DNA from: an uncultured bacterium
Lineage (GTDB): Bacteria > Acidobacteriota > HRBIN11 > JAKEFK01
NCBI GenBank assembly: GCA_963777505.1
Contig: CAVZQN010000004.1
Coordinates: 992,001 to 1,056,000 of the forward strand
DNA length: 64,000 nucleotides
Direction: 5' to 3'
In this document: in pieces, positions 1 through 64,000 of the stretch
Position numbering within the stretch: position 1 is the first letter of the stretch
Layout: every line of letters starts with the position of its first letter
Translations under genes and position numbers: made by a program
The notes under the pieces: model-generated
What the model saw: the letters and a program-made list of their open reading frames with translations, nothing else
The model's database searches: none
What the model was told of the DNA's origin: nothing

Positions 1-377
1 AAATCATTCAATCTGCTTACACTAGCTTTAAATCAGGAAATATTGATGGTGTTCTGGCTATTTTGGATGAAAAGGTAGAATGGGAACTGCCCGAAATGAA
101 AAACATTCCGTTCTCAGGCAAACGTACAGGGCGCCAGAATGTAGGTCAATTTTTCTCAACTCTTGCTGAGTTGCAAGAACCGCAGACATTTGAACCGAAA
201 GAATTTGTTTCTGATGGTGACAAAGTTGTTTCCCTTGGAAATTATCGATGGCGCGTCAAGTCAACAAACAAAACTTACGAATGTCCTTTTGTACATGTAT
301 TTACCCTCAGCAACGGTAAAGTAATCCGCTTTCAGGAATTCACCGATACAGCCTTAGCTGTAAACGCGTACGAGTAA
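1..377 (+). CDS. SnoaL/NTF2-like (ketosteroid isomerase-like) protein, 5' end outside window
   Basis: Frame is open from base 3 (IIQSAYTSFKSGNIDGVLAILDEKVEW...) and ends FVHVFTLSNGKVIRFQEFTDT, the typical SnoaL_2 pattern. Confidence 0.85.
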   Translation, partial: IIQSAYTSFKSGNIDGVLAILDEKVEWELPEMKNIPFSGKRTGRQNVGQFFSTLAELQEPQTFEPKEFVSDGDKVVSLGNYRWRVKSTNKTYECPFVHVFTLSNGKVIRFQEFTDTALAVNAYE

Positions 378-385
378 ATTATTTA

Positions 386-410
386 GGGCGGGCCCGAACC
401 CGCCCGCTTT
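386..410 (+). terminator. GC hairpin after the NTF2 gene (terminator or REP-like)
   Basis: GGGCGGG-cccgaa-CCCGCCC followed by gcttt. Confidence 0.45.
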
Positions 411-416
411 CTATCT

Positions 417-434
417 CTCTAACTTAAGTTAGAG
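417..434. promoter_or_regulatory. Perfect 18 bp palindrome, candidate operator
   Basis: CTCTAACTT-AAGTTAGAG in the intergenic region upstream of 572. Confidence 0.4.
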
Positions 435-571
435 GAAAACCATATCCCACTACACTATGGAAATAGCCTCCTCAGGATAGATGTGTTGGAACTTGATTTC
501 GCAGATTATCATCCATGGAAAGCGTGCAATCTGCAGCAATCCAGAAATCTGAAAAACGAGGAGAAAATCAT

Positions 572-1564
572 ATGAGTAAGATAGGATCAGTTGGTAGCAA
601 CGCAGCGACGGCTGTGCTTCCCGAAACAACAGCACCTGCGGCTAAAGTCGAAACAAAAGCTTCAAACGAGATTGCTGCAAATACCACCATCCAGCAGGAT
701 CCCACAGACAAAATGAGTGATCTTAAGATGGAAGGTCAGGCGCGTGAAGCACAAGTACGCGCACAGTATGGAGCGAATCCACAATTCAAAATGCCTGGCG
801 TGGATGTAAAGGGTCCGAATCTTGACGAGCCTAAAGTTCAAGATGGCTTCAAAAACTTCGATAAAAAAATGCCGTCTGTCGATATGAAGTGGCCGGAGAA
901 AGCAGAATGGAAGGAGACCAAAAGCGATGATGGAGTCATTCAACGTGAAATGACTGATGCTAACGGAACTCAATTTAAAGAAAAAATCGACAAGAACGGA
1001 GCTCGTGAGCGTGAATCGATGGATAAAGAAGGGAATCGCCGTTTCGAGATGACCGATTCCAGCGGTTTTGCGATGAAAGGCGGGGCAGACAAGAACAGTA
1101 CATGGACTATCGATAATAAAGGAGTTGCGACAAGAACCTATTCAGATAGCGAAGGCCGCCAGTTTCTGGAAACAAATGGCAACGGACGCAAGCTTCGTGA
1201 AATGATGGATAAAGACCGAAACTATTATAAGGAAACAAAGGAACCGAATGGCAAGACGGAACGTGAATGTGGTGACTCATTCGGCAACCGACAGTTCGAG
1301 ATTAGAGACGAAAAGTCCTGGATGAAGGGTTTTGGAGATAACAAAGGAAATACTTATTCAGTTAATAGTGATGGAACTTCTGTTCGGATGCACCAGGATT
1401 CCACATCTGGAAAAACTTACCTTGATCATAGCCACAAAGATGGAAGCAGAACCCGTCAAATCGCCGAGAGAAACGGTGATACATGGATGGAAACAGTTGA
1501 AGCGAACGGAAAAAGAACCGTCGACAACTTTAAAGTAATAGGGAACGCTTCAGTCAGACAGTAA
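572..1564 (+). CDS. Hypothetical protein with low-complexity N-terminus and DxxG beta-hairpin repeats
   Basis: GAGGAG RBS before ATG 572 (MSKIGSVGSNAATAV); no signal peptide; repeated DANG/DKNG/DKEG/DSSG/DNKG turns. Confidence 0.8.
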   Translation: MSKIGSVGSNAATAVLPETTAPAAKVETKASNEIAANTTIQQDPTDKMSDLKMEGQAREAQVRAQYGANPQFKMPGVDVKGPNLDEPKVQDGFKNFDKKMPSVDMKWPEKAEWKETKSDDGVIQREMTDANGTQFKEKIDKNGARERESMDKEGNRRFEMTDSSGFAMKGGADKNSTWTIDNKGVATRTYSDSEGRQFLETNGNGRKLREMMDKDRNYYKETKEPNGKTERECGDSFGNRQFEIRDEKSWMKGFGDNKGNTYSVNSDGTSVRMHQDSTSGKTYLDHSHKDGSRTRQIAERNGDTWMETVEANGKRTVDNFKVIGNASVRQ

Positions 1565-1576
1565 ATAGAATATTGT

Positions 1577-1606
1577 GGACCGCACTTGTTTTAAGTGCGG
1601 TCCTAC
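1577..1606. terminator. Hairpin after 572-1564 (terminator or GTAG-type REP on minus strand)
   Basis: GGACCGCACTT-gtttt-AAGTGCGGTCC-tac. Confidence 0.55.
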
Positions 1607-1684
1607 TCCCTCCACTAATTCATTTATTTAGCAGGCAAGGATGTCCGCGCTCCGTAAGGCAAAGATGTCTGTGCTTGAGGCATA

Positions 1685-1731
1685 TTGCAATATGTGATGC
1701 AAGTATCATAATATTGCAACGAATGATGCAT
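1685..1731. promoter_or_regulatory. Tandem operator pair WTGCA-N8-TGCAW upstream of the TonB receptor
   Basis: TTGCA-atatgtga-TGCAA (1685-1702) and TTGCA-acgaatga-TGCAT (1714-1731), 29 bp apart; same motif at 13509. Confidence 0.65.
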
Positions 1732-1750
1732 ACTCTCTGAGGAGGAGAAT

Positions 1751-4438
1751 ATGAAGCCTGCTTCTTCACAACAAAAGCCTTTTATCACCACTTTTTATTT
1801 CCTGTCCTTGTTTTTATTGATTGCACTTTTGCCGCAGCATGCGTTTGCGCAGGCAACAGGCGGAAGCATTCAAGGCCATGTCACAGATGATTCCGGTGCA
1901 GGTCTGGCAGACGTTTCTGTTACAGCAGTTCATACAAATACATCCGTCTCGCGTATTGTAAAGACTGATGCGAATGGTTATTACCGGATACCAGAATTGC
2001 GCGTGGGTCCTTATGAAATTACGGTTGACAATTCTGGATTTTCACAACAAGTGAGAAGAGGCGTGACAATCACCATAGGACAGCAAGCAACAATTGACTT
2101 TTCTCTTCAAGTCAGCGGAGCCACTGAAAGTATCGTTGTTGAAGGCGAAGCACCTATCATTGAAATGACGAAAAACTCAATAGGAACCACAATCACAAAC
2201 AAACAAATTGATGATCTTCCTTTGCTTGATCGCGATTTTGTCAGTTTAGCGCTGCTCGCTCCTGGAGTTACTTTTGCGCGAACGGAAGCGACATCTGTTT
2301 CAGGTTCGGGGAGCTCTGGAAGTAGTAATACATTTCTTATCGATGGTTTGAGCAATGATCAGGATTCATTAGGCGATAGTCGCGGTGATTTTTCTCCTGA
2401 TGCTATTGGTGAATTTGAAGTGATGTCAAGCCAGTTCAACGCAGAATATGGACAAGCCTCCGGCGCAATCATTAATGTACTGACACGATCGGGCACCAAT
2501 GATTTTCATGGAAGATTGTCGTTGTTCTATCGCGCAGATGGTCTTGCGGCCAGCAATCCGTTCGCAGAAGAAACGCCTTTTGATGAAACCATTGTTGGTG
2601 GATCGATCGGTGGTCCGTTAATTAAAGACAAAACTTTCTTCTTCGCATCCTATGAACACGACTTTCGTGATGATACAGCGTTTGTAAATATCGATCCTGC
2701 TGTTCTTGCATCATTAGGTTTACCAACTGAAACGAGTTTTGATCAACCACTTCGACAACCACGCTTTCTGGTTAAAGTGGAACATCATCCAAACGCGGAT
2801 CATTCTCTGACTGCTCGCTTCAGACTTGATAACCAAAAAACTGAAAACGCGTTTATCGGCGATGACGCCGGTGGTGCCGTTCTTACCTCAGAGGCCGGAG
2901 TTACCCAAAAGGAGGACAATCTAGATTTTGCGCTTAGCCATACATGGATTGCCTCCGAAAATGCAATCAATGAAGCGCGATTTCAGTATGCGATTCAGGA
3001 CAACGATCTAACTGAAGTGGCTTGTCCGGAATGCCCGACACTTATCAGGCCTAGCTTGATAAGCGGAAAACTCCCAAATTTTCCACAATCCTTTACAGAA
3101 GATCGATGGCAATTTCTCGATTCGTTTAGTTTTAACGTTAACGATAAGGGAGGCGACCACTTCTTGAAAACCGGCATTGATTTCAGTCACATTACATTAG
3201 ATGCATTCGTTCCTCAAAACTTTGCTGGCGTTTTTATTTTTACAACCGACGACCCGTTTGATGCGGCAAATCCTGCTACATACCCGTTCGTCTACCAGGT
3301 TTCCAGTGGTAACCCTGATATCAATATTTCAAACAATGTTTTAGGGCTGTACTTTCAGGATCAATGGATGGTGAATGAATACTTAACTTTGAACCTTGGA
3401 CTTCGTTATGAATACGAAGATCACATATTGATCGAAAACGATAAAAATAATTTTGGTCCGCGCCTTCATTTTTCATGGGATCCTACGCATGAAGGGAAGA
3501 CAGCAATTCGCGGTGGATATGGAAGATACTTTGATCAAATCATGTTGAATGCTCCGCTGCTCGCGTCCATTTTTGAACCAGACCGTTTTCGGACGATAAC
3601 ACTCTTTGCGCCTGGTTATCCTGATCCATTCTCAGGCGGTGTTCCAATTGGTCTTCCTACGGATACGTCCACATTGGTGCCTGGATCGACTCCGGTCAAA
3701 GATACGGCAAGCTTTGGAATTCAGCAGGAACTTAAGCAAGATCTTGCGATCACAGCTGATTTTGTGTATGCCAAAGGAAATAACTTGATTGTGCTGGCGA
3801 ATACTAATCAACCCATAAATGGTGTGCCACCCGATCCAACCATAGGGCTCGCGTTCACGATTCTGACAGAAGGACGTAGTGAATATAAAGCATTGCAAGT
3901 TGGTGTGGAAAAACGGTTCAGCGACCGATACTCCGTCAATCTAGCTTACACGTTGGCAGACACTAAAACCAACGCACACGGTCACCAAAGCTTTGTCTCA
4001 AATGCGTATAATCTGGACGACGATTATGGATCAGCTAGCGATGATGTTACACACACATTGAATGCAGCGGGTCTTGTCGAAATACCATGGGGAATTAAAC
4101 TTGGTGCTTCAACAAATTTCACCTCCGCACCACCATTCAATATTGTTACTGGAATCGACACAAATATGGATGGAACGTTGAACGATCGTCCACCTGGTAC
4201 TGAATACAATACAGGACGCGGAGAATCTCTCTGGACAGTGAACTTAAGGTTGTCCAAAACTTTCGACTTTGGCAGTGCGCGAACCGAATTCTTGGTCGAA
4301 GCTTTCAACCTTTTCAACCGTTCGAACGTTGATGGTTTTGTAGAAAATATGTTGTCTCCAAATTTTGGAGAACCAACCACTGTGGTGGATGAATTTCGTC
4401 CGCGTCAGGTTCAACTAGGATTTCGAGTAGATTTCTAA
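1751..4438 (+). CDS. TonB-dependent receptor, Oar-like, with N-terminal carboxypeptidase regulatory-like domain
   Basis: Signal peptide (AFAQ), GSIQGHVTD domain, plug AEYGQASGAIINVLTRSGTN, FQDQW..LTLNLGLRYE, C-terminal PRQVQLGFRVDF; GAGGAG RBS. Confidence 0.93.
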   Translation: MKPASSQQKPFITTFYFLSLFLLIALLPQHAFAQATGGSIQGHVTDDSGAGLADVSVTAVHTNTSVSRIVKTDANGYYRIPELRVGPYEITVDNSGFSQQVRRGVTITIGQQATIDFSLQVSGATESIVVEGEAPIIEMTKNSIGTTITNKQIDDLPLLDRDFVSLALLAPGVTFARTEATSVSGSGSSGSSNTFLIDGLSNDQDSLGDSRGDFSPDAIGEFEVMSSQFNAEYGQASGAIINVLTRSGTNDFHGRLSLFYRADGLAASNPFAEETPFDETIVGGSIGGPLIKDKTFFFASYEHDFRDDTAFVNIDPAVLASLGLPTETSFDQPLRQPRFLVKVEHHPNADHSLTARFRLDNQKTENAFIGDDAGGAVLTSEAGVTQKEDNLDFALSHTWIASENAINEARFQYAIQDNDLTEVACPECPTLIRPSLISGKLPNFPQSFTEDRWQFLDSFSFNVNDKGGDHFLKTGIDFSHITLDAFVPQNFAGVFIFTTDDPFDAANPATYPFVYQVSSGNPDINISNNVLGLYFQDQWMVNEYLTLNLGLRYEYEDHILIENDKNNFGPRLHFSWDPTHEGKTAIRGGYGRYFDQIMLNAPLLASIFEPDRFRTITLFAPGYPDPFSGGVPIGLPTDTSTLVPGSTPVKDTASFGIQQELKQDLAITADFVYAKGNNLIVLANTNQPINGVPPDPTIGLAFTILTEGRSEYKALQVGVEKRFSDRYSVNLAYTLADTKTNAHGHQSFVSNAYNLDDDYGSASDDVTHTLNAAGLVEIPWGIKLGASTNFTSAPPFNIVTGIDTNMDGTLNDRPPGTEYNTGRGESLWTVNLRLSKTFDFGSARTEFLVEAFNLFNRSNVDGFVENMLSPNFGEPTTVVDEFRPRQVQLGFRVDF

Positions 4439-4452
4439 TCGCTATTAATTTG

Positions 4453-4502
4453 GTAGGGGCCGCCCTTGTGGCGGCCCGGGCGACCACAAGGGTCGCCCCT
4501 AC
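4453..4502. repeat. GTAG-type REP doublet (inverted pair)
   Basis: GTAGGGGCCGCCCTTGTGGCGGCCC joined to GGGCGACCACAAGGGTCGCCCCTAC; second copy at 60875-60946. Confidence 0.8.
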
Positions 4503-4545
4503 TACTTGTGATTCACGATAATCAGATAAAGCAAAGGACAGTAGA

Positions 4546-6468
4546 ATGAAAAACAAAGCAACGACACGCACTCAGTCTCTTTTTTTGAATCTGCTCATAT
4601 TCATCTTTCTTGCGAGCATTGTCAGCGCTCAAACTCCAGCGCCGGAATTAACAGCCGCTGATGTTGGCGCGTATCTGGATGGTTTTATTCCGGCTCAAAT
4701 TAAAAGAGATGATATTGCAGGCGTCGTTGTTGTTGTTGTTAAAGATGGCAGTATTTTGTTTTCCAAAGGCTATGGTTACGCGGATGTGAAGAAAAAGGTT
4801 CCGGTGTCTGTTGATTCAACATTGTTTCGCCCAGGATCCATTTCCAAACTCTTTACATGGACCGCTGTGATGCAGCAAGTTGAACAAGGGAAATTGGATC
4901 TGGATCGCGACATAAATACGTACCTTGATTTCAAAATTCCTGATGCATTTGGCAAACCGATCACTCTTCGTAATCTCATGACACACTCTCCGGGGTTTGA
5001 GGAAGTTATCAAAGATTTGTTTGTAGCTGATCCGAAGCAGATGCCTACGCTTGGACAATACCTGTCAGGTCATATACCCAAACGGATTTTTCCGCCTGGC
5101 GAAACTCCTGCTTATTCGAATTATGGAACAGCACTCGCTGGTTATCTTGTTGAACGCGCTGCGGGAAAGCCTTTGACTCAATACATTGAAGACTCCATCT
5201 TCAAACCGTTAGGAATGTCGAATTCAACATTCGTCCAACCACTTCCGCAGAATTTGGCACCAATGATGTCGAAAGGTTACACAGTTGCTTCAGAAGATCC
5301 TGTCGATTTTGAAGTTGTTTCCGCATATCCGGCTGGATCCTTATCAAGTACAGGAGCGGATATGGCTCGATTCTTAATGGCGCATCTAAATTATGGGCGC
5401 CTGGGAGATTCGCAAATCTTACGTGAAGATACCGCTCGTAAAATGTATACCCGCACCTTAATTCTCGATGAAGCGGCAAATGCGATGTGTCTGGGATTCT
5501 ATGAAGAAAATCGCAACGGGCTTCGAATTATCGGTCATGGTGGGGACACAGTCGCATTTCATAGCGATTCGCATCTGATTCACGAAAAAAATGTAGCTTT
5601 TTTCATTTCCCAAAACAGTGGAGGAAAAGGTGAGTTCAGTTTGCGTTCTGCTGTTTGGGAACATTTCTTAGATCGATATTTTCCATCTCCTCTTAATAGC
5701 AATGTAAAACCGGAAGGTGGAAAAAATGCGAAAGCGGTGAGTGGTAATTATCAGCTCAGCCGCAGAAGTGATTCATTTTTCCGTTTAGCGTATTCACTCC
5801 TCCAATCTAAAGTGACTCCCGATGGTGAAGATAAGATCATCATTCCTGATTTGAAAGATTTAAATGGCAAACCGAAAAAGTGGCGTGAAATCAGGCCTTT
5901 CGTTTTTCAAGAAGTTGACGGACAGGACATTCTAGTATTCAAAGACAAAAATGAAACCAAGCGTCTGATCATCTCATATCCATTTATGGTTTTTGATCGT
6001 GTTTCTTCCCTTAAGAGCAGTATGGTTGTCCTTGTTTTGATCGGCTTCATGCTAACAATCTTTTTGCTTACCCTGATCTTGTGGCCCGTTGCAGCCATTA
6101 TCAGAAGACGCTACGCTGTTCGTCTGGATCGAACACCACAGGAAAACAGAAGGCGTCGGCTTATACGCCTGGTTTGCGCAATCGATCTTCTGTTACTAAT
6201 TGTGTATGGCTTGTTTGTGGCTGAAGGGTTTGAAAGTATTTCCGCATTGACCTCGAAAAACGATGTAATTATCAATGTGTTTCAAGCAATTGCAGTGCTC
6301 GCAGCAATCGCATCACTCTACGTGATTTATCTTGCTTTGAAAGCGTGGTCAAATCCAGCACGAAGATTTTGGGGACGGTTGCATGATACTGCAATCGCAA
6401 TCTCTTGCATCATTTTCGTCTGGGTACTTTTCTTCGGACATCTGCTGGATTTCAGTCTGAATTATTAG
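4546..6468 (+). CDS. Serine hydrolase (beta-lactamase class C/PBP-like) with C-terminal transmembrane helices
   Basis: SxxK (GSISK), YSN, HGG motifs, LMTHSPG; signal peptide; four hydrophobic C-terminal segments. Confidence 0.9.
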   Translation: MKNKATTRTQSLFLNLLIFIFLASIVSAQTPAPELTAADVGAYLDGFIPAQIKRDDIAGVVVVVVKDGSILFSKGYGYADVKKKVPVSVDSTLFRPGSISKLFTWTAVMQQVEQGKLDLDRDINTYLDFKIPDAFGKPITLRNLMTHSPGFEEVIKDLFVADPKQMPTLGQYLSGHIPKRIFPPGETPAYSNYGTALAGYLVERAAGKPLTQYIEDSIFKPLGMSNSTFVQPLPQNLAPMMSKGYTVASEDPVDFEVVSAYPAGSLSSTGADMARFLMAHLNYGRLGDSQILREDTARKMYTRTLILDEAANAMCLGFYEENRNGLRIIGHGGDTVAFHSDSHLIHEKNVAFFISQNSGGKGEFSLRSAVWEHFLDRYFPSPLNSNVKPEGGKNAKAVSGNYQLSRRSDSFFRLAYSLLQSKVTPDGEDKIIIPDLKDLNGKPKKWREIRPFVFQEVDGQDILVFKDKNETKRLIISYPFMVFDRVSSLKSSMVVLVLIGFMLTIFLLTLILWPVAAIIRRRYAVRLDRTPQENRRRRLIRLVCAIDLLLLIVYGLFVAEGFESISALTSKNDVIINVFQAIAVLAAIASLYVIYLALKAWSNPARRFWGRLHDTAIAISCIIFVWVLFFGHLLDFSLNY

Positions 6469-6476
6469 GAATTTTT

Positions 6477-6502
6477 ACCACGGAGTCACGGAGATCACGG
6501 AG
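6477..6502 (+). repeat. ACCRCxRAG-type short intergenic repeat
   Basis: ACCACGGAG-TCACGGAG-ATCACGGAG; related copies at 12528, 14778, 18019, 29096, 34289, 37810, 46858, 51828, 58284. Confidence 0.65.
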
Positions 6503-7517
6503 TTCTTTTCCACTTTCGATAGCTGAGAAAGAGTGTCGCCGCAGAAAATGTTACCGGACTAATAATTGTGAACAGTTTCCCTTTTTGATTGATCCGCTTC
6601 GATTCGGAAATGGCTTTCAGCAGAACCTGAGTTCGTTCGATGCTGCCGCCGTCATTCCAACGAAGATCTAGAATAAGCCGCTCCGCAGAAACTTCTTCAA
6701 TTGCTTTGAAGAGTCTAATTGTAAATGCAAGAAGGGGTTCTTCTTCTTTTTCCCGGGATGCATCGTTGTAATTCACATACATAGTTTTTGATTCGGGAAG
6801 AAATTCAAACCAGTATGGATCTGTGAGGTTTTTCAGCCACAACGGAATACCAGGCTGATTCTTCATTATCTCCGGTGCGTTGAAGTTTTCCGCAGGCACC
6901 GGTTTCAAAGTAATTAAATGTTTATTGTGATCGCTGTCTTCTACTGTAAAGGTTGCTGTTGAAGTATCGCTAATGATTCCAACGCCGGACAATATTTCCG
7001 GTAGCAATAAATATTGAGGAAAGATTCCATGGAATCCGAAAGGGCTGTCCAAAGGTAAGAGGGGTTCAATCTCTTCTTTCACTTTTTCAATTGGTGTTGA
7101 ATTGATTTGTACGATTTTCATCCCTGTGTATTTTGAAAAAGGTGAAGAAGCTGCAACGATGAAAAGGCCATCCGGAGCCGACCACAATTCAAGTGGAAAC
7201 TTCAATGGATAACTTTGGCCATCAAAAGGAAAGAAAATTCCAGTATGACCATCTCCGACCTGCGCAATGAGCTTCGCAAACTCCAGTGGAATCTGTTGTG
7301 GCTTTAATTCAGGCAGTTTTCGGTCCAACGCGTTCGCATTGAGTAGAAATTGTTCTTTGCTGATGGTGTTGTAAAGATTTGCATGCCTTAAATCCAATTG
7401 CTGAATCATAAAATGTAAATCTTCGCGCCATTGCGTTGTTGCCAGTGGCTGTGCAGCATTGATTGGGAAAACATAACAGATGAAAAATATCAGCAGTACA
7501 GGCTTAAGATAATTCAT
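6495..7517 (-). pseudogene. S41 peptidase-like secreted protein, C-terminally truncated
   Basis: Signal peptide, DGHT, LILDLRWNDGGS, TFSAA; ends 13 residues after TFSAA inside a repeat, without the GEPT segment that normally follows. Confidence 0.65.
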
Positions 7518-7622
7518 CTCCTATTAGACTGGCGACGAGATAAATGGTTGATTCAAACGGTTTTGTCTTATAGATCCGGGTATGTGTTAGGAAGGGTATG
7601 AATAGATGTTTCGCATCCAATC

Positions 7623-7955
7623 TTATTTTTTATCCACAGGAAGCCCATTCTTCTTCCATTCGTCAAATCCGCCATAAAGTGGATGTACATTCTTCCAGCC
7701 TTTTTCCAGTAGTTCCTGCGCTACACGAGCGCTTGAGGCTTCATGACTTCACGTACAGTAGCTGACTACTACTTTATCTTTCGGGATTTCTGCAAGATGT
7801 TTTTCTACTTCATCGGCTGGAACACGAATCGCACCAGGCAGTTTCTCATCTGATTCGCCCCAAGCTTTCGGATTCCGTGTGTCGATAAAGGTAAACGGCT
7901 CACCTCGATCCATTCGCTCCTTAATTTCATCAACAGTAATTCGTGTCGGTATCAT
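7623..7955 (-). CDS. Rhodanese-domain protein with in-frame UGA, probable selenoprotein (YCT-U)
   Basis: MIPTRIT..FIDTRN..LPGAI..VVSYCT-TGA(7749-7751)-SHEASSARVAQELLEKGWKNVHPLYGGFDEWKKNGLPVDKK-TAA(7623-7625); the rhodanese C-terminal signature lies in frame after the UGA. Confidence 0.85.
7715..7738 (-). promoter_or_regulatory. Candidate bacterial SECIS hairpin
   Basis: CCU-caa-GCGCU-cgugu-AGCGC-AGG; apical loop starts 22 nt after the UGA, G in second loop position. Confidence 0.6.
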
Positions 7956-8040
7956 ATCTTTCAAATATATGCCTGAAAAATAAAAGCGATTGGCTTCTTC
8001 TTGATCAATCCAAACGTGGGATTTCAAACGTATAACGCAA

Positions 8041-8080
8041 TGAGTGAGGACCCCAGCACTCATGACTCAGTACTCAGCAC
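8041..8080. repeat. Heptamer tandem repeat (CAGCACT-type)
   Basis: cagcact-catgact-cagtact-cagcac, preceded by the inverted remnant tgagtgag. Confidence 0.55.
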
Positions 8081-8099
8081 AAAAAACTAAGGAGAGAAC

Positions 8100-9467
8100 A
8101 TGACAATTAAGTTGTTCATTTACCGTTTTTTCTTTGGGATGATGGCTTTGCTAACCAGCGCATTTGTAATGGCATCGAGCCACAGTGAAGCTCCAGGAGT
8201 CGGGCGGATACCCAGGTCCGACTGTACCGATGTTTATGCTTTTCGAAGCCCTGATGATCCAAATACAGTTACCATCATTGCCAATTACATTCCTTTAGAG
8301 GAACCAAATTCGGGACCTAACTTTTATCAGCTTGACGAACTTGGCCGCTACGAAATCAACATTGACAATAATCAAGATGCAAAAGAAGACATTAGTTTCG
8401 AATTTACATTTCAAACGAACATCAAGAATCCAAATACGTTCTTGAGTTTCCTGCCCGGAATCGATTCGCTTACAAGTGCTTCTTACAACATGGAACAAAG
8501 CTATTCTGTCGTGATGGTTCGTGGAAAGAAAAACCGTACGACTTTGACAACCGGAGCGATCGCACCTCCACCACGCGTAGGACCGGTAACAACTCCGAAT
8601 TATTCACCCCTGGCATTGAATGCAGTTTACACAGTTGGGACGAACATAAAAGTATTCGTTGGGCAACGTGATGATCCATTCTTTGCTGATCTTGCAGCGA
8701 TATTCGACGGTCTTACAATTCGCGAATTACCAGGAAATGCCGGTGGCGGTGTTGATGGTTTGGGCGGTTTTAATGTTCACTCGATTGCGATTCAAGTACC
8801 GATCGATCAACTAACCAGAAATAACACAATTCCAAGCGATCCAGCGGATCCGGCTGCGATTATGGGCTTTTGGTCCGATTCTTATTTGCCAAAAAGGATC
8901 GACGGCAATGGCGGCGGAAAATTGCGTCAGGTTTCTCGTCTTGGCTCACCGCTTGTAAATGAAGTTGTCATACCCTTAGGCGACAAGGAAAATTGGAATG
9001 CATCGGATCCGAAAAACGACGCACAATTTTTATCTTACGTTACCAATCCCGAACTAGCGACTCTACTTAATGCTATCTATGGCATCAGCGTTCCACCAGC
9101 ACCTCGAAATGATTTAGTAGAAGTCTTTTTAACAGGGGTAACAGGATTAACGAAAGATCCAAACGTAGTGCCATCCGAACAGTTGAGACTCAATGTTGCA
9201 GTTCCTGTTACAGCAACTCCGAACAGACTCGGTGTGCTGGGTGGTGATCTTCAAGGCTTTCCAAATGGAAGAAGACTCGCTGATGACATCATCGATATTT
9301 CTTTGAGAGCCGTCGCAGGTGTTCTTGTTCCGGGTTTTGATATTGCACCGAACAACCAGTTAGGGGATGGAATCGATGCAAATGATCTTCCGTTTTCCAG
9401 TACGTTTCCGTATCTGGCTGATCCGCATGATCCGTTAACACATACGCATCATCCGACACAGCCGTAG
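8100..9467 (+). CDS. DUF4331 domain-containing secreted protein
   Basis: Signal peptide then SSHSEAP, DVYAF, GQRDDPFF, QVSRLGSPLVNEV, GFPNGRRLADD, FPYL. Confidence 0.9.
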   Translation: MTIKLFIYRFFFGMMALLTSAFVMASSHSEAPGVGRIPRSDCTDVYAFRSPDDPNTVTIIANYIPLEEPNSGPNFYQLDELGRYEINIDNNQDAKEDISFEFTFQTNIKNPNTFLSFLPGIDSLTSASYNMEQSYSVVMVRGKKNRTTLTTGAIAPPPRVGPVTTPNYSPLALNAVYTVGTNIKVFVGQRDDPFFADLAAIFDGLTIRELPGNAGGGVDGLGGFNVHSIAIQVPIDQLTRNNTIPSDPADPAAIMGFWSDSYLPKRIDGNGGGKLRQVSRLGSPLVNEVVIPLGDKENWNASDPKNDAQFLSYVTNPELATLLNAIYGISVPPAPRNDLVEVFLTGVTGLTKDPNVVPSEQLRLNVAVPVTATPNRLGVLGGDLQGFPNGRRLADDIIDISLRAVAGVLVPGFDIAPNNQLGDGIDANDLPFSSTFPYLADPHDPLTHTHHPTQP

Positions 9468-9478
9468 TTGGATGTTTT

Positions 9479-9586
9479 TGAGGCCCGGCCCCGCGGATGC
9501 GGGGATCGGGGGCCGGGCCTCAGTTATTCTTGCAATTCGAGGCCCGGCCTTACGCACCCCAATCACCGCAAGGCCGCGCCTCGAAT
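9479..9586. repeat. Two related GC-rich hairpins between convergent genes
   Basis: TGAGGCCCGGCCCC...GGGGCCGGGCCTCA (9479-9522) and ATTCGAGGCCCGGCCTT...AAGGCCGCGCCTCGAAT (9535-9586). Confidence 0.55.
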
Positions 9587-12454
9587 CGCTATTTGCAGCA
9601 ATTCTGCCAAATGCATTGCACGCCTGGATGTCGATTGCGCAATTTGTTCCCTGCAACTAAAGCCATCTGCAACGATCAACGTTTCTTCCGGCGCACTTCG
9701 AACCGCCGGCAACAAAAGTCTTTCACCAATTGAACGTGATATATCGGAGTGGTTTTTTTCGAAACCGAATGAACCTGCCATTCCGCAACAGCCAGGATCA
9801 GGCACTTCAAACTCGATACCAAGTTGAGTTAGAAGATTGGTTTCTGATTGCATTCCAAAAATGGCGCGATGATGGCAATGTCCATGAAGAATCACTTTTC
9901 GATTCACCAACGCGGATAAAGGCTGCGCATACTTTTCAAGAAAGTCTGAGAAAAGAAATGTTTGGCGTGCCAATGTTTTTGCGCGGTCATTATCTGGAAA
10001 CAGGTTCAACATTTCGTCTTTGAAAATAGCCGTACAGCTTGGCTCAATCCCGATAACAGGAATTCCTTTTTCGATCGATTCATCAAGTGACGTCAAAATT
10101 TGTTGAAGCTGTTGCTTTGCGAGCTGCAGCATCCCGTAATCGTAGAGAGGACGTCCACAGCAAAGTGGATCGGAAGGAATTTGCACATGAAAGCCGGCTT
10201 TCTCAAGTACGAAGACCGCGGCTTTGAGTGTTTCGGGATAAAAATAATTGTTGAAAGTATCAGGCCATAAAATCACTGGCCGTAATTTTTCTTGAGCCAG
10301 CGGCTGTCTCTTAAACCATTTCGTAAAGCTTTCTTTTGCGAACAATGGGATCTTCCGATCTTTCGAAATTCCGCCCAGCAATTTTACTCCTGCAGATAAA
10401 ACACTGTTTTGAGAAATATGATTGACCAGGCCGGGAGCGAATGAAGCCATCCGAGCCCACCAATGGATCAGGCCCATTGAATAGGCAGACAACGGACGGA
10501 ATCTCCCACGATAATAATGCGAAAGGAATTCTGCCTTATATGTCGCCATATCAACTTCGGCTGGACATTCTTTCTTACATCCTTTACATGCCAGACATAG
10601 ATCCAATGCTTCCTTTACATCAGGATCGCGCCAACCATTTCGCAAGACTTCACCTTGCATCATTTCAAAGAGCAAGCGCGCACGGCCGCGCGTTGAATGC
10701 TTTTCTTCCGAGGTCACCATGTAACTCGGACACATCGTTCCGCCTTCAGTTCTTCTGCACTTACCTACGCCTACACATCTCAACATTGCATGGGAAAATT
10801 TTCTGTCATCCTGCGGAAAGGCGAATTCAGTTTTAACAACAGCGGGATTATATTCAGCTCCAAGGCGGAGATTTTCATCCAACCGGTAAGGATCAACAAC
10901 TTTTCCAGGATTCATTTTTCCATCAGGATCCCAGATCGCTTTAAATTCTCGAAAAGCATCAATCAATTCAGGTCCGAACATTTTCGACAACAATTCTCCC
11001 CGCGATTGTCCATCTCCATGTTCACCGGAAAGTGAGCCGCCATACTGAATCACAAGATCTGCTGCATCGAAAACGAAAGATCGATACTTCTTGATTCCTT
11101 CTTTCGTAAGAAGATCAAAATTAAGACGCGTATGCACGCATCCCTGGCCAAAGTGACCGTAAAGTGAACCATCATATTCATAACGATTCAACAACTGTTT
11201 GAAGTCTCTAAGATACTTGCCGAGGTTTTCGGGAGGAACTGCGGCGTCTTCCCAGCCTTCCCATGTGTGAGGCTCACCAGGCGCAAAAGCCGTGGCACCT
11301 AAGGCTGATTCGCGAACAAGCCACACCTGGCTTTGCTCCTCTTTCTTTGCAAAGATTTTTGATTTCACCATGCCATGTTTTTTGAATTCCGATTCCAATT
11401 CTCCTGCTTTATCTAAAGCTTCTTTTTCGGTATCGCCGCCAAATTCTATGAGCAACCATCCGTCTCCTTCCGGAAGCAGTTCTATATTTGCAGGATGCAT
11501 GTTTTTCTTTTTCATCATTGAAATCAGATAACTATCGATTGCTTCCAATCCTAATGGCTTGAAACGAAGAATGTCAGGGACATGATCTGCAGCAGTAGCA
11601 ATATCGGAATATGCTGCTGCGACCAAAACTCTGAAAGGCGGGCTATGTACTAAATTGACTGTTGCATTTAGGACAACAACGCACGTGCCTTCCGAACCAA
11701 CAAGGGCACGCGCAACATGAAAATCATTTTCCGGTAAAAGCTGCGGTAAGTTATAACCTGAAACCCTTCGCGGGATATCCGGATAGCGTTTCCGTATCAA
11801 CTCGCTGTAGCGATCGCGCAGCAATTTTAATTTCTGAAAGATCTCGCCCTGCTGCTGTCCGTTCTGAATCCGTTTTTCGAGTCCTTCTTCGGTTGTTCTA
11901 CCCACCTTCATGCGCAAGCCGTTATAAGTGAGTATTTCTAGCTCATGAACATTTTCCTCAGTCTTCCCAGAATATACAGAATGAACACCGCAGGAATTAT
12001 TGCCGATCATTCCTCCAAGTGTGCAATGCGAATGCGTTGCCGGATCGGGTCCAAAAGTCAGACCATATTTTTCGGCAGCATTGCGCAAATGGTCCAGTAC
12101 GACACCAGGCTGTACATGAGCGATCCTTTTTTCGGGATCGATAGAGATGATTCGATTGAAATATTTTGATGTATCCAGAATGATGGCAACGTTACAGCAT
12201 TGTCCGGCTAAACTTGTTCCGCCGCCACGCGCAAGGATTGGAGCTTGATAGTGCCTGGCAACTTCGAGTGTTTTTTGAATGTCTTCTTCCGACTTTGGCA
12301 GAACGACACCGACCGGGACTTGTCTGTAGTTTGAAGAATCTGTTGCATAAAGCGCGCGGCTTCCATCATCAAAACGGACTTCACCCTGAATCGTATTTTG
12401 CAAATCGGCAGCAATCCGATTTCTAAGATCAGCTGAGTGGATAAACTCTTTCAT
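9563..12454 (-). CDS. FAD-binding and Fe-S-binding oxidoreductase (YdiJ / GlcD-GlcF fusion type 2-hydroxyacid dehydrogenase family)
   Basis: RGGGTSLAGQ, FGPDPAT, SGEHGDG, CVGVGKC, CLACKGCKKECP, CCGRP, CCGMAGSFG. Confidence 0.92.
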   Translation of the reverse strand: MKEFIHSADLRNRIAADLQNTIQGEVRFDDGSRALYATDSSNYRQVPVGVVLPKSEEDIQKTLEVARHYQAPILARGGGTSLAGQCCNVAIILDTSKYFNRIISIDPEKRIAHVQPGVVLDHLRNAAEKYGLTFGPDPATHSHCTLGGMIGNNSCGVHSVYSGKTEENVHELEILTYNGLRMKVGRTTEEGLEKRIQNGQQQGEIFQKLKLLRDRYSELIRKRYPDIPRRVSGYNLPQLLPENDFHVARALVGSEGTCVVVLNATVNLVHSPPFRVLVAAAYSDIATAADHVPDILRFKPLGLEAIDSYLISMMKKKNMHPANIELLPEGDGWLLIEFGGDTEKEALDKAGELESEFKKHGMVKSKIFAKKEEQSQVWLVRESALGATAFAPGEPHTWEGWEDAAVPPENLGKYLRDFKQLLNRYEYDGSLYGHFGQGCVHTRLNFDLLTKEGIKKYRSFVFDAADLVIQYGGSLSGEHGDGQSRGELLSKMFGPELIDAFREFKAIWDPDGKMNPGKVVDPYRLDENLRLGAEYNPAVVKTEFAFPQDDRKFSHAMLRCVGVGKCRRTEGGTMCPSYMVTSEEKHSTRGRARLLFEMMQGEVLRNGWRDPDVKEALDLCLACKGCKKECPAEVDMATYKAEFLSHYYRGRFRPLSAYSMGLIHWWARMASFAPGLVNHISQNSVLSAGVKLLGGISKDRKIPLFAKESFTKWFKRQPLAQEKLRPVILWPDTFNNYFYPETLKAAVFVLEKAGFHVQIPSDPLCCGRPLYDYGMLQLAKQQLQQILTSLDESIEKGIPVIGIEPSCTAIFKDEMLNLFPDNDRAKTLARQTFLFSDFLEKYAQPLSALVNRKVILHGHCHHRAIFGMQSETNLLTQLGIEFEVPDPGCCGMAGSFGFEKNHSDISRSIGERLLLPAVRSAPEETLIVADGFSCREQIAQSTSRRAMHLAELLQIAIRGAALR

Positions 12455-12490
12455 AGTTGTGACGCGATATGGTCACAAAATATGATCGCA

Positions 12491-12544
12491 TTTTGTAACG
12501 CTTGCTTCCAGCCGGCTCTTAGGATTTACCGCAGGGACGCCGAG
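12491..12544 (+). repeat. Composite intergenic repeat (GTAACGCCGGC..GCCGGCTC plus ACCGC..GAG)
   Basis: Similar composite at 34248-34306; related palindromes at 1631-1677 and 14795-14850. Confidence 0.5.
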
Positions 12545-12557
12545 CAAATAGAATTAA

Positions 12558-13469
12558 CTAATCCGAATTGGCGCTTGTTTTTGGCTCACGGTACCAACGT
12601 AGTCCTGATGAATATTCCTTGTTGGTTAATTTGAGTTGAGTGAGGGAGCGTTTTGGATTGAGATGAGCGCAGGCGATCAGAATTGCATTCAGCAATGTCA
12701 TTGGCGCAGCATATGAACCAATCCACGATGGACTCACTGTGGATACAACTAAAAATGAGTCACTGTATCGCGCGATTGGTGTTGTGCTCGCATCCGTAAT
12801 TCCAAACGTTTCGACATCATTTTTCTTTGCACGGTGGACAGCTTCCACGACAACACGAAGACATTGACCGAAGCTGATAGCAATAAGCAAATCATTCTTT
12901 TTTAATACTTTTACTTTATGCTGCAAATTTCCTTCACTCCCTGATGGAGCTTCCGCATCAAGTCCAAGCGCGGTTAAACCGTACGACAGATGGTAGGCAA
13001 GGGAAGCGGCAAGATCGACGCCGACTACGAGAATTTTTCGTGAACGATGAATCGTTTTCGCTATTTCTACAACGCGATCACGATCAAGTTCGGATCGGAG
13101 TGTATTCAGATTTTCAAATGATTTATCAATACTATGATCGATCAAATCGGTAATGCTTTGTTTTCCTTCAGCCGCTGCTTTTAATGCTGTGTATGCGGTT
13201 ACACGTGTAAGGAAGTGTTGTCGGAGTTCGACAGTAAAATCAGCAAAGCCATTGTAGCCGAGAGCTTGTACAGTTCGAACAATTGTTGCTGCATCCACAT
13301 CAAAACGTTTGGCAAGTTCACGGGAGGAAAGGAAACAGGTTTCAGCGCTATTATCAAGAATCGATCGAATTAATTTCTGGCGCTGCGGGCCGAGTCGCGA
13401 ACGAGCCGAAATAAAACGCTTTTCCAGGGTGGAATAATTATTTGTTTTTGAGTCTGCCTTGCGTGCCAT
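12558..13469 (-). CDS. MurR/RpiR family transcriptional regulator
   Basis: HTH (SSRELAKRFDVDAATIVRTVQALGYNGF) plus SIS domain (DLLIAISF, ITDASTTPIA). Confidence 0.9.
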   Translation of the reverse strand: MARKADSKTNNYSTLEKRFISARSRLGPQRQKLIRSILDNSAETCFLSSRELAKRFDVDAATIVRTVQALGYNGFADFTVELRQHFLTRVTAYTALKAAAEGKQSITDLIDHSIDKSFENLNTLRSELDRDRVVEIAKTIHRSRKILVVGVDLAASLAYHLSYGLTALGLDAEAPSGSEGNLQHKVKVLKKNDLLIAISFGQCLRVVVEAVHRAKKNDVETFGITDASTTPIARYSDSFLVVSTVSPSWIGSYAAPMTLLNAILIACAHLNPKRSLTQLKLTNKEYSSGLRWYREPKTSANSD

Positions 13470-13507
13470 TATACGGATACATCAAGAATAACATACACCA
13501 AGAGGGG

Positions 13508-13555
13508 CATGCAATAAGTATTGCATGTTTGTGGATAGCGCAATATTTGTTGTTT
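13508..13555. promoter_or_regulatory. Palindromic operator plus degenerate second site between rpiR and the GMP reductase gene
   Basis: CATGCAATA-AG-TATTGCATG (13508-13527); GCGCA-atatttgt-TGTTT starts 29 bp after the first core. Confidence 0.65.
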
Positions 13556-13610
13556 TTTAACACCGAAGACTCAAAGCGGCAAAGATGTAAACTATGACCA
13601 GGAGAAATAA

Positions 13611-14621
13611 ATGGAGCGAAATGCTTTAGCTTATGATGATGTTCTTTTGATCCCTTCATACAACCACTACGAATCTCGAAAAACTGTGTCGCTCGCAATG
13701 ACTGACCGGACCGGAAAACTGAGTCTGGAGCTTCCGGTGTTCACATCCAATATGGATACGATTACAGAACATAAGATGGCGAATTTTATCGCCAATTATG
13801 GCGGAATCGGTGTTCTTCACCGCTACATGTCGATTGAAAGAAATGTTCAAGAATTTAATAAGGTAGATGCGAATGTTTTTGTATCTGTTGGCACAGGTCA
13901 GAAAGAGGTTGAACGGGCCGAAGCATTACGGGATGCTGGCGCTTCTTATTTTTGTATTGATGTTGCGCATGCACATGCAAAATATGTCGGACGCGTTTTG
14001 AAAGAGCTACGAGATATGCTTCCAGATGCCTGCATCATGGCTGGAAATGTAGCAACGTATGCTGGTGCTGATTATCTTGCTTCGCTAGGAGCCGACATTA
14101 TCAAAGTTGGAATCGGAGCCGGTTCTGTATGTACGACACGGCTTAAAACTGGATTTGGTGTGCCAATGCTCACAGCAATTCAAGAGTGTGCTCGCGTTGA
14201 TCGCTCCATTGTTGCGGATGGCGGAATTCGCATGCCGGGAGATATGGTAAAAGCTATAGCATTTGGAGCAGACTTTGTAATGATTGGCGGAATGCTTGCG
14301 GGAACAAAATCAACGCCGGGTGAGGTCATCAGCAAAGAAAATGGAACGAAGGCGAAGATTTATCGCGGCATGGCAAGCCGTGAAGCACAGGAAACATTTC
14401 TTGGACCGATGCCTGATTGGAAAACCGAGGAAGGTGTTACAACCGAAGTTGAGTTTCGTGAAGATGAAGAAGCGATCATTGCCGATATTATCGGTGGTCT
14501 GCGGTCGGGTCTAACTTACGGCGGGTCAAAAAATATTCCAGAGCTCAAACGGAAATTGAACTACGTTCTGGTCTCTCAAGCTGGGGTTATCGAAAGCTTT
14601 CCACACAAACTGCTAAAATAG
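13611..14621 (+). CDS. guaC: GMP reductase (IMPDH/GMPR family, no CBS domain)
   Basis: [37 protein letters not shown] (KTG is GMPR-like), ADGGI, YRGMAS; family certain, GuaC versus GuaB less so. Confidence 0.7.
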
Positions 14622-14629
14622 TTCGGTAT

Positions 14630-14729
14630 ATTGCAAATTGTACGATTGCAAATTGCAAATTTTATGATTGTTATGGACATTTGGAGCCAAGTTTAAAATC
14701 GTACAATTTACAATTGTACAATCTGCAAT
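14630..14729. repeat. Inverted 7/8-mer tandem arrays (ATTGCAA...TTGCAAT)
   Basis: attgcaa-attgtacg-attgcaa-attgcaa, spacer, then cgtacaat-ttacaat-tgtacaat-ctgcaat. Confidence 0.7.
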
Positions 14730-14882
14730 AACAAGTTTCCTCGATCATCATTTCAAACAATTCGGCGTATAAAGATAACCGCAAAGACGCAAAAGGAGCA
14801 GGCAAGATGCCTGCGGCTCTTAATGCGGACAAGGATGTCCGCGCTCCGTAAACCTTTTTGCAATTTCAAACGTCTATCAGTA

Positions 14883-14926
14883 TTGACACCATATATGATT
14901 AAGGAATATATTGCTATGACATATAT
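14883..14926 (+). promoter_or_regulatory. Sigma-70 promoter overlapped by candidate PadR operator
   Basis: TTGACA(14883)-N18-TATATT; ATATAT at 14891, 14906 and 14921 (15 bp period). Confidence 0.55.
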
Positions 14927-15269
14927 GTCAATAACAGTATTTAGTCGTGAATTAAAGAAAGGAAACGCCGAACTATTGATCCTTTCATTGATAGAACAAC
15001 GTCCGCGTCATGGGTATGAAATCAGCAAGCTGATTGAATCCCGTTCCAGGGGTGCGCTGAAATTTAATGTCGCATCTTTTTATCCCTTACTCTACAGGCT
15101 GGAACAACGCGGCTTAATTCAGGGGCGCTGGGTTGAAAAAGCGAATGAAAGGCGCAGGCGGTATTACAAGTTAACAACGCAAGGCAAAAAGATGCTGAAG
15201 GAACAGCGCAGCATCTGGCGCGATTTTGTTGAAGCGATGAATCAAATTACTGGAGCGGAACATGCATAA
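14925..15269 (+). CDS. PadR family regulator (acidobacterial type); start could be 14916
   Basis: LKKGNAELLILSLI..RHGYEI..FYPLLYRLEQRGLIQGRW..RRRYYKLT; overlaps the permease start. Confidence 0.9.
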   Translation: MSITVFSRELKKGNAELLILSLIEQRPRHGYEISKLIESRSRGALKFNVASFYPLLYRLEQRGLIQGRWVEKANERRRRYYKLTTQGKKMLKEQRSIWRDFVEAMNQITGAEHA

Positions 15270-18018
15270 TTGGCGAAAAGAAATTCAACCGTTTCTTGAA
15301 AAACTAAAACTGGATCCAGCTCGCGAACTCGAAATTGTTGAAGAACTAAGCCAGCATCTGAACGATAAATATGATGAACTTCAGAAAAGTGGATCTACCG
15401 CCGAAGCAGCCTACAAGACGGTCGTTGAAGATTTAAGCGCTGGAAAGCTCGCGGAAGAATTGCATCGAATATTACGAGCAAAACCCGATCAAATCGTGCT
15501 TGGTGAACAATCGAATGAGAGCTGGTTTTCCGGTATTGGTAAAGATCTGAGATATGGTTTACGTCTCTTACGATTGAATCCAGGTTTTGCGATCGTTGCA
15601 ATCCTTTCGCTGGCGCTTGGAATCGGTGCTAATACTGCTATTTTTCAATTATTGGATGCAGTGCGTTTGCGCAACTTACCGGTGAAAGATCCGCAGGAGC
15701 TTGCCGTTGTTCGAATTAACAACGCAACTGCCGGACGCACCGGCTCTTTTAATGGCTATCATTCGGATCTTACCAATGCACTCTGGGAAAATTTGCGCGA
15801 TCAACAGCAAGCTTTTTCAAGCATGGGTGCATGGTTTACAACACGACTGAATCTCAGCGAACGTGGAGAAGCTCGATACGCACAGGTCATGTATGTTAGC
15901 GGTCAATATTTCAACACACTTGGTGTTCAACCACTTCTCGGCCGTCTGATTTCCGAAGCCGATGATAAGCCCGGCTGTTCCGGCTCACAAGCTGTGATTA
16001 GCCATTCATTTTGGCAGCGTGAATTCGGTGGATCTCAATCCGTTCTTGGAAAAGGTATACGGCTGGAAGGTCATCCGTTGGAAGTGATCGGAGTTACACC
16101 ATCGAAGTTTTTTGGGACGCAAGTTGGACACAATTTTGATATTGCAATTCCAATCTGTGCGGACAGTATTATCACGCAAGAAGATCCACGGATCGGAAAC
16201 AATCAAGCCTGGTGGCTTGCAGCAATCGGACGTCTGAAGCCAGGCTGGACAATCGATCGGGCTTCTGCGCAGCTTGCTACAATTTCTCCTCAAATCTTTG
16301 CAGCAACAGCTCCCGCGAAGTACGATCCAGTCGATCGGAAAAACTATCTTGGTTTCAAATTCGGCGCATTGCCAGCGAGTACAGGACTTTCTAATCTTCG
16401 CAAAGATTACGAAAAACCACTTTGGTTGCTAATGGGAATTGCAGGATTAGTGTTGTTGATTGCCTGCGCAAATCTTGCGAACTTGATGGTCGCTCGCGCA
16501 AGTGCACGTCAGCGCGAAATGGCCGTTCGACTTGCGTTGGGTGCATCGCGCAAAAGATTAGTTCGCCAATTGCTGGCAGAAAGTTTGATGCTTGCAGCAA
16601 TCGGAGCGTTGTTTGGTGCTGCGATAGCTCAGGGTGTTAGCCGGGTTCTTGTGTCATTCTTGAGCACTGAACGGACTCCTCTCTTTTTGAATCTTCAACC
16701 TGATTGGCACATGTTCCTTTTCACAGCAGGACTTACAGTCTTTACCTGTATCTTGTTCGGATTGACGCCGGCAATTCAAGCGGCGCGGACTCCACCCGGC
16801 GAAGTGATGAAAGCTCACAGTCGTGGTTTAACTGCTGCTCGATCCCGATTCGGTTTGCGCAGAACTCTGGTTGTGTCACAGGTTGCACTTTCTCTCGTGC
16901 TGTTGATCAGCGCACTTTTATTTGTTGGTACATTCCGAAATCTGTTAACTGTTGATGCAGGCTTTCAACAAGATCAAATACTGGTCAGCATGATCGATTT
17001 TTCGCGTCTAAAATTACCAGTTGAAAATCGTGCTGCATATAAAAAGGAAATGCTTGAGCGCGTTCGTTCGCTTCAAAATGTGGATGCAGCTGCCGACGTA
17101 TCGATTGTTCCATTGTCTGGAAATGGTTGGAATGAAAACATTAACGTTCCTGGATCCAATGTTCAGCGGCAAATTGCGAATTTTAATCAGGTTACTTCGG
17201 GATATTTCCAAACAGTTGGAACTGCACTTCTAGCAGGCCGTGATTTTAATAACAACGACACGCCAACTTCTCCAAAGGTCGCCATTGTGACAGAAACTTT
17301 TGTGCGTAAGTTTTTCAATGGCGCGAATCCTGTTGGAGCAACATTTTCAAAAATTCAAGGTGGAGATACTCCGGTTACATATCAAATCGTCGGCCTTGTG
17401 AAGGAATCGAAATACAGTACTCTACGCGAAGATTTTAATCCGCTTGTTTATCTTGCCGAATCACAAGAGGAGCGTCCCTATCCGGAGCTGCAAATTATGG
17501 TGCGATCCAATGAACCGTTGCCTTCCGTGATCTCATCCATTAAACAAGCGTCGTTGGAAATGAATCCCAACAATGTAGTTCGATTTCGAATTTTCCGAAC
17601 CTTGATCCGGGAAGGTTTATTGCGCGAACGATTAATGGCTTCGCTATCAGGATTTTTTGGATTGCTTGCTGCCATTCTTGCGATGACCGGTTTATATGGC
17701 GTGATTTCATATATGGTTGCTCGGCGGAAGAATGAAATCGGAATCCGTATCGCACTGGGTGCAAATGAACGGAGCATCCTTTCAATGATCTTGCGTGAAG
17801 CGGCTACGCTGCTTGGAATCGGTCTTGCAATTGGAACTGTGTTAGCCGTTGTTGCGGGTGCTGCTGCAAAAGCATTGTTGTTTGGATTGCAACCAGGTGA
17901 TCCAACAACGTTGCTGATCGCTGCAGCAGGTCTTGCTGTGGTTGCAGTTACAGCGAGCTTCATTCCTGCATGGCGTGCAGCAAATTTGAATCCGATGTTG
18001 GCGTTGCGGGAAGAATAA
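15262..18018 (+). CDS. Duplicated MacB/FtsX-type ABC permease (ADOP-like orphan permease)
   Basis: Permease prefix domain, LALGIGANTAIF, LLIACANLANL, REMAVRLALGA, EIGIRIALGA, PAWRAANLNPMLALREE. Confidence 0.93.
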   Translation: MHNWRKEIQPFLEKLKLDPARELEIVEELSQHLNDKYDELQKSGSTAEAAYKTVVEDLSAGKLAEELHRILRAKPDQIVLGEQSNESWFSGIGKDLRYGLRLLRLNPGFAIVAILSLALGIGANTAIFQLLDAVRLRNLPVKDPQELAVVRINNATAGRTGSFNGYHSDLTNALWENLRDQQQAFSSMGAWFTTRLNLSERGEARYAQVMYVSGQYFNTLGVQPLLGRLISEADDKPGCSGSQAVISHSFWQREFGGSQSVLGKGIRLEGHPLEVIGVTPSKFFGTQVGHNFDIAIPICADSIITQEDPRIGNNQAWWLAAIGRLKPGWTIDRASAQLATISPQIFAATAPAKYDPVDRKNYLGFKFGALPASTGLSNLRKDYEKPLWLLMGIAGLVLLIACANLANLMVARASARQREMAVRLALGASRKRLVRQLLAESLMLAAIGALFGAAIAQGVSRVLVSFLSTERTPLFLNLQPDWHMFLFTAGLTVFTCILFGLTPAIQAARTPPGEVMKAHSRGLTAARSRFGLRRTLVVSQVALSLVLLISALLFVGTFRNLLTVDAGFQQDQILVSMIDFSRLKLPVENRAAYKKEMLERVRSLQNVDAAADVSIVPLSGNGWNENINVPGSNVQRQIANFNQVTSGYFQTVGTALLAGRDFNNNDTPTSPKVAIVTETFVRKFFNGANPVGATFSKIQGGDTPVTYQIVGLVKESKYSTLREDFNPLVYLAESQEERPYPELQIMVRSNEPLPSVISSIKQASLEMNPNNVVRFRIFRTLIREGLLRERLMASLSGFFGLLAAILAMTGLYGVISYMVARRKNEIGIRIALGANERSILSMILREAATLLGIGLAIGTVLAVVAGAAAKALLFGLQPGDPTTLLIAAAGLAVVAVTASFIPAWRAANLNPMLALREE

Positions 18019-18034
18019 CTTTGTGCCATTGCGG

Positions 18035-19811
18035 TTAGTCGACCTCGATGTACGCAAAGTTGGCTGTTGTATTTGAAACCTGAAATCCAATTGTACCGGA
18101 TGATACGGGTCCGCCTGCAGCCACTGTGAAAATCGAAACTCCATCAACAAGCACCGTAAAGTTGGATCCATCAAACGTGATGCGAATCACATAAGGTGTA
18201 TTTGGCAAGAGTTGAATCGGCCCGTTCTTTTTGGCAACAATTTGTCCAGCAATGCGTTGCTTGAACACGACGCTGTTTTTGCCTTCTCGAATCAGCAATT
18301 CAATCCGGTTCTTTTTATCTTCATGCCACCCGAAAATCCAGACTTTGCTGGTAAGCCCACCGGCTGTTGATACACTTGTTTCCACGAAGCAATTGAGACA
18401 GCCAGTAAATGGTGTTGCGAGTGCGATGGCTTTTTTGCCTTGCGGCACTCCATTTAAGTTGCCTCCGGATTCCGTCCATGTTGGCTTTTCGAAAGTCCAC
18501 AACGGCAAAACATTGTCTGCGAAGTCATCACAAAATAAACATCCAGGCGGTGGAGGTGTCGAAGATGTAAATTCATCTGCGCCAATGTCGTAATCGGATC
18601 CTTGCGGACGCGTCTCCCCATCAAAATCATTTGTAACGGCAGCCAGCAAAGGCGCTTGATCGATTGCATCAGTGGCCGTTGATTGCAAGTGCAGATTTGC
18701 GGAGGCAGCATTCACAAACATTCCAGAAGTTGCAGAAAGATAATTGCCACTCATCGTTGCGGTGCCGCCATTGCGGAAATTGATTCCCAAATCAGCAAGA
18801 TTGTTGCGCGCTTCTCCTCCTGTTGTCACAAAACGAAATTCAATCGAATGAAAAATATTTGAATTGAGCAGAAATGTATTGTGAAAGACTTTTGTATTTG
18901 GTGAATCCCAAATGATGAACGCGCCATCCGAACTTGCTTTTCTTGCAGCAGTCATTAATCCCGGTTCAAGATAAACAAAATTATTGCGTATCGTTCCGCC
19001 GCTATGATCCGATCCGGAAATATCCTGCAAACCATATGAAATCGCACGATCAACATTAATAAATGTATTGCGTGTCAGTCAGCGTATTCGTTGAGTGGTT
19101 CCACATCAAGACTGCTGGATTCCATGGATAATCCGATGAATCAGGAGTGTGAAAATCTTTAAACATGTTTCCTCGAATAATCCAGTTGTCGGCAGCGTGC
19201 GCGCTCACTCCATTTGTATAACCCACGCCTGCGCCATGATCCGTTGCAGGTGGTCCATTCGTATATTCGAGCCAGGAATATTCGATGATTCCATTATTCA
19301 CTCCAACACCGTTCGCTGCATCAGTAGGATTTGCCTTAATGAATTGCGATCCAGCATTCAACAGTTTGACGCTATACACGCGTGGTGATTGAGCGCCGCT
19401 ATTAAAAATGAGTGCGTTATCCCAGGTATCGCGGATTGTTAAATGAGCGATGGTTGTATTCGTTGAATTTGACCAGACACCATGAGGGACGTTGCCGAAG
19501 TTGGAATTATCCATTCCGTTGCCAACGAGAACCACATTATCGCATCCGGAATTTCCACGAATCGTCACATTGTTTTTGCCGTTCACATAAAGAGTGCTCG
19601 TAATGTCATATGTGCCGTTATCAAGAACGATCGTGTCGCCCGCCTGCAAATTTCCCATCGCGGTTTGAAGTTCCGCATTATTGGATACATTCACGATGCG
19701 CGTGCCTGTTAACGCAAGATCGGGCGCATTACACGCAGTTTGAGCGAAGGCAGAAATTGAGCTTCCGAAAATAAAGATAGGAATAGATAGAAGTCGTAAA
19801 ACGAGTCCCAT
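18035..19811 (-). CDS. Secreted right-handed beta-helix protein with DIGADE anchor motif and C-terminal CLFCDDF beta-sandwich domain; split by one extra base near 19074
   Basis: Removing one base joins 19056-19853 and 18035-19030 as NTLTERNTFINVDRAISYGLQDISG; signal peptide from ATG 19811. Confidence 0.8.
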
Positions 19812-20005
19812 GAGCCTAACCTCTTCTCTATGTTTTCCCTTATCATACACCAACTGAGCTAGGTGCTTATTTTAAGCGTTCTTAGTTTTTCTTGATGAAC
19901 GAGGCTTCCTTGTTCATGATAACTGCACCTATCAAAAAGGGATCCTGTTGCGTCGCCTGGAGGACTTGTGGCTGCATCCGCTGCGCTGACGTTCACCCTC
20001 AGGAT

Positions 20006-20464
20006 TTATTTAATGGGGGATTTCTGCTTTCCCATGGCTATCTGAGGCGGCTGGAATTGAGATTTGAATCGAATATCTTCCGCCAGTTTCGCTGCAGTTA
20101 GAGATGGATTCGCACCTTCTGATTGCACCCAAATTCCAACCGTATCTCCTTCTGGTGGAGGTTGAATGATCGCAATCACTCCCTTCGCCGAAAGATCGGG
20201 ACCTGTTGCTTTGACACCTTCGAAGGAATCTGGCATTGACATTATTCCTTGATGAATTTGGGAATCTTGGACCGTTTGAGGCACATTCAGTTGTTGGCCG
20301 AGTTTTAATTCTGCTCCTTCAAATAGATTATTCGTACATGCGAGATCGGACTCCGAAAGTCCTAGTTTTACCGCGATCGAGTTTAATGTCTCACCCTGCT
20401 GCACAGTGTAGACATCTAGTTGTTGGGATATTTGGGGTTGCCCCGAAGGGCCCATTATACGCAT
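20006..20464 (-). CDS. LysM domain protein, no signal peptide
   Basis: YTVQQGETLNSIAVKLGLS..NNL..LKLGQQLNVP; GGAGG RBS. Confidence 0.8.
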   Translation of the reverse strand: MRIMGPSGQPQISQQLDVYTVQQGETLNSIAVKLGLSESDLACTNNLFEGAELKLGQQLNVPQTVQDSQIHQGIMSMPDSFEGVKATGPDLSAKGVIAIIQPPPEGDTVGIWVQSEGANPSLTAAKLAEDIRFKSQFQPPQIAMGKQKSPIK

Positions 20465-20595
20465 TTGTTTGCCTCCTAAGTTTTTCGTTGAACCTTTTTG
20501 CGGTTCACTACTTAAAGAGGTAGAAGGAGAGGTGATATTGGTACACCTAAAAGTTGTCGTGCTTGATTTTTTGTTTTATAAGAGAAGTGGCGAAT

Positions 20596-21096
20596 TTAGT
20601 CGTCATCCCGTCTCACTGGTTCATCTGATGCAGAGGGCTCTTTCTCTTTCGCCGCTGCCTGATCTTCCAGTCCATTTGAGATTAGGTTCCCGACTATCTG
20701 TACAGCCGCTGCGACTACAGCAGTAATCGGTTGTTCGGGGGTTATTTCTTCCTTTTGCTTTTCCAAAAGTTCCCTTTGTTTCTCGGCTCCTTCCAGCGCC
20801 TCATCATTTGCATTGTTCGTTTTCATCTGTGAAGATGACCCAGGAAAATCGTAGTTTTCCAGATTATTTCCTTTGGTGTTCAATGAATGGTCTATTGCAC
20901 CTACAACCACGGAGCCGATCAGCGAGCCTCTATTAACATTGCTAAAAAGGCCGTTGTCTTTTTGTGGAGCCGTCTCAAAAGAATCTCGACTGCTTGCAAT
21001 CCCTGGGGTTGTGGGGCGAGGCTGTTCTGCCTGATCCTGTGTATTCACTTCAACGGATTCAATCGGGGTGTTGTTGTTACTTCGATTGATTTTCAT
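20596..21096 (-). CDS. Hypothetical protein, disordered N-terminus
   Basis: 166 aa ORF with GGAG RBS; polar low-complexity sequence with two short hydrophobic patches. Confidence 0.6.
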   Translation of the reverse strand: MKINRSNNNTPIESVEVNTQDQAEQPRPTTPGIASSRDSFETAPQKDNGLFSNVNRGSLIGSVVVGAIDHSLNTKGNNLENYDFPGSSSQMKTNNANDEALEGAEKQRELLEKQKEEITPEQPITAVVAAAVQIVGNLISNGLEDQAAAKEKEPSASDEPVRRDDD

Positions 21097-21475
21097 ATTT
21101 ATTAGCTCCAGCCTGGTTTGAAGTCATCGATGCTATAGGAAGTCCGCTCAGGTTCTTTATTTGCGTTGTAAGAGCTCTCCTTCAAATTGATGAAGATGCT
21201 GAAACATAAACCATATTGGTAAGTGGCGAGCGTTCTGTTGCGGGAGGATTCGTTAGTATCGTTCGAGTAATATTCGACGGATCCTGGCTATTGGGCAGGT
21301 TTTTCTGTTTCAGGCGTTGCAGGGGAGAAAGTGAACATGTCCAAATTTGTAGTCAATTCTTTCGTATATTATTCAGGAATTGCTGTATTCTTAATTGCTG
21401 CCTTGTTGGTTATACGTAATTTTCGATCTAAAACCGCCAGGGTTCGGTGTTGAATTGGAGTCTATTGGAGGATTT

Positions 21476-22108
21476 ATGTTTCGCAAAGTCATCGTAGTGA
21501 CAACAGTCTTTTTGTTATTTCTTTCTGGTTATGCTTTTTCGACAAAGATTAAAGATACCTGGAAAGATCCGAATGCAACTGCGGAGAGCTTTCAGTTTAA
21601 GAAAGCACTTGTAGTCGTAATCATAAAGGATAAATTCATCCGCAAAGTTGCGGAAGACAAAGCAGTCAAAATCATAAAAGCGAACGGTAGGTCCGATGCA
21701 GCAGCTTCTTATGTTGTTTTTGGAGAGACAGAGGTAAAAGATAAAGAGCAGGCGAAGTCTCTCATTGAAGGGCAGGGATTTGATGCAGCGATTGTCATGA
21801 AGTCTACCGGTGCTGATGATGATGTAAGATATTACGAACAGACAGAGGGTCAGACATACCCCTACAATCAATTTTGGGGCTATTACAGCTATGGTTGGGG
21901 AGCGATTTACAATGCCACGGAAGATACTGACCTCCATGTATTTATTGAAACGCGGTTTTACTCACTGAAGGATGACAAATTAATTTGGGCCGGTGTGAGT
22001 GAAACCAAGAATCCGAAAAATCCTGCGAAGGTTGTTGCGGAGATTGCGGAAGAAACATCGAAATATCTTCAAAAGCAAGGATTAATTCCAAAGAAGTCAA
22101 TTGCGTGA
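21476..22108 (+). CDS. Exported hypothetical protein (DUF4136-like)
   Basis: GGAGG RBS, signal peptide, WKDP, FWGYYSYGW, ETRFYSLKDDKLIWAGVSET. Confidence 0.75.
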   Translation: MFRKVIVVTTVFLLFLSGYAFSTKIKDTWKDPNATAESFQFKKALVVVIIKDKFIRKVAEDKAVKIIKANGRSDAAASYVVFGETEVKDKEQAKSLIEGQGFDAAIVMKSTGADDDVRYYEQTEGQTYPYNQFWGYYSYGWGAIYNATEDTDLHVFIETRFYSLKDDKLIWAGVSETKNPKNPAKVVAEIAEETSKYLQKQGLIPKKSIA

Positions 22109-22171
22109 ACGATTATTGTTCCTCCCCCTTGGATAAGGGGGAGGTTGCTTATCGAAGGGGGGAGAATCACT

Positions 22172-23068
22172 ATGAAGAGATTCCTGGTTGCTGTCTTGGG
22201 TTTGTTATCTTTCACAACTGCCTCCGCGCTGAATTTACCCGGCGCTCCTAATTGTCCGATGTTTCCCGACACGAATGTGTGGAATAAAGAAGTAGCGCAA
22301 CTTCCACTTAATCGAAATTCAGCCGCATTAATCCGGTCCATTGGTCTTTCTGAAGAACTGCATCCTGATTTCGGATCGAATTTGAGTTATGGAATTCCTT
22401 ATAACGTTGTTGGAAGCAACACTCAAAAAGTTAGAGTCAATTTTTATTACGATGATGAATCGGATGCAGGACCTTATCCAATTCCGCCAAATCCAAAAAA
22501 AGAAGCAGGCGGCGACCAGCACATTTTGATCGTGGATCGCGACGCGTGCAAGCTCTATGAAATTTACGATGCTAGTTTGGTGAATGGTAGATGGGAAGCG
22601 GGTGCTGGAGCTATTTGGAATTTGCGATCAAATTTGTTACGGCCAAATAATTGGACAAGCGCCGATGCTGCAGGATTACCGATTCTGCCGGGTCTGGTGC
22701 GATTTGATGAGGCTTCGCGCGGCTTGATCAATCATGCAATCCGTTTTACAGCACCACGAACTCGAAACGCACATATCTTCCCGGCCCGTCATCATGCAGG
22801 TTCTTCAAACGACTCTTCACTCCCACCGATGGGACTTCGAGTTCGGTTGAAGGCTTCATACAATATCAATTCCTTTTCACCGAGAAACCGCGTCATTCTG
22901 ACTGCGCTTAAACGCTACGGTATGATTCTCGCAGACAACGGAAGTCCATGGTTTATCAGCGGAGTATCTGACAGACGTTGGAATGCTGAGGATTTGAACC
23001 AGCTAAAAAGGATCAAAGGCAGCGCATTTGAAGCCGTTGATACATCCAGCCTACGCAACGGCCAGTAA
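22172..23068 (+). CDS. Secreted protein of unknown function (TSADAAGLPILPGL motif)
   Basis: Signal peptide, YGIPY, DQHILIVD, LYE, HAIRFT, GLRVRL, YGMILADNG. Confidence 0.8.
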   Translation: MKRFLVAVLGLLSFTTASALNLPGAPNCPMFPDTNVWNKEVAQLPLNRNSAALIRSIGLSEELHPDFGSNLSYGIPYNVVGSNTQKVRVNFYYDDESDAGPYPIPPNPKKEAGGDQHILIVDRDACKLYEIYDASLVNGRWEAGAGAIWNLRSNLLRPNNWTSADAAGLPILPGLVRFDEASRGLINHAIRFTAPRTRNAHIFPARHHAGSSNDSSLPPMGLRVRLKASYNINSFSPRNRVILTALKRYGMILADNGSPWFISGVSDRRWNAEDLNQLKRIKGSAFEAVDTSSLRNGQ

Positions 23069-23079
23069 CGCCAGTCCTG

Positions 23080-24003
23080 CTAATCTTTCGTAATAATCGA
23101 AAAGCCATCAAAAAGATACGTGCGATTTTCTTCATCATGTTTATATATGGCACTTCTATCTTGAATCGCAACAAAAGCTTTATCCAATTTTTCCAGGTAT
23201 GTTGATGGTAGAAGGGTTTCGTTATGACCTACCAGCAAATATTCTATGGAGCCCATCATACTGTGAAGCTTCGCCGCAGTTTTCGAATAGAGCTCGAAAT
23301 CTGATCCTGGAACATGTGTATAGAGCGGCGCAGGATAAAATGTATCGCCTGTAAACAAAAGCCGGTTTTTTCGATCTAAAAGGCAAAGCGAATCCGGCGA
23401 ATGTCCGGGAGTCAAAATCACTTCAAGCACTCTGTCTCCCAGATCAATTTTTGATCCGTTCTGAATGAACTTGGTGATTTTGAAAGGCTTGCTTGTAAAT
23501 TCATTAGCAGAAAATTCTTTTGGTGTCTCTTTCCAAATTGAACCTTCACTTACAAATTCTTTCATCTCGTCATTAGTTTTTCCTCTAGAATTAGAACGCG
23601 AAAATTCTGAATCAACACCATAAACTTCCTTGAACTGATAATTTCCACCAACATGATCGTAGTGCGTATGTGAATTGATCACGACCGGTTCCGAATTCGC
23701 AATTTCCACGACTAGCTTCCTCATGTTTCCGATGCCAAGACCTGAATCAAATAAAAGACATTTTTTTGACCCAACGATCAGGTATGAAATCACTTCTTCC
23801 CACTGACCCGATTCGTAAATTGCAAATATGCCAGGCCGGATTTCATAAACCTCGAACCAATTTTGACTTTGCGGAATTTTCTTGAATCGACTCCATGAAG
23901 GTCTTGGAAGCTTTTCCCACCATGTTTCCTGAGCTTCAACCAAACACGTACACAGGAAAAATAAAAGCAATGTTTTGAGAATGTGATTCAGGAGGGAGTG
24001 CAT
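23080..24003 (-). CDS. MBL-fold metallo-hydrolase
   Basis: HTHYDHVGG, TPGHSPD, LFTGD, GH; signal peptide. Confidence 0.9.
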   Translation of the reverse strand: MHSLLNHILKTLLLFFLCTCLVEAQETWWEKLPRPSWSRFKKIPQSQNWFEVYEIRPGIFAIYESGQWEEVISYLIVGSKKCLLFDSGLGIGNMRKLVVEIANSEPVVINSHTHYDHVGGNYQFKEVYGVDSEFSRSNSRGKTNDEMKEFVSEGSIWKETPKEFSANEFTSKPFKITKFIQNGSKIDLGDRVLEVILTPGHSPDSLCLLDRKNRLLFTGDTFYPAPLYTHVPGSDFELYSKTAAKLHSMMGSIEYLLVGHNETLLPSTYLEKLDKAFVAIQDRSAIYKHDEENRTYLFDGFSIITKD

Positions 24004-24036
24004 AGGAGAATAATAACGGATTAATGGATAAATGGA

Positions 24037-25101
24037 TTACGTGGGCAATTTTTCTGGCGGTGGAAAACCATGTTGTTCGCGGCCAGGTGGTCCATCAAAT
24101 CTTTTGGAGGTTTTATAAAGTTCATATCTGCCGTCAAACGCATACTGTGCACATTTCTGGCGAATTGCAGCCATTTCTTGAGCTTGCAGCGGTTTGAATG
24201 CCCGGGCGATGGCAAGATTTTGGTTAAAGACCCCGACCGAATCAATGCCGCTCACAAGAGTTGCAATTGGAAGGCTCATTACATAACCCAAAGCTTCTTC
24301 CACTGTCACAATACCCTGTTTTACAGCTTCTCCAGTTCCACCAAGACTCTTCATTCCTATCGCAGCAATTCCACGGCGATTCAATTCCGGCAATACTTTT
24401 TGCTCAAAGCTTCTGAATGATGCATCGAAAACTCCGAGCGGAAGTTGGCAAGCATCAAAAGGAAAATCATGCGACAACATTTTCAAATGGATTGCGGGAT
24501 CTTTATGACCAGTAAACCCGATAAACTTCACCTTACCCTGTTTCTTCGCTTCTTCAAGAGCTTCAATTGCACCACCTGAAGCAAAATGAAGATCAGGATC
24601 GTTGTCATATACAACTTCATGAATTTGCCACAAATCAAGATAATCAGTTTGGAGCCGCTTTAATGATTGCTCAAGCTGTTGCATTGCAACATCTTTCTTG
24701 CGCCCATGCGAGCAAACTTTAGTCATTAAGAATGCTTTATCGCGCCGTCCTTTCAGCGCCTTGCCCATCCATTCTTCGCTGCGACCATCATGATATTCCC
24801 ACGCGTTATCCATAAAGTTGATGCCCGCATCCAGGGCTTCATGCACGATCCGGATTGCCTCTGATTCAAGTTTTACTTCCCCCAGTGTGTAACCACCAAT
24901 CCCGATAATTGAAACCTGTATTCCAGTACGGCCAAAAGGTCTGCGAGGAACTTCGTTATCCATTTTCTGTCCTGTCGCCTCTTTAAATGTTGAATTTATT
25001 ATGCCTGCGCCGGCTCCAATGATCGCAGCATTTTTCAAAAATTTTCGCCGGCCTGCATCAAATTCGGAATTATCTGCGCTCAAATATTTTTTTAACCTCA
25101 A
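24037..25101 (-). CDS. Aldo/keto reductase with Tat-like signal
   Basis: RRKFLK; GINFMDNAWEY, MTK, SLKRLQTDYLDLWQIH, IGFTGH. Confidence 0.9.
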   Translation of the reverse strand: MRLKKYLSADNSEFDAGRRKFLKNAAIIGAGAGIINSTFKEATGQKMDNEVPRRPFGRTGIQVSIIGIGGYTLGEVKLESEAIRIVHEALDAGINFMDNAWEYHDGRSEEWMGKALKGRRDKAFLMTKVCSHGRKKDVAMQQLEQSLKRLQTDYLDLWQIHEVVYDNDPDLHFASGGAIEALEEAKKQGKVKFIGFTGHKDPAIHLKMLSHDFPFDACQLPLGVFDASFRSFEQKVLPELNRRGIAAIGMKSLGGTGEAVKQGIVTVEEALGYVMSLPIATLVSGIDSVGVFNQNLAIARAFKPLQAQEMAAIRQKCAQYAFDGRYELYKTSKRFDGPPGREQHGFPPPEKLPT

Positions 25102-25191
25102 TACGACTCGAAATCTATTCCTGATTGTTGAATTAACAAGCTATAGTGCTTGTGATACATTACCGTAGTTCCGCGCAACCGGAGGCGCTTC

Positions 25192-26358
25192 ATGATAACG
25201 AAATTCGTCTATTTTCTTGTTTTGATTCTCTTCGCATCGATGAACATCTTTGCGAACGCTGATGAGGAGGAGATGAATCGCGATCTGAAAAAGCTCATTG
25301 ATAAATCTGTGAAGGATTTGAAGCATCGTGATCCTGAACGCCGTGGTGAAGCGGCTGAAACTTTAGGGAAATTGAAGTATGAACCTGCAGTTCCCGGGCT
25401 TGCGGAAGCGTTGAACGATAAGGATGAATGGGTACGTGTGCGGGCAGCTTCCGCTTTGTGGGAAATTGGCGAAGCTTCTTCTTCAGCAATACCTTCCTTA
25501 TATAAAGCACTTGAGGATCCAAGCGGGCGAGTCCGGCTTTTTGCAGCAGGCGCTCTCCGGATGCTCGATCAAGATGAACAAAAATTAATTCCGCCATTGC
25601 AAGAAGTATTGAGAAGTGCAAATGTCTGGAACCGTGCGTATGCCATCGTTCAACTTATGGAGATGAATGTTTCAGTGGAAGAACTTTTACCGCCGATCAA
25701 TTCAATCCTTCTCGATCCAGAGCATCGAACGCCTGAATCGTACGATTTCGACCTATTTTCTATGAAATTCGAAGCTGTCAATTCAGATCCGAATGTTGAT
25801 GCAAAACGGATGCTATTGGAAGGGCTGGAAGATCAAGAAGTTCTACCACAGGGAATTGTCCCGGCACTTGAGTTTGCCAAAAAGGATCTGGATAGTTCGG
25901 TTCGAAGTGGTGCGATCGATTGTTTAACAAAAGTCAGTGAATCAGATGATAACAAAATAGCAAGATTAATCAGCACTTTAAAAACTGCAAAGGGATACGA
26001 TCGTGTAACAGCAATGAGATTGATTGGGGATATGGAGCCTGTACCACGTGAAGCAGTTCCAGAATTGATTTCTGCCGCCCGCGACAAGGATACTGATATA
26101 CGCGTGGCTGCCGCTGATTGTCTTGGCAAAACGAAACCTGTAAGCCTTGAAACAATTCAGGTGCTGATCACACTTTTAAAAGATAAAAAAACTGAGGTAC
26201 GTCAAGCGTCCGCTGACGCTTTTGAAGAAATTGGAGCAGACGGAAAGGAAGCGATTCCATCCTTGTGGCAAGTCGCAAATGGGGATAAAGATACGTTTGT
26301 AAGAAACGCCGCTAAAAGAGCTCTTGGCAAAATGGGTGAAAAAATCACATGGGAATGA
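25192..26358 (+). CDS. HEAT-repeat protein with signal peptide
   Basis: Repeated LxDxDxxVRxxAAxAL units. Confidence 0.85.
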   Translation: MITKFVYFLVLILFASMNIFANADEEEMNRDLKKLIDKSVKDLKHRDPERRGEAAETLGKLKYEPAVPGLAEALNDKDEWVRVRAASALWEIGEASSSAIPSLYKALEDPSGRVRLFAAGALRMLDQDEQKLIPPLQEVLRSANVWNRAYAIVQLMEMNVSVEELLPPINSILLDPEHRTPESYDFDLFSMKFEAVNSDPNVDAKRMLLEGLEDQEVLPQGIVPALEFAKKDLDSSVRSGAIDCLTKVSESDDNKIARLISTLKTAKGYDRVTAMRLIGDMEPVPREAVPELISAARDKDTDIRVAAADCLGKTKPVSLETIQVLITLLKDKKTEVRQASADAFEEIGADGKEAIPSLWQVANGDKDTFVRNAAKRALGKMGEKITWE

Positions 26359-26371
26359 TTAGCAGCATTTA

Positions 26372-26563
26372 AGATTTCAGATGCTAGATTTTAGATTGAA
26401 ATTTTTGATTTTAGATTTATGGAAATGATAGGCAAGGTAAGAATTTTCTTAACCTTTGAGGCTCTGCCAAAACTTTACAGAAACTTTAAACTTAGCAGGA
26501 AGAAATTTCAATCAAAAATGATTCAATTTCGATCTGAAATCTAGGATCTGAAATCTGAAATCT
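26372..26563. repeat. Inverted heptamer arrays (AGATTTC...ATCTGAA) flanking a ~100 bp core
   Basis: agatttc-agatgct-agatttt-agattga ... atctgaa-atctagg-atctgaa-atctgaa. Confidence 0.7.
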
Positions 26564-26569
26564 CTTAAT

Positions 26570-29095
26570 ATGATAGGTAAGACACTCGGCCGTTATCTAA
26601 TATCAGAAAAACTTGGCGCTGGTGGGATGGGTGAAGTGTATCGTGCATATGATGAGCGCCTGGAAAGGGATGTCGCAATCAAAGTGCTTCATGCTCATAC
26701 TCTGGAAGAAGAAACGAGCCGGAAGCGTTTTCGCAAAGAAGCTCTAACACTTTCGAAATTAAATCATCCAAATATCGCTACCATTCTGGATTTTGATACG
26801 GATGAAGAAGTGGATTTTCTGGTGATGGAATACATCGTTGGAACCACGATGTCTGCAAAACTTGAAAAAGGGCGTTTGCAAGAAAAAGAAATTGTACCCT
26901 ACGCTCTTCAAATTGCTACGGCAATGGAGGAAGCACATTCGGCTGGAATCGTGCACCGGGATTTGAAGCCAAGCAATATTGTAGTAACTCCTAAAGGAGC
27001 GATCAAAGTCTTGGATTTCGGTCTTGCTAAATTAGTACAGCCTGTCACACATGAAGCCGTTACGAAAGCAACTACCGAAACCAATCTCATTGTCGGCACA
27101 TTGCCTTACATGTCACCTGAGCAATTGTTGAGCGAACCTCTGGATTTGCGAACGGATATTTATTCTTTTGGTGTTTTGCTTTATGAAATGTCTACAGGAC
27201 AACTTCCGCACCAGGGAACTCAACCCATCTCTCTTGCTGATGCGATATTGCATAAAATTCCCGCGCCACCGGGTCAAATTCGCGCTGAATTATCTCCTCG
27301 TTTTCAGGAAATTATTCTGAAGTGCATCGAAAAAGAAGCTGCGAATCGTTATCAGTCTGCAAAGGAATTGTTGGTGGATCTTAGACGACTGATAACGCCA
27401 TCCATGACAACTGCCTATGAATCCGATTCTTTTAGACAAAAATCTCAGAAACCAAATTCTCGCAGGCTTGCAATCTATGGCGCCATTGTACTGGCGGTCG
27501 TGTTGGGACTTCTGGCTGCATGGAATTTCAGAAAGCAACAAAGCACGGTCATCACTCAGCAGCCCCCAAATCAAATTCATTCAATCGTTGCTTTGCCCTG
27601 CAAGGTTTATGGATCAAGCGAAAATTTATTTCTTGCAGACGCAATTCCAAATGCGCTTTCAACTCATTTAACTCAAGTTGAAGGCATGGAAACAAAGGTT
27701 CCGCCAACGAGTCTTGATGTTGAACGGGTTGGTGGTGATTTAAAGAAAATTGCAGAAGTTTACGGCGTGAATGCATTGGTTTCTTCATCAGTATCCGTTG
27801 AAAAAGATAAGTTCACGCTGAATGTGCAACTCGTTGATGCAAACAACAGGAATCTCATTTGGAGCCATGAGTATGAGGGGCAGCGTCAAAATTATCTTGA
27901 GTTAGTACGAAAAGCTTCTGATGGACTTCGAACGGCATTGCGTCCAGATGGACGTCCGATTCAACAAGAGCCTGCCGCTGTAGGTGGCACGGAGGCTGAA
28001 CTCGTATATCAAAGTGGCTTTTACCATTTACGTGCATTTGCAAATCGAAAAGACCCTCAAGAATTTGATCGCGCGTTAACGGATCTTCAACATGCTTTGA
28101 AGCTCGATCCAACAAATGCGCGTGCGGCGGCTGCCATCGCGAGAGTTCACAGTGCACGAATTGAATTAGGTGCACCCCTTCGCGAAGTTCTTCCGAAAAT
28201 TGATGAGTGGGCCTACAAAGCTCTGGAACTTGATTATGCATGCGGCGAAGCCTGGCAAATTTTAAGCGTGGCGGAGGAATGGCGTCCAGGCGGAGATAAA
28301 CGCAAACGGTTGGAATATGCATTAAAGGCTGCAACATACGCCAATCACTCCGGATACAGTCATCATGTTCTTGCGTCAGCACTCGCTCCAACATCATTTG
28401 AATTGTCGCTTCGTGCTTCACAAGAAGGTCTTCATCAAGAACCGTTGTATTTAAATGGACTGCTTTTTTCAGCAGGAATTCTATCGAGAGAGGGACAATC
28501 GAAAGAAGCGCTTGAACGGATCGATCGCGTTTTGAATGCCGAACCGGAAATGCCTGTCGCTCATTTAATGAAAACCTTATTGCTTCTGCGTGATCATCAA
28601 TTTCAAGAAGCTGAAAAGAGAATGCCAGTGTTGGATCGGTTGGTAGCAGAACACAAACTTCATCCCGGTTGGGTTACATTTGGACGCGATTGGCTTGATT
28701 TTGAATCTGGTATCGGTGAAGGCAAAAAGGATAAAGCTTCCGCAGCTCTTACACGGCTTGTAAGTCAGATGCGAGGTGAAGCGCCACCTTTCCCGCGTTG
28801 GGAACTGGTTACAGGAAATGTTTTGCCTTTGCAAGCGAAGAATGATTCTGTGGATTCAACACTTGAGACTCTTTCGATTCGCGCGGCAAAAGGAATTGTC
28901 GAACCTTACGATTGGCTTTTGCTAAATCCTGAAATGGAACTGGTGCGAAAAGATGCACGGTTCAAAGAATTAGTCTCACGCTCACAATCGGAATTTCAAG
29001 ACATGATACAAGTTCTTCAAGAAGCACGAACTCGAAAAGAATTGCCATCCTATTTAGAAAAGCCCCTTTCAGAAGTCCAAAACCTGAAAAATTAA
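26570..29095 (+). CDS. Hanks-type Ser/Thr protein kinase with TM helix and TolB-N-like/TPR C-terminus
   Basis: LGAGGMGEVY, VAIK, HRDLKPSN, DFG, GTLPYMSPE; TM segment; SIVALP..AIPNALS; helical repeats. Confidence 0.93.
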   Translation: MIGKTLGRYLISEKLGAGGMGEVYRAYDERLERDVAIKVLHAHTLEEETSRKRFRKEALTLSKLNHPNIATILDFDTDEEVDFLVMEYIVGTTMSAKLEKGRLQEKEIVPYALQIATAMEEAHSAGIVHRDLKPSNIVVTPKGAIKVLDFGLAKLVQPVTHEAVTKATTETNLIVGTLPYMSPEQLLSEPLDLRTDIYSFGVLLYEMSTGQLPHQGTQPISLADAILHKIPAPPGQIRAELSPRFQEIILKCIEKEAANRYQSAKELLVDLRRLITPSMTTAYESDSFRQKSQKPNSRRLAIYGAIVLAVVLGLLAAWNFRKQQSTVITQQPPNQIHSIVALPCKVYGSSENLFLADAIPNALSTHLTQVEGMETKVPPTSLDVERVGGDLKKIAEVYGVNALVSSSVSVEKDKFTLNVQLVDANNRNLIWSHEYEGQRQNYLELVRKASDGLRTALRPDGRPIQQEPAAVGGTEAELVYQSGFYHLRAFANRKDPQEFDRALTDLQHALKLDPTNARAAAAIARVHSARIELGAPLREVLPKIDEWAYKALELDYACGEAWQILSVAEEWRPGGDKRKRLEYALKAATYANHSGYSHHVLASALAPTSFELSLRASQEGLHQEPLYLNGLLFSAGILSREGQSKEALERIDRVLNAEPEMPVAHLMKTLLLLRDHQFQEAEKRMPVLDRLVAEHKLHPGWVTFGRDWLDFESGIGEGKKDKASAALTRLVSQMRGEAPPFPRWELVTGNVLPLQAKNDSVDSTLETLSIRAAKGIVEPYDWLLLNPEMELVRKDARFKELVSRSQSEFQDMIQVLQEARTRKELPSYLEKPLSEVQNLKN

Positions 29096-29121
29096 TTCTG
29101 CGTCTTTGCGGTGAATCCTTT

Positions 29122-30765
29122 TTATTTTCCTTTCAATGCGGCAAACAGTTTCTTGCCATTCGGAGTGCCCCATCCAGTACAAGGATCCCAGCCCGGCCCC
29201 GCTTTGAAGTGAGTTCCGTTTCTTCCTTTTGTTATGTCGGTAAATGATTCGCTGAAGTTTTTTTGATACAAAAGGGGAGTAAGATAACCGATTCGACAGC
29301 CGAGTTTTTGATTCATCCTTGCGATCAATCCTGCCCACATCGGTGCCGCTGCACTCGTGCCACCCATTGTAATGTCTTGACCGGCAATTCTCATGGAGTA
29401 ACCCGATTCAATATCCGCTTTTGCCGATACATCCGGCACTCCACGTCCGCGTTTCTCTGTTTTGAGTTTTACTTTTGCTGTCGCTTGCCAGTCCGGTTCT
29501 TTAAAAACGGTACTTACTCCACCGCCACTTTGAACAACATATTTTGGTAACGCTTCGTTCCACACGACTTCATTTATTTTTCGTGGACGAGTGATCCAAT
29601 GTGTTCCTCCGCATGAAAGTACATACGGGCTGGTAGCAGGGAAATGCGCGCGTGGTTTACCATTTCTTCCTGGATCATCTCCCTTATCACCTGTGGAAAA
29701 GCAGACAGTGATCCCACGTAAAGCAGCATCCTGAAGCACCTGGTTCAGAATATGAACAACATCCAAAGGCAAGTCTTCTTCAACGGCTCCCCAACTGCAG
29801 GAGATTATTGTGGGTTGATGTTTTGTATTGGTTAGCGCAGACGTAAGGGCATGATACTTTCCCTGTGCATTGTTAGGAGCAAAATAAACGTGGATTTCTG
29901 AAGCGTTTGCAAATGCTCCAGCCAATTGAATATCAAGCGTACTTTCAATTGTCCACATTGCGTGCGCAAGTTCAGATGGATCCATAGTGCTCATAGCTTT
30001 CTTGCGATCATCCGAAATTCCCATCAATTCCAACACTTTGTTAATGGAATTAGCAGACGCAGGATTGTTTCTTTGTCCGTCGATTTCAATCACATTGATT
30101 TTCGGAGTTGGAATTTGATTCGCTCGGAAATATTCGGTGATATCTGTTTGATGAAACCCACCTCCTAGTTCAATCAACGCAATGCGTTGTCCTTCGCCAT
30201 TTACATCGGTAGGAAAGTTGTAGGCCTTCATCACCTCAGCCGTTCTCACATGATGAACCGCATCCTGTTTGGCCACAAAAGTATGGTGCTCCATCAAGTT
30301 CCGATTTTCCAAACCAAGAACGCCTTGAACAATTCCTTTCAAATTCGCAGGGATTTGAATGTCTTCACTATGAGATCGGTATTCGCTGCCTGCGTGAGTG
30401 AACATTTTCAGATTGATGTTAAACGCACGATTGAATTCTGATAGGGAGCCTTTAAGCACGACACAGCGATTTTGCTTTTTGATCTGAACTACACGCAGTC
30501 CATTTTCGTCAGCAAAGCGCTTAACAAGCGCAAGATCTTCGTCCATTGCGCCATGTAATTTCGTAAATTCTGTTAAATCCAAATGGTGACGATTTTGTGG
30601 AAGGTTCGCCGCTAATTCGTTAATTGCTTTTTGCCGCATCTGTTCAGAAGACGCAGGACGGACGGCCACCGTCACATGAATTTGTTCATCTGCTATCGGT
30701 GCTTTGAGTGCACGTGAGCCGTGCGGCTGCCGGCGCTTACTTTTGTAAAGCTTTACGTAATTCAA
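29122..30765 (-). CDS. S53 (sedolisin/kumamolisin) peptidase with prodomain, no signal peptide
   Basis: Prodomain ending VQGVLGLEN; IALIELGGG; ESTLD (ExxxD); ISCSWG; STGD; RGVPDVS; GGTSAAAP; GWDPCTGWGTP. Confidence 0.92.
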   Translation of the reverse strand: MNYVKLYKSKRRQPHGSRALKAPIADEQIHVTVAVRPASSEQMRQKAINELAANLPQNRHHLDLTEFTKLHGAMDEDLALVKRFADENGLRVVQIKKQNRCVVLKGSLSEFNRAFNINLKMFTHAGSEYRSHSEDIQIPANLKGIVQGVLGLENRNLMEHHTFVAKQDAVHHVRTAEVMKAYNFPTDVNGEGQRIALIELGGGFHQTDITEYFRANQIPTPKINVIEIDGQRNNPASANSINKVLELMGISDDRKKAMSTMDPSELAHAMWTIESTLDIQLAGAFANASEIHVYFAPNNAQGKYHALTSALTNTKHQPTIISCSWGAVEEDLPLDVVHILNQVLQDAALRGITVCFSTGDKGDDPGRNGKPRAHFPATSPYVLSCGGTHWITRPRKINEVVWNEALPKYVVQSGGGVSTVFKEPDWQATAKVKLKTEKRGRGVPDVSAKADIESGYSMRIAGQDITMGGTSAAAPMWAGLIARMNQKLGCRIGYLTPLLYQKNFSESFTDITKGRNGTHFKAGPGWDPCTGWGTPNGKKLFAALKGK

Positions 30766-30789
30766 TGACGGCCGCTAAGGATGTCTTGA

Positions 30790-31041
30790 TTAAATGCAGA
30801 TACAGGTATCAGGGTTGTCTGCGCTTGCGGAGAATTTGACTCCATATCTTTTCTTGAAATGATTGCGAAGCTCTTGCCGTGTAAACTTAAATCCTTTTTT
30901 CTTTCCTGCGGCAATCACTTCATTCCAACCTTTCCGTAATCGGCTTCGCAGTACTTTGTTCTTTTCAAGATGATCAACAAAAGCTACCACATCCTTTTTG
31001 GCTGCAGTTGGTTTTTTCTTTTTCACAGTTTTTTTCGCCAT
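30790..31041 (-). CDS. Nif11-like RiPP precursor peptide with C-terminal TCICI core
   Basis: AAGGAG RBS; DVVAFVDHLEKNKVLRSRL..EVIAAGKKKGFKFTRQEL fits the Nif11 leader pattern; both Cys lie in the last four residues; sits between YcaO and peptidase. Confidence 0.8.
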   Translation of the reverse strand: MAKKTVKKKKPTAAKKDVVAFVDHLEKNKVLRSRLRKGWNEVIAAGKKKGFKFTRQELRNHFKKRYGVKFSASADNPDTCICI

Positions 31042-31087
31042 AATCTCCTTCTTTTTATTCCTTGAGAGTTTTATTGGAACCTACATG

Positions 31088-33223
31088 TTAGTTCATAATA
31101 CGGTGTGGGTTCAATTCATGTTGCCTCAATGGAGTTTTCAGCCATCCTAATTGTGCTGGAATATCAAAGAGCCTTCCTTTTGCGAATCGTGCCCAAAACT
31201 GGCGCATGCCTGGCACGATAACTTTAACAACGGGCAAAGCAATATCAGGCCGTGTCTGATTTAGAATCAGTGTTTCCATGTTCCATTTTTCAGCAAGCTT
31301 TACAAATCTCATTATTTCTTTTGAGTAATCAATCCGTCTTCGGCCTGGAAAATCTTCAAAATGTTTTTCAGACACTTTGGGTTCCGGCAGGAGGAATTTC
31401 AACGTATTTAATGTTTCTTCAAAATTTCTACCGGGCGTATCTATAAATTGATTCATTTCCATAAGAGCGCGTGTAACAGCAGCTTGAGGGTCGTAGTCCG
31501 CCGCAAATCCAAAAATGAATTGCGAATGAACATTCATCGAAGATACAGCAGCAAATACCGGAATATCAAAATCGCTTGTAACATCAAAAACCCGGATACT
31601 TCTCCCAAGCTTTCGATATTCTTCTTGAAGCGCTGATACAAATGGTAGGCGAAACGATTCAAGGTCAATGCTTGATCTTTGGATCCGGTTATACCACCAC
31701 AATGCGACTGCGTCGCGTTCAACTAATTCTAAAATCGCATAAAGGATTGCTTCTTCCAGAGTATTTCCACTTGCGTTGCCATTTGAATCAGCGCGACAAA
31801 ACCGCTGTTTGGGAGGAAGAAAATATCCGTAGTAACAGTAAGCTGTTGGAACATACTTCATTGTGTTTTGGGTCAACGACCAGACGGGTGTCCACTCAAT
31901 TTTGCGCGTCTCATTGAATGGTGCCGGGATCCAATCGTTTTGTGAATTCGATTGATTTAACTCCTCACGATTTTTGTACTGCGAATCGCTGAAATTCAAA
32001 AAAGTATAAGGATGAATCGCTGCTCCATTGAGTTCGTTGAAACTTGCTTTGATGCGATTTTCATTTCCACGAAAAATTCCTGAATGCCTTTCTAATGCCT
32101 CACAAAGCGCGCCGGTTGCTGAACTCTGAGGCGTCAGACCCTTTCCCATGCTTGTTCTTTTCAAACGTAAAACTAACGGATACTCCTTTTCTGGCGGAAT
32201 CACAAAGGCGTGTTTGGCTGTCGCCGAATAGAATGCAGTATTCGATTCGGCAAAAGTAATTTCATGCACGATCCCTGTTAAGGGACTGATCAGATGTTTA
32301 TATTTTTCAAACGTTTGTTCAGCACTTGCTGAGCGGTGGTTCGTGCCCGGTCGCTGGCTTTTTAGAGTGATTTTGGGCGACCGCAAGCTTTTCTTCTTAG
32401 AGCAAAAACTGCATTGATCCGATCGCGTTATCAAGTGAGTCTCAAGCTTCATCGTTTTGAGGTCGAGCGTTTGGATAGTGGACGTCTCTGAGTCTTGTGA
32501 CTTGAGATTTTTCAAAATGTGGATGGCCGCCAAATCAAATGCTGCAGAAACTTGTAAAAGTTTTTGTTTTGAATTTCTTTCAAGGCCATTTGGAAAAGTT
32601 TGAGCTTTTAAATTTTCAGTGAGTCGTCGTGCCGTGCATTCCCAACAAGGAGGATGTTGATAAGCAAATGCCGGACCTGACCAGAACACTGTTCCAGTCG
32701 GTTTAATAAGCATCCATCTCATCTTTTTTCGGATCGCTTTTTCATTGAACGCCATCAATTCATGTCTAAGATAGCTGTCTGTTAAAACAACGGTAAATTC
32801 AGCTTTTTCTGTGATCTTGATTCCAAGGTTTTGGATGGTTGAGCGGAAAGGCTCAGGTGAAACGTGACCAAACGTAACAAGGTTAATCCTTGATCTCTTT
32901 ATCTCATTCTCGAAAATCTTCGCCGTAATCCCTAAGACTTCGGAAAATAAATCGAATCCCTGGACGGATTCATCCATTGACTCTTCAAAAAATCCTTCAT
33001 CTTCCAGTAACAGCAACAGACATTCCAGATCGAAACTTGTAAGCTCGGCTTTTAACTTTCGTGCAATAGTAGAAACGGAATTTTTGCCGTTGATGAGAGG
33101 GGCAATCAGGCAGATTAAATGGCTCTCAAGAACTTCATAACCGGTTTCATGAAAAAAGAAGCAAAGATCGGGCGGAACTATTTTGATCCGAATGTCATTT
33201 CTAAATACAGGTATTCTGTTCAA
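31088..33223 (-). CDS. TOMM/cyanobactin-type fused leader-binding (RRE + E1-like)-YcaO cyclodehydratase
   Basis: LTDSYL, WMLIKPTG..GP, CWEC..CSFC; LISPLTGIV, GKG..CEALER, DSNGNASGNTLEEAI..ELVERDA, EMNQ, VKVIVPGM, ELNP; TTG start. Confidence 0.9.
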   Translation of the reverse strand: MNRIPVFRNDIRIKIVPPDLCFFFHETGYEVLESHLICLIAPLINGKNSVSTIARKLKAELTSFDLECLLLLLEDEGFFEESMDESVQGFDLFSEVLGITAKIFENEIKRSRINLVTFGHVSPEPFRSTIQNLGIKITEKAEFTVVLTDSYLRHELMAFNEKAIRKKMRWMLIKPTGTVFWSGPAFAYQHPPCWECTARRLTENLKAQTFPNGLERNSKQKLLQVSAAFDLAAIHILKNLKSQDSETSTIQTLDLKTMKLETHLITRSDQCSFCSKKKSLRSPKITLKSQRPGTNHRSASAEQTFEKYKHLISPLTGIVHEITFAESNTAFYSATAKHAFVIPPEKEYPLVLRLKRTSMGKGLTPQSSATGALCEALERHSGIFRGNENRIKASFNELNGAAIHPYTFLNFSDSQYKNREELNQSNSQNDWIPAPFNETRKIEWTPVWSLTQNTMKYVPTAYCYYGYFLPPKQRFCRADSNGNASGNTLEEAILYAILELVERDAVALWWYNRIQRSSIDLESFRLPFVSALQEEYRKLGRSIRVFDVTSDFDIPVFAAVSSMNVHSQFIFGFAADYDPQAAVTRALMEMNQFIDTPGRNFEETLNTLKFLLPEPKVSEKHFEDFPGRRRIDYSKEIMRFVKLAEKWNMETLILNQTRPDIALPVVKVIVPGMRQFWARFAKGRLFDIPAQLGWLKTPLRQHELNPHRIMN

Positions 33224-33311
33224 AATGAAAAATGGAAAATGAAAAGATCAAAGTTAAGCTCTCACAAGCTGCTCCTAATCTTCTATTTTTGATTTTATAT
33301 TTTCGATCTTT
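33222..33311. repeat. Inverted degenerate heptamer arrays in the YcaO/bcp divergent promoter region
   Basis: aaatgaa-aaatgga-aaatgaa ... ttctatt-tttgatt-ttatatt-ttcgatc. Confidence 0.55.
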
Positions 33312-33341
33312 ATTCTATACTCAATCATTCCTGGAGGTTAT

Positions 33342-33875
33342 ATGAAGCCATTAAAGACAATTTTAATTTCCGCAATGTTTTTGTTGTCAACGTTCTCTGC
33401 GTTTGCAGAACAAGCTCCGCCATCCGAAGGGAGTGCCGCGCCTGAATTTTCATTAACAACGAACGAAGGCAAACCGGCGAGTTTAAAAGATTATCGAGGA
33501 AAGTGGGTTGTTCTTTATTTTTATCCCAAAGATTTCACAAGCGGCTGCACGATTGAGGCAAGAAACTTTCAAAAGGATATTGCAAAATATGATCAAGCAA
33601 ATGCGGTGATCCTTGGTGTAAGTGTTGACAGTGCTGAATCGCACAAAGATTTCTGCACGAAGGAAGGGTTAAACTTCAAGCTATTATCTGATCCTGACGG
33701 CGCGGTTTCTTCACAGTATGGTTCCATCATGGAATACAACGGAAGCAAATTATCGGCTCGCAATACTTTTCTGATCGATCCGGAAGGCAACATCGCAAAA
33801 GTATTTATCAAAGTGAAACCTGACGTTCATAGCGGCGAAGTGCTTTCCACGCTTGCCGAAAAGCAAAAGAGTTAA
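33342..33875 (+). CDS. bcp: Peroxiredoxin BCP/PrxQ with signal peptide
   Basis: LYFYPKDFTSGCTIEA, GVSVD, RNTFLIDPEG; GGAGG RBS. Confidence 0.9.
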   Translation: MKPLKTILISAMFLLSTFSAFAEQAPPSEGSAAPEFSLTTNEGKPASLKDYRGKWVVLYFYPKDFTSGCTIEARNFQKDIAKYDQANAVILGVSVDSAESHKDFCTKEGLNFKLLSDPDGAVSSQYGSIMEYNGSKLSARNTFLIDPEGNIAKVFIKVKPDVHSGEVLSTLAEKQKS

Positions 33876-33889
33876 AAGGGAGAGATTTC

Positions 33890-34225
33890 ATGATCGTTGT
33901 ATCGAACAGGATTTGTGTCGCCGAAGGTTATGAACAGGAATTTGAAAAACGTTTTGAAGGACGCGCCCGTCTCGTTGAAAAACATCCAGGGTTTGTGCGA
34001 TTGGAAATTCTTCGTCCGCAGAAAGTTTCATTGCATGGCAATGAGCAAGGCGGATCTGAATATTATGTCGTTTTAACCTACTGGCAAACGGCAGAAGATT
34101 TTACGAATTGGACCGCGAGTGATGCATTTCGAGAAGCTCATTCAAATCGTCCACCAAAGGAAATGTTTTCCGGGCCCAATGTTTTCGAAATGCACGAAAT
34201 CATTCAACTCGTCGAAGCAAAGTAG
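33890..34225 (+). CDS. ABM-domain monooxygenase (IsdG/HmoA-like heme-degrading type)
   Basis: VVSNRI..FEKRF..PGF..W..WTASDAFREAH. Confidence 0.8.
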   Translation: MIVVSNRICVAEGYEQEFEKRFEGRARLVEKHPGFVRLEILRPQKVSLHGNEQGGSEYYVVLTYWQTAEDFTNWTASDAFREAHSNRPPKEMFSGPNVFEMHEIIQLVEAK

Positions 34226-34339
34226 TTCCTCAAATGTAGGTTCAGCGATTTGTAACGCCGGCATGTTGCCGGCTCCTAATTGTTTTTTACCGCCGAGTTC
34301 GCCGAGATGATAAGCGGCCAACAGAATAGGGAGAAAAAT

Positions 34340-34732
34340 ATGAAACGATCTTTTGTTTTTGGAATGCTCTTGGGTGCAGCAATAACGGCCATTGCTATTG
34401 CTTCATCATCCGATATGACATCGACTCTTGATCCGGTGAAAGTATCACCTCAATATTACAAGGTTTTGTTTGAGAACGAACAGGTGCGAGTACTCGAATA
34501 CCATCTAAAACCGGGTGAAAAAGAGAGTATGCATACACATCCTGCAGGTATTGTGTACACCTTCAATGATGGCCGGTTTAAAAATACCGTCCAGGGTAGT
34601 TCTAGTAGTAGAGAAGTTGAAGCAAAGGCCGAAGACGTACTTTGGCGCGATTCTTTGACACATTCTCTGGAGAACGTAGGGAATACTGAGCTTCATTCAC
34701 TTGCAATTGAATTAAAGAAGACGTGCAACTAA
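34340..34732 (+). CDS. Cupin domain protein, exported
   Basis: DPVKVSPQYYKVLFENEQVRVL, HTHP, HSLENVG..IELK. Confidence 0.8.
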   Translation: MKRSFVFGMLLGAAITAIAIASSSDMTSTLDPVKVSPQYYKVLFENEQVRVLEYHLKPGEKESMHTHPAGIVYTFNDGRFKNTVQGSSSSREVEAKAEDVLWRDSLTHSLENVGNTELHSLAIELKKTCN

Positions 34733-34851
34733 TCTCTATTGATTGTGACTTGCAGCAATAAGTCGTTCGAAGAAAATGAGACTTAAGAATCCTGCTGTTA
34801 GAGTTCTTACGCTTTTCAATGGCGCATGGTTGATCATCACCGTTTTATGTC

Positions 34852-34974
34852 AGTCACCGACAATACAAGCATTCAATCAAGAAGGGTCTTGTTACGATTT
34901 CTGGAAATGCAGGCGATGATGTTGCTCCTGGCACTTTAAACAGCGTTTTAAGACAGGCAGGTTTGAAAAAATGA
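34852..34974 (+). pseudogene. hicA: HicA toxin remnant (C-terminal 40 aa only)
   Basis: SHRQYKHSIKKGLVTISGNAGDDVAPGTLNSVLRQAGLKK; stop overlaps the hicB start (ATGA); in-frame TGA at 34831 and no HicA N-terminus visible. Confidence 0.75.
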
Positions 34975-35186
34975 AACGATTTTTGATAGTCATAGAAAAA
35001 ACATCGACTGGCTATTCGGCATATTCTCCTGACGTCCCTGGTTGCATTGCGACAGCCTCAACTCGTAGATCAGTGGAAAACCGGATTCGTCAAGCGATAC
35101 AATTCCATATCGAGGGATTGCGTCAGGAAGGTTATGACGTTCCAAAACCGAAGAGTTCTTCTTCATATGTAGATGTTCCCGCCTAA
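34971..35186 (+). CDS. hicB: HicB family antitoxin
   Basis: IVIEK..YSAYSPDVPGCIATA..AIQFHIEGL..VPKP. Confidence 0.9.
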   Translation: MKRFLIVIEKTSTGYSAYSPDVPGCIATASTRRSVENRIRQAIQFHIEGLRQEGYDVPKPKSSSSYVDVPA

Positions 35187-35229
35187 CATTTAGAACCCTT
35201 CTCCACACTGTCTTGAACTTTTCGTTAGA

Positions 35230-35256
35230 TATGACTAAAATACCAAATTGGTCATA
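35230..35256. promoter_or_regulatory. Candidate TetR operator
   Basis: TATGAC-N15-GTCATA just upstream of the tetR start. Confidence 0.5.
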
Positions 35257-35264
35257 AGTCAACA

Positions 35265-35897
35265 ATGAGACAAATTGCGCAGCGTCCCGATATTCGAGAC
35301 CTGATTCTGGATGGAGTCGATGTGCTCTTAGCGCGTTATGGCTATCGAAAAATGACAATGGACGATCTAGCGCGTTATGTAGGAATTGGCAAAGGCACGA
35401 TCTATCTTCACTTCCCGAGTAAGGAAGATCTTACACTTTCGCACATTTCTCGAATTGTTGATCGATTGCTGGAAAAGCTTCGCGCGATTGCAGCTGGCAC
35501 TGAATCATTTGAAGTACGGCTGGAAAAGATGATGATGACCCGCGTCTTATTCCGTTTTGATAGTGTTCAGCATTACAAAGAAAGTCTCAATGAGCTTCTC
35601 TCCGATTTGCGTCCAGCACTTTTAGCCAGACGTCAGAACTACTTCCAAAAAGAAGCAGCCGTATTTGCCGATTTGCTTCGTAAAGCAAAAAAGTCAGGCA
35701 CATTTTTCTGTTCAGATCCTTATTCCACTGCATGGGCGATTATTACAGCCACGAATTCACTTTTGCCATATAGCTTGAGTGTTTCCGAACTGGGATCGCG
35801 AAAGGAAACTGAAATTCGCGCAAAACAAGTAGCAAGCTTGCTTCTCAAGGGATTAAAAGCAGAAAAGCCTCAGATCGTCAGGAGATCAAACAAATGA
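35265..35897 (+). CDS. TetR/AcrR family regulator
   Basis: GYRKMTMDDLARYVGIGKGTIYLHFPSKEDL. Confidence 0.92.
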   Translation: MRQIAQRPDIRDLILDGVDVLLARYGYRKMTMDDLARYVGIGKGTIYLHFPSKEDLTLSHISRIVDRLLEKLRAIAAGTESFEVRLEKMMMTRVLFRFDSVQHYKESLNELLSDLRPALLARRQNYFQKEAAVFADLLRKAKKSGTFFCSDPYSTAWAIITATNSLLPYSLSVSELGSRKETEIRAKQVASLLLKGLKAEKPQIVRRSNK

Positions 35898-37249
35898 AAA
35901 ATCGATCATTACTTATCTGGATTTTCATGTTTTCGATGTTCAATTCGTTCATCGCTTTTGCACAACACACAGCGCACAATACAGCACAGACTTCCAATGA
36001 AACGCTCAATACAAAGTCGCGTGAGGCCATTATTAATGAAACAGCAAAAGGGCTGAATGACAATTACATCTTTTTGGAGACGGCCCAAAAGATGGAAGAA
36101 CGGATCCGGACACAACTAAAAAGCGGTGCCTATGACAAACTCACAAGTCCTGAAGAATTTGCCGCAGCGATCCATAAAGATTTGCACGAAGTCAGTAAGG
36201 ACAAGCATCTTTCTTTTCATTATGATCCGCAAGGAGTCGCAAATATCCAACAATCAAACAGCCAGAACAAAGAAGAAGCGCAAAAAGCAAAAGAAAAACA
36301 ATTGGCTTCAGTACGTCAGGACAATTTTGGATTTCGAAAGGCTGAGCGGTTGGATGGAAATGTCTGCTACTTGAGATTTGATTATTTTGCTTTTGTTGAA
36401 GGTGCCGGCGACGCTGCTTCAGCAGCGATGAATTTCCTTTCGAATTGTGACGCTCTTCTAGTGGATCTAAGAAAAAATGGCGGTGGACATCCCGCGCAGA
36501 TCCAATATATAACAAGCTACTTTTTCGATTCACCCGTTCATCTGAACGATATCTATTCGCGTAAAGACAACAGCACCGAACATTATTGGACCCTTCCTTA
36601 TGTTCCCGGACGAAAGATGGTAAACGCGGATATTTATGTTCTCACGAGCAGCTATACTTTTTCAGGCGCAGAAGAATTTTCTTACAACTTAAAGAATCTG
36701 AAACGCGCAACCATAGTCGGTGAAACCACAGGTGGCGGCGCGCATCCTGTTGAGCCGGTTGTTGTTTCAGCAAAGTATGTGCTTTACGTTCCGTACGCAC
36801 GGGCGATTAATCCGATTACAAAGACGAATTGGGAAGGTACTGGAGTTACACCCGATGTGCCGGTGCCAGCGGATCAAGCATACGATAAAGCATATCGAAT
36901 GGCAGTTGAAAAACTGTTAACGAAAGCTCAAACATCAGATCAAAAAAGCGAATTGGAATGGGTGCAGTTGAGCTTAAAGTCCCGCGAAAATCAAGTGACG
37001 CTCAGCGATTCTATCCAGCAGAAATATGCTGGCGCTTATCAGGACCGCAAGATCTTTTTTGAAAACGGCACACTGTACTATCAGCGCTCAGGTCCGCGAT
37101 ATAAGATGATAGCTCTATCAGACACAATTTTTGAGCTGGAAGGGTTGACCGATTTCCGTTTAGAGTTTGTAGTGAAGGATGGGAAATCCGTCGAAGTCAT
37201 CGGAATTTATCGTGGGGGCTCTAAGGAACCTTCCAAGCGCACCTCTTGA
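35894..37249 (+). CDS. S41 family peptidase (IRBP-like), exported
   Basis: DKHL, DLRKNGGG, TFSGAEEF, VGETTGGGAHP, NWEGTGVTPD; overlaps the tetR stop. Confidence 0.9.
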   Translation: MKNRSLLIWIFMFSMFNSFIAFAQHTAHNTAQTSNETLNTKSREAIINETAKGLNDNYIFLETAQKMEERIRTQLKSGAYDKLTSPEEFAAAIHKDLHEVSKDKHLSFHYDPQGVANIQQSNSQNKEEAQKAKEKQLASVRQDNFGFRKAERLDGNVCYLRFDYFAFVEGAGDAASAAMNFLSNCDALLVDLRKNGGGHPAQIQYITSYFFDSPVHLNDIYSRKDNSTEHYWTLPYVPGRKMVNADIYVLTSSYTFSGAEEFSYNLKNLKRATIVGETTGGGAHPVEPVVVSAKYVLYVPYARAINPITKTNWEGTGVTPDVPVPADQAYDKAYRMAVEKLLTKAQTSDQKSELEWVQLSLKSRENQVTLSDSIQQKYAGAYQDRKIFFENGTLYYQRSGPRYKMIALSDTIFELEGLTDFRLEFVVKDGKSVEVIGIYRGGSKEPSKRTS

Positions 37250-37309
37250 AACTCCTCTTCGTGCTTTTTGAATTGATTGAAATATATTGGTTCAATACAG
37301 GAGGTGTTT

Positions 37310-37798
37310 ATGGCCAGTGAAGACCGATTTCAAGAGCTTAAACAAAAGTATGTCAAAGTTCTGAATGTGATCAACAAAGAGGACCTTAACATAGAAAAAA
37401 TGCACGTCGAAAACGACAAGTTATACATCCGGGGGAAGGCGCCATCAGATGATGCGAAGAATCGATTCTGGGATGCAGTTAAAACGATCGATGCGAATTA
37501 TGCAAAGGATTTTACTGCCGAAATCTCGGTAACACCCAAGAAAGAACAAGCAAAAGCTGCTCCCGCGCCTTTAAAGCCTGGAGTTACGCCGGTTTCAGGA
37601 ACAAGTGCTCAAGCCAAACCGGCAGAAGAAACTTACACTGTTGTGAAAGGCGATACACTATCTGCGATTTCGAAACGATTCTATGGCAATGCCAATGAAT
37701 ACATGAAGATATATAACGCAAATCGTGATCAGCTAGACGATCCAGACAAAATCCAAATCGGGCAAGTCCTTAAGATTCCTGCTGATAAAAGCGCTTGA
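37310..37798 (+). CDS. LysM domain protein (Kbp/YgaU-like)
   Basis: GGAGG RBS; [44 protein letters not shown]. Confidence 0.88.
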
Positions 37799-37852
37799 AG
37801 TATTTTCTTAACGCCGAGTTCGCCGAGAATACTTTTTATTCTCGGCGTATGG

Positions 37853-39055
37853 CTAATCGATGTAGCCTGCTCTGTGACGCAGATCCGCTTTGGTTTTTGT
37901 TTTCACCTTAATTTTGTGATATTCGCCGGCTTTTTTATGGTCAGGGGCTTTGTAACAAATTAAGTATTGATGTTCAAGATCTTTCATCACCTGAGCGAAG
38001 CCGAATTTGAAGTTCAAAGAGTTTCGGAATGAAACTCCTCCCGTGTCGTCTGCGACTATATCCATGATTTCCTGGTGATCTCTCAGGTAGTCGTTGTCTT
38101 TCGGATAATACTTTTTGTCAAATTCCAATGTTGTGTCAACAGTACTGATCGGTCCGCGAGTATTAATTGTATAGATCGTCAAATTATTGACATTCATCCT
38201 TCCAATCAGTTCTTTTACTTCTCTTCGAAGGTCCCAACCGATGCCACGCATCCCGCCTAAAGGTAGTCCTTCTTCTGCATCACCGGTTTTGGCTCTGACT
38301 AAATCAAAATACTGTCGTCCTGGTTCAATGTTGAGTCCACCTGATATCAATAGAACGACTGTGTGCTCCGTTTGCTGAAGCTCTTCTATAGTTGATCCGA
38401 ATTTTTTCAGCGCTTCCAATATACTGCGCGCTTGGGCAATCTCCTCCTCTTGATATTGAACTGCATAATCCAGTGCTAATGGAATCAATTGAGGCTTGAA
38501 TGGTTTCTTCTCCAGGATGTTAATAATTTGTTTTCTTTTTAGCATCATTTCTTGATCACGATGCAAATTTCCGGAGAGTTTGTCTAATTGCTCCCGAACT
38601 TCACTGACCTCTTTAGTAAAAGGAACAACCGGCTCATACGGTGGATACACTGCAAGCATCATCTCAAGGTCTTTTTCATCTATTTGATTTAGAAACTCAT
38701 CCAATCTGGATTGCATGTACTGAAATTCGACTTCAGACGTATTAATCTGATCGAAAAAAATTGCCAACCGTTTTCGGGTTAACGGGCCTTGATCTGCTGA
38801 AGATTCTTGAGTTTGTCCTTCACTCGATTCAGTCGAAGCTTCTAAAGGAAGGAGGACTTCTTCAAAACAAGTGGAAGCCATTTTTTTTCCATCTTCTTCA
38901 ATTTCGAAATCATTGACAGTTAGACCTGTGACGGGCTTCCCGTTGCGATCTGCCTTGACCCAAACTTGAATTGTTTTGACTTCTACTTCTTCTTGAGTTT
39001 GTGCAATGAGTGTAAGCGCAATAAAAAATATGCAAAACGTCAGGATGTATTTCAT
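37853..39055 (-). CDS. VWA domain protein (acidobacterial VWFA-related)
   Basis: DRNGKPVTGLTVNDFEIEEDG, LLISGG, IYTIN, ADDTGG, YLICY..YHKIKVK..RAGY. Confidence 0.85.
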   Translation of the reverse strand: MKYILTFCIFFIALTLIAQTQEEVEVKTIQVWVKADRNGKPVTGLTVNDFEIEEDGKKMASTCFEEVLLPLEASTESSEGQTQESSADQGPLTRKRLAIFFDQINTSEVEFQYMQSRLDEFLNQIDEKDLEMMLAVYPPYEPVVPFTKEVSEVREQLDKLSGNLHRDQEMMLKRKQIINILEKKPFKPQLIPLALDYAVQYQEEEIAQARSILEALKKFGSTIEELQQTEHTVVLLISGGLNIEPGRQYFDLVRAKTGDAEEGLPLGGMRGIGWDLRREVKELIGRMNVNNLTIYTINTRGPISTVDTTLEFDKKYYPKDNDYLRDHQEIMDIVADDTGGVSFRNSLNFKFGFAQVMKDLEHQYLICYKAPDHKKAGEYHKIKVKTKTKADLRHRAGYID

Positions 39056-39082
39056 AGATTGATTCCTTGTAGATTCTCAGGA

Positions 39083-41092
39083 TCATTTAAAGTGTTTTTC
39101 GAACCATTTCATGCTTCGATCAATGATGTCGATTTGATGCTTTGGTTCTAGAATAGCGTGTCCTTCACGTGGGTAACGAACCATGATTGTTTCGACTCCA
39201 ACATCTTTCAGCGCGATATAGAATTGCTCGGACTCAGTGATCGGAACATCCTGATCATTTTCGCCGTGTAAGAGCATGGTTGGCGTTTTTACTTTTGCAA
39301 CATGTTTAAGCGCCGATCGTTCCCAGAGGATATTCATCATATCACCTTGGTGCGGCAACAAACCCCATTCCATTTGTTCGTACATATTGTAATAAGTCGT
39401 GTAGTTATAACTGATGTTGTTGATCACCGGTGCTCCAGCGATTGCAGCTTTGTAGATATGAGTTTGTGTAATGAGCCACGCGGTTAGTTGCCCGCCATAA
39501 CTCCAACCTTCAACTCCGATCCGGTCTCGATCGATCCAGGGGTAGCGTCGCATGGCTGCAAAAGTTCCGTAAAGAACATCCTGCGCTTCATTCCCATTTT
39601 GGTCTGCAAAAACAGCATCCGAAAAATTTTGACCATAGCTGCTTGACCCGCGAAAGTTCACCATCAACGTGGCCCACCCGCGAGCTGCATACGATTGTGC
39701 TTTCAAGTGGAACACTCTTCCGCGTGCGCCATGCGGGCCGCCATGAATATGAACAATTAAGGGATATTTTTTGGTTGGATCGAGGCCGATCGGTTTTGTA
39801 AGGAATGCTTCAATTTCGAATTTGAAATCATTGCTAATGAATTTGAACGATTCGATTTCCGCTACCTTTAAACCATTCACTACTTCTGAATTCAAATCAG
39901 TCAGTTTTCTGGAGCTTCCACTTTGGTCCTTAAGATATAACTGAGCGAGATCCGATTCGGACATATATGTGTATGCGATATCAGAATTTTTTGAAATGGA
40001 GAAGTGCTGTACCTGACCCTCTTCTGTTGTGGCGGGAACTGCTTTTTCACCGTTAACGGTGATTCCGTAAAGTTTTTCACTCCCTCTTTCCGAAACCATG
40101 CAGTAAACGATCGTGCCATCCGGAGACCAAATTGGAAGGTGCTGGCGGTTATCGATACTTTTCCCAATTTCTTTTTTGTCAGATCCATCCGCTTTCATTA
40201 TCCAGATATGGGTATCTTCCATATCTGTTTCCAAATCGGTGAGCCCGCGTCTGGTTCCCATGAATGCGATTGTTGATCCATCGGGTGACCATTGAGGCCA
40301 AAATTCAGCACTTTCCGTGGCCGTCAATCTGCGGATCGATCCATCAGCAACTGTCAGTGCAAAAAGGTCTGGATTGTAAAATAGATCAGGGTCTGGTTCG
40401 CGATTCGAAACAAATGCGATCTCTTTACCGTCAGGAGACCAGTCGATTGAATGTTCTTCGAAATTGCCTGTGGTTTTCTGTTCAACTTTTCCTGATGCAA
40501 CATTCACAATAAAAATGTGACGCCTTCGATTGTCATTGAAACGTGTTGAACCTTCATCATAGCTAGGCTTATATAAATAACGCGTAATCACTACAGGATC
40601 TCCCGTGGCTAGCTCTGTTTCAGGACCGGGCGTTGTTGAAACAAAGGCGATTTGTTTAGAATCGGGTGACCATTCGATTGTCGTTCCTTCATAGGTTAAT
40701 GGACTGTTTGTCCCTTTGATTTCTGAAAGAAAGCGTAGATCGGTCCCGTCTGAACGTACGATCATCAGCCCTTCTTTATCGCCGGTCTTACCGTTCAGTG
40801 CGATCCAAGTACTATCGTTTGACCAATTGGGACCCGATCCAGAATCTTTTTCAGTAAGGAGACGTACGGATTTGCCGTTAGTCAGATCCATAACCCAGAC
40901 TTGATTTGTGGTTTTTCCTGTCTGAGGGTTATTCGCAACTGTGTATGCGATCTTTTTTCCATCAGGGGAGATTTCAGCCTCTTTTACCGATTTCATTTTG
41001 TAAAAGTCTGAACTCTTTAACGTTTGCTGGGCGTTTGCAACAGAAAAGGAAGAAAGAATTAGTAGCAGAAAACATTTCTGAAAAAGATCCAT
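39083..41092 (-). CDS. S9 family peptidase with beta-propeller
   Basis: WSPDG repeats, IHGGP, GWSYGG, HGENDQDVP, REGH. Confidence 0.93.
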   Translation of the reverse strand: MDLFQKCFLLLILSSFSVANAQQTLKSSDFYKMKSVKEAEISPDGKKIAYTVANNPQTGKTTNQVWVMDLTNGKSVRLLTEKDSGSGPNWSNDSTWIALNGKTGDKEGLMIVRSDGTDLRFLSEIKGTNSPLTYEGTTIEWSPDSKQIAFVSTTPGPETELATGDPVVITRYLYKPSYDEGSTRFNDNRRRHIFIVNVASGKVEQKTTGNFEEHSIDWSPDGKEIAFVSNREPDPDLFYNPDLFALTVADGSIRRLTATESAEFWPQWSPDGSTIAFMGTRRGLTDLETDMEDTHIWIMKADGSDKKEIGKSIDNRQHLPIWSPDGTIVYCMVSERGSEKLYGITVNGEKAVPATTEEGQVQHFSISKNSDIAYTYMSESDLAQLYLKDQSGSSRKLTDLNSEVVNGLKVAEIESFKFISNDFKFEIEAFLTKPIGLDPTKKYPLIVHIHGGPHGARGRVFHLKAQSYAARGWATLMVNFRGSSSYGQNFSDAVFADQNGNEAQDVLYGTFAAMRRYPWIDRDRIGVEGWSYGGQLTAWLITQTHIYKAAIAGAPVINNISYNYTTYYNMYEQMEWGLLPHQGDMMNILWERSALKHVAKVKTPTMLLHGENDQDVPITESEQFYIALKDVGVETIMVRYPREGHAILEPKHQIDIIDRSMKWFEKHFK

Positions 41093-41223
41093 AACTTACT
41101 CCTGAAGGGTTTTTCAGCTTATAAGGATAGCAGTGAAAGGCGTATAAGGAAGTATCCGTTTTGTTCGACCTTATCGATTTAAATGCCTATTATTAATTCA
41201 CCTCCCCAGGGTGAGTTGGTTTT

Positions 41224-43667
41224 ATGGCTCCTTCTGGCACACTGAATCGTTCTCATTTAATCGCAATTCTGCTTTTTTTCGCTCTCAATCTTGCACTTCT
41301 ATTTGTTTTTCACGAAATTAATTTGCCCCATGTGCTGCTTTTCATAGTCTTCTTCCTTGTTTGGTGTTCACCTGGATACTTCTTTGCGGTCCTTTCGAAC
41401 CGAGAAAATCGTCGTGGCCCGTTTTTCTGGCTCGTTGCGATTGCCGCCGGCTATCATCTCAGTTCCCTGTTAGTCGTTTTTGCCGTAAAAGCGTTCTCTG
41501 TCCCGGCGTGGGGTATAGCCCTCTTTATGGGATCAGTTTTGCTAACTGTATTCCTGATTTTTCATAACAGGATTCTGACTCAAGTAAAAAAATTCCGTCT
41601 GTCGCGATCAGGAATTGATTTTTTCTCGCTGGCTCTGGTTCTCGGTCTTGCGCTCATATTTATCTTTTTTGTAATTTATCCGCATGCTCAGGCAGGCAAA
41701 ACATCTGCTGACGGTTTCCATTACAATGACCTGTTTAGCACAGTTTTTTTCAAACATGTAAGCATTACTGGAGAACTTGCCAGAAATATTCCTCCGGAGA
41801 ATCCTTTTTTTGGCGGCGAGAAGCTGAACTATTACTGGCTTTTTTACATTTTTCCATCTGTTGCACACTCCGCACTTAATATCCCGCTTGAAGAAACTCT
41901 GTACTTACTGACCTGGGCAATTGCAGTTATAGGCCTGTTTTCGATTTTGGTTATGATTCATGCTTTTTCCACTCGCACATCAGACTTAATGATGGCAGTT
42001 ACACCTTTATTGTTTGCCTACAGTTACGATGGCGCTCTCGTACTGGCAAATTTGAAACACGATGAAAAACCATTGTCCGAATTTACTTCAATCAATATTG
42101 ATGCAGCGGGGCGAATGTATCTTGATTCGCCTGAAGTGATCGGTGTGTACCGTGGATTTGTTTTTGATCCACATCATATGTTTGCAATCTGTCTTATGAT
42201 CCTTTCGTTTTTATTGTTCAGGCGAGTGCTTCACAAACCTTCATGGATCGTCGCAGCAGCTGCATTGTTTTTGTTCGGTGGAGTTGCCGGGCATAGCGCT
42301 TTTGTCGCTTATACCGCAGTTTTATGGATTGCCGTCTGGCTATCGATAGAGTTAATCAAAGGACGTGCAGCATATTCTGAAGAACGGAAAATTTCTGGCC
42401 ATTGCTGCGTTCATAGTTTTGTTTTACGCAATTTTTTATTTCAGGTTTCCTGGATTTTATGAAATGGAAAAGTCGGGATCTGGACATCGGCATGTCATCG
42501 CAGACCCCATTGTTTCTATTAATTGATTTTGGGGCATTGCTGATTCTTGGAACGCTCGGACTTGTTTTAGGCATTAAGAAAAAGGATGGACGAATTCTTC
42601 CAGTTGCCGTTTTACTTCTAATCGGTTTTTCGCAGCTTCTCTTTACCTTTTTTCCGGAATGGCCACATGATCTAAGTATGAAAACAGGGCATTCGATTTC
42701 TATTGCTCTTGCTTGTTTAAGTGCGCACTTTTTTTCAAAGCAAGCAGCAGGAACTGTCCGTAGAAGAATTGCGAAACTAGGATTTGCTTTTATTATTTTT
42801 CCAGCATTACCAACACTTGCAATGGACTGGTATAACTTGCAGCAATCCGACAGCGAACAATCCGATACATTAATAACAAATGAAGATCTTGCGGCCTGCA
42901 AGTGGATTAATAAAAATGTACCCGAGGATGCCGTAGTGCAATCATTTCCGTTCCGTGACGGAATTGCATTCTATTCATTGATTCCAACTTTTGCTGAAAG
43001 AAGAACAGCGCTCGGCGATTTGATGCATTCGCGCATCTTTCAAGGAGACACTGAACGGAACAAGAATCGCCGTAAGTTAATCAATCTTATGTTTTTGACT
43101 GAATCTCCTGAACAAACATGGTCAATAGGGCAAAACCTGGGGATCGAATACATTTACAACGGTCCAACTGAAAGGAAACTGTTTAGCGATAAGCAGTCGA
43201 AGTTCAGGGATCAAAACCTCTTCGAAAGAGTTTATGCAAATCGCCTTGTACGTATTTATAAGTTAAATCCGCGCCTCGAAGTTCAATCTGATTCCTATAA
43301 TGAAGACCAGGATCAAAGTATTGTTGATGTGGAACTCGCAACCGGTTTTAACACGATGTGGTCCGAAAATACCTGGAGGGCTGTGGAGTGGAGCGGCGTT
43401 TCCGGATCAACACTTTCTTTGAATACACCTCACGAGTTTTCAGGCATTCTTATGTTTCGGATCAGAGCACCGAAACCTGTCCGGCTTGAAGTTCATTACG
43501 GCGACTCTCATGAAGCGATTAAGATCGAACCAACCTGGCAATGGATTGAGTTAGATAATTTATCCCTGACAAAAGGTACCAACAATATTCAGTTTATGCT
43601 TCCAAATAACAACAATCAGAGATTTCTGATTTCGGAAGTGTTCTTCTTCGGCCACCAAATTCACTGA
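41224..43667 (+). CDS. Polytopic membrane protein, probably GT-C-like glycosyltransferase; probably one gene split by two +1 shifts (~42360, ~42480)
   Basis: PPENPFFGGEKLNYYW loop; a third frame bridges the two ORFs with a TM helix (KFLAIAAFIVLFYAIFYF); C-terminal WINKNVPEDAVV..ERRT domain. Confidence 0.65.
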
Positions 43668-43841
43668 GTTTTTGTAGTTAGGTATGCAGTCGCCGAAGGC
43701 AACAGTACCGTAAAGCTTTGTGTCACGGCACTGCCTCGCATTTGCTCGGCTGCGTGCCTTACTTCAAATTCAAAAAAAACTTGCCTTTTCCAATTGAAGC
43801 CTATCCATATAAGTGATAGCAAAAAAACAATGGAGGATAAT

Positions 43842-44300
43842 ATGAAGAAACCCCGTTTTATGGTGGTTGCATTTGTTGCAGCGATCAGCATGTTAGTCTC
43901 TGGCTTTTCCTGGGCTGTACCTCAAACAAGATTCGCAGTGCTGAATGGTGGAGTTGAGGTGAATGATGATGGAGTAGCTGGAGCAGGAGATACCAATGGT
44001 CGTGGCTCAGCAACGATCGTGTTCGATCCTGCAAACGGACAATTGTGCTTTGCGATTGCTGTTACAGCAATTGGAACTCCCGTTGCTGCACACATCCATC
44101 GCGCGGCAGCTGGCGTCAATGGAGGAATTGTTGTTACTCTGACACCTCCTTCTTCTGGTTCGCCCGGTGCTTCGAGTGGATGTGTAACAGGTGTTGCACA
44201 AAGTCTACTCCAGAATATTCAGAATAATCCGTCAAACTTCTACGTTAACGTTCACACTGAAGATTTTCCGGCTGGTGCAGTTCGCGGACAATTATTCTGA
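43842..44300 (+). CDS. CHRD domain protein, exported
   Basis: AAHIHRAAAGVNG, YVNVHTEDFPAGAVRGQL; GGAGG RBS. Confidence 0.92.
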   Translation: MKKPRFMVVAFVAAISMLVSGFSWAVPQTRFAVLNGGVEVNDDGVAGAGDTNGRGSATIVFDPANGQLCFAIAVTAIGTPVAAHIHRAAAGVNGGIVVTLTPPSSGSPGASSGCVTGVAQSLLQNIQNNPSNFYVNVHTEDFPAGAVRGQLF

Positions 44301-44414
44301 GTAACTTTAGCACTCACAACCGCCAATGAACATAAGTGGAGGCTTGGCGGTTGGGGAGTGATTGCGCTGTTATCAGGAGTAAACCTTTTTGTTTTATTGT
44401 TGGTCTAAACCGTC

Positions 44415-46856
44415 ATGTTGGATACCGCACGACGGGAATTCCGCCATTCCATTCGGATCCTCAAGACCCGGCCTGGTTTTAGTGCTGCTGTTATACTGAC
44501 GATCGCACTCGGGATATCTTCAAATACCACAATTTTTTCAGCAATCGATACTGTTCTTTTACGATCGTTGCCATACAAAGATTCTGATCGAATCATTACG
44601 ATCTGGAATCGTTACGGTAAGACTGAAGAGACAAGGTTCAGATCTTCCATTTCACCTCCCGATTATTTTGATCGTGTAGAACAAAGTAAGACCCTTGAAT
44701 CTGTTGCCGCCTTGACGATGTCAACCCTGGATTTAACCGGTAGCGGTGAGCCCAAACGGATTCAGTCGTGTCCTGTAACCGCATCCTTTTTTCCATTACT
44801 TGGAGTTCAACCATTGCGAGGGCGTTTCCCTACGGTTGAAGAAGATCAGACTGGCAAAAACAATGTTGTTGTTATCAGCCATAACACATGGAATGGAATT
44901 TTTGGAAGAGATCCTGAAATCATCGGGCGACAAATAAATCTCAGTGGAAATGTTCACACAGTTATCGGCGTCATGCCTCCTTCCTTCCGTTTTCCAACTC
45001 CGGAAATTGGCATCTGGTATCCGATTGCTTTTAAACCGGAACAAAAAGGGGATGACAATCGTGGGAATGAATACCTGTTAATGATTGGACGAATCAAAAA
45101 GGGTATTACTCTCAGCCAGGCTGTAACCGAGATGGAAGTCATTGCTGCACGAGTGCCAGTCAATGTTCCGGCACGACGTGATTTCTTACTGGGTGGAGGT
45201 TGGGGTTCAATTGTGATCCCCCTTCATGAATTTTTAGTATCGGATATAAAGCCTGCCTTACTTGTTTTAATGGGAGCGGTATTTTGCGTGTTCCTTATTG
45301 TTTGCGCAAACGTTTCGCATCTGATGCTTGTCCGATATTCAGAACGTCGCAAAGATATTGCGATCCGAGCAGCTTTGGGTGCAGATCGCTGGCAGCTTAT
45401 TCGTACACTGCTTTTCGAGAGTCTTATTTTGAGTCTGGCTGGCGGAGCAGTCGGCCTGATTCTGGCGCGATGGGGTCTGCACTTATTGACCTTTATTACA
45501 CCTGTCGATGTTTCCTTTTTTGGTGAAATTCAAATCGACCTTCGAGTTCTTGCATTCGTAGTTGTGCTGTCTTTTTTAACTGCTTTCGTGCTTGCACTGG
45601 TTCCACTCATTCAATTTAACAAAACGAATATACAGCTGTTCATCAAGGAGACATCACTGAATGCCTCGGGTAGATCCCGGCGTCATTATGCGTTGGTAAC
45701 CATTGAAGTCGGATTGGCTTTGATTCTTTTTTCGTGCGGAATCATTTTGATGAAAAGTTTTCTTTTGCTTTTGGAAGAAAAACCGGGATTTGAGCCGAAG
45801 GATCGAGTGACTCTTTCACTTTCAACTCCGGCTTCAAGATATCCGGCGGAGAGCCATCAAGCTGAATTCTATAAAGAACTCCTTCAACGGATCAGATCGC
45901 TTCCAGAAGTTAAATCAGTGGGAGCCAGCGGAACGTTGCCTTTAACGGGTGAAAATTGGACGGCTACCTTTTCGGTTCAAGGGCATAGACCGGCTCCTGG
46001 CGGAGTAAGCCCAGGATTTGAATATCGCGTTGTAACACCAGGTTGGGTGAAAACGATGGGAATACCGATTCAATTCGGGCGGGATTTTAATGACCGAGAT
46101 ACCAGCGATTCGCCGCTTGTTGTGCTCATCGATGAACAATTAGCTGCCCGTTATTGGAAAGGAGCCGATGCAATTGGAAAAAAGATTGGATTTGGAAGTG
46201 ACGAAGGTACGATAAAGTACCGTGAAATTGTGGGGATTATAGGATCTGTTAAAAATCTGAATTTGCAATCGCCAGGGAAAGAGCAGGTTTATTTACCCCA
46301 CTCACAATTGGTGATCCGTTCAATGTTTGTGGTCGTTCATACTAAAGTAAGTCCGCTGACTGTAATTCCTGCAATTCGAAGCCGTGTATCAAATTTAGAT
46401 TCGAATTTACCAATCGATCGCATAAGAACGATGGAGCAGATAGTTCACGATTCCGTTGCACGTCCCAGGTTTCAAACATGGGTACTTGGATTCTTTGCAA
46501 TCTTGTCGTTTGTTCTGGCCATCATCGGAATTTATGGCGTTATCTCATATTCAGTCCGGCAGCAAACTCGCGAGATTGGCATCCGCATGGCGCTGGGTGC
46601 TACGCAAGAAAATGTTACCTTTCACATTGTCTGGTACGGCTTAAAAGCAGCTTTGCTCGGAATTGTTTTTGGAGTAGTCGGTGCATTGGCTTTATCCAGG
46701 CTCCTATCATCGCTCGTCTTTAAAGTGCGCCCAGGCGATCCAGTGATCATGATCGGGACCGCGATTCTGATGTTTATTGTGGCCTTCCTTGCCTGTTATA
46801 TCCCTGCGCGGCGAGCAGCAAAAGTAAATCCCGTAATTGCCCTCCGTTACGAGTAA
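44415..46856 (+). CDS. Duplicated MacB/FtsX-type ABC permease (ADOP-like)
   Basis: IALGISSNTTIFS, LIVCANV, IRAALGA, REIGIRMALGA, PARRAAKVNPVIALRYE. Confidence 0.92.
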   Translation: MLDTARREFRHSIRILKTRPGFSAAVILTIALGISSNTTIFSAIDTVLLRSLPYKDSDRIITIWNRYGKTEETRFRSSISPPDYFDRVEQSKTLESVAALTMSTLDLTGSGEPKRIQSCPVTASFFPLLGVQPLRGRFPTVEEDQTGKNNVVVISHNTWNGIFGRDPEIIGRQINLSGNVHTVIGVMPPSFRFPTPEIGIWYPIAFKPEQKGDDNRGNEYLLMIGRIKKGITLSQAVTEMEVIAARVPVNVPARRDFLLGGGWGSIVIPLHEFLVSDIKPALLVLMGAVFCVFLIVCANVSHLMLVRYSERRKDIAIRAALGADRWQLIRTLLFESLILSLAGGAVGLILARWGLHLLTFITPVDVSFFGEIQIDLRVLAFVVVLSFLTAFVLALVPLIQFNKTNIQLFIKETSLNASGRSRRHYALVTIEVGLALILFSCGIILMKSFLLLLEEKPGFEPKDRVTLSLSTPASRYPAESHQAEFYKELLQRIRSLPEVKSVGASGTLPLTGENWTATFSVQGHRPAPGGVSPGFEYRVVTPGWVKTMGIPIQFGRDFNDRDTSDSPLVVLIDEQLAARYWKGADAIGKKIGFGSDEGTIKYREIVGIIGSVKNLNLQSPGKEQVYLPHSQLVIRSMFVVVHTKVSPLTVIPAIRSRVSNLDSNLPIDRIRTMEQIVHDSVARPRFQTWVLGFFAILSFVLAIIGIYGVISYSVRQQTREIGIRMALGATQENVTFHIVWYGLKAALLGIVFGVVGALALSRLLSSLVFKVRPGDPVIMIGTAILMFIVAFLACYIPARRAAKVNPVIALRYE

Positions 46857-46879
46857 TCTTTGTGTCTTTGCGGCAGTCA

Positions 46880-47034
46880 TAGCCCCCGGCGTGAGCCGGG
46901 GGATAACGGATTGGTGAAATAAACCAGCCCGCTTCAAGCGGGCGAAAGACCGTTTTACTATGACTGTCTTACGCCCGCCTTGAGCGGGCTAAATCTTTAT
47001 GTGGCCCTTAACCCCCGGCTTACGCCGGGGGCTA
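46880..47034. repeat. 155 bp nested palindromic element (REP/IS200-605-end-like)
   Basis: Outer arms TAGCCCCCGGCGTGAGCCGGGGG / CCCCCGGCTTACGCCGGGGGCTA; inner arms AGCCCGCTTCAAGCGGGCG / CGCCCGCCTTGAGCGGGCT. Confidence 0.75.
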
Positions 47035-47083
47035 AAAGCAATTTAAATTTGCATTTCGATTTCCCAGAAATATTAGTTTCTAC

Positions 47084-48235
47084 ATGAAAAAACTAATCTG
47101 GGTGATTTTCACATTTTACAATTTAGCGTTATTTGCCGATGTAGAGGTCAAGGAAGTCAATGATGGCTTCCGGGAAAGCTGCATTAAGCGCGCACAAGTT
47201 TGGAGACCTACTGAAGTTTCAAAGATGGATATTATGGCAGGCCCGCAGAATGAGATTTCTGTACCACCTGGAGCGGAATTTGTGTGTACATATGTTGAGC
47301 CAAAAGAAAAGTTAGCGGGAGTTACTCAGAAATTTTTATGTAAAACGGAGTCAGGTGATATCGTCCGCGTCAAATATGGCAAGGAGAACAAAGAAATGTA
47401 TGCGGAGATCGCAGCCACCAGACTTTTTTGGGCGCTTGGCTTTTATGCTGATGAAGTTTATCCGGTGAAGCTGAAATGCCTGGGTTGTCCGGAAAATAAT
47501 CCTTCCAATCCGGAACCAGGTGAAAAGCGCATGGATGGAACTTTGGAGTATGCATCCATTGAACGTAATTTTTCCGGAGCAAATATTGAAGTGAAAGAGG
47601 ATCAGGGTTGGGACTGGGAGGAATTGGATAAAATTTCCGAAAAGGATGGAGGCGCACCGCGCAGTCATGTTGATGCATTAAAGTTGCTTGCAGTTTTTAT
47701 TCAGCACGCCGATTCAAAATCAGCAAATCAGCGTCTTGGTTGTTATCCGGAAGATGTTTTGGATCAAAACAAAGATGGTGTCGTGCACTGTAAAAGGCCC
47801 GTCATGATGATTCAAGATCTGGGTTCAACATTCGGTTCAGGAACCACTGAGCTCAATGTCAGCAAAATCAGTTTTGATCAATGGAAAGGCCAGGAAGTTT
47901 GGAATGTTCCCAAACAAGCAAATTCCATCAAAGATACAGTTAAGCCGGTGTGTTATGGAAAGATCACTGCATCAAGAGCGGCAGGGGAGTATGGACTCTC
48001 GGATCCTGCGATTTCAGAAGAAGGACGAAAATTTCTTGCCGATCTTTTGAAACAACTAACACGCGAGCAAATCGTAGATATTTTTCGTGTGACCGGCGTT
48101 GAGAGGATGGATGAATTTGTAGAAGAAAACGGCGTTAAGCGGCGTCTTGGTGCGAATGATTGGGCAGAGATTTTTATTGAAAAGCGAAAAGAAATTATCG
48201 AACATGACTGTCCCGTTTTGTCTGCTGAAAAATAG
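47084..48235 (+). CDS. Exported protein with probable atypical kinase-like fold
   Basis: Signal-like N-terminus; GVTQKF, VKYG, EIAATRL, HADSKSAN, IQDLG. Confidence 0.6.
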   Translation: MKKLIWVIFTFYNLALFADVEVKEVNDGFRESCIKRAQVWRPTEVSKMDIMAGPQNEISVPPGAEFVCTYVEPKEKLAGVTQKFLCKTESGDIVRVKYGKENKEMYAEIAATRLFWALGFYADEVYPVKLKCLGCPENNPSNPEPGEKRMDGTLEYASIERNFSGANIEVKEDQGWDWEELDKISEKDGGAPRSHVDALKLLAVFIQHADSKSANQRLGCYPEDVLDQNKDGVVHCKRPVMMIQDLGSTFGSGTTELNVSKISFDQWKGQEVWNVPKQANSIKDTVKPVCYGKITASRAAGEYGLSDPAISEEGRKFLADLLKQLTREQIVDIFRVTGVERMDEFVEENGVKRRLGANDWAEIFIEKRKEIIEHDCPVLSAEK

Positions 48236-48242
48236 AAATCCA

Positions 48243-49904
48243 TTATTCGTCATCCACTGAAGAAGGCTCATTTTCAGGATCGATTGTTGTTAGTTCCGCA
48301 ACAACAAGACGTTCTCCAGTTTTTGCGTCACAGGCATGCGGCGGAGGCGGCATCGCTTTTTCTCCAACACGATTTGCGATCTTTCCGGGGAGCCAGAATA
48401 CTATGACAAGCGCCAAAGCAGATGTGATCATTGCTAAGCGAAAAACATGTGTCAATCCTTCCGAAAGTGCATCCTTCAGTACCTGAAGTTTCGAGGGTTG
48501 AATTTTTGAGCGCTCCAATGGATCGATGAGTGCGTTCGGATTTGCAGAAAGTTTCTCAGCATCATCATGCGTGATTATAGAATTGGGAAGGTTTGCCGCT
48601 TCTTTAAGATTTGTTGCCATTCCCGCTGACAGAAAAGCGCCCATAATTGCAACTCCGACGGCTCCTCCAATCGATCGCGAAAATTGATTCAACGAAGTTG
48701 CAGTTCCCAAAATCTCTCGCGGAACTGCTTGCTGAACAGCAATGAGAAGGGTCAACATTGTCAGTCCCAGGCCTGCACCGATCAATACAAGATCCAGATA
48801 CAACAAAGACTTTGATGTGTGCGCATCAAATGTAGAAAGCAACGCAAAAGCTAATGTCAGCAGGATGCCTCCTGTAATCACAGTCGGACGATATCCAGCT
48901 TTCAACAAAATGCGTCCACCGATGACCGATAGACTCACCCAGCTCAACATCAACGGTGTCAACAATGAACCTGCTTCGGTTGCTGTGGCTCCGCGAGTAC
49001 CTTGCGCGTAAAGTGGGATGAATGAAATGGATCCAAACATTGCGATACCAATCAGAAATCCAGCAGCAACTGCGATACTGACAACACGATTTTTGAACAA
49101 GCTGAATGGCAGGACTGGCTCTTTTGCTGAACGTTCAATTCGTACAAAAACAGCTGCAAGAAATGCAGAGCCCGAAAGTAATAACAGATTTCGCACTGTG
49201 AAAAGCTTTTGCACTGTCCCGCTGTCAACAAGAGCAAGCATTAACAAGGTCACTGATGACATCAGAGCAAGTGCTCCGGCATAATCAATTTCAGGATGTC
49301 GATTCAGTTGTGGTTCTTTCAAGCTGGAACCGATGATCAAAGATGATAGCAATCCGAAAGGAACGTTAATGAAGAATACCCATCGCCATGAAAATTGATC
49401 TGTAACAAACCCGCCAACAATCGGACCTACAATACTTGCAAGTCCCCATACACCGCTGAAAAGAGCTTGCATCCTGGCGCGTTCCTGCAACGTGTAGATA
49501 TCGCCAACGATCGTCATTGCAAGAGGCACCAGGGCTCCTGCGCCTAAACCTTGAATTGCGCGAAAAATAATCAGTTGAAACATCGAAGTGGAAATTCCGG
49601 ACAGAATTGAACCGAGCAAGAAAATTCCAACACCAATTTGATAAAGACGCCTTCTTCCGTATAAGTCCGAAAGTTTTCCCCAAACAGGAACGGTCACGGT
49701 TGAAGTCAGTAGATAGGCCGAAAAGACCCAGCTATAATGCTGAAGCCCTCCTAAAGAAGCGATGACTGTTGGCATTGCTGTGCCCACGACGGTCGCTTCC
49801 AATGCTGCAAGGAACATGCCGGTCATAACTCCGGCAGTTACGACCATTCTTTGTTTGCGAGGTAGGGCGAGAAGCGGCGTTGCAGCACGAGAATCGGTGT
49901 TCAT
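48243..49904 (-). CDS. MFS drug/H+ antiporter, DHA2 (14 TM) type
   Basis: FLAALEATVV, WGKLSDLYGRR, FRAIQGLGAG, WRWVFFINVP. Confidence 0.92.
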   Translation of the reverse strand: MNTDSRAATPLLALPRKQRMVVTAGVMTGMFLAALEATVVGTAMPTVIASLGGLQHYSWVFSAYLLTSTVTVPVWGKLSDLYGRRRLYQIGVGIFLLGSILSGISTSMFQLIIFRAIQGLGAGALVPLAMTIVGDIYTLQERARMQALFSGVWGLASIVGPIVGGFVTDQFSWRWVFFINVPFGLLSSLIIGSSLKEPQLNRHPEIDYAGALALMSSVTLLMLALVDSGTVQKLFTVRNLLLLSGSAFLAAVFVRIERSAKEPVLPFSLFKNRVVSIAVAAGFLIGIAMFGSISFIPLYAQGTRGATATEAGSLLTPLMLSWVSLSVIGGRILLKAGYRPTVITGGILLTLAFALLSTFDAHTSKSLLYLDLVLIGAGLGLTMLTLLIAVQQAVPREILGTATSLNQFSRSIGGAVGVAIMGAFLSAGMATNLKEAANLPNSIITHDDAEKLSANPNALIDPLERSKIQPSKLQVLKDALSEGLTHVFRLAMITSALALVIVFWLPGKIANRVGEKAMPPPPHACDAKTGERLVVAELTTIDPENEPSSVDDE

Positions 49905-50142
49905 TCTTTGAAGATTATTTTCGATTAAACGCTAAATCTAGATTGCCTATTAATGATACAGAGTATATTAATAGTGGGATGCAAGATAGATGTTTTGCCT
50001 CCATAGGGGGATGGAGTTTATGTCACAAACCTACAGAGTCTATAAGGGACCACCTAAAACGAATACAATAACAAACTTTTCTCTACCTATTTTTCCTGAG
50101 AGCAGCCTTTCCCCGCTAATCGATACATCTCTGGACAAAGAG

Positions 50143-51823
50143 ATGCTTGAAGAAAAGATGTCAAAGTTGATTCATGGAGACCATACCTGTTCTTTTTACG
50201 ACTCCATGAATGAGCAAGATGCAGTGCTTCTATCGTTCGTGAAGGCTGGCTTAAAACGCGGTGAACGTTGCATTTGTGTTGTAGACGATCGATCTGTTGA
50301 AGGTTTTGTCGAAAGAGCTTCAAAGTGTGAATATCGATGTCAAGAAAGAACAAGAAAGCGGTGCTTTGACATTTGTAAGCAAAGAACAATGGCGCAATCC
50401 CGGCGTCTTTGATATTCCTATCATGGCAGAGGGAATAAAGAAGCTAATCAATGAATCATTGACACCATCCTGGAAGGGTTTATGGATCGCGGTGGAAATG
50501 ACCTGGACACTGAGTCCGGACATTGATGCAGATCTTCTTGGAGCCTGGGAATCTTTTTGGAATAAACTGATTGAAGGAATGCCTGCAGTGTTGCTCTGTC
50601 AGTACAACAGGCACAGAATTCCACCCGCTGCTGTCTACCATGCTTTAAAAACGCATCCGCTTGTCGCAACAAGTGAAGATATTTATCAGAATTTTTATTA
50701 CGAACCTCCTGACCTTTTTTCTAATGCTCTTGCGCACACTGATCGTGCGAATTGGATCTTAGAACAATTTCATAGGAACCGTGCACTTGAACAAGAGCGA
50801 AGCCAACGGCTTCAAGCGCAAACTGTTCGCATTCAGGCGGAAGAAGGTCATCGAAGGCTTACGACGATTCTTGAAAGTATTACAGATGGCTTTGTTGCTC
50901 TGGATTCCCAATGGTGCTTTTCTTACATCAATGGTCATGCGGCTTCAGTTGCCGAAAGGCTTCACAAGAAGGCGTCTGGTTTAATTGGAAAAAATTTTTG
51001 GGAGGAATTTCCCGAAATAAAAGGAACTACCCTTGAAGAAAAGTTCCGTGTGGCAATGACGCAGCAAATTCCCATCCATTTTGAAGTATTTTATGCTCAA
51101 CTGAAATCATGGTTTGAAGTCAGGGCATATCCTTCTTCTGAAGGCGTCTCTTTTTACTTTCAGGATATTACTGTACGAAAACAAACTGAAGAAGAGCTTC
51201 GCCACTCGCTTCTAGAAAAGGACATTCTACTCAAAGAAATTCATCACAGGGTGAAAAATAACTTGCAGGTTATTGCAAGCCTGCTGGGATTGCAGTCTGC
51301 CAATATAGATGATCCCTACACTAAATCTTTGTTTAAGGAGAGTCAGGACCGGATCCGTTCCATGGCGCTTGTTCATGCGAAGCTAAACGGTTCCGAAAAT
51401 CTAACTGAAATCGATTTAGGTGTTTACATTGAAGATCTTGCAAATGATTTGTTGAATTCGTATGGATTGGATCGCAACAAAATTTCATTAAAGATCACAG
51501 TTCGTGGCGTATTGCTGCCGCTTGAAAGGGCGATATCATGCGCTATGATTTTGCATGAATTGATTTCAAATTCCTTGAAATATGCTTTCCCTGGCGATAA
51601 AAAAGGCAAAATCCATGTGGCTCTATATGAAGAGCGTACTGGAATCGCAGTGTTAACCGTCAGTGATGATGGAGTCGGGTTGCCGGAAGGATTTGAAGTA
51701 ACCCAGGCAAAATCATTAGGATTGCGGCTTGTAAACCTGCTCGCCAAACAATTACATGGAGCCATGACAATCACTCGCAAAGATGGTCTTACATTCCATC
51801 TCACCTTCCCCTGCAACTCCTAA
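50143..51823 (+). CDS. MEDS-PAS-HisKA_2 histidine kinase; +1 shift near 50300
   Basis: GDHTCSFY..LLCQY (MEDS), ESITDGFVALD (PAS), EIHHRVKNNLQ, ELISNSLKYAF, DDGVG, SLGL. Confidence 0.85.
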
Positions 51824-51881
51824 GATTCTCTGCGCCTCAGCGGTAAATCCTACTAACTTAAGGTAGGATTAAGCGAGGAGA

Positions 51882-52295
51882 GTGATGATGATGAAGAGAA
51901 TGCTGATTTCGATTCTTGTGATTTTCATAATGGCAGTTGGCCTGGGTTTTTTAGTTCATGCCACACTTCTAGGACCAGACTATGCGAGGCTTTCAACTCT
52001 TTATCGAATCCCTTCAGATCAAGAAAGCCATTTTCCTTTCATGTTACTTGCGCAACTTCTATTCGCGATTGGTTTTGTCTGGGTTTATAACAAGGGAAAA
52101 GAAGCAAAACCCTGGGTTGTACAAGGTATCCGTTACGGAATTACGATCGCGGTGTTAACGATCATCCCTCATTATTTGATTTACTATGCAGTGCAACCTA
52201 TGCCCGGGATGCTGGTGGCAAAGCAAATCATTTTCGGTACGATCGGCACGGTCTTAATGGGACTTGTTGTTGCAGCCTTGGATCAACAAGCTTGA
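51882..52295 (+). CDS. Small four-TM membrane protein
   Basis: GAGGAG RBS; four hydrophobic segments. Confidence 0.75.
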   Translation: MMMMKRMLISILVIFIMAVGLGFLVHATLLGPDYARLSTLYRIPSDQESHFPFMLLAQLLFAIGFVWVYNKGKEAKPWVVQGIRYGITIAVLTIIPHYLIYYAVQPMPGMLVAKQIIFGTIGTVLMGLVVAALDQQA

Positions 52296-52332
52296 TTCTT
52301 TTTTTTAGCCGAATCCCGCTAGAATATCAGGC

Positions 52333-53964
52333 ATGTTGAAACGGGCGTGCCTTTTTTCCTTATTGTTGTATCTTGCGATTGCAGGAACGTATTGGTACTT
52401 TCTTCGACTTTCAATCCCACCTGTTCCGGCAGTATTAGTCTCCTTGTTTTTGGCGCTCTTTGCTGCTGCAGGAATCGGCGTCATTCGGACAAGCCTTCAA
52501 ATCAATAAAACAGCGCGCTTGTTTTCTGATGCTGAAGCTGGTGCGCCGCTTCAAGATGGAAAGAAGATGGTCATAGCAGGCCGTATTAATCCCCAAGGCT
52601 TTCCAGGACGGACTCCGTTTCAGGAAAAAGATTGTGTGTTATACGAATATGAAATTAAGTATTCCAAACAAGATGCTGAAGATACTGCCAGCGACTTTGT
52701 TGGAATTAAGATGGTTCCGTGTTCAATTCATTCGAGCCGGGGAAATGTTCGTTTGATCGGCTTTCCACATCTGGATCATATCGAATATGAATCTGCACAC
52801 GAGCCGGAGGCACAGGAAACCGCCAGACGGTTTGTGCAAAGCACAAAATTTGAAAAGGCTTCGCTTCTTTCAGTAGGCAAAATGCTATCCGGTCTTATCG
52901 ATGCGTGGCGGGATGACGATGGAGTGGTTCAAAAGGATTGGCGCATTACAAAGGATGAGAATTTCAAAGAAGGAAGCACGTTGAAAGAAAGGTACCTTTC
53001 ACCAGGTGATTCCGTTGCAGCCATTGGAGTTTATTCGGCTGCGCAGAATGGATTGATTGCACCCAAAGACGACAGCATTGATATTGTTCGCGGTGATTTA
53101 CGATCCGCACGCGAAACGTTTATTGAAAAGAAAAAGGGAAATATAACCACCGGAATCGTTTTCTTTCTCGCTGCGCAATTCTTTTTTGGAGTGCTTTACT
53201 TCATATCGGAAAAACGTGAAGCGTTCCAGTCACCGCAAGAGCAATCGGCGACTCTGCATCAAGCTGCCTCATCTAGAGATTACAAACTTCTTGCGAAATT
53301 GAAAAGAAATGGTGTGAGCTTAGACATGCCTGATGCATCAGGAAAAACTCCACTGATGAATACGATTGAACCGGAGGTGGCAAAATTTCTTCTTGAAAAC
53401 GGGGCGAATGTGAATGCAGTTGATCCTCAAACAGGTGAAACTGCCATCTTTAATGCTGCCAGAAACGGATGGGAAGAATTGCTGCGGCTATACATAAAAC
53501 ATGGAGCCGATGTTCAAGCAGTCAGTAAAATTCCATGGGAGCATTCACCAATTCACACTGCAATTGAATCAGGACTGCCGCAACTTGTTTCCATTTTGAG
53601 GGAGCATGGAGCACGCGATGATAGAGTGGATTCAATCAATGGCAAGGCTCTCACTGAAGGCGCACAGCAATTCGAGATCATTCGGAACTATCACATTGCG
53701 ATTCAAGAGCAAGATTTAGAAGAATTGAAACGTTTGACCACTACTCGACAATCAGGCTTTTTTGAGAATGTCGACTTTAATGTGTGGAAGTATTATTACC
53801 CCATCGAAATGGAATTTGTGGATGGATTCGCCAATGATTCAGCTGCAACAGTGACAATCCAAATAATTACACCTGATAATACCTCTCAGCGATGGGTATA
53901 TCAGTTAGTGCGAAATAGTGATGAATGGAAGATTGCGCGCGTCTGGGAAACCCGTGATTACTAA
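52333..53964 (+). CDS. Membrane protein with GIDE-like domain and ankyrin repeats
   Basis: Two N-terminal TMs; TPFQEKDCVLYEYEI..ERYLSPGD; TM; GKTPLM, GETAIFNAA, SPIHTA ankyrin units. Confidence 0.7.
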   Translation: MLKRACLFSLLLYLAIAGTYWYFLRLSIPPVPAVLVSLFLALFAAAGIGVIRTSLQINKTARLFSDAEAGAPLQDGKKMVIAGRINPQGFPGRTPFQEKDCVLYEYEIKYSKQDAEDTASDFVGIKMVPCSIHSSRGNVRLIGFPHLDHIEYESAHEPEAQETARRFVQSTKFEKASLLSVGKMLSGLIDAWRDDDGVVQKDWRITKDENFKEGSTLKERYLSPGDSVAAIGVYSAAQNGLIAPKDDSIDIVRGDLRSARETFIEKKKGNITTGIVFFLAAQFFFGVLYFISEKREAFQSPQEQSATLHQAASSRDYKLLAKLKRNGVSLDMPDASGKTPLMNTIEPEVAKFLLENGANVNAVDPQTGETAIFNAARNGWEELLRLYIKHGADVQAVSKIPWEHSPIHTAIESGLPQLVSILREHGARDDRVDSINGKALTEGAQQFEIIRNYHIAIQEQDLEELKRLTTTRQSGFFENVDFNVWKYYYPIEMEFVDGFANDSAATVTIQIITPDNTSQRWVYQLVRNSDEWKIARVWETRDY

Positions 53965-53970
53965 ATGAAG

Positions 53971-54029
53971 AGAGGATAGAGGATAGAAGAAGAGGATAGA
54001 GGATAGAGGATAGAAGATAGAGGATAGAA
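53971..54029. repeat. (AGAGGAT)n heptamer tandem array, about 8 copies
   Basis: Fills almost the whole gap between two convergent stop codons. Confidence 0.85.
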
Positions 54030-57000
54030 TCAGATTCTATTTGTTTCGGTCAGGATAGGTGTTTCGGGGAGTGCAATTCCATCGCGAAACGTAACAATGC
54101 TGCGAGAGTTTGCAGCGATCCGCTCACCTGGCACGATAATCCCGACAAGGTTTAATGGATCTGCGGCGGATACTGAAACGATTTCACCTGAAGGTTCAAC
54201 CTTACGGTTCGCACGAAGTGAATCGACTGCAAGTGGAAGTGCAAATTGTTCACCGACAAATCCGCTCACAAATCTGCCGCCACGAACTTCGCCTCGATCT
54301 TCCATTCTTCGAAATTCAATAAGCAATTCCCGCCATCGTGGTAACAGAGTTTCTCTTTGAACCAGATCTCGAAAAACAACGCCATATCGTGTCAGCAGCA
54401 TTTTGCATACAGCTTCTGTAGTTTTTTCAGTTGAGAGTTCATCATTTCCATAGAGTAAAGACCATCGGCCAGCGCCTGAACGGCCTGTCCCGCGAGTTTT
54501 TCTGCGATGATCAAGGAGCGAACGAAGACTATCAAAACCATCTGCCGTCACAAGACCTGCAGTGACGAGTTCCCATAATGCTGCTTCAACTTCGGATTTA
54601 CGTAAATTGCTAAGTCGAACAAGTTCAGAAAGGAACGAAGCACCGCGCTGCTTTAGAGACTGATATATTTGTGCCGCTTCTTTGCTCAATTCAGAAAAAC
54701 GGTCTTGAGTGACTTCTGCGGGACGCAGCCAGTTGCAATCTTCTCTGAGAAAAAATGTAATCGGCGCGGCACTTCCTGGAATTCTACGCGAAGGAGAAAG
54801 TGCTGAAGGCGAAGAGAATCTGCCCCAGCCAAGTATGCCGCTCCAGCAAAGTTTGTCCAGCATCGCGGGATCGTAACCAACGATTCTGCGAGCCAGCACA
54901 TCGGGTTCCCATGCGCGTGCAGGAATTTCCAAACCTTGGAGCTGTCGAAGAATTTCTGATAATCCTCTTTCGCCATGCAATTGCGTTCCGGGTGTGACAT
55001 GCTGCCATCGAAACAACCATCGCATGAATTGTGCTGCAGTTACCGGCTCAATCTGTTTTCGCAAGTGTTCCGAGAGTCAGTCTATGGATCCGTGCAAGTA
55101 CGCGGCGATCGCACCATTCAATTTCATCGGCAACTCTGCGATTGAATTTTCCACGCAATACTGCGCCGGAAGATTCAATTCTCAACAATGCAGCATCAAT
55201 CGCATCTTTAGATAAATGCAAAACATTGGCGAGAGCTTGTTGCAGTGACGGGGCCGCAATAGGGCATCCAACCACGAACGATCATCCAGATTGCATCTTC
55301 TTGAGTTGTTTCCGATTGTTCAACTTGTGCTGGCGTGAGAAGAATCTCAGCATCAGGATAGGCGATTTGAAATGTGTTGAATTTTTCAGCAGTAAACCAA
55401 AATTCCTGATCTTGAAATTTCGCGATACCTACCCTGTGTTGAAGAATGAGCTGTTGTAAATATTCCTGCCATAAATCTTTTGGGAACCTTTCGAATGCTT
55501 CCATGTTTGCAGGGATGACAATCATGGATAGCATCGCATCATGCAATTCATCGGCTGTTCGAAGATCGGGCCAGCATTGATCTGATACTTGTTTGATTGC
55601 AGCCGGATCCAGCATGGCTGCTTCGGAAAGTGATTCCGGTAAAATTCGCCGCATTGAAACCGCACGTGCACGGCGTTCTTCTAAAGGCGCATCATCAAGA
55701 TATGCATATGGATTCGCATTCAGAATTTCATGTGAGAAGGCGGATGGAACTGCCGTATCCACAGCGACACATTGAATTTCTCCTGACGTAATTTGATGCA
55801 AAACATTTTGAAGTCCTGCAAGATCCATCGCTTCTTGAAGCACATCCTTCATCGTTTCATTAACGAGAGGATGATCCGGTGGATGAATCTCACCTACAAC
55901 ATTGTCCTGGCATGCTGCAGCTTCAGGAAACACGGAAGCGAGAAGATCTTCGGCTCGCATTCTTAAGATATTCAAAGGCACTTTTTTGCCGCGATAAAAT
56001 CTCATGAGAGCCAGTGAACGCATTGCATCCCATCGCCAACGTGTTCCAAACAGCGGTGATGCGAATGCTGCTTGGGTTAAAACACCTTCTACGCTGTTGG
56101 GGTGCAGGAATTTAAAAACATCTGCAAGTGGAAAGCTATGTTGCTCAGTTAGGGAGATGTTGATTCCATCATCGGTTGCAGAAGCTTGAAGTTCGAGATT
56201 GAAGGATCTGCAGAAGCGTTTACGTAAAGCGAGTCCCCATGCCTTGTTGATTCGGGCGCCAAAGGGTGCGTGAATAACAAGTTGCATTCCTCCGGCTTCA
56301 TCAAAAAAGCGTTCAGCAATGATTGTCTTTTGCGATGGGACTGTACCGAGTATCGCGCGTCCTTCAATAATGTAGCTGACAATCTGTTCAGCTCCTGAAC
56401 TATCCAATCCACATTCCTCATTCAACCAGCCAATGGCCGCACTTACTTCGGGTTGAGATTTGTCTGGATCAAGTGGAGTTGATGCGGGAAGCATCGTATC
56501 CATCTGAATGCGCAAGTTCGCTACATGTTCTGACAATTCAGGGGTTCGCGAAGGAGCTTCACCGCGCCAGAATGGAACAGTGGGTGGTGCACCATGTGCA
56601 TCGACAACCTGGACACGTGCAATCGAAGATTGAACACGTTGAATAATCCATGAAGTGTTGCCAAGAAGAATGATGTCGCCCTGATTACTTTCGACTGCGA
56701 AGTCTTCATCCAGAGTCCCAACGACATTTTCGTCAGGTTGCGCAACCACAGTATAGAGGCCCGTTTCTGGAATAGCGCCGCCGCTCATGATTGCAATCAT
56801 CCGTGTTCCGCGGCGAGGACGGATCATTCCTTGAACGCGATCGCGATGTAAATGAGCGCCATATCGTCCGCGTGTTGAGGAAATTCCCTCCGATAACATT
56901 TCTAAAATTGAATTAAATTGATCACGCGTAAGATTCCTATATGGATAAGCGCTCTTAACCAATTCAAACAAACGATTTTCTTCCCATTCTTCCGCCGAAC

Positions 57001-58249
57001 AAATTGCGGCAATTTGCTGTGAAAGAATATCGAGCGGCGCTTCAGGAATTACTAAACGATCCAGATCACCCATGCGTACAGCGCGGACCAGTGCCGCACA
57101 TTCTACGAGTTCATCGCGAGTTGTTGGAAAGAATCGTCCTTTTGGTATTGCGCCGCGCCAGTGGCCTGAACGCCCGACCCGCTGCAACCCAACTGCAATG
57201 GAACGAGGTGAACCGATCTGGCAAACGAGATCGATTGCACCAATGTCGATTCCAAGTTCGAGTGAAGCCGTTGCAACCAGCGCTTTCAGTTCACCATTCT
57301 TTAACTTTTTTTCGGCAGCAAGTCTGAGTTTTCTTGAAAGGCTTCCATGATGCGATGTGACGGCATCTTCGCCGAGCTTCTTGATCAGTCTGTGAGCTGT
57401 GCGTTCAGCCAGTTTTCGCGTGTTCACGAAAATCAATGTTGAGCGATGCTGATTTACGAGTTGCGCAATCCGTTCATGGATTTCATCCCACAATTCGTGT
57501 GATGCAACGGGAGCTAGTTCGCTTGCAGGAACTTCAACTGCAAGATCCATTGGACGTTTGTGTCCCACATCAACAATGACAGGATCCGGACGTTCTGCAC
57601 CGGAAAGGAATCGTGCCACTTCATCGATCGGCTTCTGCGTTGCAGAGAGGCCGATCCGTACAGGCTTTTTCAATGCGAGCTGTTCGAGCCTTTCCAGTGA
57701 AAGCGAAAGATGCGCGCCTCGTTTGTCATCAGCTACGGCATGAATTTCATCTACGATGACTGTTTCAACAGTCTTTAAAATGGCTCTGCTTTTTTCTGCG
57801 GTTAGCAAGATGTATAAAGATTCGGGCGTGGTCACCAGTATGTGAGGCGGACGCCGGAGCATGGCTTGTCTTTCACGTTGGAGTGTATCTCCGGTGCGAA
57901 GCGCTGTCCGGATATCGCTCATCATGTAGCCATGTTTCCAGGCAAGCATGTAAATTTCACTGAGCGGTGTTTGCAGATTTTTCTGAATATCATTACTCAG
58001 TGCGCGCAGTGGCGAAACATACAACACCTGAGTTTGATCTTTTAACTCACCTGTGAGGGCTTTACGAACCAAGCGATCAATACATGTTAAGAAAGCTGCC
58101 AGTGTTTTGCCAGAACCTGTTGGCGCGGAGATTAAGGTAGTTCGTCCCGCCACAATATGCGGCCAGCCAAATTCTTGTGGCTCTGTAGGTGATCCGAACT
58201 GGTTCTCAAACCATTCGCGGACAATTGGATGCGCCCAATCTAAATACAT
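54030..58249 (-). CDS. lhr: Lhr-family DEAD/DEAH-box helicase; two +1 shifts (~55240, ~55065)
   Basis: APTGSGKT, TTPESL, DEIH, LSAT, HHGSL, LELGID, QRVGRSGH; C-terminal RYGVVFRD..GRFVSGFVGEQFA..AADPLNL; the three ORFs join cleanly. Confidence 0.9.
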
Positions 58250-58315
58250 AATGATCTATTTTAGTATAGAAATTTGCGCTTATCTTTGCGAGCTTGGCGT
58301 ACTCTGCGGTTAATC

Positions 58316-60205
58316 TTAAACGGCGGGCATTTTCAGGATGGAACTTTTTTCCTGTTGTAGATAGGCTTTCATAATTTCGAATTCATTTTCAAGCCTCGTA
58401 ATCAATGCTTTCGAAGACCCCATGTCTTTGTTGATTCCTAATTTTTCAAGTTGTGCACAAAGATCCGCAATTCGATTCGCACCGATATACAAACTGGAGC
58501 CTTTCAATGAATGCGCATGCATTCTTAAATAGTCAGGCCGGGACTGTGAACTAGCGTGCTTCATTCCTGAAATATATTGTCTGCAAGAACCTAAGAATTC
58601 ATCAATCAGTGATGCAATCTCATGAGGTTCCATCATCTCAGCCAGATCCTGTAATTTTCTCGAAATATGTACATCGACAGTCCTTTCTATTGCGATTGGA
58701 GGAATTTGAGCTTGAAAAGTTTCGGGCTCCTGAACTGTAGTTTGAGGCGCCCAATCCTTCAAAATAGACTCAAAATCTTCAGGGCTTACTGGCTTACTCA
58801 AATATGCATCCATTCCTGCAGCCAGACACTTTTCTCGATCACCTTTCAATGCGCGGGCAGTCATCGCAATAATCGGAATATTCTTCCTTGGATTCAGTTT
58901 TCGAATCTGCTGAGTCGCTTCAAAACCATCCAGAACGGGCATTTCACAATCCATAAATACAAGGTCGTAAGGCATCACATTGATAATTTCTACAGCTTCC
59001 TTGCCATTTCCTGCCACATTCACGCTGCAGCCCAGACGTTCAAGATTGTGCTTTGCCACTTTCTGATTGATGATGTTATCTTCTACAACCAGCACACGCG
59101 CACTAAAGCGTTGTCTTTTTGACGAATGCAATAAAAATTTGGTCTGTTGTGAGGCCGGCGCGATCATCTGCTTTCTTTCTTGAACAATCCCACTCAGTAC
59201 GTCCATTAATTGAGATGCGCGAAATGGTTTTGCGAGGCATGCTTCGAAACGAGATTCTCTTGGTACGCTATCCCGGTTTGTGATCGATCCAAGCAAAATC
59301 AGTTTTGTAGTTCGGAGCGCTGGATTTGCTTTAAAATTTTGCGCCAGCATTCCAATCTCTGAATCTGCGACGCTGACGATGGCAACATCGTATGGATCTC
59401 CCGCACGTGAAGCGGACTGAAGATCTTCGATTAACTCCTGCAAGCCAGTTACCGAATCATTTCGCATCCCCCAACTTGTGAGAAGTTCCTGCAAAACGTC
59501 GCGGCTAACTTCATTTTCATCCAGAACAAGAATCCGCAAATTGCGAATGTCCGGCTGGAGTAACGAAGGCAACCGAACATTATTTACTTCTGGTGGTATC
59601 GGTTCGAGCACTAATTTCCCAGCTTCCAATTTTGAGTAGTCCAAAATTTCATTAAAAATATCGAGCAAAGATTCTGCGCTTAACCTTGCTGTATTTGCAA
59701 GATCTCGCTGTTCATTTGTTAGATTCGTATCAAGCAGCAATTCCAGCATTCCAAGAACACCGTTCATAGGCGTGCGGATTTTATGGCTCACTGCTGCTAC
59801 AAATTCATTTCTGATTTCGCTGGCTTTTTCTGACTCATCAGAAGATGGGACGGTTTTGTCTTCTGTGATCTCTTCGAGCGGTTGTACTTGTACTTCAATT
59901 TCCGCTTCATCTCTGTTCACTTGGAACTGAGTCTGAATTTCAGTGGTTTTCATCATTTCTTTTTGGTTGTTGCGGACCGAAAGCCAAAGGATGAGGCCAC
60001 AAATCGTGTTGCCAAGAACAAACGCAAGCCAGATTCCACTCCATGCTTTAAAGGAAATTAGCAGGACAACTGAGATTCCTGCCAGGGATTGAATGGCTAA
60101 AAATACACAAAACAACTGATCGGTACGTTGATGAAGTTGTTGTTCGCGCTGCTTGGAAAGTTCAAGCTGGCGTTTTTTGATTTCTGGAGAAAAATCAAAG
60201 CGCAT
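58316..60205 (-). CDS. Hybrid sensor: 2 TM, HisKA, pseudo-REC, REC, Hpt; no HATPase domain
   Basis: SHKIRTPMNGVLG..LDYSKLEAGK followed within about 25 aa by ILVLDENE; VEDNIINQ..FMDCEMP; HAHSLKGSS. Confidence 0.85.
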   Translation of the reverse strand: MRFDFSPEIKKRQLELSKQREQQLHQRTDQLFCVFLAIQSLAGISVVLLISFKAWSGIWLAFVLGNTICGLILWLSVRNNQKEMMKTTEIQTQFQVNRDEAEIEVQVQPLEEITEDKTVPSSDESEKASEIRNEFVAAVSHKIRTPMNGVLGMLELLLDTNLTNEQRDLANTARLSAESLLDIFNEILDYSKLEAGKLVLEPIPPEVNNVRLPSLLQPDIRNLRILVLDENEVSRDVLQELLTSWGMRNDSVTGLQELIEDLQSASRAGDPYDVAIVSVADSEIGMLAQNFKANPALRTTKLILLGSITNRDSVPRESRFEACLAKPFRASQLMDVLSGIVQERKQMIAPASQQTKFLLHSSKRQRFSARVLVVEDNIINQKVAKHNLERLGCSVNVAGNGKEAVEIINVMPYDLVFMDCEMPVLDGFEATQQIRKLNPRKNIPIIAMTARALKGDREKCLAAGMDAYLSKPVSPEDFESILKDWAPQTTVQEPETFQAQIPPIAIERTVDVHISRKLQDLAEMMEPHEIASLIDEFLGSCRQYISGMKHASSQSRPDYLRMHAHSLKGSSLYIGANRIADLCAQLEKLGINKDMGSSKALITRLENEFEIMKAYLQQEKSSILKMPAV

Positions 60206-60210
60206 AATTG

Positions 60211-60396
60211 TTACTTGGTGAAATCAACTTGAGCTTTATTTGCGGATTTTGGTATTTGTGGACCTGAATTGTTCCAAACGATTCTAATTCCTGCGTACAA
60301 CAACAGAGCCCATAAGGCGATTGTCAAAATCGGAAAAGATAATTTCCGTGTGAAAGCCTTTTTTGTAGATGCAGAATGAATAATCGTCGCGTTCAT
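60211..60396 (-). CDS. Small one-TM hypothetical protein
   Basis: GAGGGGGG RBS; stop is 5 bp before the kinase start. Confidence 0.55.
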   Translation of the reverse strand: MNATIIHSASTKKAFTRKLSFPILTIALWALLLYAGIRIVWNNSGPQIPKSANKAQVDFTK

Positions 60397-60427
60397 GTAC
60401 CCCCCTCGTTTTCCCCACTAAAATATG

Positions 60428-60443
60428 AGCAAAGGATATGCCA
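60428..60443 (-). promoter_or_regulatory. Sigma-54 (-24/-12) promoter
   Basis: TGGCATATCCTTTGCT = GG-N10-GC, 31 bp upstream of the ATG at 60396. Confidence 0.7.
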
Positions 60444-60523
60444 GAGCAGAGCTCCGTCGAGAACGCCGGAAATGTACGTTTATTGGTGGTTAAATATCAG
60501 GCAGATGTCGGAAAAATATGCAA

Positions 60524-60826
60524 TCAAATCTTTGAAAAGACAGACCGTTTTATCGCTCTAATTGATGCTTCATTCCGCTTGTAGAACGTCCATTGTTTGA
60601 TCCTTTTTGCCTGAAGAAATCCTGCATTGCATAGTATTTTTAAATGTTCACTGGCGGTAGGCTGACTGACTTTGAGTTTCTCAGCGATGAAGACTCCACA
60701 GACACCGTCTTTGACACGATCACCATAGACCTGTGGGGGGAAATTTTTTACAGGATCTTTTAGCCATTCCAGGATTTGTAATCTTTTTTCACTTGCAAGT
60801 GAGCGCAGTGCGCGTTCGTTAGTCAT
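60524..60826 (-). CDS. ArsR/SmtB family regulator
   Basis: LRSLASEKRLQILEWL..VSQPTASEHLKIL..RIKQWTFYKR. Confidence 0.88.
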   Translation of the reverse strand: MTNERALRSLASEKRLQILEWLKDPVKNFPPQVYGDRVKDGVCGVFIAEKLKVSQPTASEHLKILCNAGFLQAKRIKQWTFYKRNEASIRAIKRSVFSKI

Positions 60827-60827
60827 A

Positions 60828-60857
60828 TTGACAATTAGCTAATTAACTAATTATACT
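60828..60857 (+). promoter_or_regulatory. Sigma-70 promoter with palindromic operator in its spacer
   Basis: TTGACA-N18-TATACT containing AATTAG-ctaattaa-CTAATT. Confidence 0.6.
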
Positions 60858-60874
60858 ACAAAACGATCGTATTG

Positions 60875-60946
60875 GTAGGGGCGGCCCTTGTGGCTGCCCG
60901 CCGAATCCTTTTCAGTGAACACGGGCGACCACAAGGGTCGCCCCTA
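60875..60946. repeat. GTAG-type REP doublet with spacer
   Basis: GTAGGGGCGGCCCTTGTGGCTGCCC...GGGCGACCACAAGGGTCGCCCCTA; matches 4453-4502. Confidence 0.8.
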
Positions 60947-60961
60947 ACAACGTACTGAACC

Positions 60962-61927
60962 ATGCAAGATCAACAAACGATTCATCGCGACAAGATCCGT
61001 CAGGCCGAACAATTAGTGCGTCCGTTTATCAGGCAGACACCAATCGTCACAATGGATGCATCCGATCTAGGATTGCAATCAAATCAAATGATATTAAAAC
61101 TTGAGTTGTTGCAGCATTCCGGTTCATTCAAAGCGCGTGGCGCATTTGCAAATATGTTGATGCGCAAGGTGCCTGATGCTGGAGTTGTAGCCGCTTCCGG
61201 TGGAAACCATGGCGCTGCTGTTGCATTTGCTGCCATGAAACTCGGAAAGCCTGCAAAAATATTTGTACCGGCTGTAGCCTCTCCTGCAAAGATGGATCTT
61301 ATTCGCAGCTATGGTGCTGATCTCGTTATTTCAGGCGATCGTTATAGCACCGCACTTGAAACAAGCAAGCAATGGGCTTCTGAATCGGGTGCATTAGAAA
61401 TTCATGCATACGATCAGGTAGAAACAATTTTGGGTCAAGGCACAACCGGTTACGAATTGCAGCAACAGGATCCCAACCTGGATTCACTTCTTGTTGCGGT
61501 TGGTGGCGGAGGATTCATCGGAGGGATTGCAGCCTGGTATCGCAACGACTTAAAGATTATTGGAGTCGAGCCGGAAGCTGCACCTACGTTGAAATACGCT
61601 CTGGATGCAGGCAAGCCTGTCGATGCACCGGCGGGTGGTATTGCAGCAGATTCATTGGCACCAAAGCGGGTCGGGGAATTGATGTTTCCGATTGCGCAAG
61701 AATTTGTTCGCGAAGTCGTGCTTGTTACAGATGATGAAATAGTTCAAGCACAACAGCTTCTCTGGGAAAAGATTCGAATTGTTGCAGAGCCTGGCGGTGC
61801 TGCCGCCCTTGCTGCTCTTTTGTCACGCCGGTATTTACCTGAAAAAGGGGAACGCGTCGGTGTGGTAATTTGCGGAGGCAATACGGATGCTGTCGACTTC
61901 AAGAAAAGAAAAACCAGTGCAACCTGA
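60962..61927 (+). CDS. PLP-dependent serine/threonine dehydratase (catalytic domain only)
   Basis: KLELLQHSGSFKARGA, ASGGNHG, AVGGGG, AEPGGAA, CGGN. Confidence 0.9.
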   Translation: MQDQQTIHRDKIRQAEQLVRPFIRQTPIVTMDASDLGLQSNQMILKLELLQHSGSFKARGAFANMLMRKVPDAGVVAASGGNHGAAVAFAAMKLGKPAKIFVPAVASPAKMDLIRSYGADLVISGDRYSTALETSKQWASESGALEIHAYDQVETILGQGTTGYELQQQDPNLDSLLVAVGGGGFIGGIAAWYRNDLKIIGVEPEAAPTLKYALDAGKPVDAPAGGIAADSLAPKRVGELMFPIAQEFVREVVLVTDDEIVQAQQLLWEKIRIVAEPGGAAALAALLSRRYLPEKGERVGVVICGGNTDAVDFKKRKTSAT

Positions 61928-61941
61928 AATAGGAGATTCGA

Positions 61942-62398
61942 ATGTCTGTGTATGATCGCTTGAAAGTCACTCAACATAACTCTGGCGGAAGTTACAGCGC
62001 CGGTTGCAGCTTTTAAACCTTTTGTCATTTCAGGGAATCTAGTTTTTTTGTCAGGACATATTGCAAAGAAAGAAGGCAAAACCTGGACAGGCAAACTCGG
62101 TGAAGAATTGGATGTCGCCGAAGGGAAACTTGCAGCACGCGCAGTCGCGATTGATCTCTTAAGCACTTTGCATGCAGCAACGGGTGATCTGAATAAAATT
62201 AAGCGTATTGTCAAACTTCTGGTGCTTGTAAATTCCACACCTTCCTTTATCGAACAACATCTTGTTGCGAATGGCGCTTCTGAGCTCTTGCTGGAAGTAT
62301 TTGGGGATTTAGGGGCCCATGCTCGCGCTGCTTTTGGAGTTGCCCAAATTCCGTTCAATTCCTGCGTTGAAATTGATCTGATTGCAGAGCTATCCTAG
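61942..62398 (+). CDS. RidA/YjgF family protein; +1 shift near 61965
   Basis: AGGAG RBS; MSVYDRLK joins SLNITLAEVTAPVAAFKPFVISGNLVFLSGH; HARAAFGV..CVEID. Confidence 0.85.
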
Positions 62399-62445
62399 AG
62401 GGGCTCATTTAGTAACAAATCAAAATCGAGAGCCAGGGGTGTGCG

Positions 62446-64000
62446 ATGCGGAAAGAAACGATGGGTTTTCTTTTCTCTGTTTTGTTTGTTCTCTGCCTCC
62501 TTGTTTGCAGAAAAACCGCGACTCACTGTTGACGATGTTTTTCAGTTGGAGATTGCATCAGATCCACAAATTTCGCCATCAGGAAGCTCTGTCAGTTTAT
62601 GTTCGTTCATTTGCGGATAGCAAAACGGATAAACGTTATTCGAATCTCTGGGTTGTTGAAACGAATGGAACGCCAATCATCGTCCACTAACCTTTGGCAA
62701 TTACAGCGATTCAACAGCAAGATGGTCGCCGGATGGTTCAAAAATTGCGTTCATTTCAAACCGTGATGGTTCAGGGCAAATTTATTTACTCTGGTCCGCA
62801 AACCGGACAGATTGCTAAAATCACAAATCTGATAATTCAGATCCATCGCAGATCTCATGGTCCCCTGATGGAAAATGGCTTGCCTATATTGCATTGGTGA
62901 AAGGAAAAAAAACTTCACTGATCACAAAACTGCCTGAAAAATCGGAAGGGCATACATGGGCAGATCCTGCTCAAGTTTATGATCGTCTTGAGTACCGTTT
63001 TAACCGGGTGGGTTATCTTCCACATGGCTTTTCACATGTATTTGTGATTTCAGCAGAAGGTGGAACACCTCGTCAAATCTCGCAGGGTGATTATCATCAC
63101 ACAAGCTATTACTCCGACACTGGTGCGCCTGTTTGGACTCCGGATGGGAAATTCTTATTGATCTCAGCAAACAGAAGAGAGGATTGGGATTATGAACCAT
63201 TGGATACCGAAGTACATGAGTTCAATATTGAGACTGGCTCTGTTCGATCATTAACAAATCGCCGAGGCCCTGATGACATGCCTGCCATATCGCCTGACGG
63301 CAAAACGATAGCATACGTAGGGTTCGATGATCGTTACCAGGGATATCAAGTCACGAAACTCTATCTTGCGAATAGAGATGGTTCATCACCTCGCGTTCTC
63401 TCTGCTTCACTCGATCGGGGTATTCAAAATCCCACCTGGTCTCCCGATGGAAACGGAATTTACTTTAGCTATGAGGATCAAGGAATAACAAAACTTGGAT
63501 TTTTTACTCTGAATGGAAAGCTACAGTCGATTGCAACTGATCTTGGCAGCGGACCTTCCAGCTATACGGGTGGAGGTTCATTTTCAATTGCTCGAAATGG
63601 GGCAATAGCCTACGCACTGAAAAAGTGGAATGTTCCCGGGGATGTTGCATATATAGCAAACTCTCGGCAAAATTCGACAACACTGACTGCGATAAACAAT
63701 GATTTATTTGATCAGCGGCAGTTGGGCGTTGTTGAAGAGCTCTGGGTTGAGTCTTCTAAAGATAAGCGGAAGGTTCAATCGTGGCTTATTAAGCCCCCGT
63801 ATTTCGATGCATCCAAGAAATATCCATTAATTTTGGAAATTCACGGCGGACCTTTCGCTGCTTATGGCCCGATCTTCGATCTTGAAAAGCAGATTTGGGC
63901 AGCAAAAGATTATGTTGTGTTGTATGTGAACCCACGCGGAAGCACAAGTTACGGCGAGGAATTTGGCAATCTAATTCATCATGCATATCCTGGGGACGAT
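62446..64000 (+). CDS. S9 family peptidase, several frameshifts in the first ~400 bp, runs off the window
   Basis: Fragments LTVDDVFQLEIASDPQISP, VYVRSFAD, RWSPDGSKIAFISNRDG, WSPDGKWLAY lie in different frames; one open frame then reaches YPLILEIHGGP and VNPRGS. Confidence 0.85.

Follow-up and report, generated by a model that had tools for sequence, protein, structure and literature searches.

A UGA codon at 7751..7749 of the minus strand, inside a gene of an uncultured member of the Acidobacteriota, is very probably decoded as selenocysteine (Sec), and the gene would accordingly encode a selenoprotein rhodanese. The gene lies in a stretch of 64,000 nucleotides, which is referred to below as the window. 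Insertion of Sec at this codon had been proposed in an initial annotation of the window, and the proposal is now supported by conservation of the TGA among homologues, a hairpin associated with the Sec-encoding forms, and a complete Sec machinery in the genome.

Reading frame, protein and conservation of the probable Sec codon

The features of the gene, as predicted here, are as follows.

7623..7955, minus strand: coding sequence of the rhodanese selenoprotein, 110 aa, with the start codon ATG at 7955..7953, an internal Sec codon and the stop codon TAA at 7625..7623
7749..7751, minus strand: in-frame UGA read as Sec, residue 69 of the 110-aa protein (residue 105 when counted from the upstream ATG)
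7956..8063, minus strand: upstream in-frame extension beginning with the ATG at 8063, which gene callers use for a truncated ORF of 104 aa

Conventional ORF calling with genetic code table 11 yields a minus-strand ORF at 8063..7749 that terminates at ...VVVSYCT-TGA. If this TGA is read through, 41 more in-frame codons follow, SHEASSARVAQELLEKGWKNVHPLYGGFDEWKKNGLPVDKK, up to the TAA at 7625..7623, and the Sec codon becomes part of the motif SYCTUSHE. The read-through protein matches the Pfam Rhodanese domain (PF00581, gathering score 22.2 bits) from model position 1 to 101 of 102, with 56.6 bits and an E-value of 3.9e-15, whereas the ORF that is not read through covers model positions 1-68 only. 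A match that both exceeds the gathering score and spans the whole domain is thus obtained solely when the TGA is read through.

The ATG at 7955 corresponds to the start of the orthologues (MEATRVT...), which begin at M37 of the long form, and 30 of 38 public predictions that end just before the Sec codon are exactly 68 aa long. The extension at 7956..8063 is covered by no homologue, the alignment of the NCBIfam model NF041203 to the long form does not start before residue 40, and the segment is probably a 5′ leader rather than coding sequence. A promoter and terminator scan at the gene returned one promoter-like site overlapping the start codon, no terminator, and nothing exceeding shuffled sequences. 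The window protein is predicted to be a cytoplasmic, single-domain rhodanese that carries neither an N-terminal extension nor a signal.

Conservation of the TGA was examined at several evolutionary distances. With the read-through protein as query, 40 related genomes gave 12 non-self matches at E <= 1e-16, each with one TGA; ten of these loci (L023-L032) were examined, and in each of them the TGA falls in the same column, within the motif YCTUP[SND]E or FCLUQNE. One of the ten, L030 from an unpublished genome (G035), contributes to this count and to a CG-to-GC compensatory change described below, and to nothing else. A locus from the same genus as the window (L043) also has TGA in this column (FCAUPNE), and a more distant match (L037) has TGC (YCNCPNE). 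Among the 13 genomes of the organism's class in the collection no close orthologue was detected, the best match being 47% identical. Close homologues were found in species-representative genomes, at 28 loci with 62-76% identity over all 110 residues, in metagenome-assembled genomes labelled Pyrinomonadaceae, Blastocatellia, Chloracidobacterium or Acidobacteriota. The codon in the Sec column is TGA in 26 of them and TGT in the other two, although these counts, like the others given here, overstate independence because the sequences are related. Downstream of this column the frame is open and conserved in all 28. Residues E72, A76, A79, G86, L93, G96, W100 and G104, all past the column, are invariant among 33 aligned sequences, and together with the completion of the Pfam domain beyond the TGA this indicates that the downstream frame is under protein selection.

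A public protein collection gave 656 matches at E <= 1e-10, and the best 120 listed were classified by what they show at the Sec column.

Full length, Cys at the column (mostly YCTCPHE): 72
Full length, Trp at the column: 5
Full length, Gly at the column: 3
Full length, Ser at the column: 1
Ending exactly at ...YCT, one residue short of the column: 38
Unclassified: 1

Within these 120, the 68-aa proteins are the closest relatives, with 78-84% identity across the first 68 residues. The entries with Trp (5) or Gly (3) may represent a TGA that a gene caller translated under another code, and not a genuine substitution. The initial annotation had described an ORF ending at YCT-TGA, followed by 41 codons of rhodanese sequence, with the UGA standing on a Cys column; each of these points was borne out, the last of them by the 72 proteins among the best 120 listed that have Cys there and by the existence of YCxCP[HN]EASSARVA forms. 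The span it gave, 7623-7955, holds exactly the gene with its stop codon, and homologues of both kinds it had named for comparison, with TGA or with TGY at the column, were found.

The existence of Cys forms with TGT or TGC at the column raises the question of a pseudogene, since one substitution would suffice to turn TGY into TGA by chance in a Cys-type rhodanese and to leave the 41 downstream codons as a decaying remnant. We consider this highly improbable. The same TGA is shared by 26 of the 28 close homologues, by all ten loci of the relatives and by L043; every TGA-bearing homologue retains an open and conserved frame beyond it; and the codon is followed by a hairpin that is specific to Sec forms and shows compensatory changes (see below).

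An independent sample bears on the codon itself. Public runs were screened with words sampled from 7400-8300, none of the runs holding more than 17%, and four of them (X1, X2, X4 and X10) were compared; X1 gave nothing, and the codon at 7749-7751 was covered by X10 only. This run, a soil RNA library from another study, yielded a contig of 151 nt over 7648-7797 with about 96% identity to the window. None of its 6 differences falls at 7749-7751, and the TGA is unchanged. In the two contigs obtained from X10, 6 of 7 differences are synonymous, including the sole one downstream of the UGA. What the contig documents is that a near relative sampled in a different study has this TGA too; it is not evidence of translation. 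An assembly or sequencing error that replaced a true TGC or TGT is hardly conceivable, given that this independent contig of about 96% identity has the same TGA and that the TGA is common to the orthologues.

Downstream hairpin and Sec machinery

A SECIS-like stem-loop is predicted immediately past the UGA, with the following elements.

7715..7738, minus strand: SECIS-like stem-loop (RNAfold, 45 nt from the UGA, -8.6 kcal/mol)
7732..7728 with 7722..7718, minus strand: upper stem, GCGCU paired with AGCGC, 5 bp
7727..7723, minus strand: apical loop, CGUGU, 5 nt
7738..7736 with 7717..7715, minus strand: lower stem, CCU paired with AGG across a 3-nt bulge

Published rules for bacterial SECIS (bSECIS) elements specify a loop of 3-9 nt, an upper stem of 4-16 bp, a distance of 16-37 nt from the UGA to the loop, a minimum free energy of no more than -7.5 kcal/mol, and a G as the first or second loop nucleotide, usually with G or U after it (PMC13188914, section 5). 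The window hairpin agrees with every rule: its loop is 5 nt long with G at position 2 and then U, its stem has 5 bp, the loop lies 21 nt from the UGA and the energy is -8.6 kcal/mol. The upper stem begins exactly 16 nt past the UGA. These results confirm what had been noticed in the initial annotation, namely a hairpin GCGCU-cgugu-AGCGC 16 nt after the UGA, located at 7732..7718, with an apical G of the bacterial SECIS kind at a suitable distance.

The 66-nt region does not fold better than shuffled sequences (z = 0.26, with 113 of 200 shuffles folding as well), so that thermodynamics alone gives no support and reliance is placed on conservation. A scan of 7400-8200 against Rfam gave two chance-level matches and no SECIS family. 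The consensus fold of an alignment of 10 sequences is exactly this stem, and compensatory changes are seen at two pairs: pair 21-33 changes from CG to UA in L028 and from CG to GC in L030, and pair 24-30 changes from CG to UA in the window. The bases joined in both variable pairs are the third ones of their codons. The window uses GCT for Ala and GTA for Val, whereas among the 28 Sec forms that carry SARVA, 27 have GCC for Ala and 27 have GTG for Val; the two synonymous deviations of the window pair with each other.

A comparison of Sec and Cys forms points in the same direction. At least 4 consecutive pairs are present at the hairpin site in all 36 Sec forms but in 12 of 83 Cys forms, a contrast that is suggestive rather than a clean test because it is confounded by kinship, by low identity and by the way in which the Cys forms were selected. 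Eighty of the 83 were collected by a metagenome scan with a pattern requiring Cys and served solely as a control set; most of these metagenome forms are just 38-51% identical to the window protein, and the SARVA peptide is kept in one of the 83. All 36 Sec forms have G at loop position 2 with U or G after it, and the loop-forming Arg codon in them is exclusively CGT or CGG.

The predicted element resembles bacterial SECIS elements of the E. coli fdhF type in being a stem-loop in the coding region just past the UGA, and it agrees with the bacterial consensus in having a small apical loop, 21 nt from the UGA, whose first positions include a G with U or G after it (PMC13188914, section 5). It differs from the fdhF type in the very short stem conserved in this family, 4-5 bp, and its lower stem (CCU/AGG) is unconserved across the rhodanese family.

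The genome has the genes needed for Sec insertion. The assembly to which the window belongs (5.23 Mb in 14 contigs, 95.9% complete) contains a tRNA-Sec (69.6 bits, gathering score 47; called by ARAGORN as tRNA-SeC with anticodon tca) as well as selA (564.6 bits), selB (400.4 bits) and selD (349.5 bits), all of which exceed their curated cut-offs. The set selA/selB/selC/selD that the initial annotation had expected of this organism is therefore complete. In addition, the selD gene (L017:1390-2463, minus strand, on contig C1 of the same genome) contains one in-frame TGA (...KSGGUAGKLSP) and is itself a selenoprotein gene. Nine of the 32 window ORFs of at least 250 aa, all of which look intact, end in TGA; the codon is thus an ordinary stop in this genome, and a recoded genetic code is not the explanation.

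Sec insertion competes with release factor 2, and the UGA might mainly terminate translation, either with a functional 68-aa product or with read-through by a near-cognate tRNA (Trp or Cys) independent of the Sec machinery. The Trp or Gly found at the column in 8 of the best 120 public predictions could be taken in favour of this reading and might reflect other decoding assumptions. The 68-aa fragment, however, would end before the active-site loop, with the helix and two strands of the fold missing as well, the hairpin obeys bSECIS rules of the SelB type, and a complete Sec machinery is kept in the genome. Taken against these observations, termination or near-cognate reading appears quite improbable.

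Under the favoured reading, Sec insertion, SelB with Sec-tRNA(Sec) would bind the small hairpin 16 nt downstream of the codon, inside the S-A-R-V-A codons. This binding would recode the stop, and the ribosome would continue for 41 codons to the TAA, giving a product in which a loop joining the central strand to the active-site helix holds an invariant Cys67-x-Sec69 pair.

Active site and relation to known rhodaneses

An AlphaFold2 (AF2) model based on an alignment of 33 sequences has a mean pLDDT of 92.6 and a pTM of 0.85. It predicts a strand at 62-66, a coil at 67-72 (CTUSHE) and a helix at 73-84, so that the candidate nucleophiles lie between the central strand and the helix of a rhodanese alpha/beta fold. 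The top Foldseek matches are all rhodanese domains, the best with TM scores of about 0.79-0.80 (3tp9 at 0.79), followed by BH2092, Alr3790, a persulfide dioxygenase-rhodanese and CoADR-RHD. None of the 33 sequences departs from Cys at 67 or from Sec/Cys at 69, and Y66 is invariant or nearly so.

Alignments indicate that two more residues separate the central strand from the helix than in ordinary rhodaneses, and the residue assigned to the catalytic position depends on how this difference is accommodated. The HMMER alignment to 3tp9 introduces a two-residue gap and places Cys67 on the catalytic Cys, whereas the ungapped HMMER alignment to 6mxv places Sec69 there. Similarly, when two ordinary rhodaneses (L034 and L040) were aligned manually, anchoring on the helix put Sec69 in the catalytic column and anchoring on the strand put Cys67 in it. 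The model favours, but does not settle, an arrangement in which Cys67 occupies the canonical position and Sec69 lies two residues further on (+2).

A two-centre site is proposed for this pair. Either Sec69 or Cys67 would accept sulfane sulfur, or selenium, in the form of a persulfide or selenopersulfide, which the partner residue would resolve through a selenenylsulfide. The chemistry would be of the sulfurtransferase or persulfide-reductase type, with a nucleophile more reactive than that of Cys-only rhodaneses. The fold is shared with the Cys rhodaneses GlpE, PspE and YgaP and with the fusions to persulfide dioxygenase or CoA-persulfide reductase (3tp9, 5ve3, 3ict and 5hbo; TM 0.65-0.79), and the NCBIfam models for GlpE and PspE match the window protein weakly. 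As in single-domain Cys rhodaneses, the nucleophile would follow the central strand and precede the helix; unlike them, the window protein has a loop two residues longer with two candidate nucleophiles, one of which is Sec.

Rhodanese selenoproteins have been catalogued since 2005 (PMC1088965; PMC1976440), and a rhodanese-like selenoprotein form 3 with the motif CxU is listed with credit to Zhang & Gladyshev 2005, Bioinformatics 21:2580 (PMC13188914, PMC9312934). The window protein shares with this form, and with the NCBIfam family NF041203, a single rhodanese domain in which Sec stands two residues past an invariant Cys (YC-x-U), together with the alternation of Sec and Cys at the same column. 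Forms 1, 2 and 4 (UxxS, UxxG; the 'rhodanese-related sulfurtransferase' of surveys of the Sargasso Sea and of an Olavius symbiont), which are computational predictions of putative function, likewise have a rhodanese fold with Sec in the active-site loop (PMC1088965, PMC1976440). Their listed motifs start with Sec and show no Cys two residues before it, whereas this preceding Cys is invariant in the window family. A UxU variant is also reported (PMC1976440).

By far the best NCBIfam match of the window protein is the equivalog model NF041203 (rhodanese_LYCAU, 'rhodanese-related (seleno)protein'), with an E-value of 2.8e-30 over model positions 22-126; about 20 positions at the start of the model have no counterpart in the protein. 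The match, in which U was treated as C, reaches 104.6 bits, below the curated cut-off of 115 bits, and the Y-C-x-U motif of the family is present as SYCTU. Nine other members of the 110-aa subfamily, comprising Sec and Cys forms, score 91.7-102.6 bits and all stay under the cut-off. A stand-alone Sec-rhodanese at L027:1495-1932 (minus strand) comes just below it at 114.6 bits; this protein has a hydrophobic, signal-like N-terminal stretch, MMKILLLALILFAPVVAPAQ, and may be an exported form. The window protein, with the motif SYCTUSHE, differs from L027 in having no N-terminal extension.

Judged by these matches, the window gene is of the catalogued CxU kind and lies just outside the curated family boundary, a position consistent with the many 68-aa records. 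The predicted signal-less 110-aa CxU subfamily is common in soil Acidobacteriota, and scores just below the NF041203 cut-off imply that this subfamily of soil-bacterial selenoproteins is under-counted. The word 'hidden', which the initial annotation had applied to the selenoprotein, holds with respect to annotation: gene callers report a fragment of 104 or 68 aa, and 38 of the best 120 public predictions end right before the Sec codon. It does not hold with respect to kind, the CxU rhodanese type being already catalogued.

Gene context, domain fusions and significance

Neighbourhoods were compared at 28 orthologue loci of Acidobacteriota (L044-L071), about half of which share a row of genes on the same strand, as exemplified by L059:31-4195.

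Position 1: molybdopterin oxidoreductase, 14 of 28 loci
Position 2: GAF-domain protein, 14 of 28 loci
Position 3: pirin, about 30 nt upstream, 15 of 28 loci
Position 4: Sec-rhodanese
Position 5: class I SAM methyltransferase, 4-31 nt downstream where its ORF does not overlap the rhodanese, 15 of 28 loci

None of the molybdopterin oxidoreductase, GAF-domain, pirin and methyltransferase genes of this row is present in the window, and context therefore gives no function there. The neighbours in the window are a divergent, full-length DUF4331 protein at 8100-9467 (plus strand, 467.6 bits) and a 340-aa ORF at 6495-7517 (minus strand) that reaches 21.1 bits for Peptidase_S41 against a threshold of 24.

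The same-genus genome G001 contains no close orthologue, its best match (43% identity) being part of a fusion protein, and the closest relatives of the window protein, which stand alone and are 62-76% identical, carry the labels of another class (Blastocatellia or Pyrinomonadaceae). Lateral transfer and lineage-specific loss are both possible explanations that would fit this distribution.

Sec-rhodanese domains also occur fused to membrane proteins. With the motif YCTUP[SN]E, the domain forms the C-terminus of a DedA/VTT membrane protein of about 317 aa (Pfam VTT_dom plus Rhodanese) at L023 (1486-2436, minus strand), L024, L025, L026, L028, L031 and L032; the fusion occurs in each of the 6 other genomes from the same family, as well as in one more from the phylum. 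A full-text literature search returned no paper on a selenoprotein rhodanese with DedA. A Na+/H+ exchanger (PF00999) with a C-terminal Sec-rhodanese was seen at L029:115-1833 (plus strand, FCLUQNE) and, in the same-genus genome G001, at L043:220-1842 (plus strand, FCAUPNE). A search of the organism's own genome with the window protein detected no TGA-bearing fusion with a Na+/H+ exchanger.

A broader reading that joins a distinct subfamily missed by the NCBI model, a Cys67/Sec69 relay and sensors on transporters is offered tentatively, and we think it somewhat doubtful as a whole. If it were true, a signal-less 110-aa CxU subfamily would be widespread in soil Acidobacteriota, with the conserved gene row at about half of its loci, and the longer loop would set Cys67 and Sec69 as a pair able to form a selenenylsulfide. 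In place of a sulfur carrier, the protein would then be a redox-active relay for persulfide or selenide, which might supply the methyltransferase encoded next to it, and the Sec module on DedA/VTT and Na+/H+ exchanger proteins would be a redox or sulfur sensor on transporters.

General knowledge of selenoproteins is unchanged by the present gene, and nothing in it would surprise a specialist. For the organism, the predicted protein would add one selenoprotein to its selenoproteome, and for the family it would provide a clean natural example of a minimal SECIS element that is held by paired synonymous codons within a conserved peptide.
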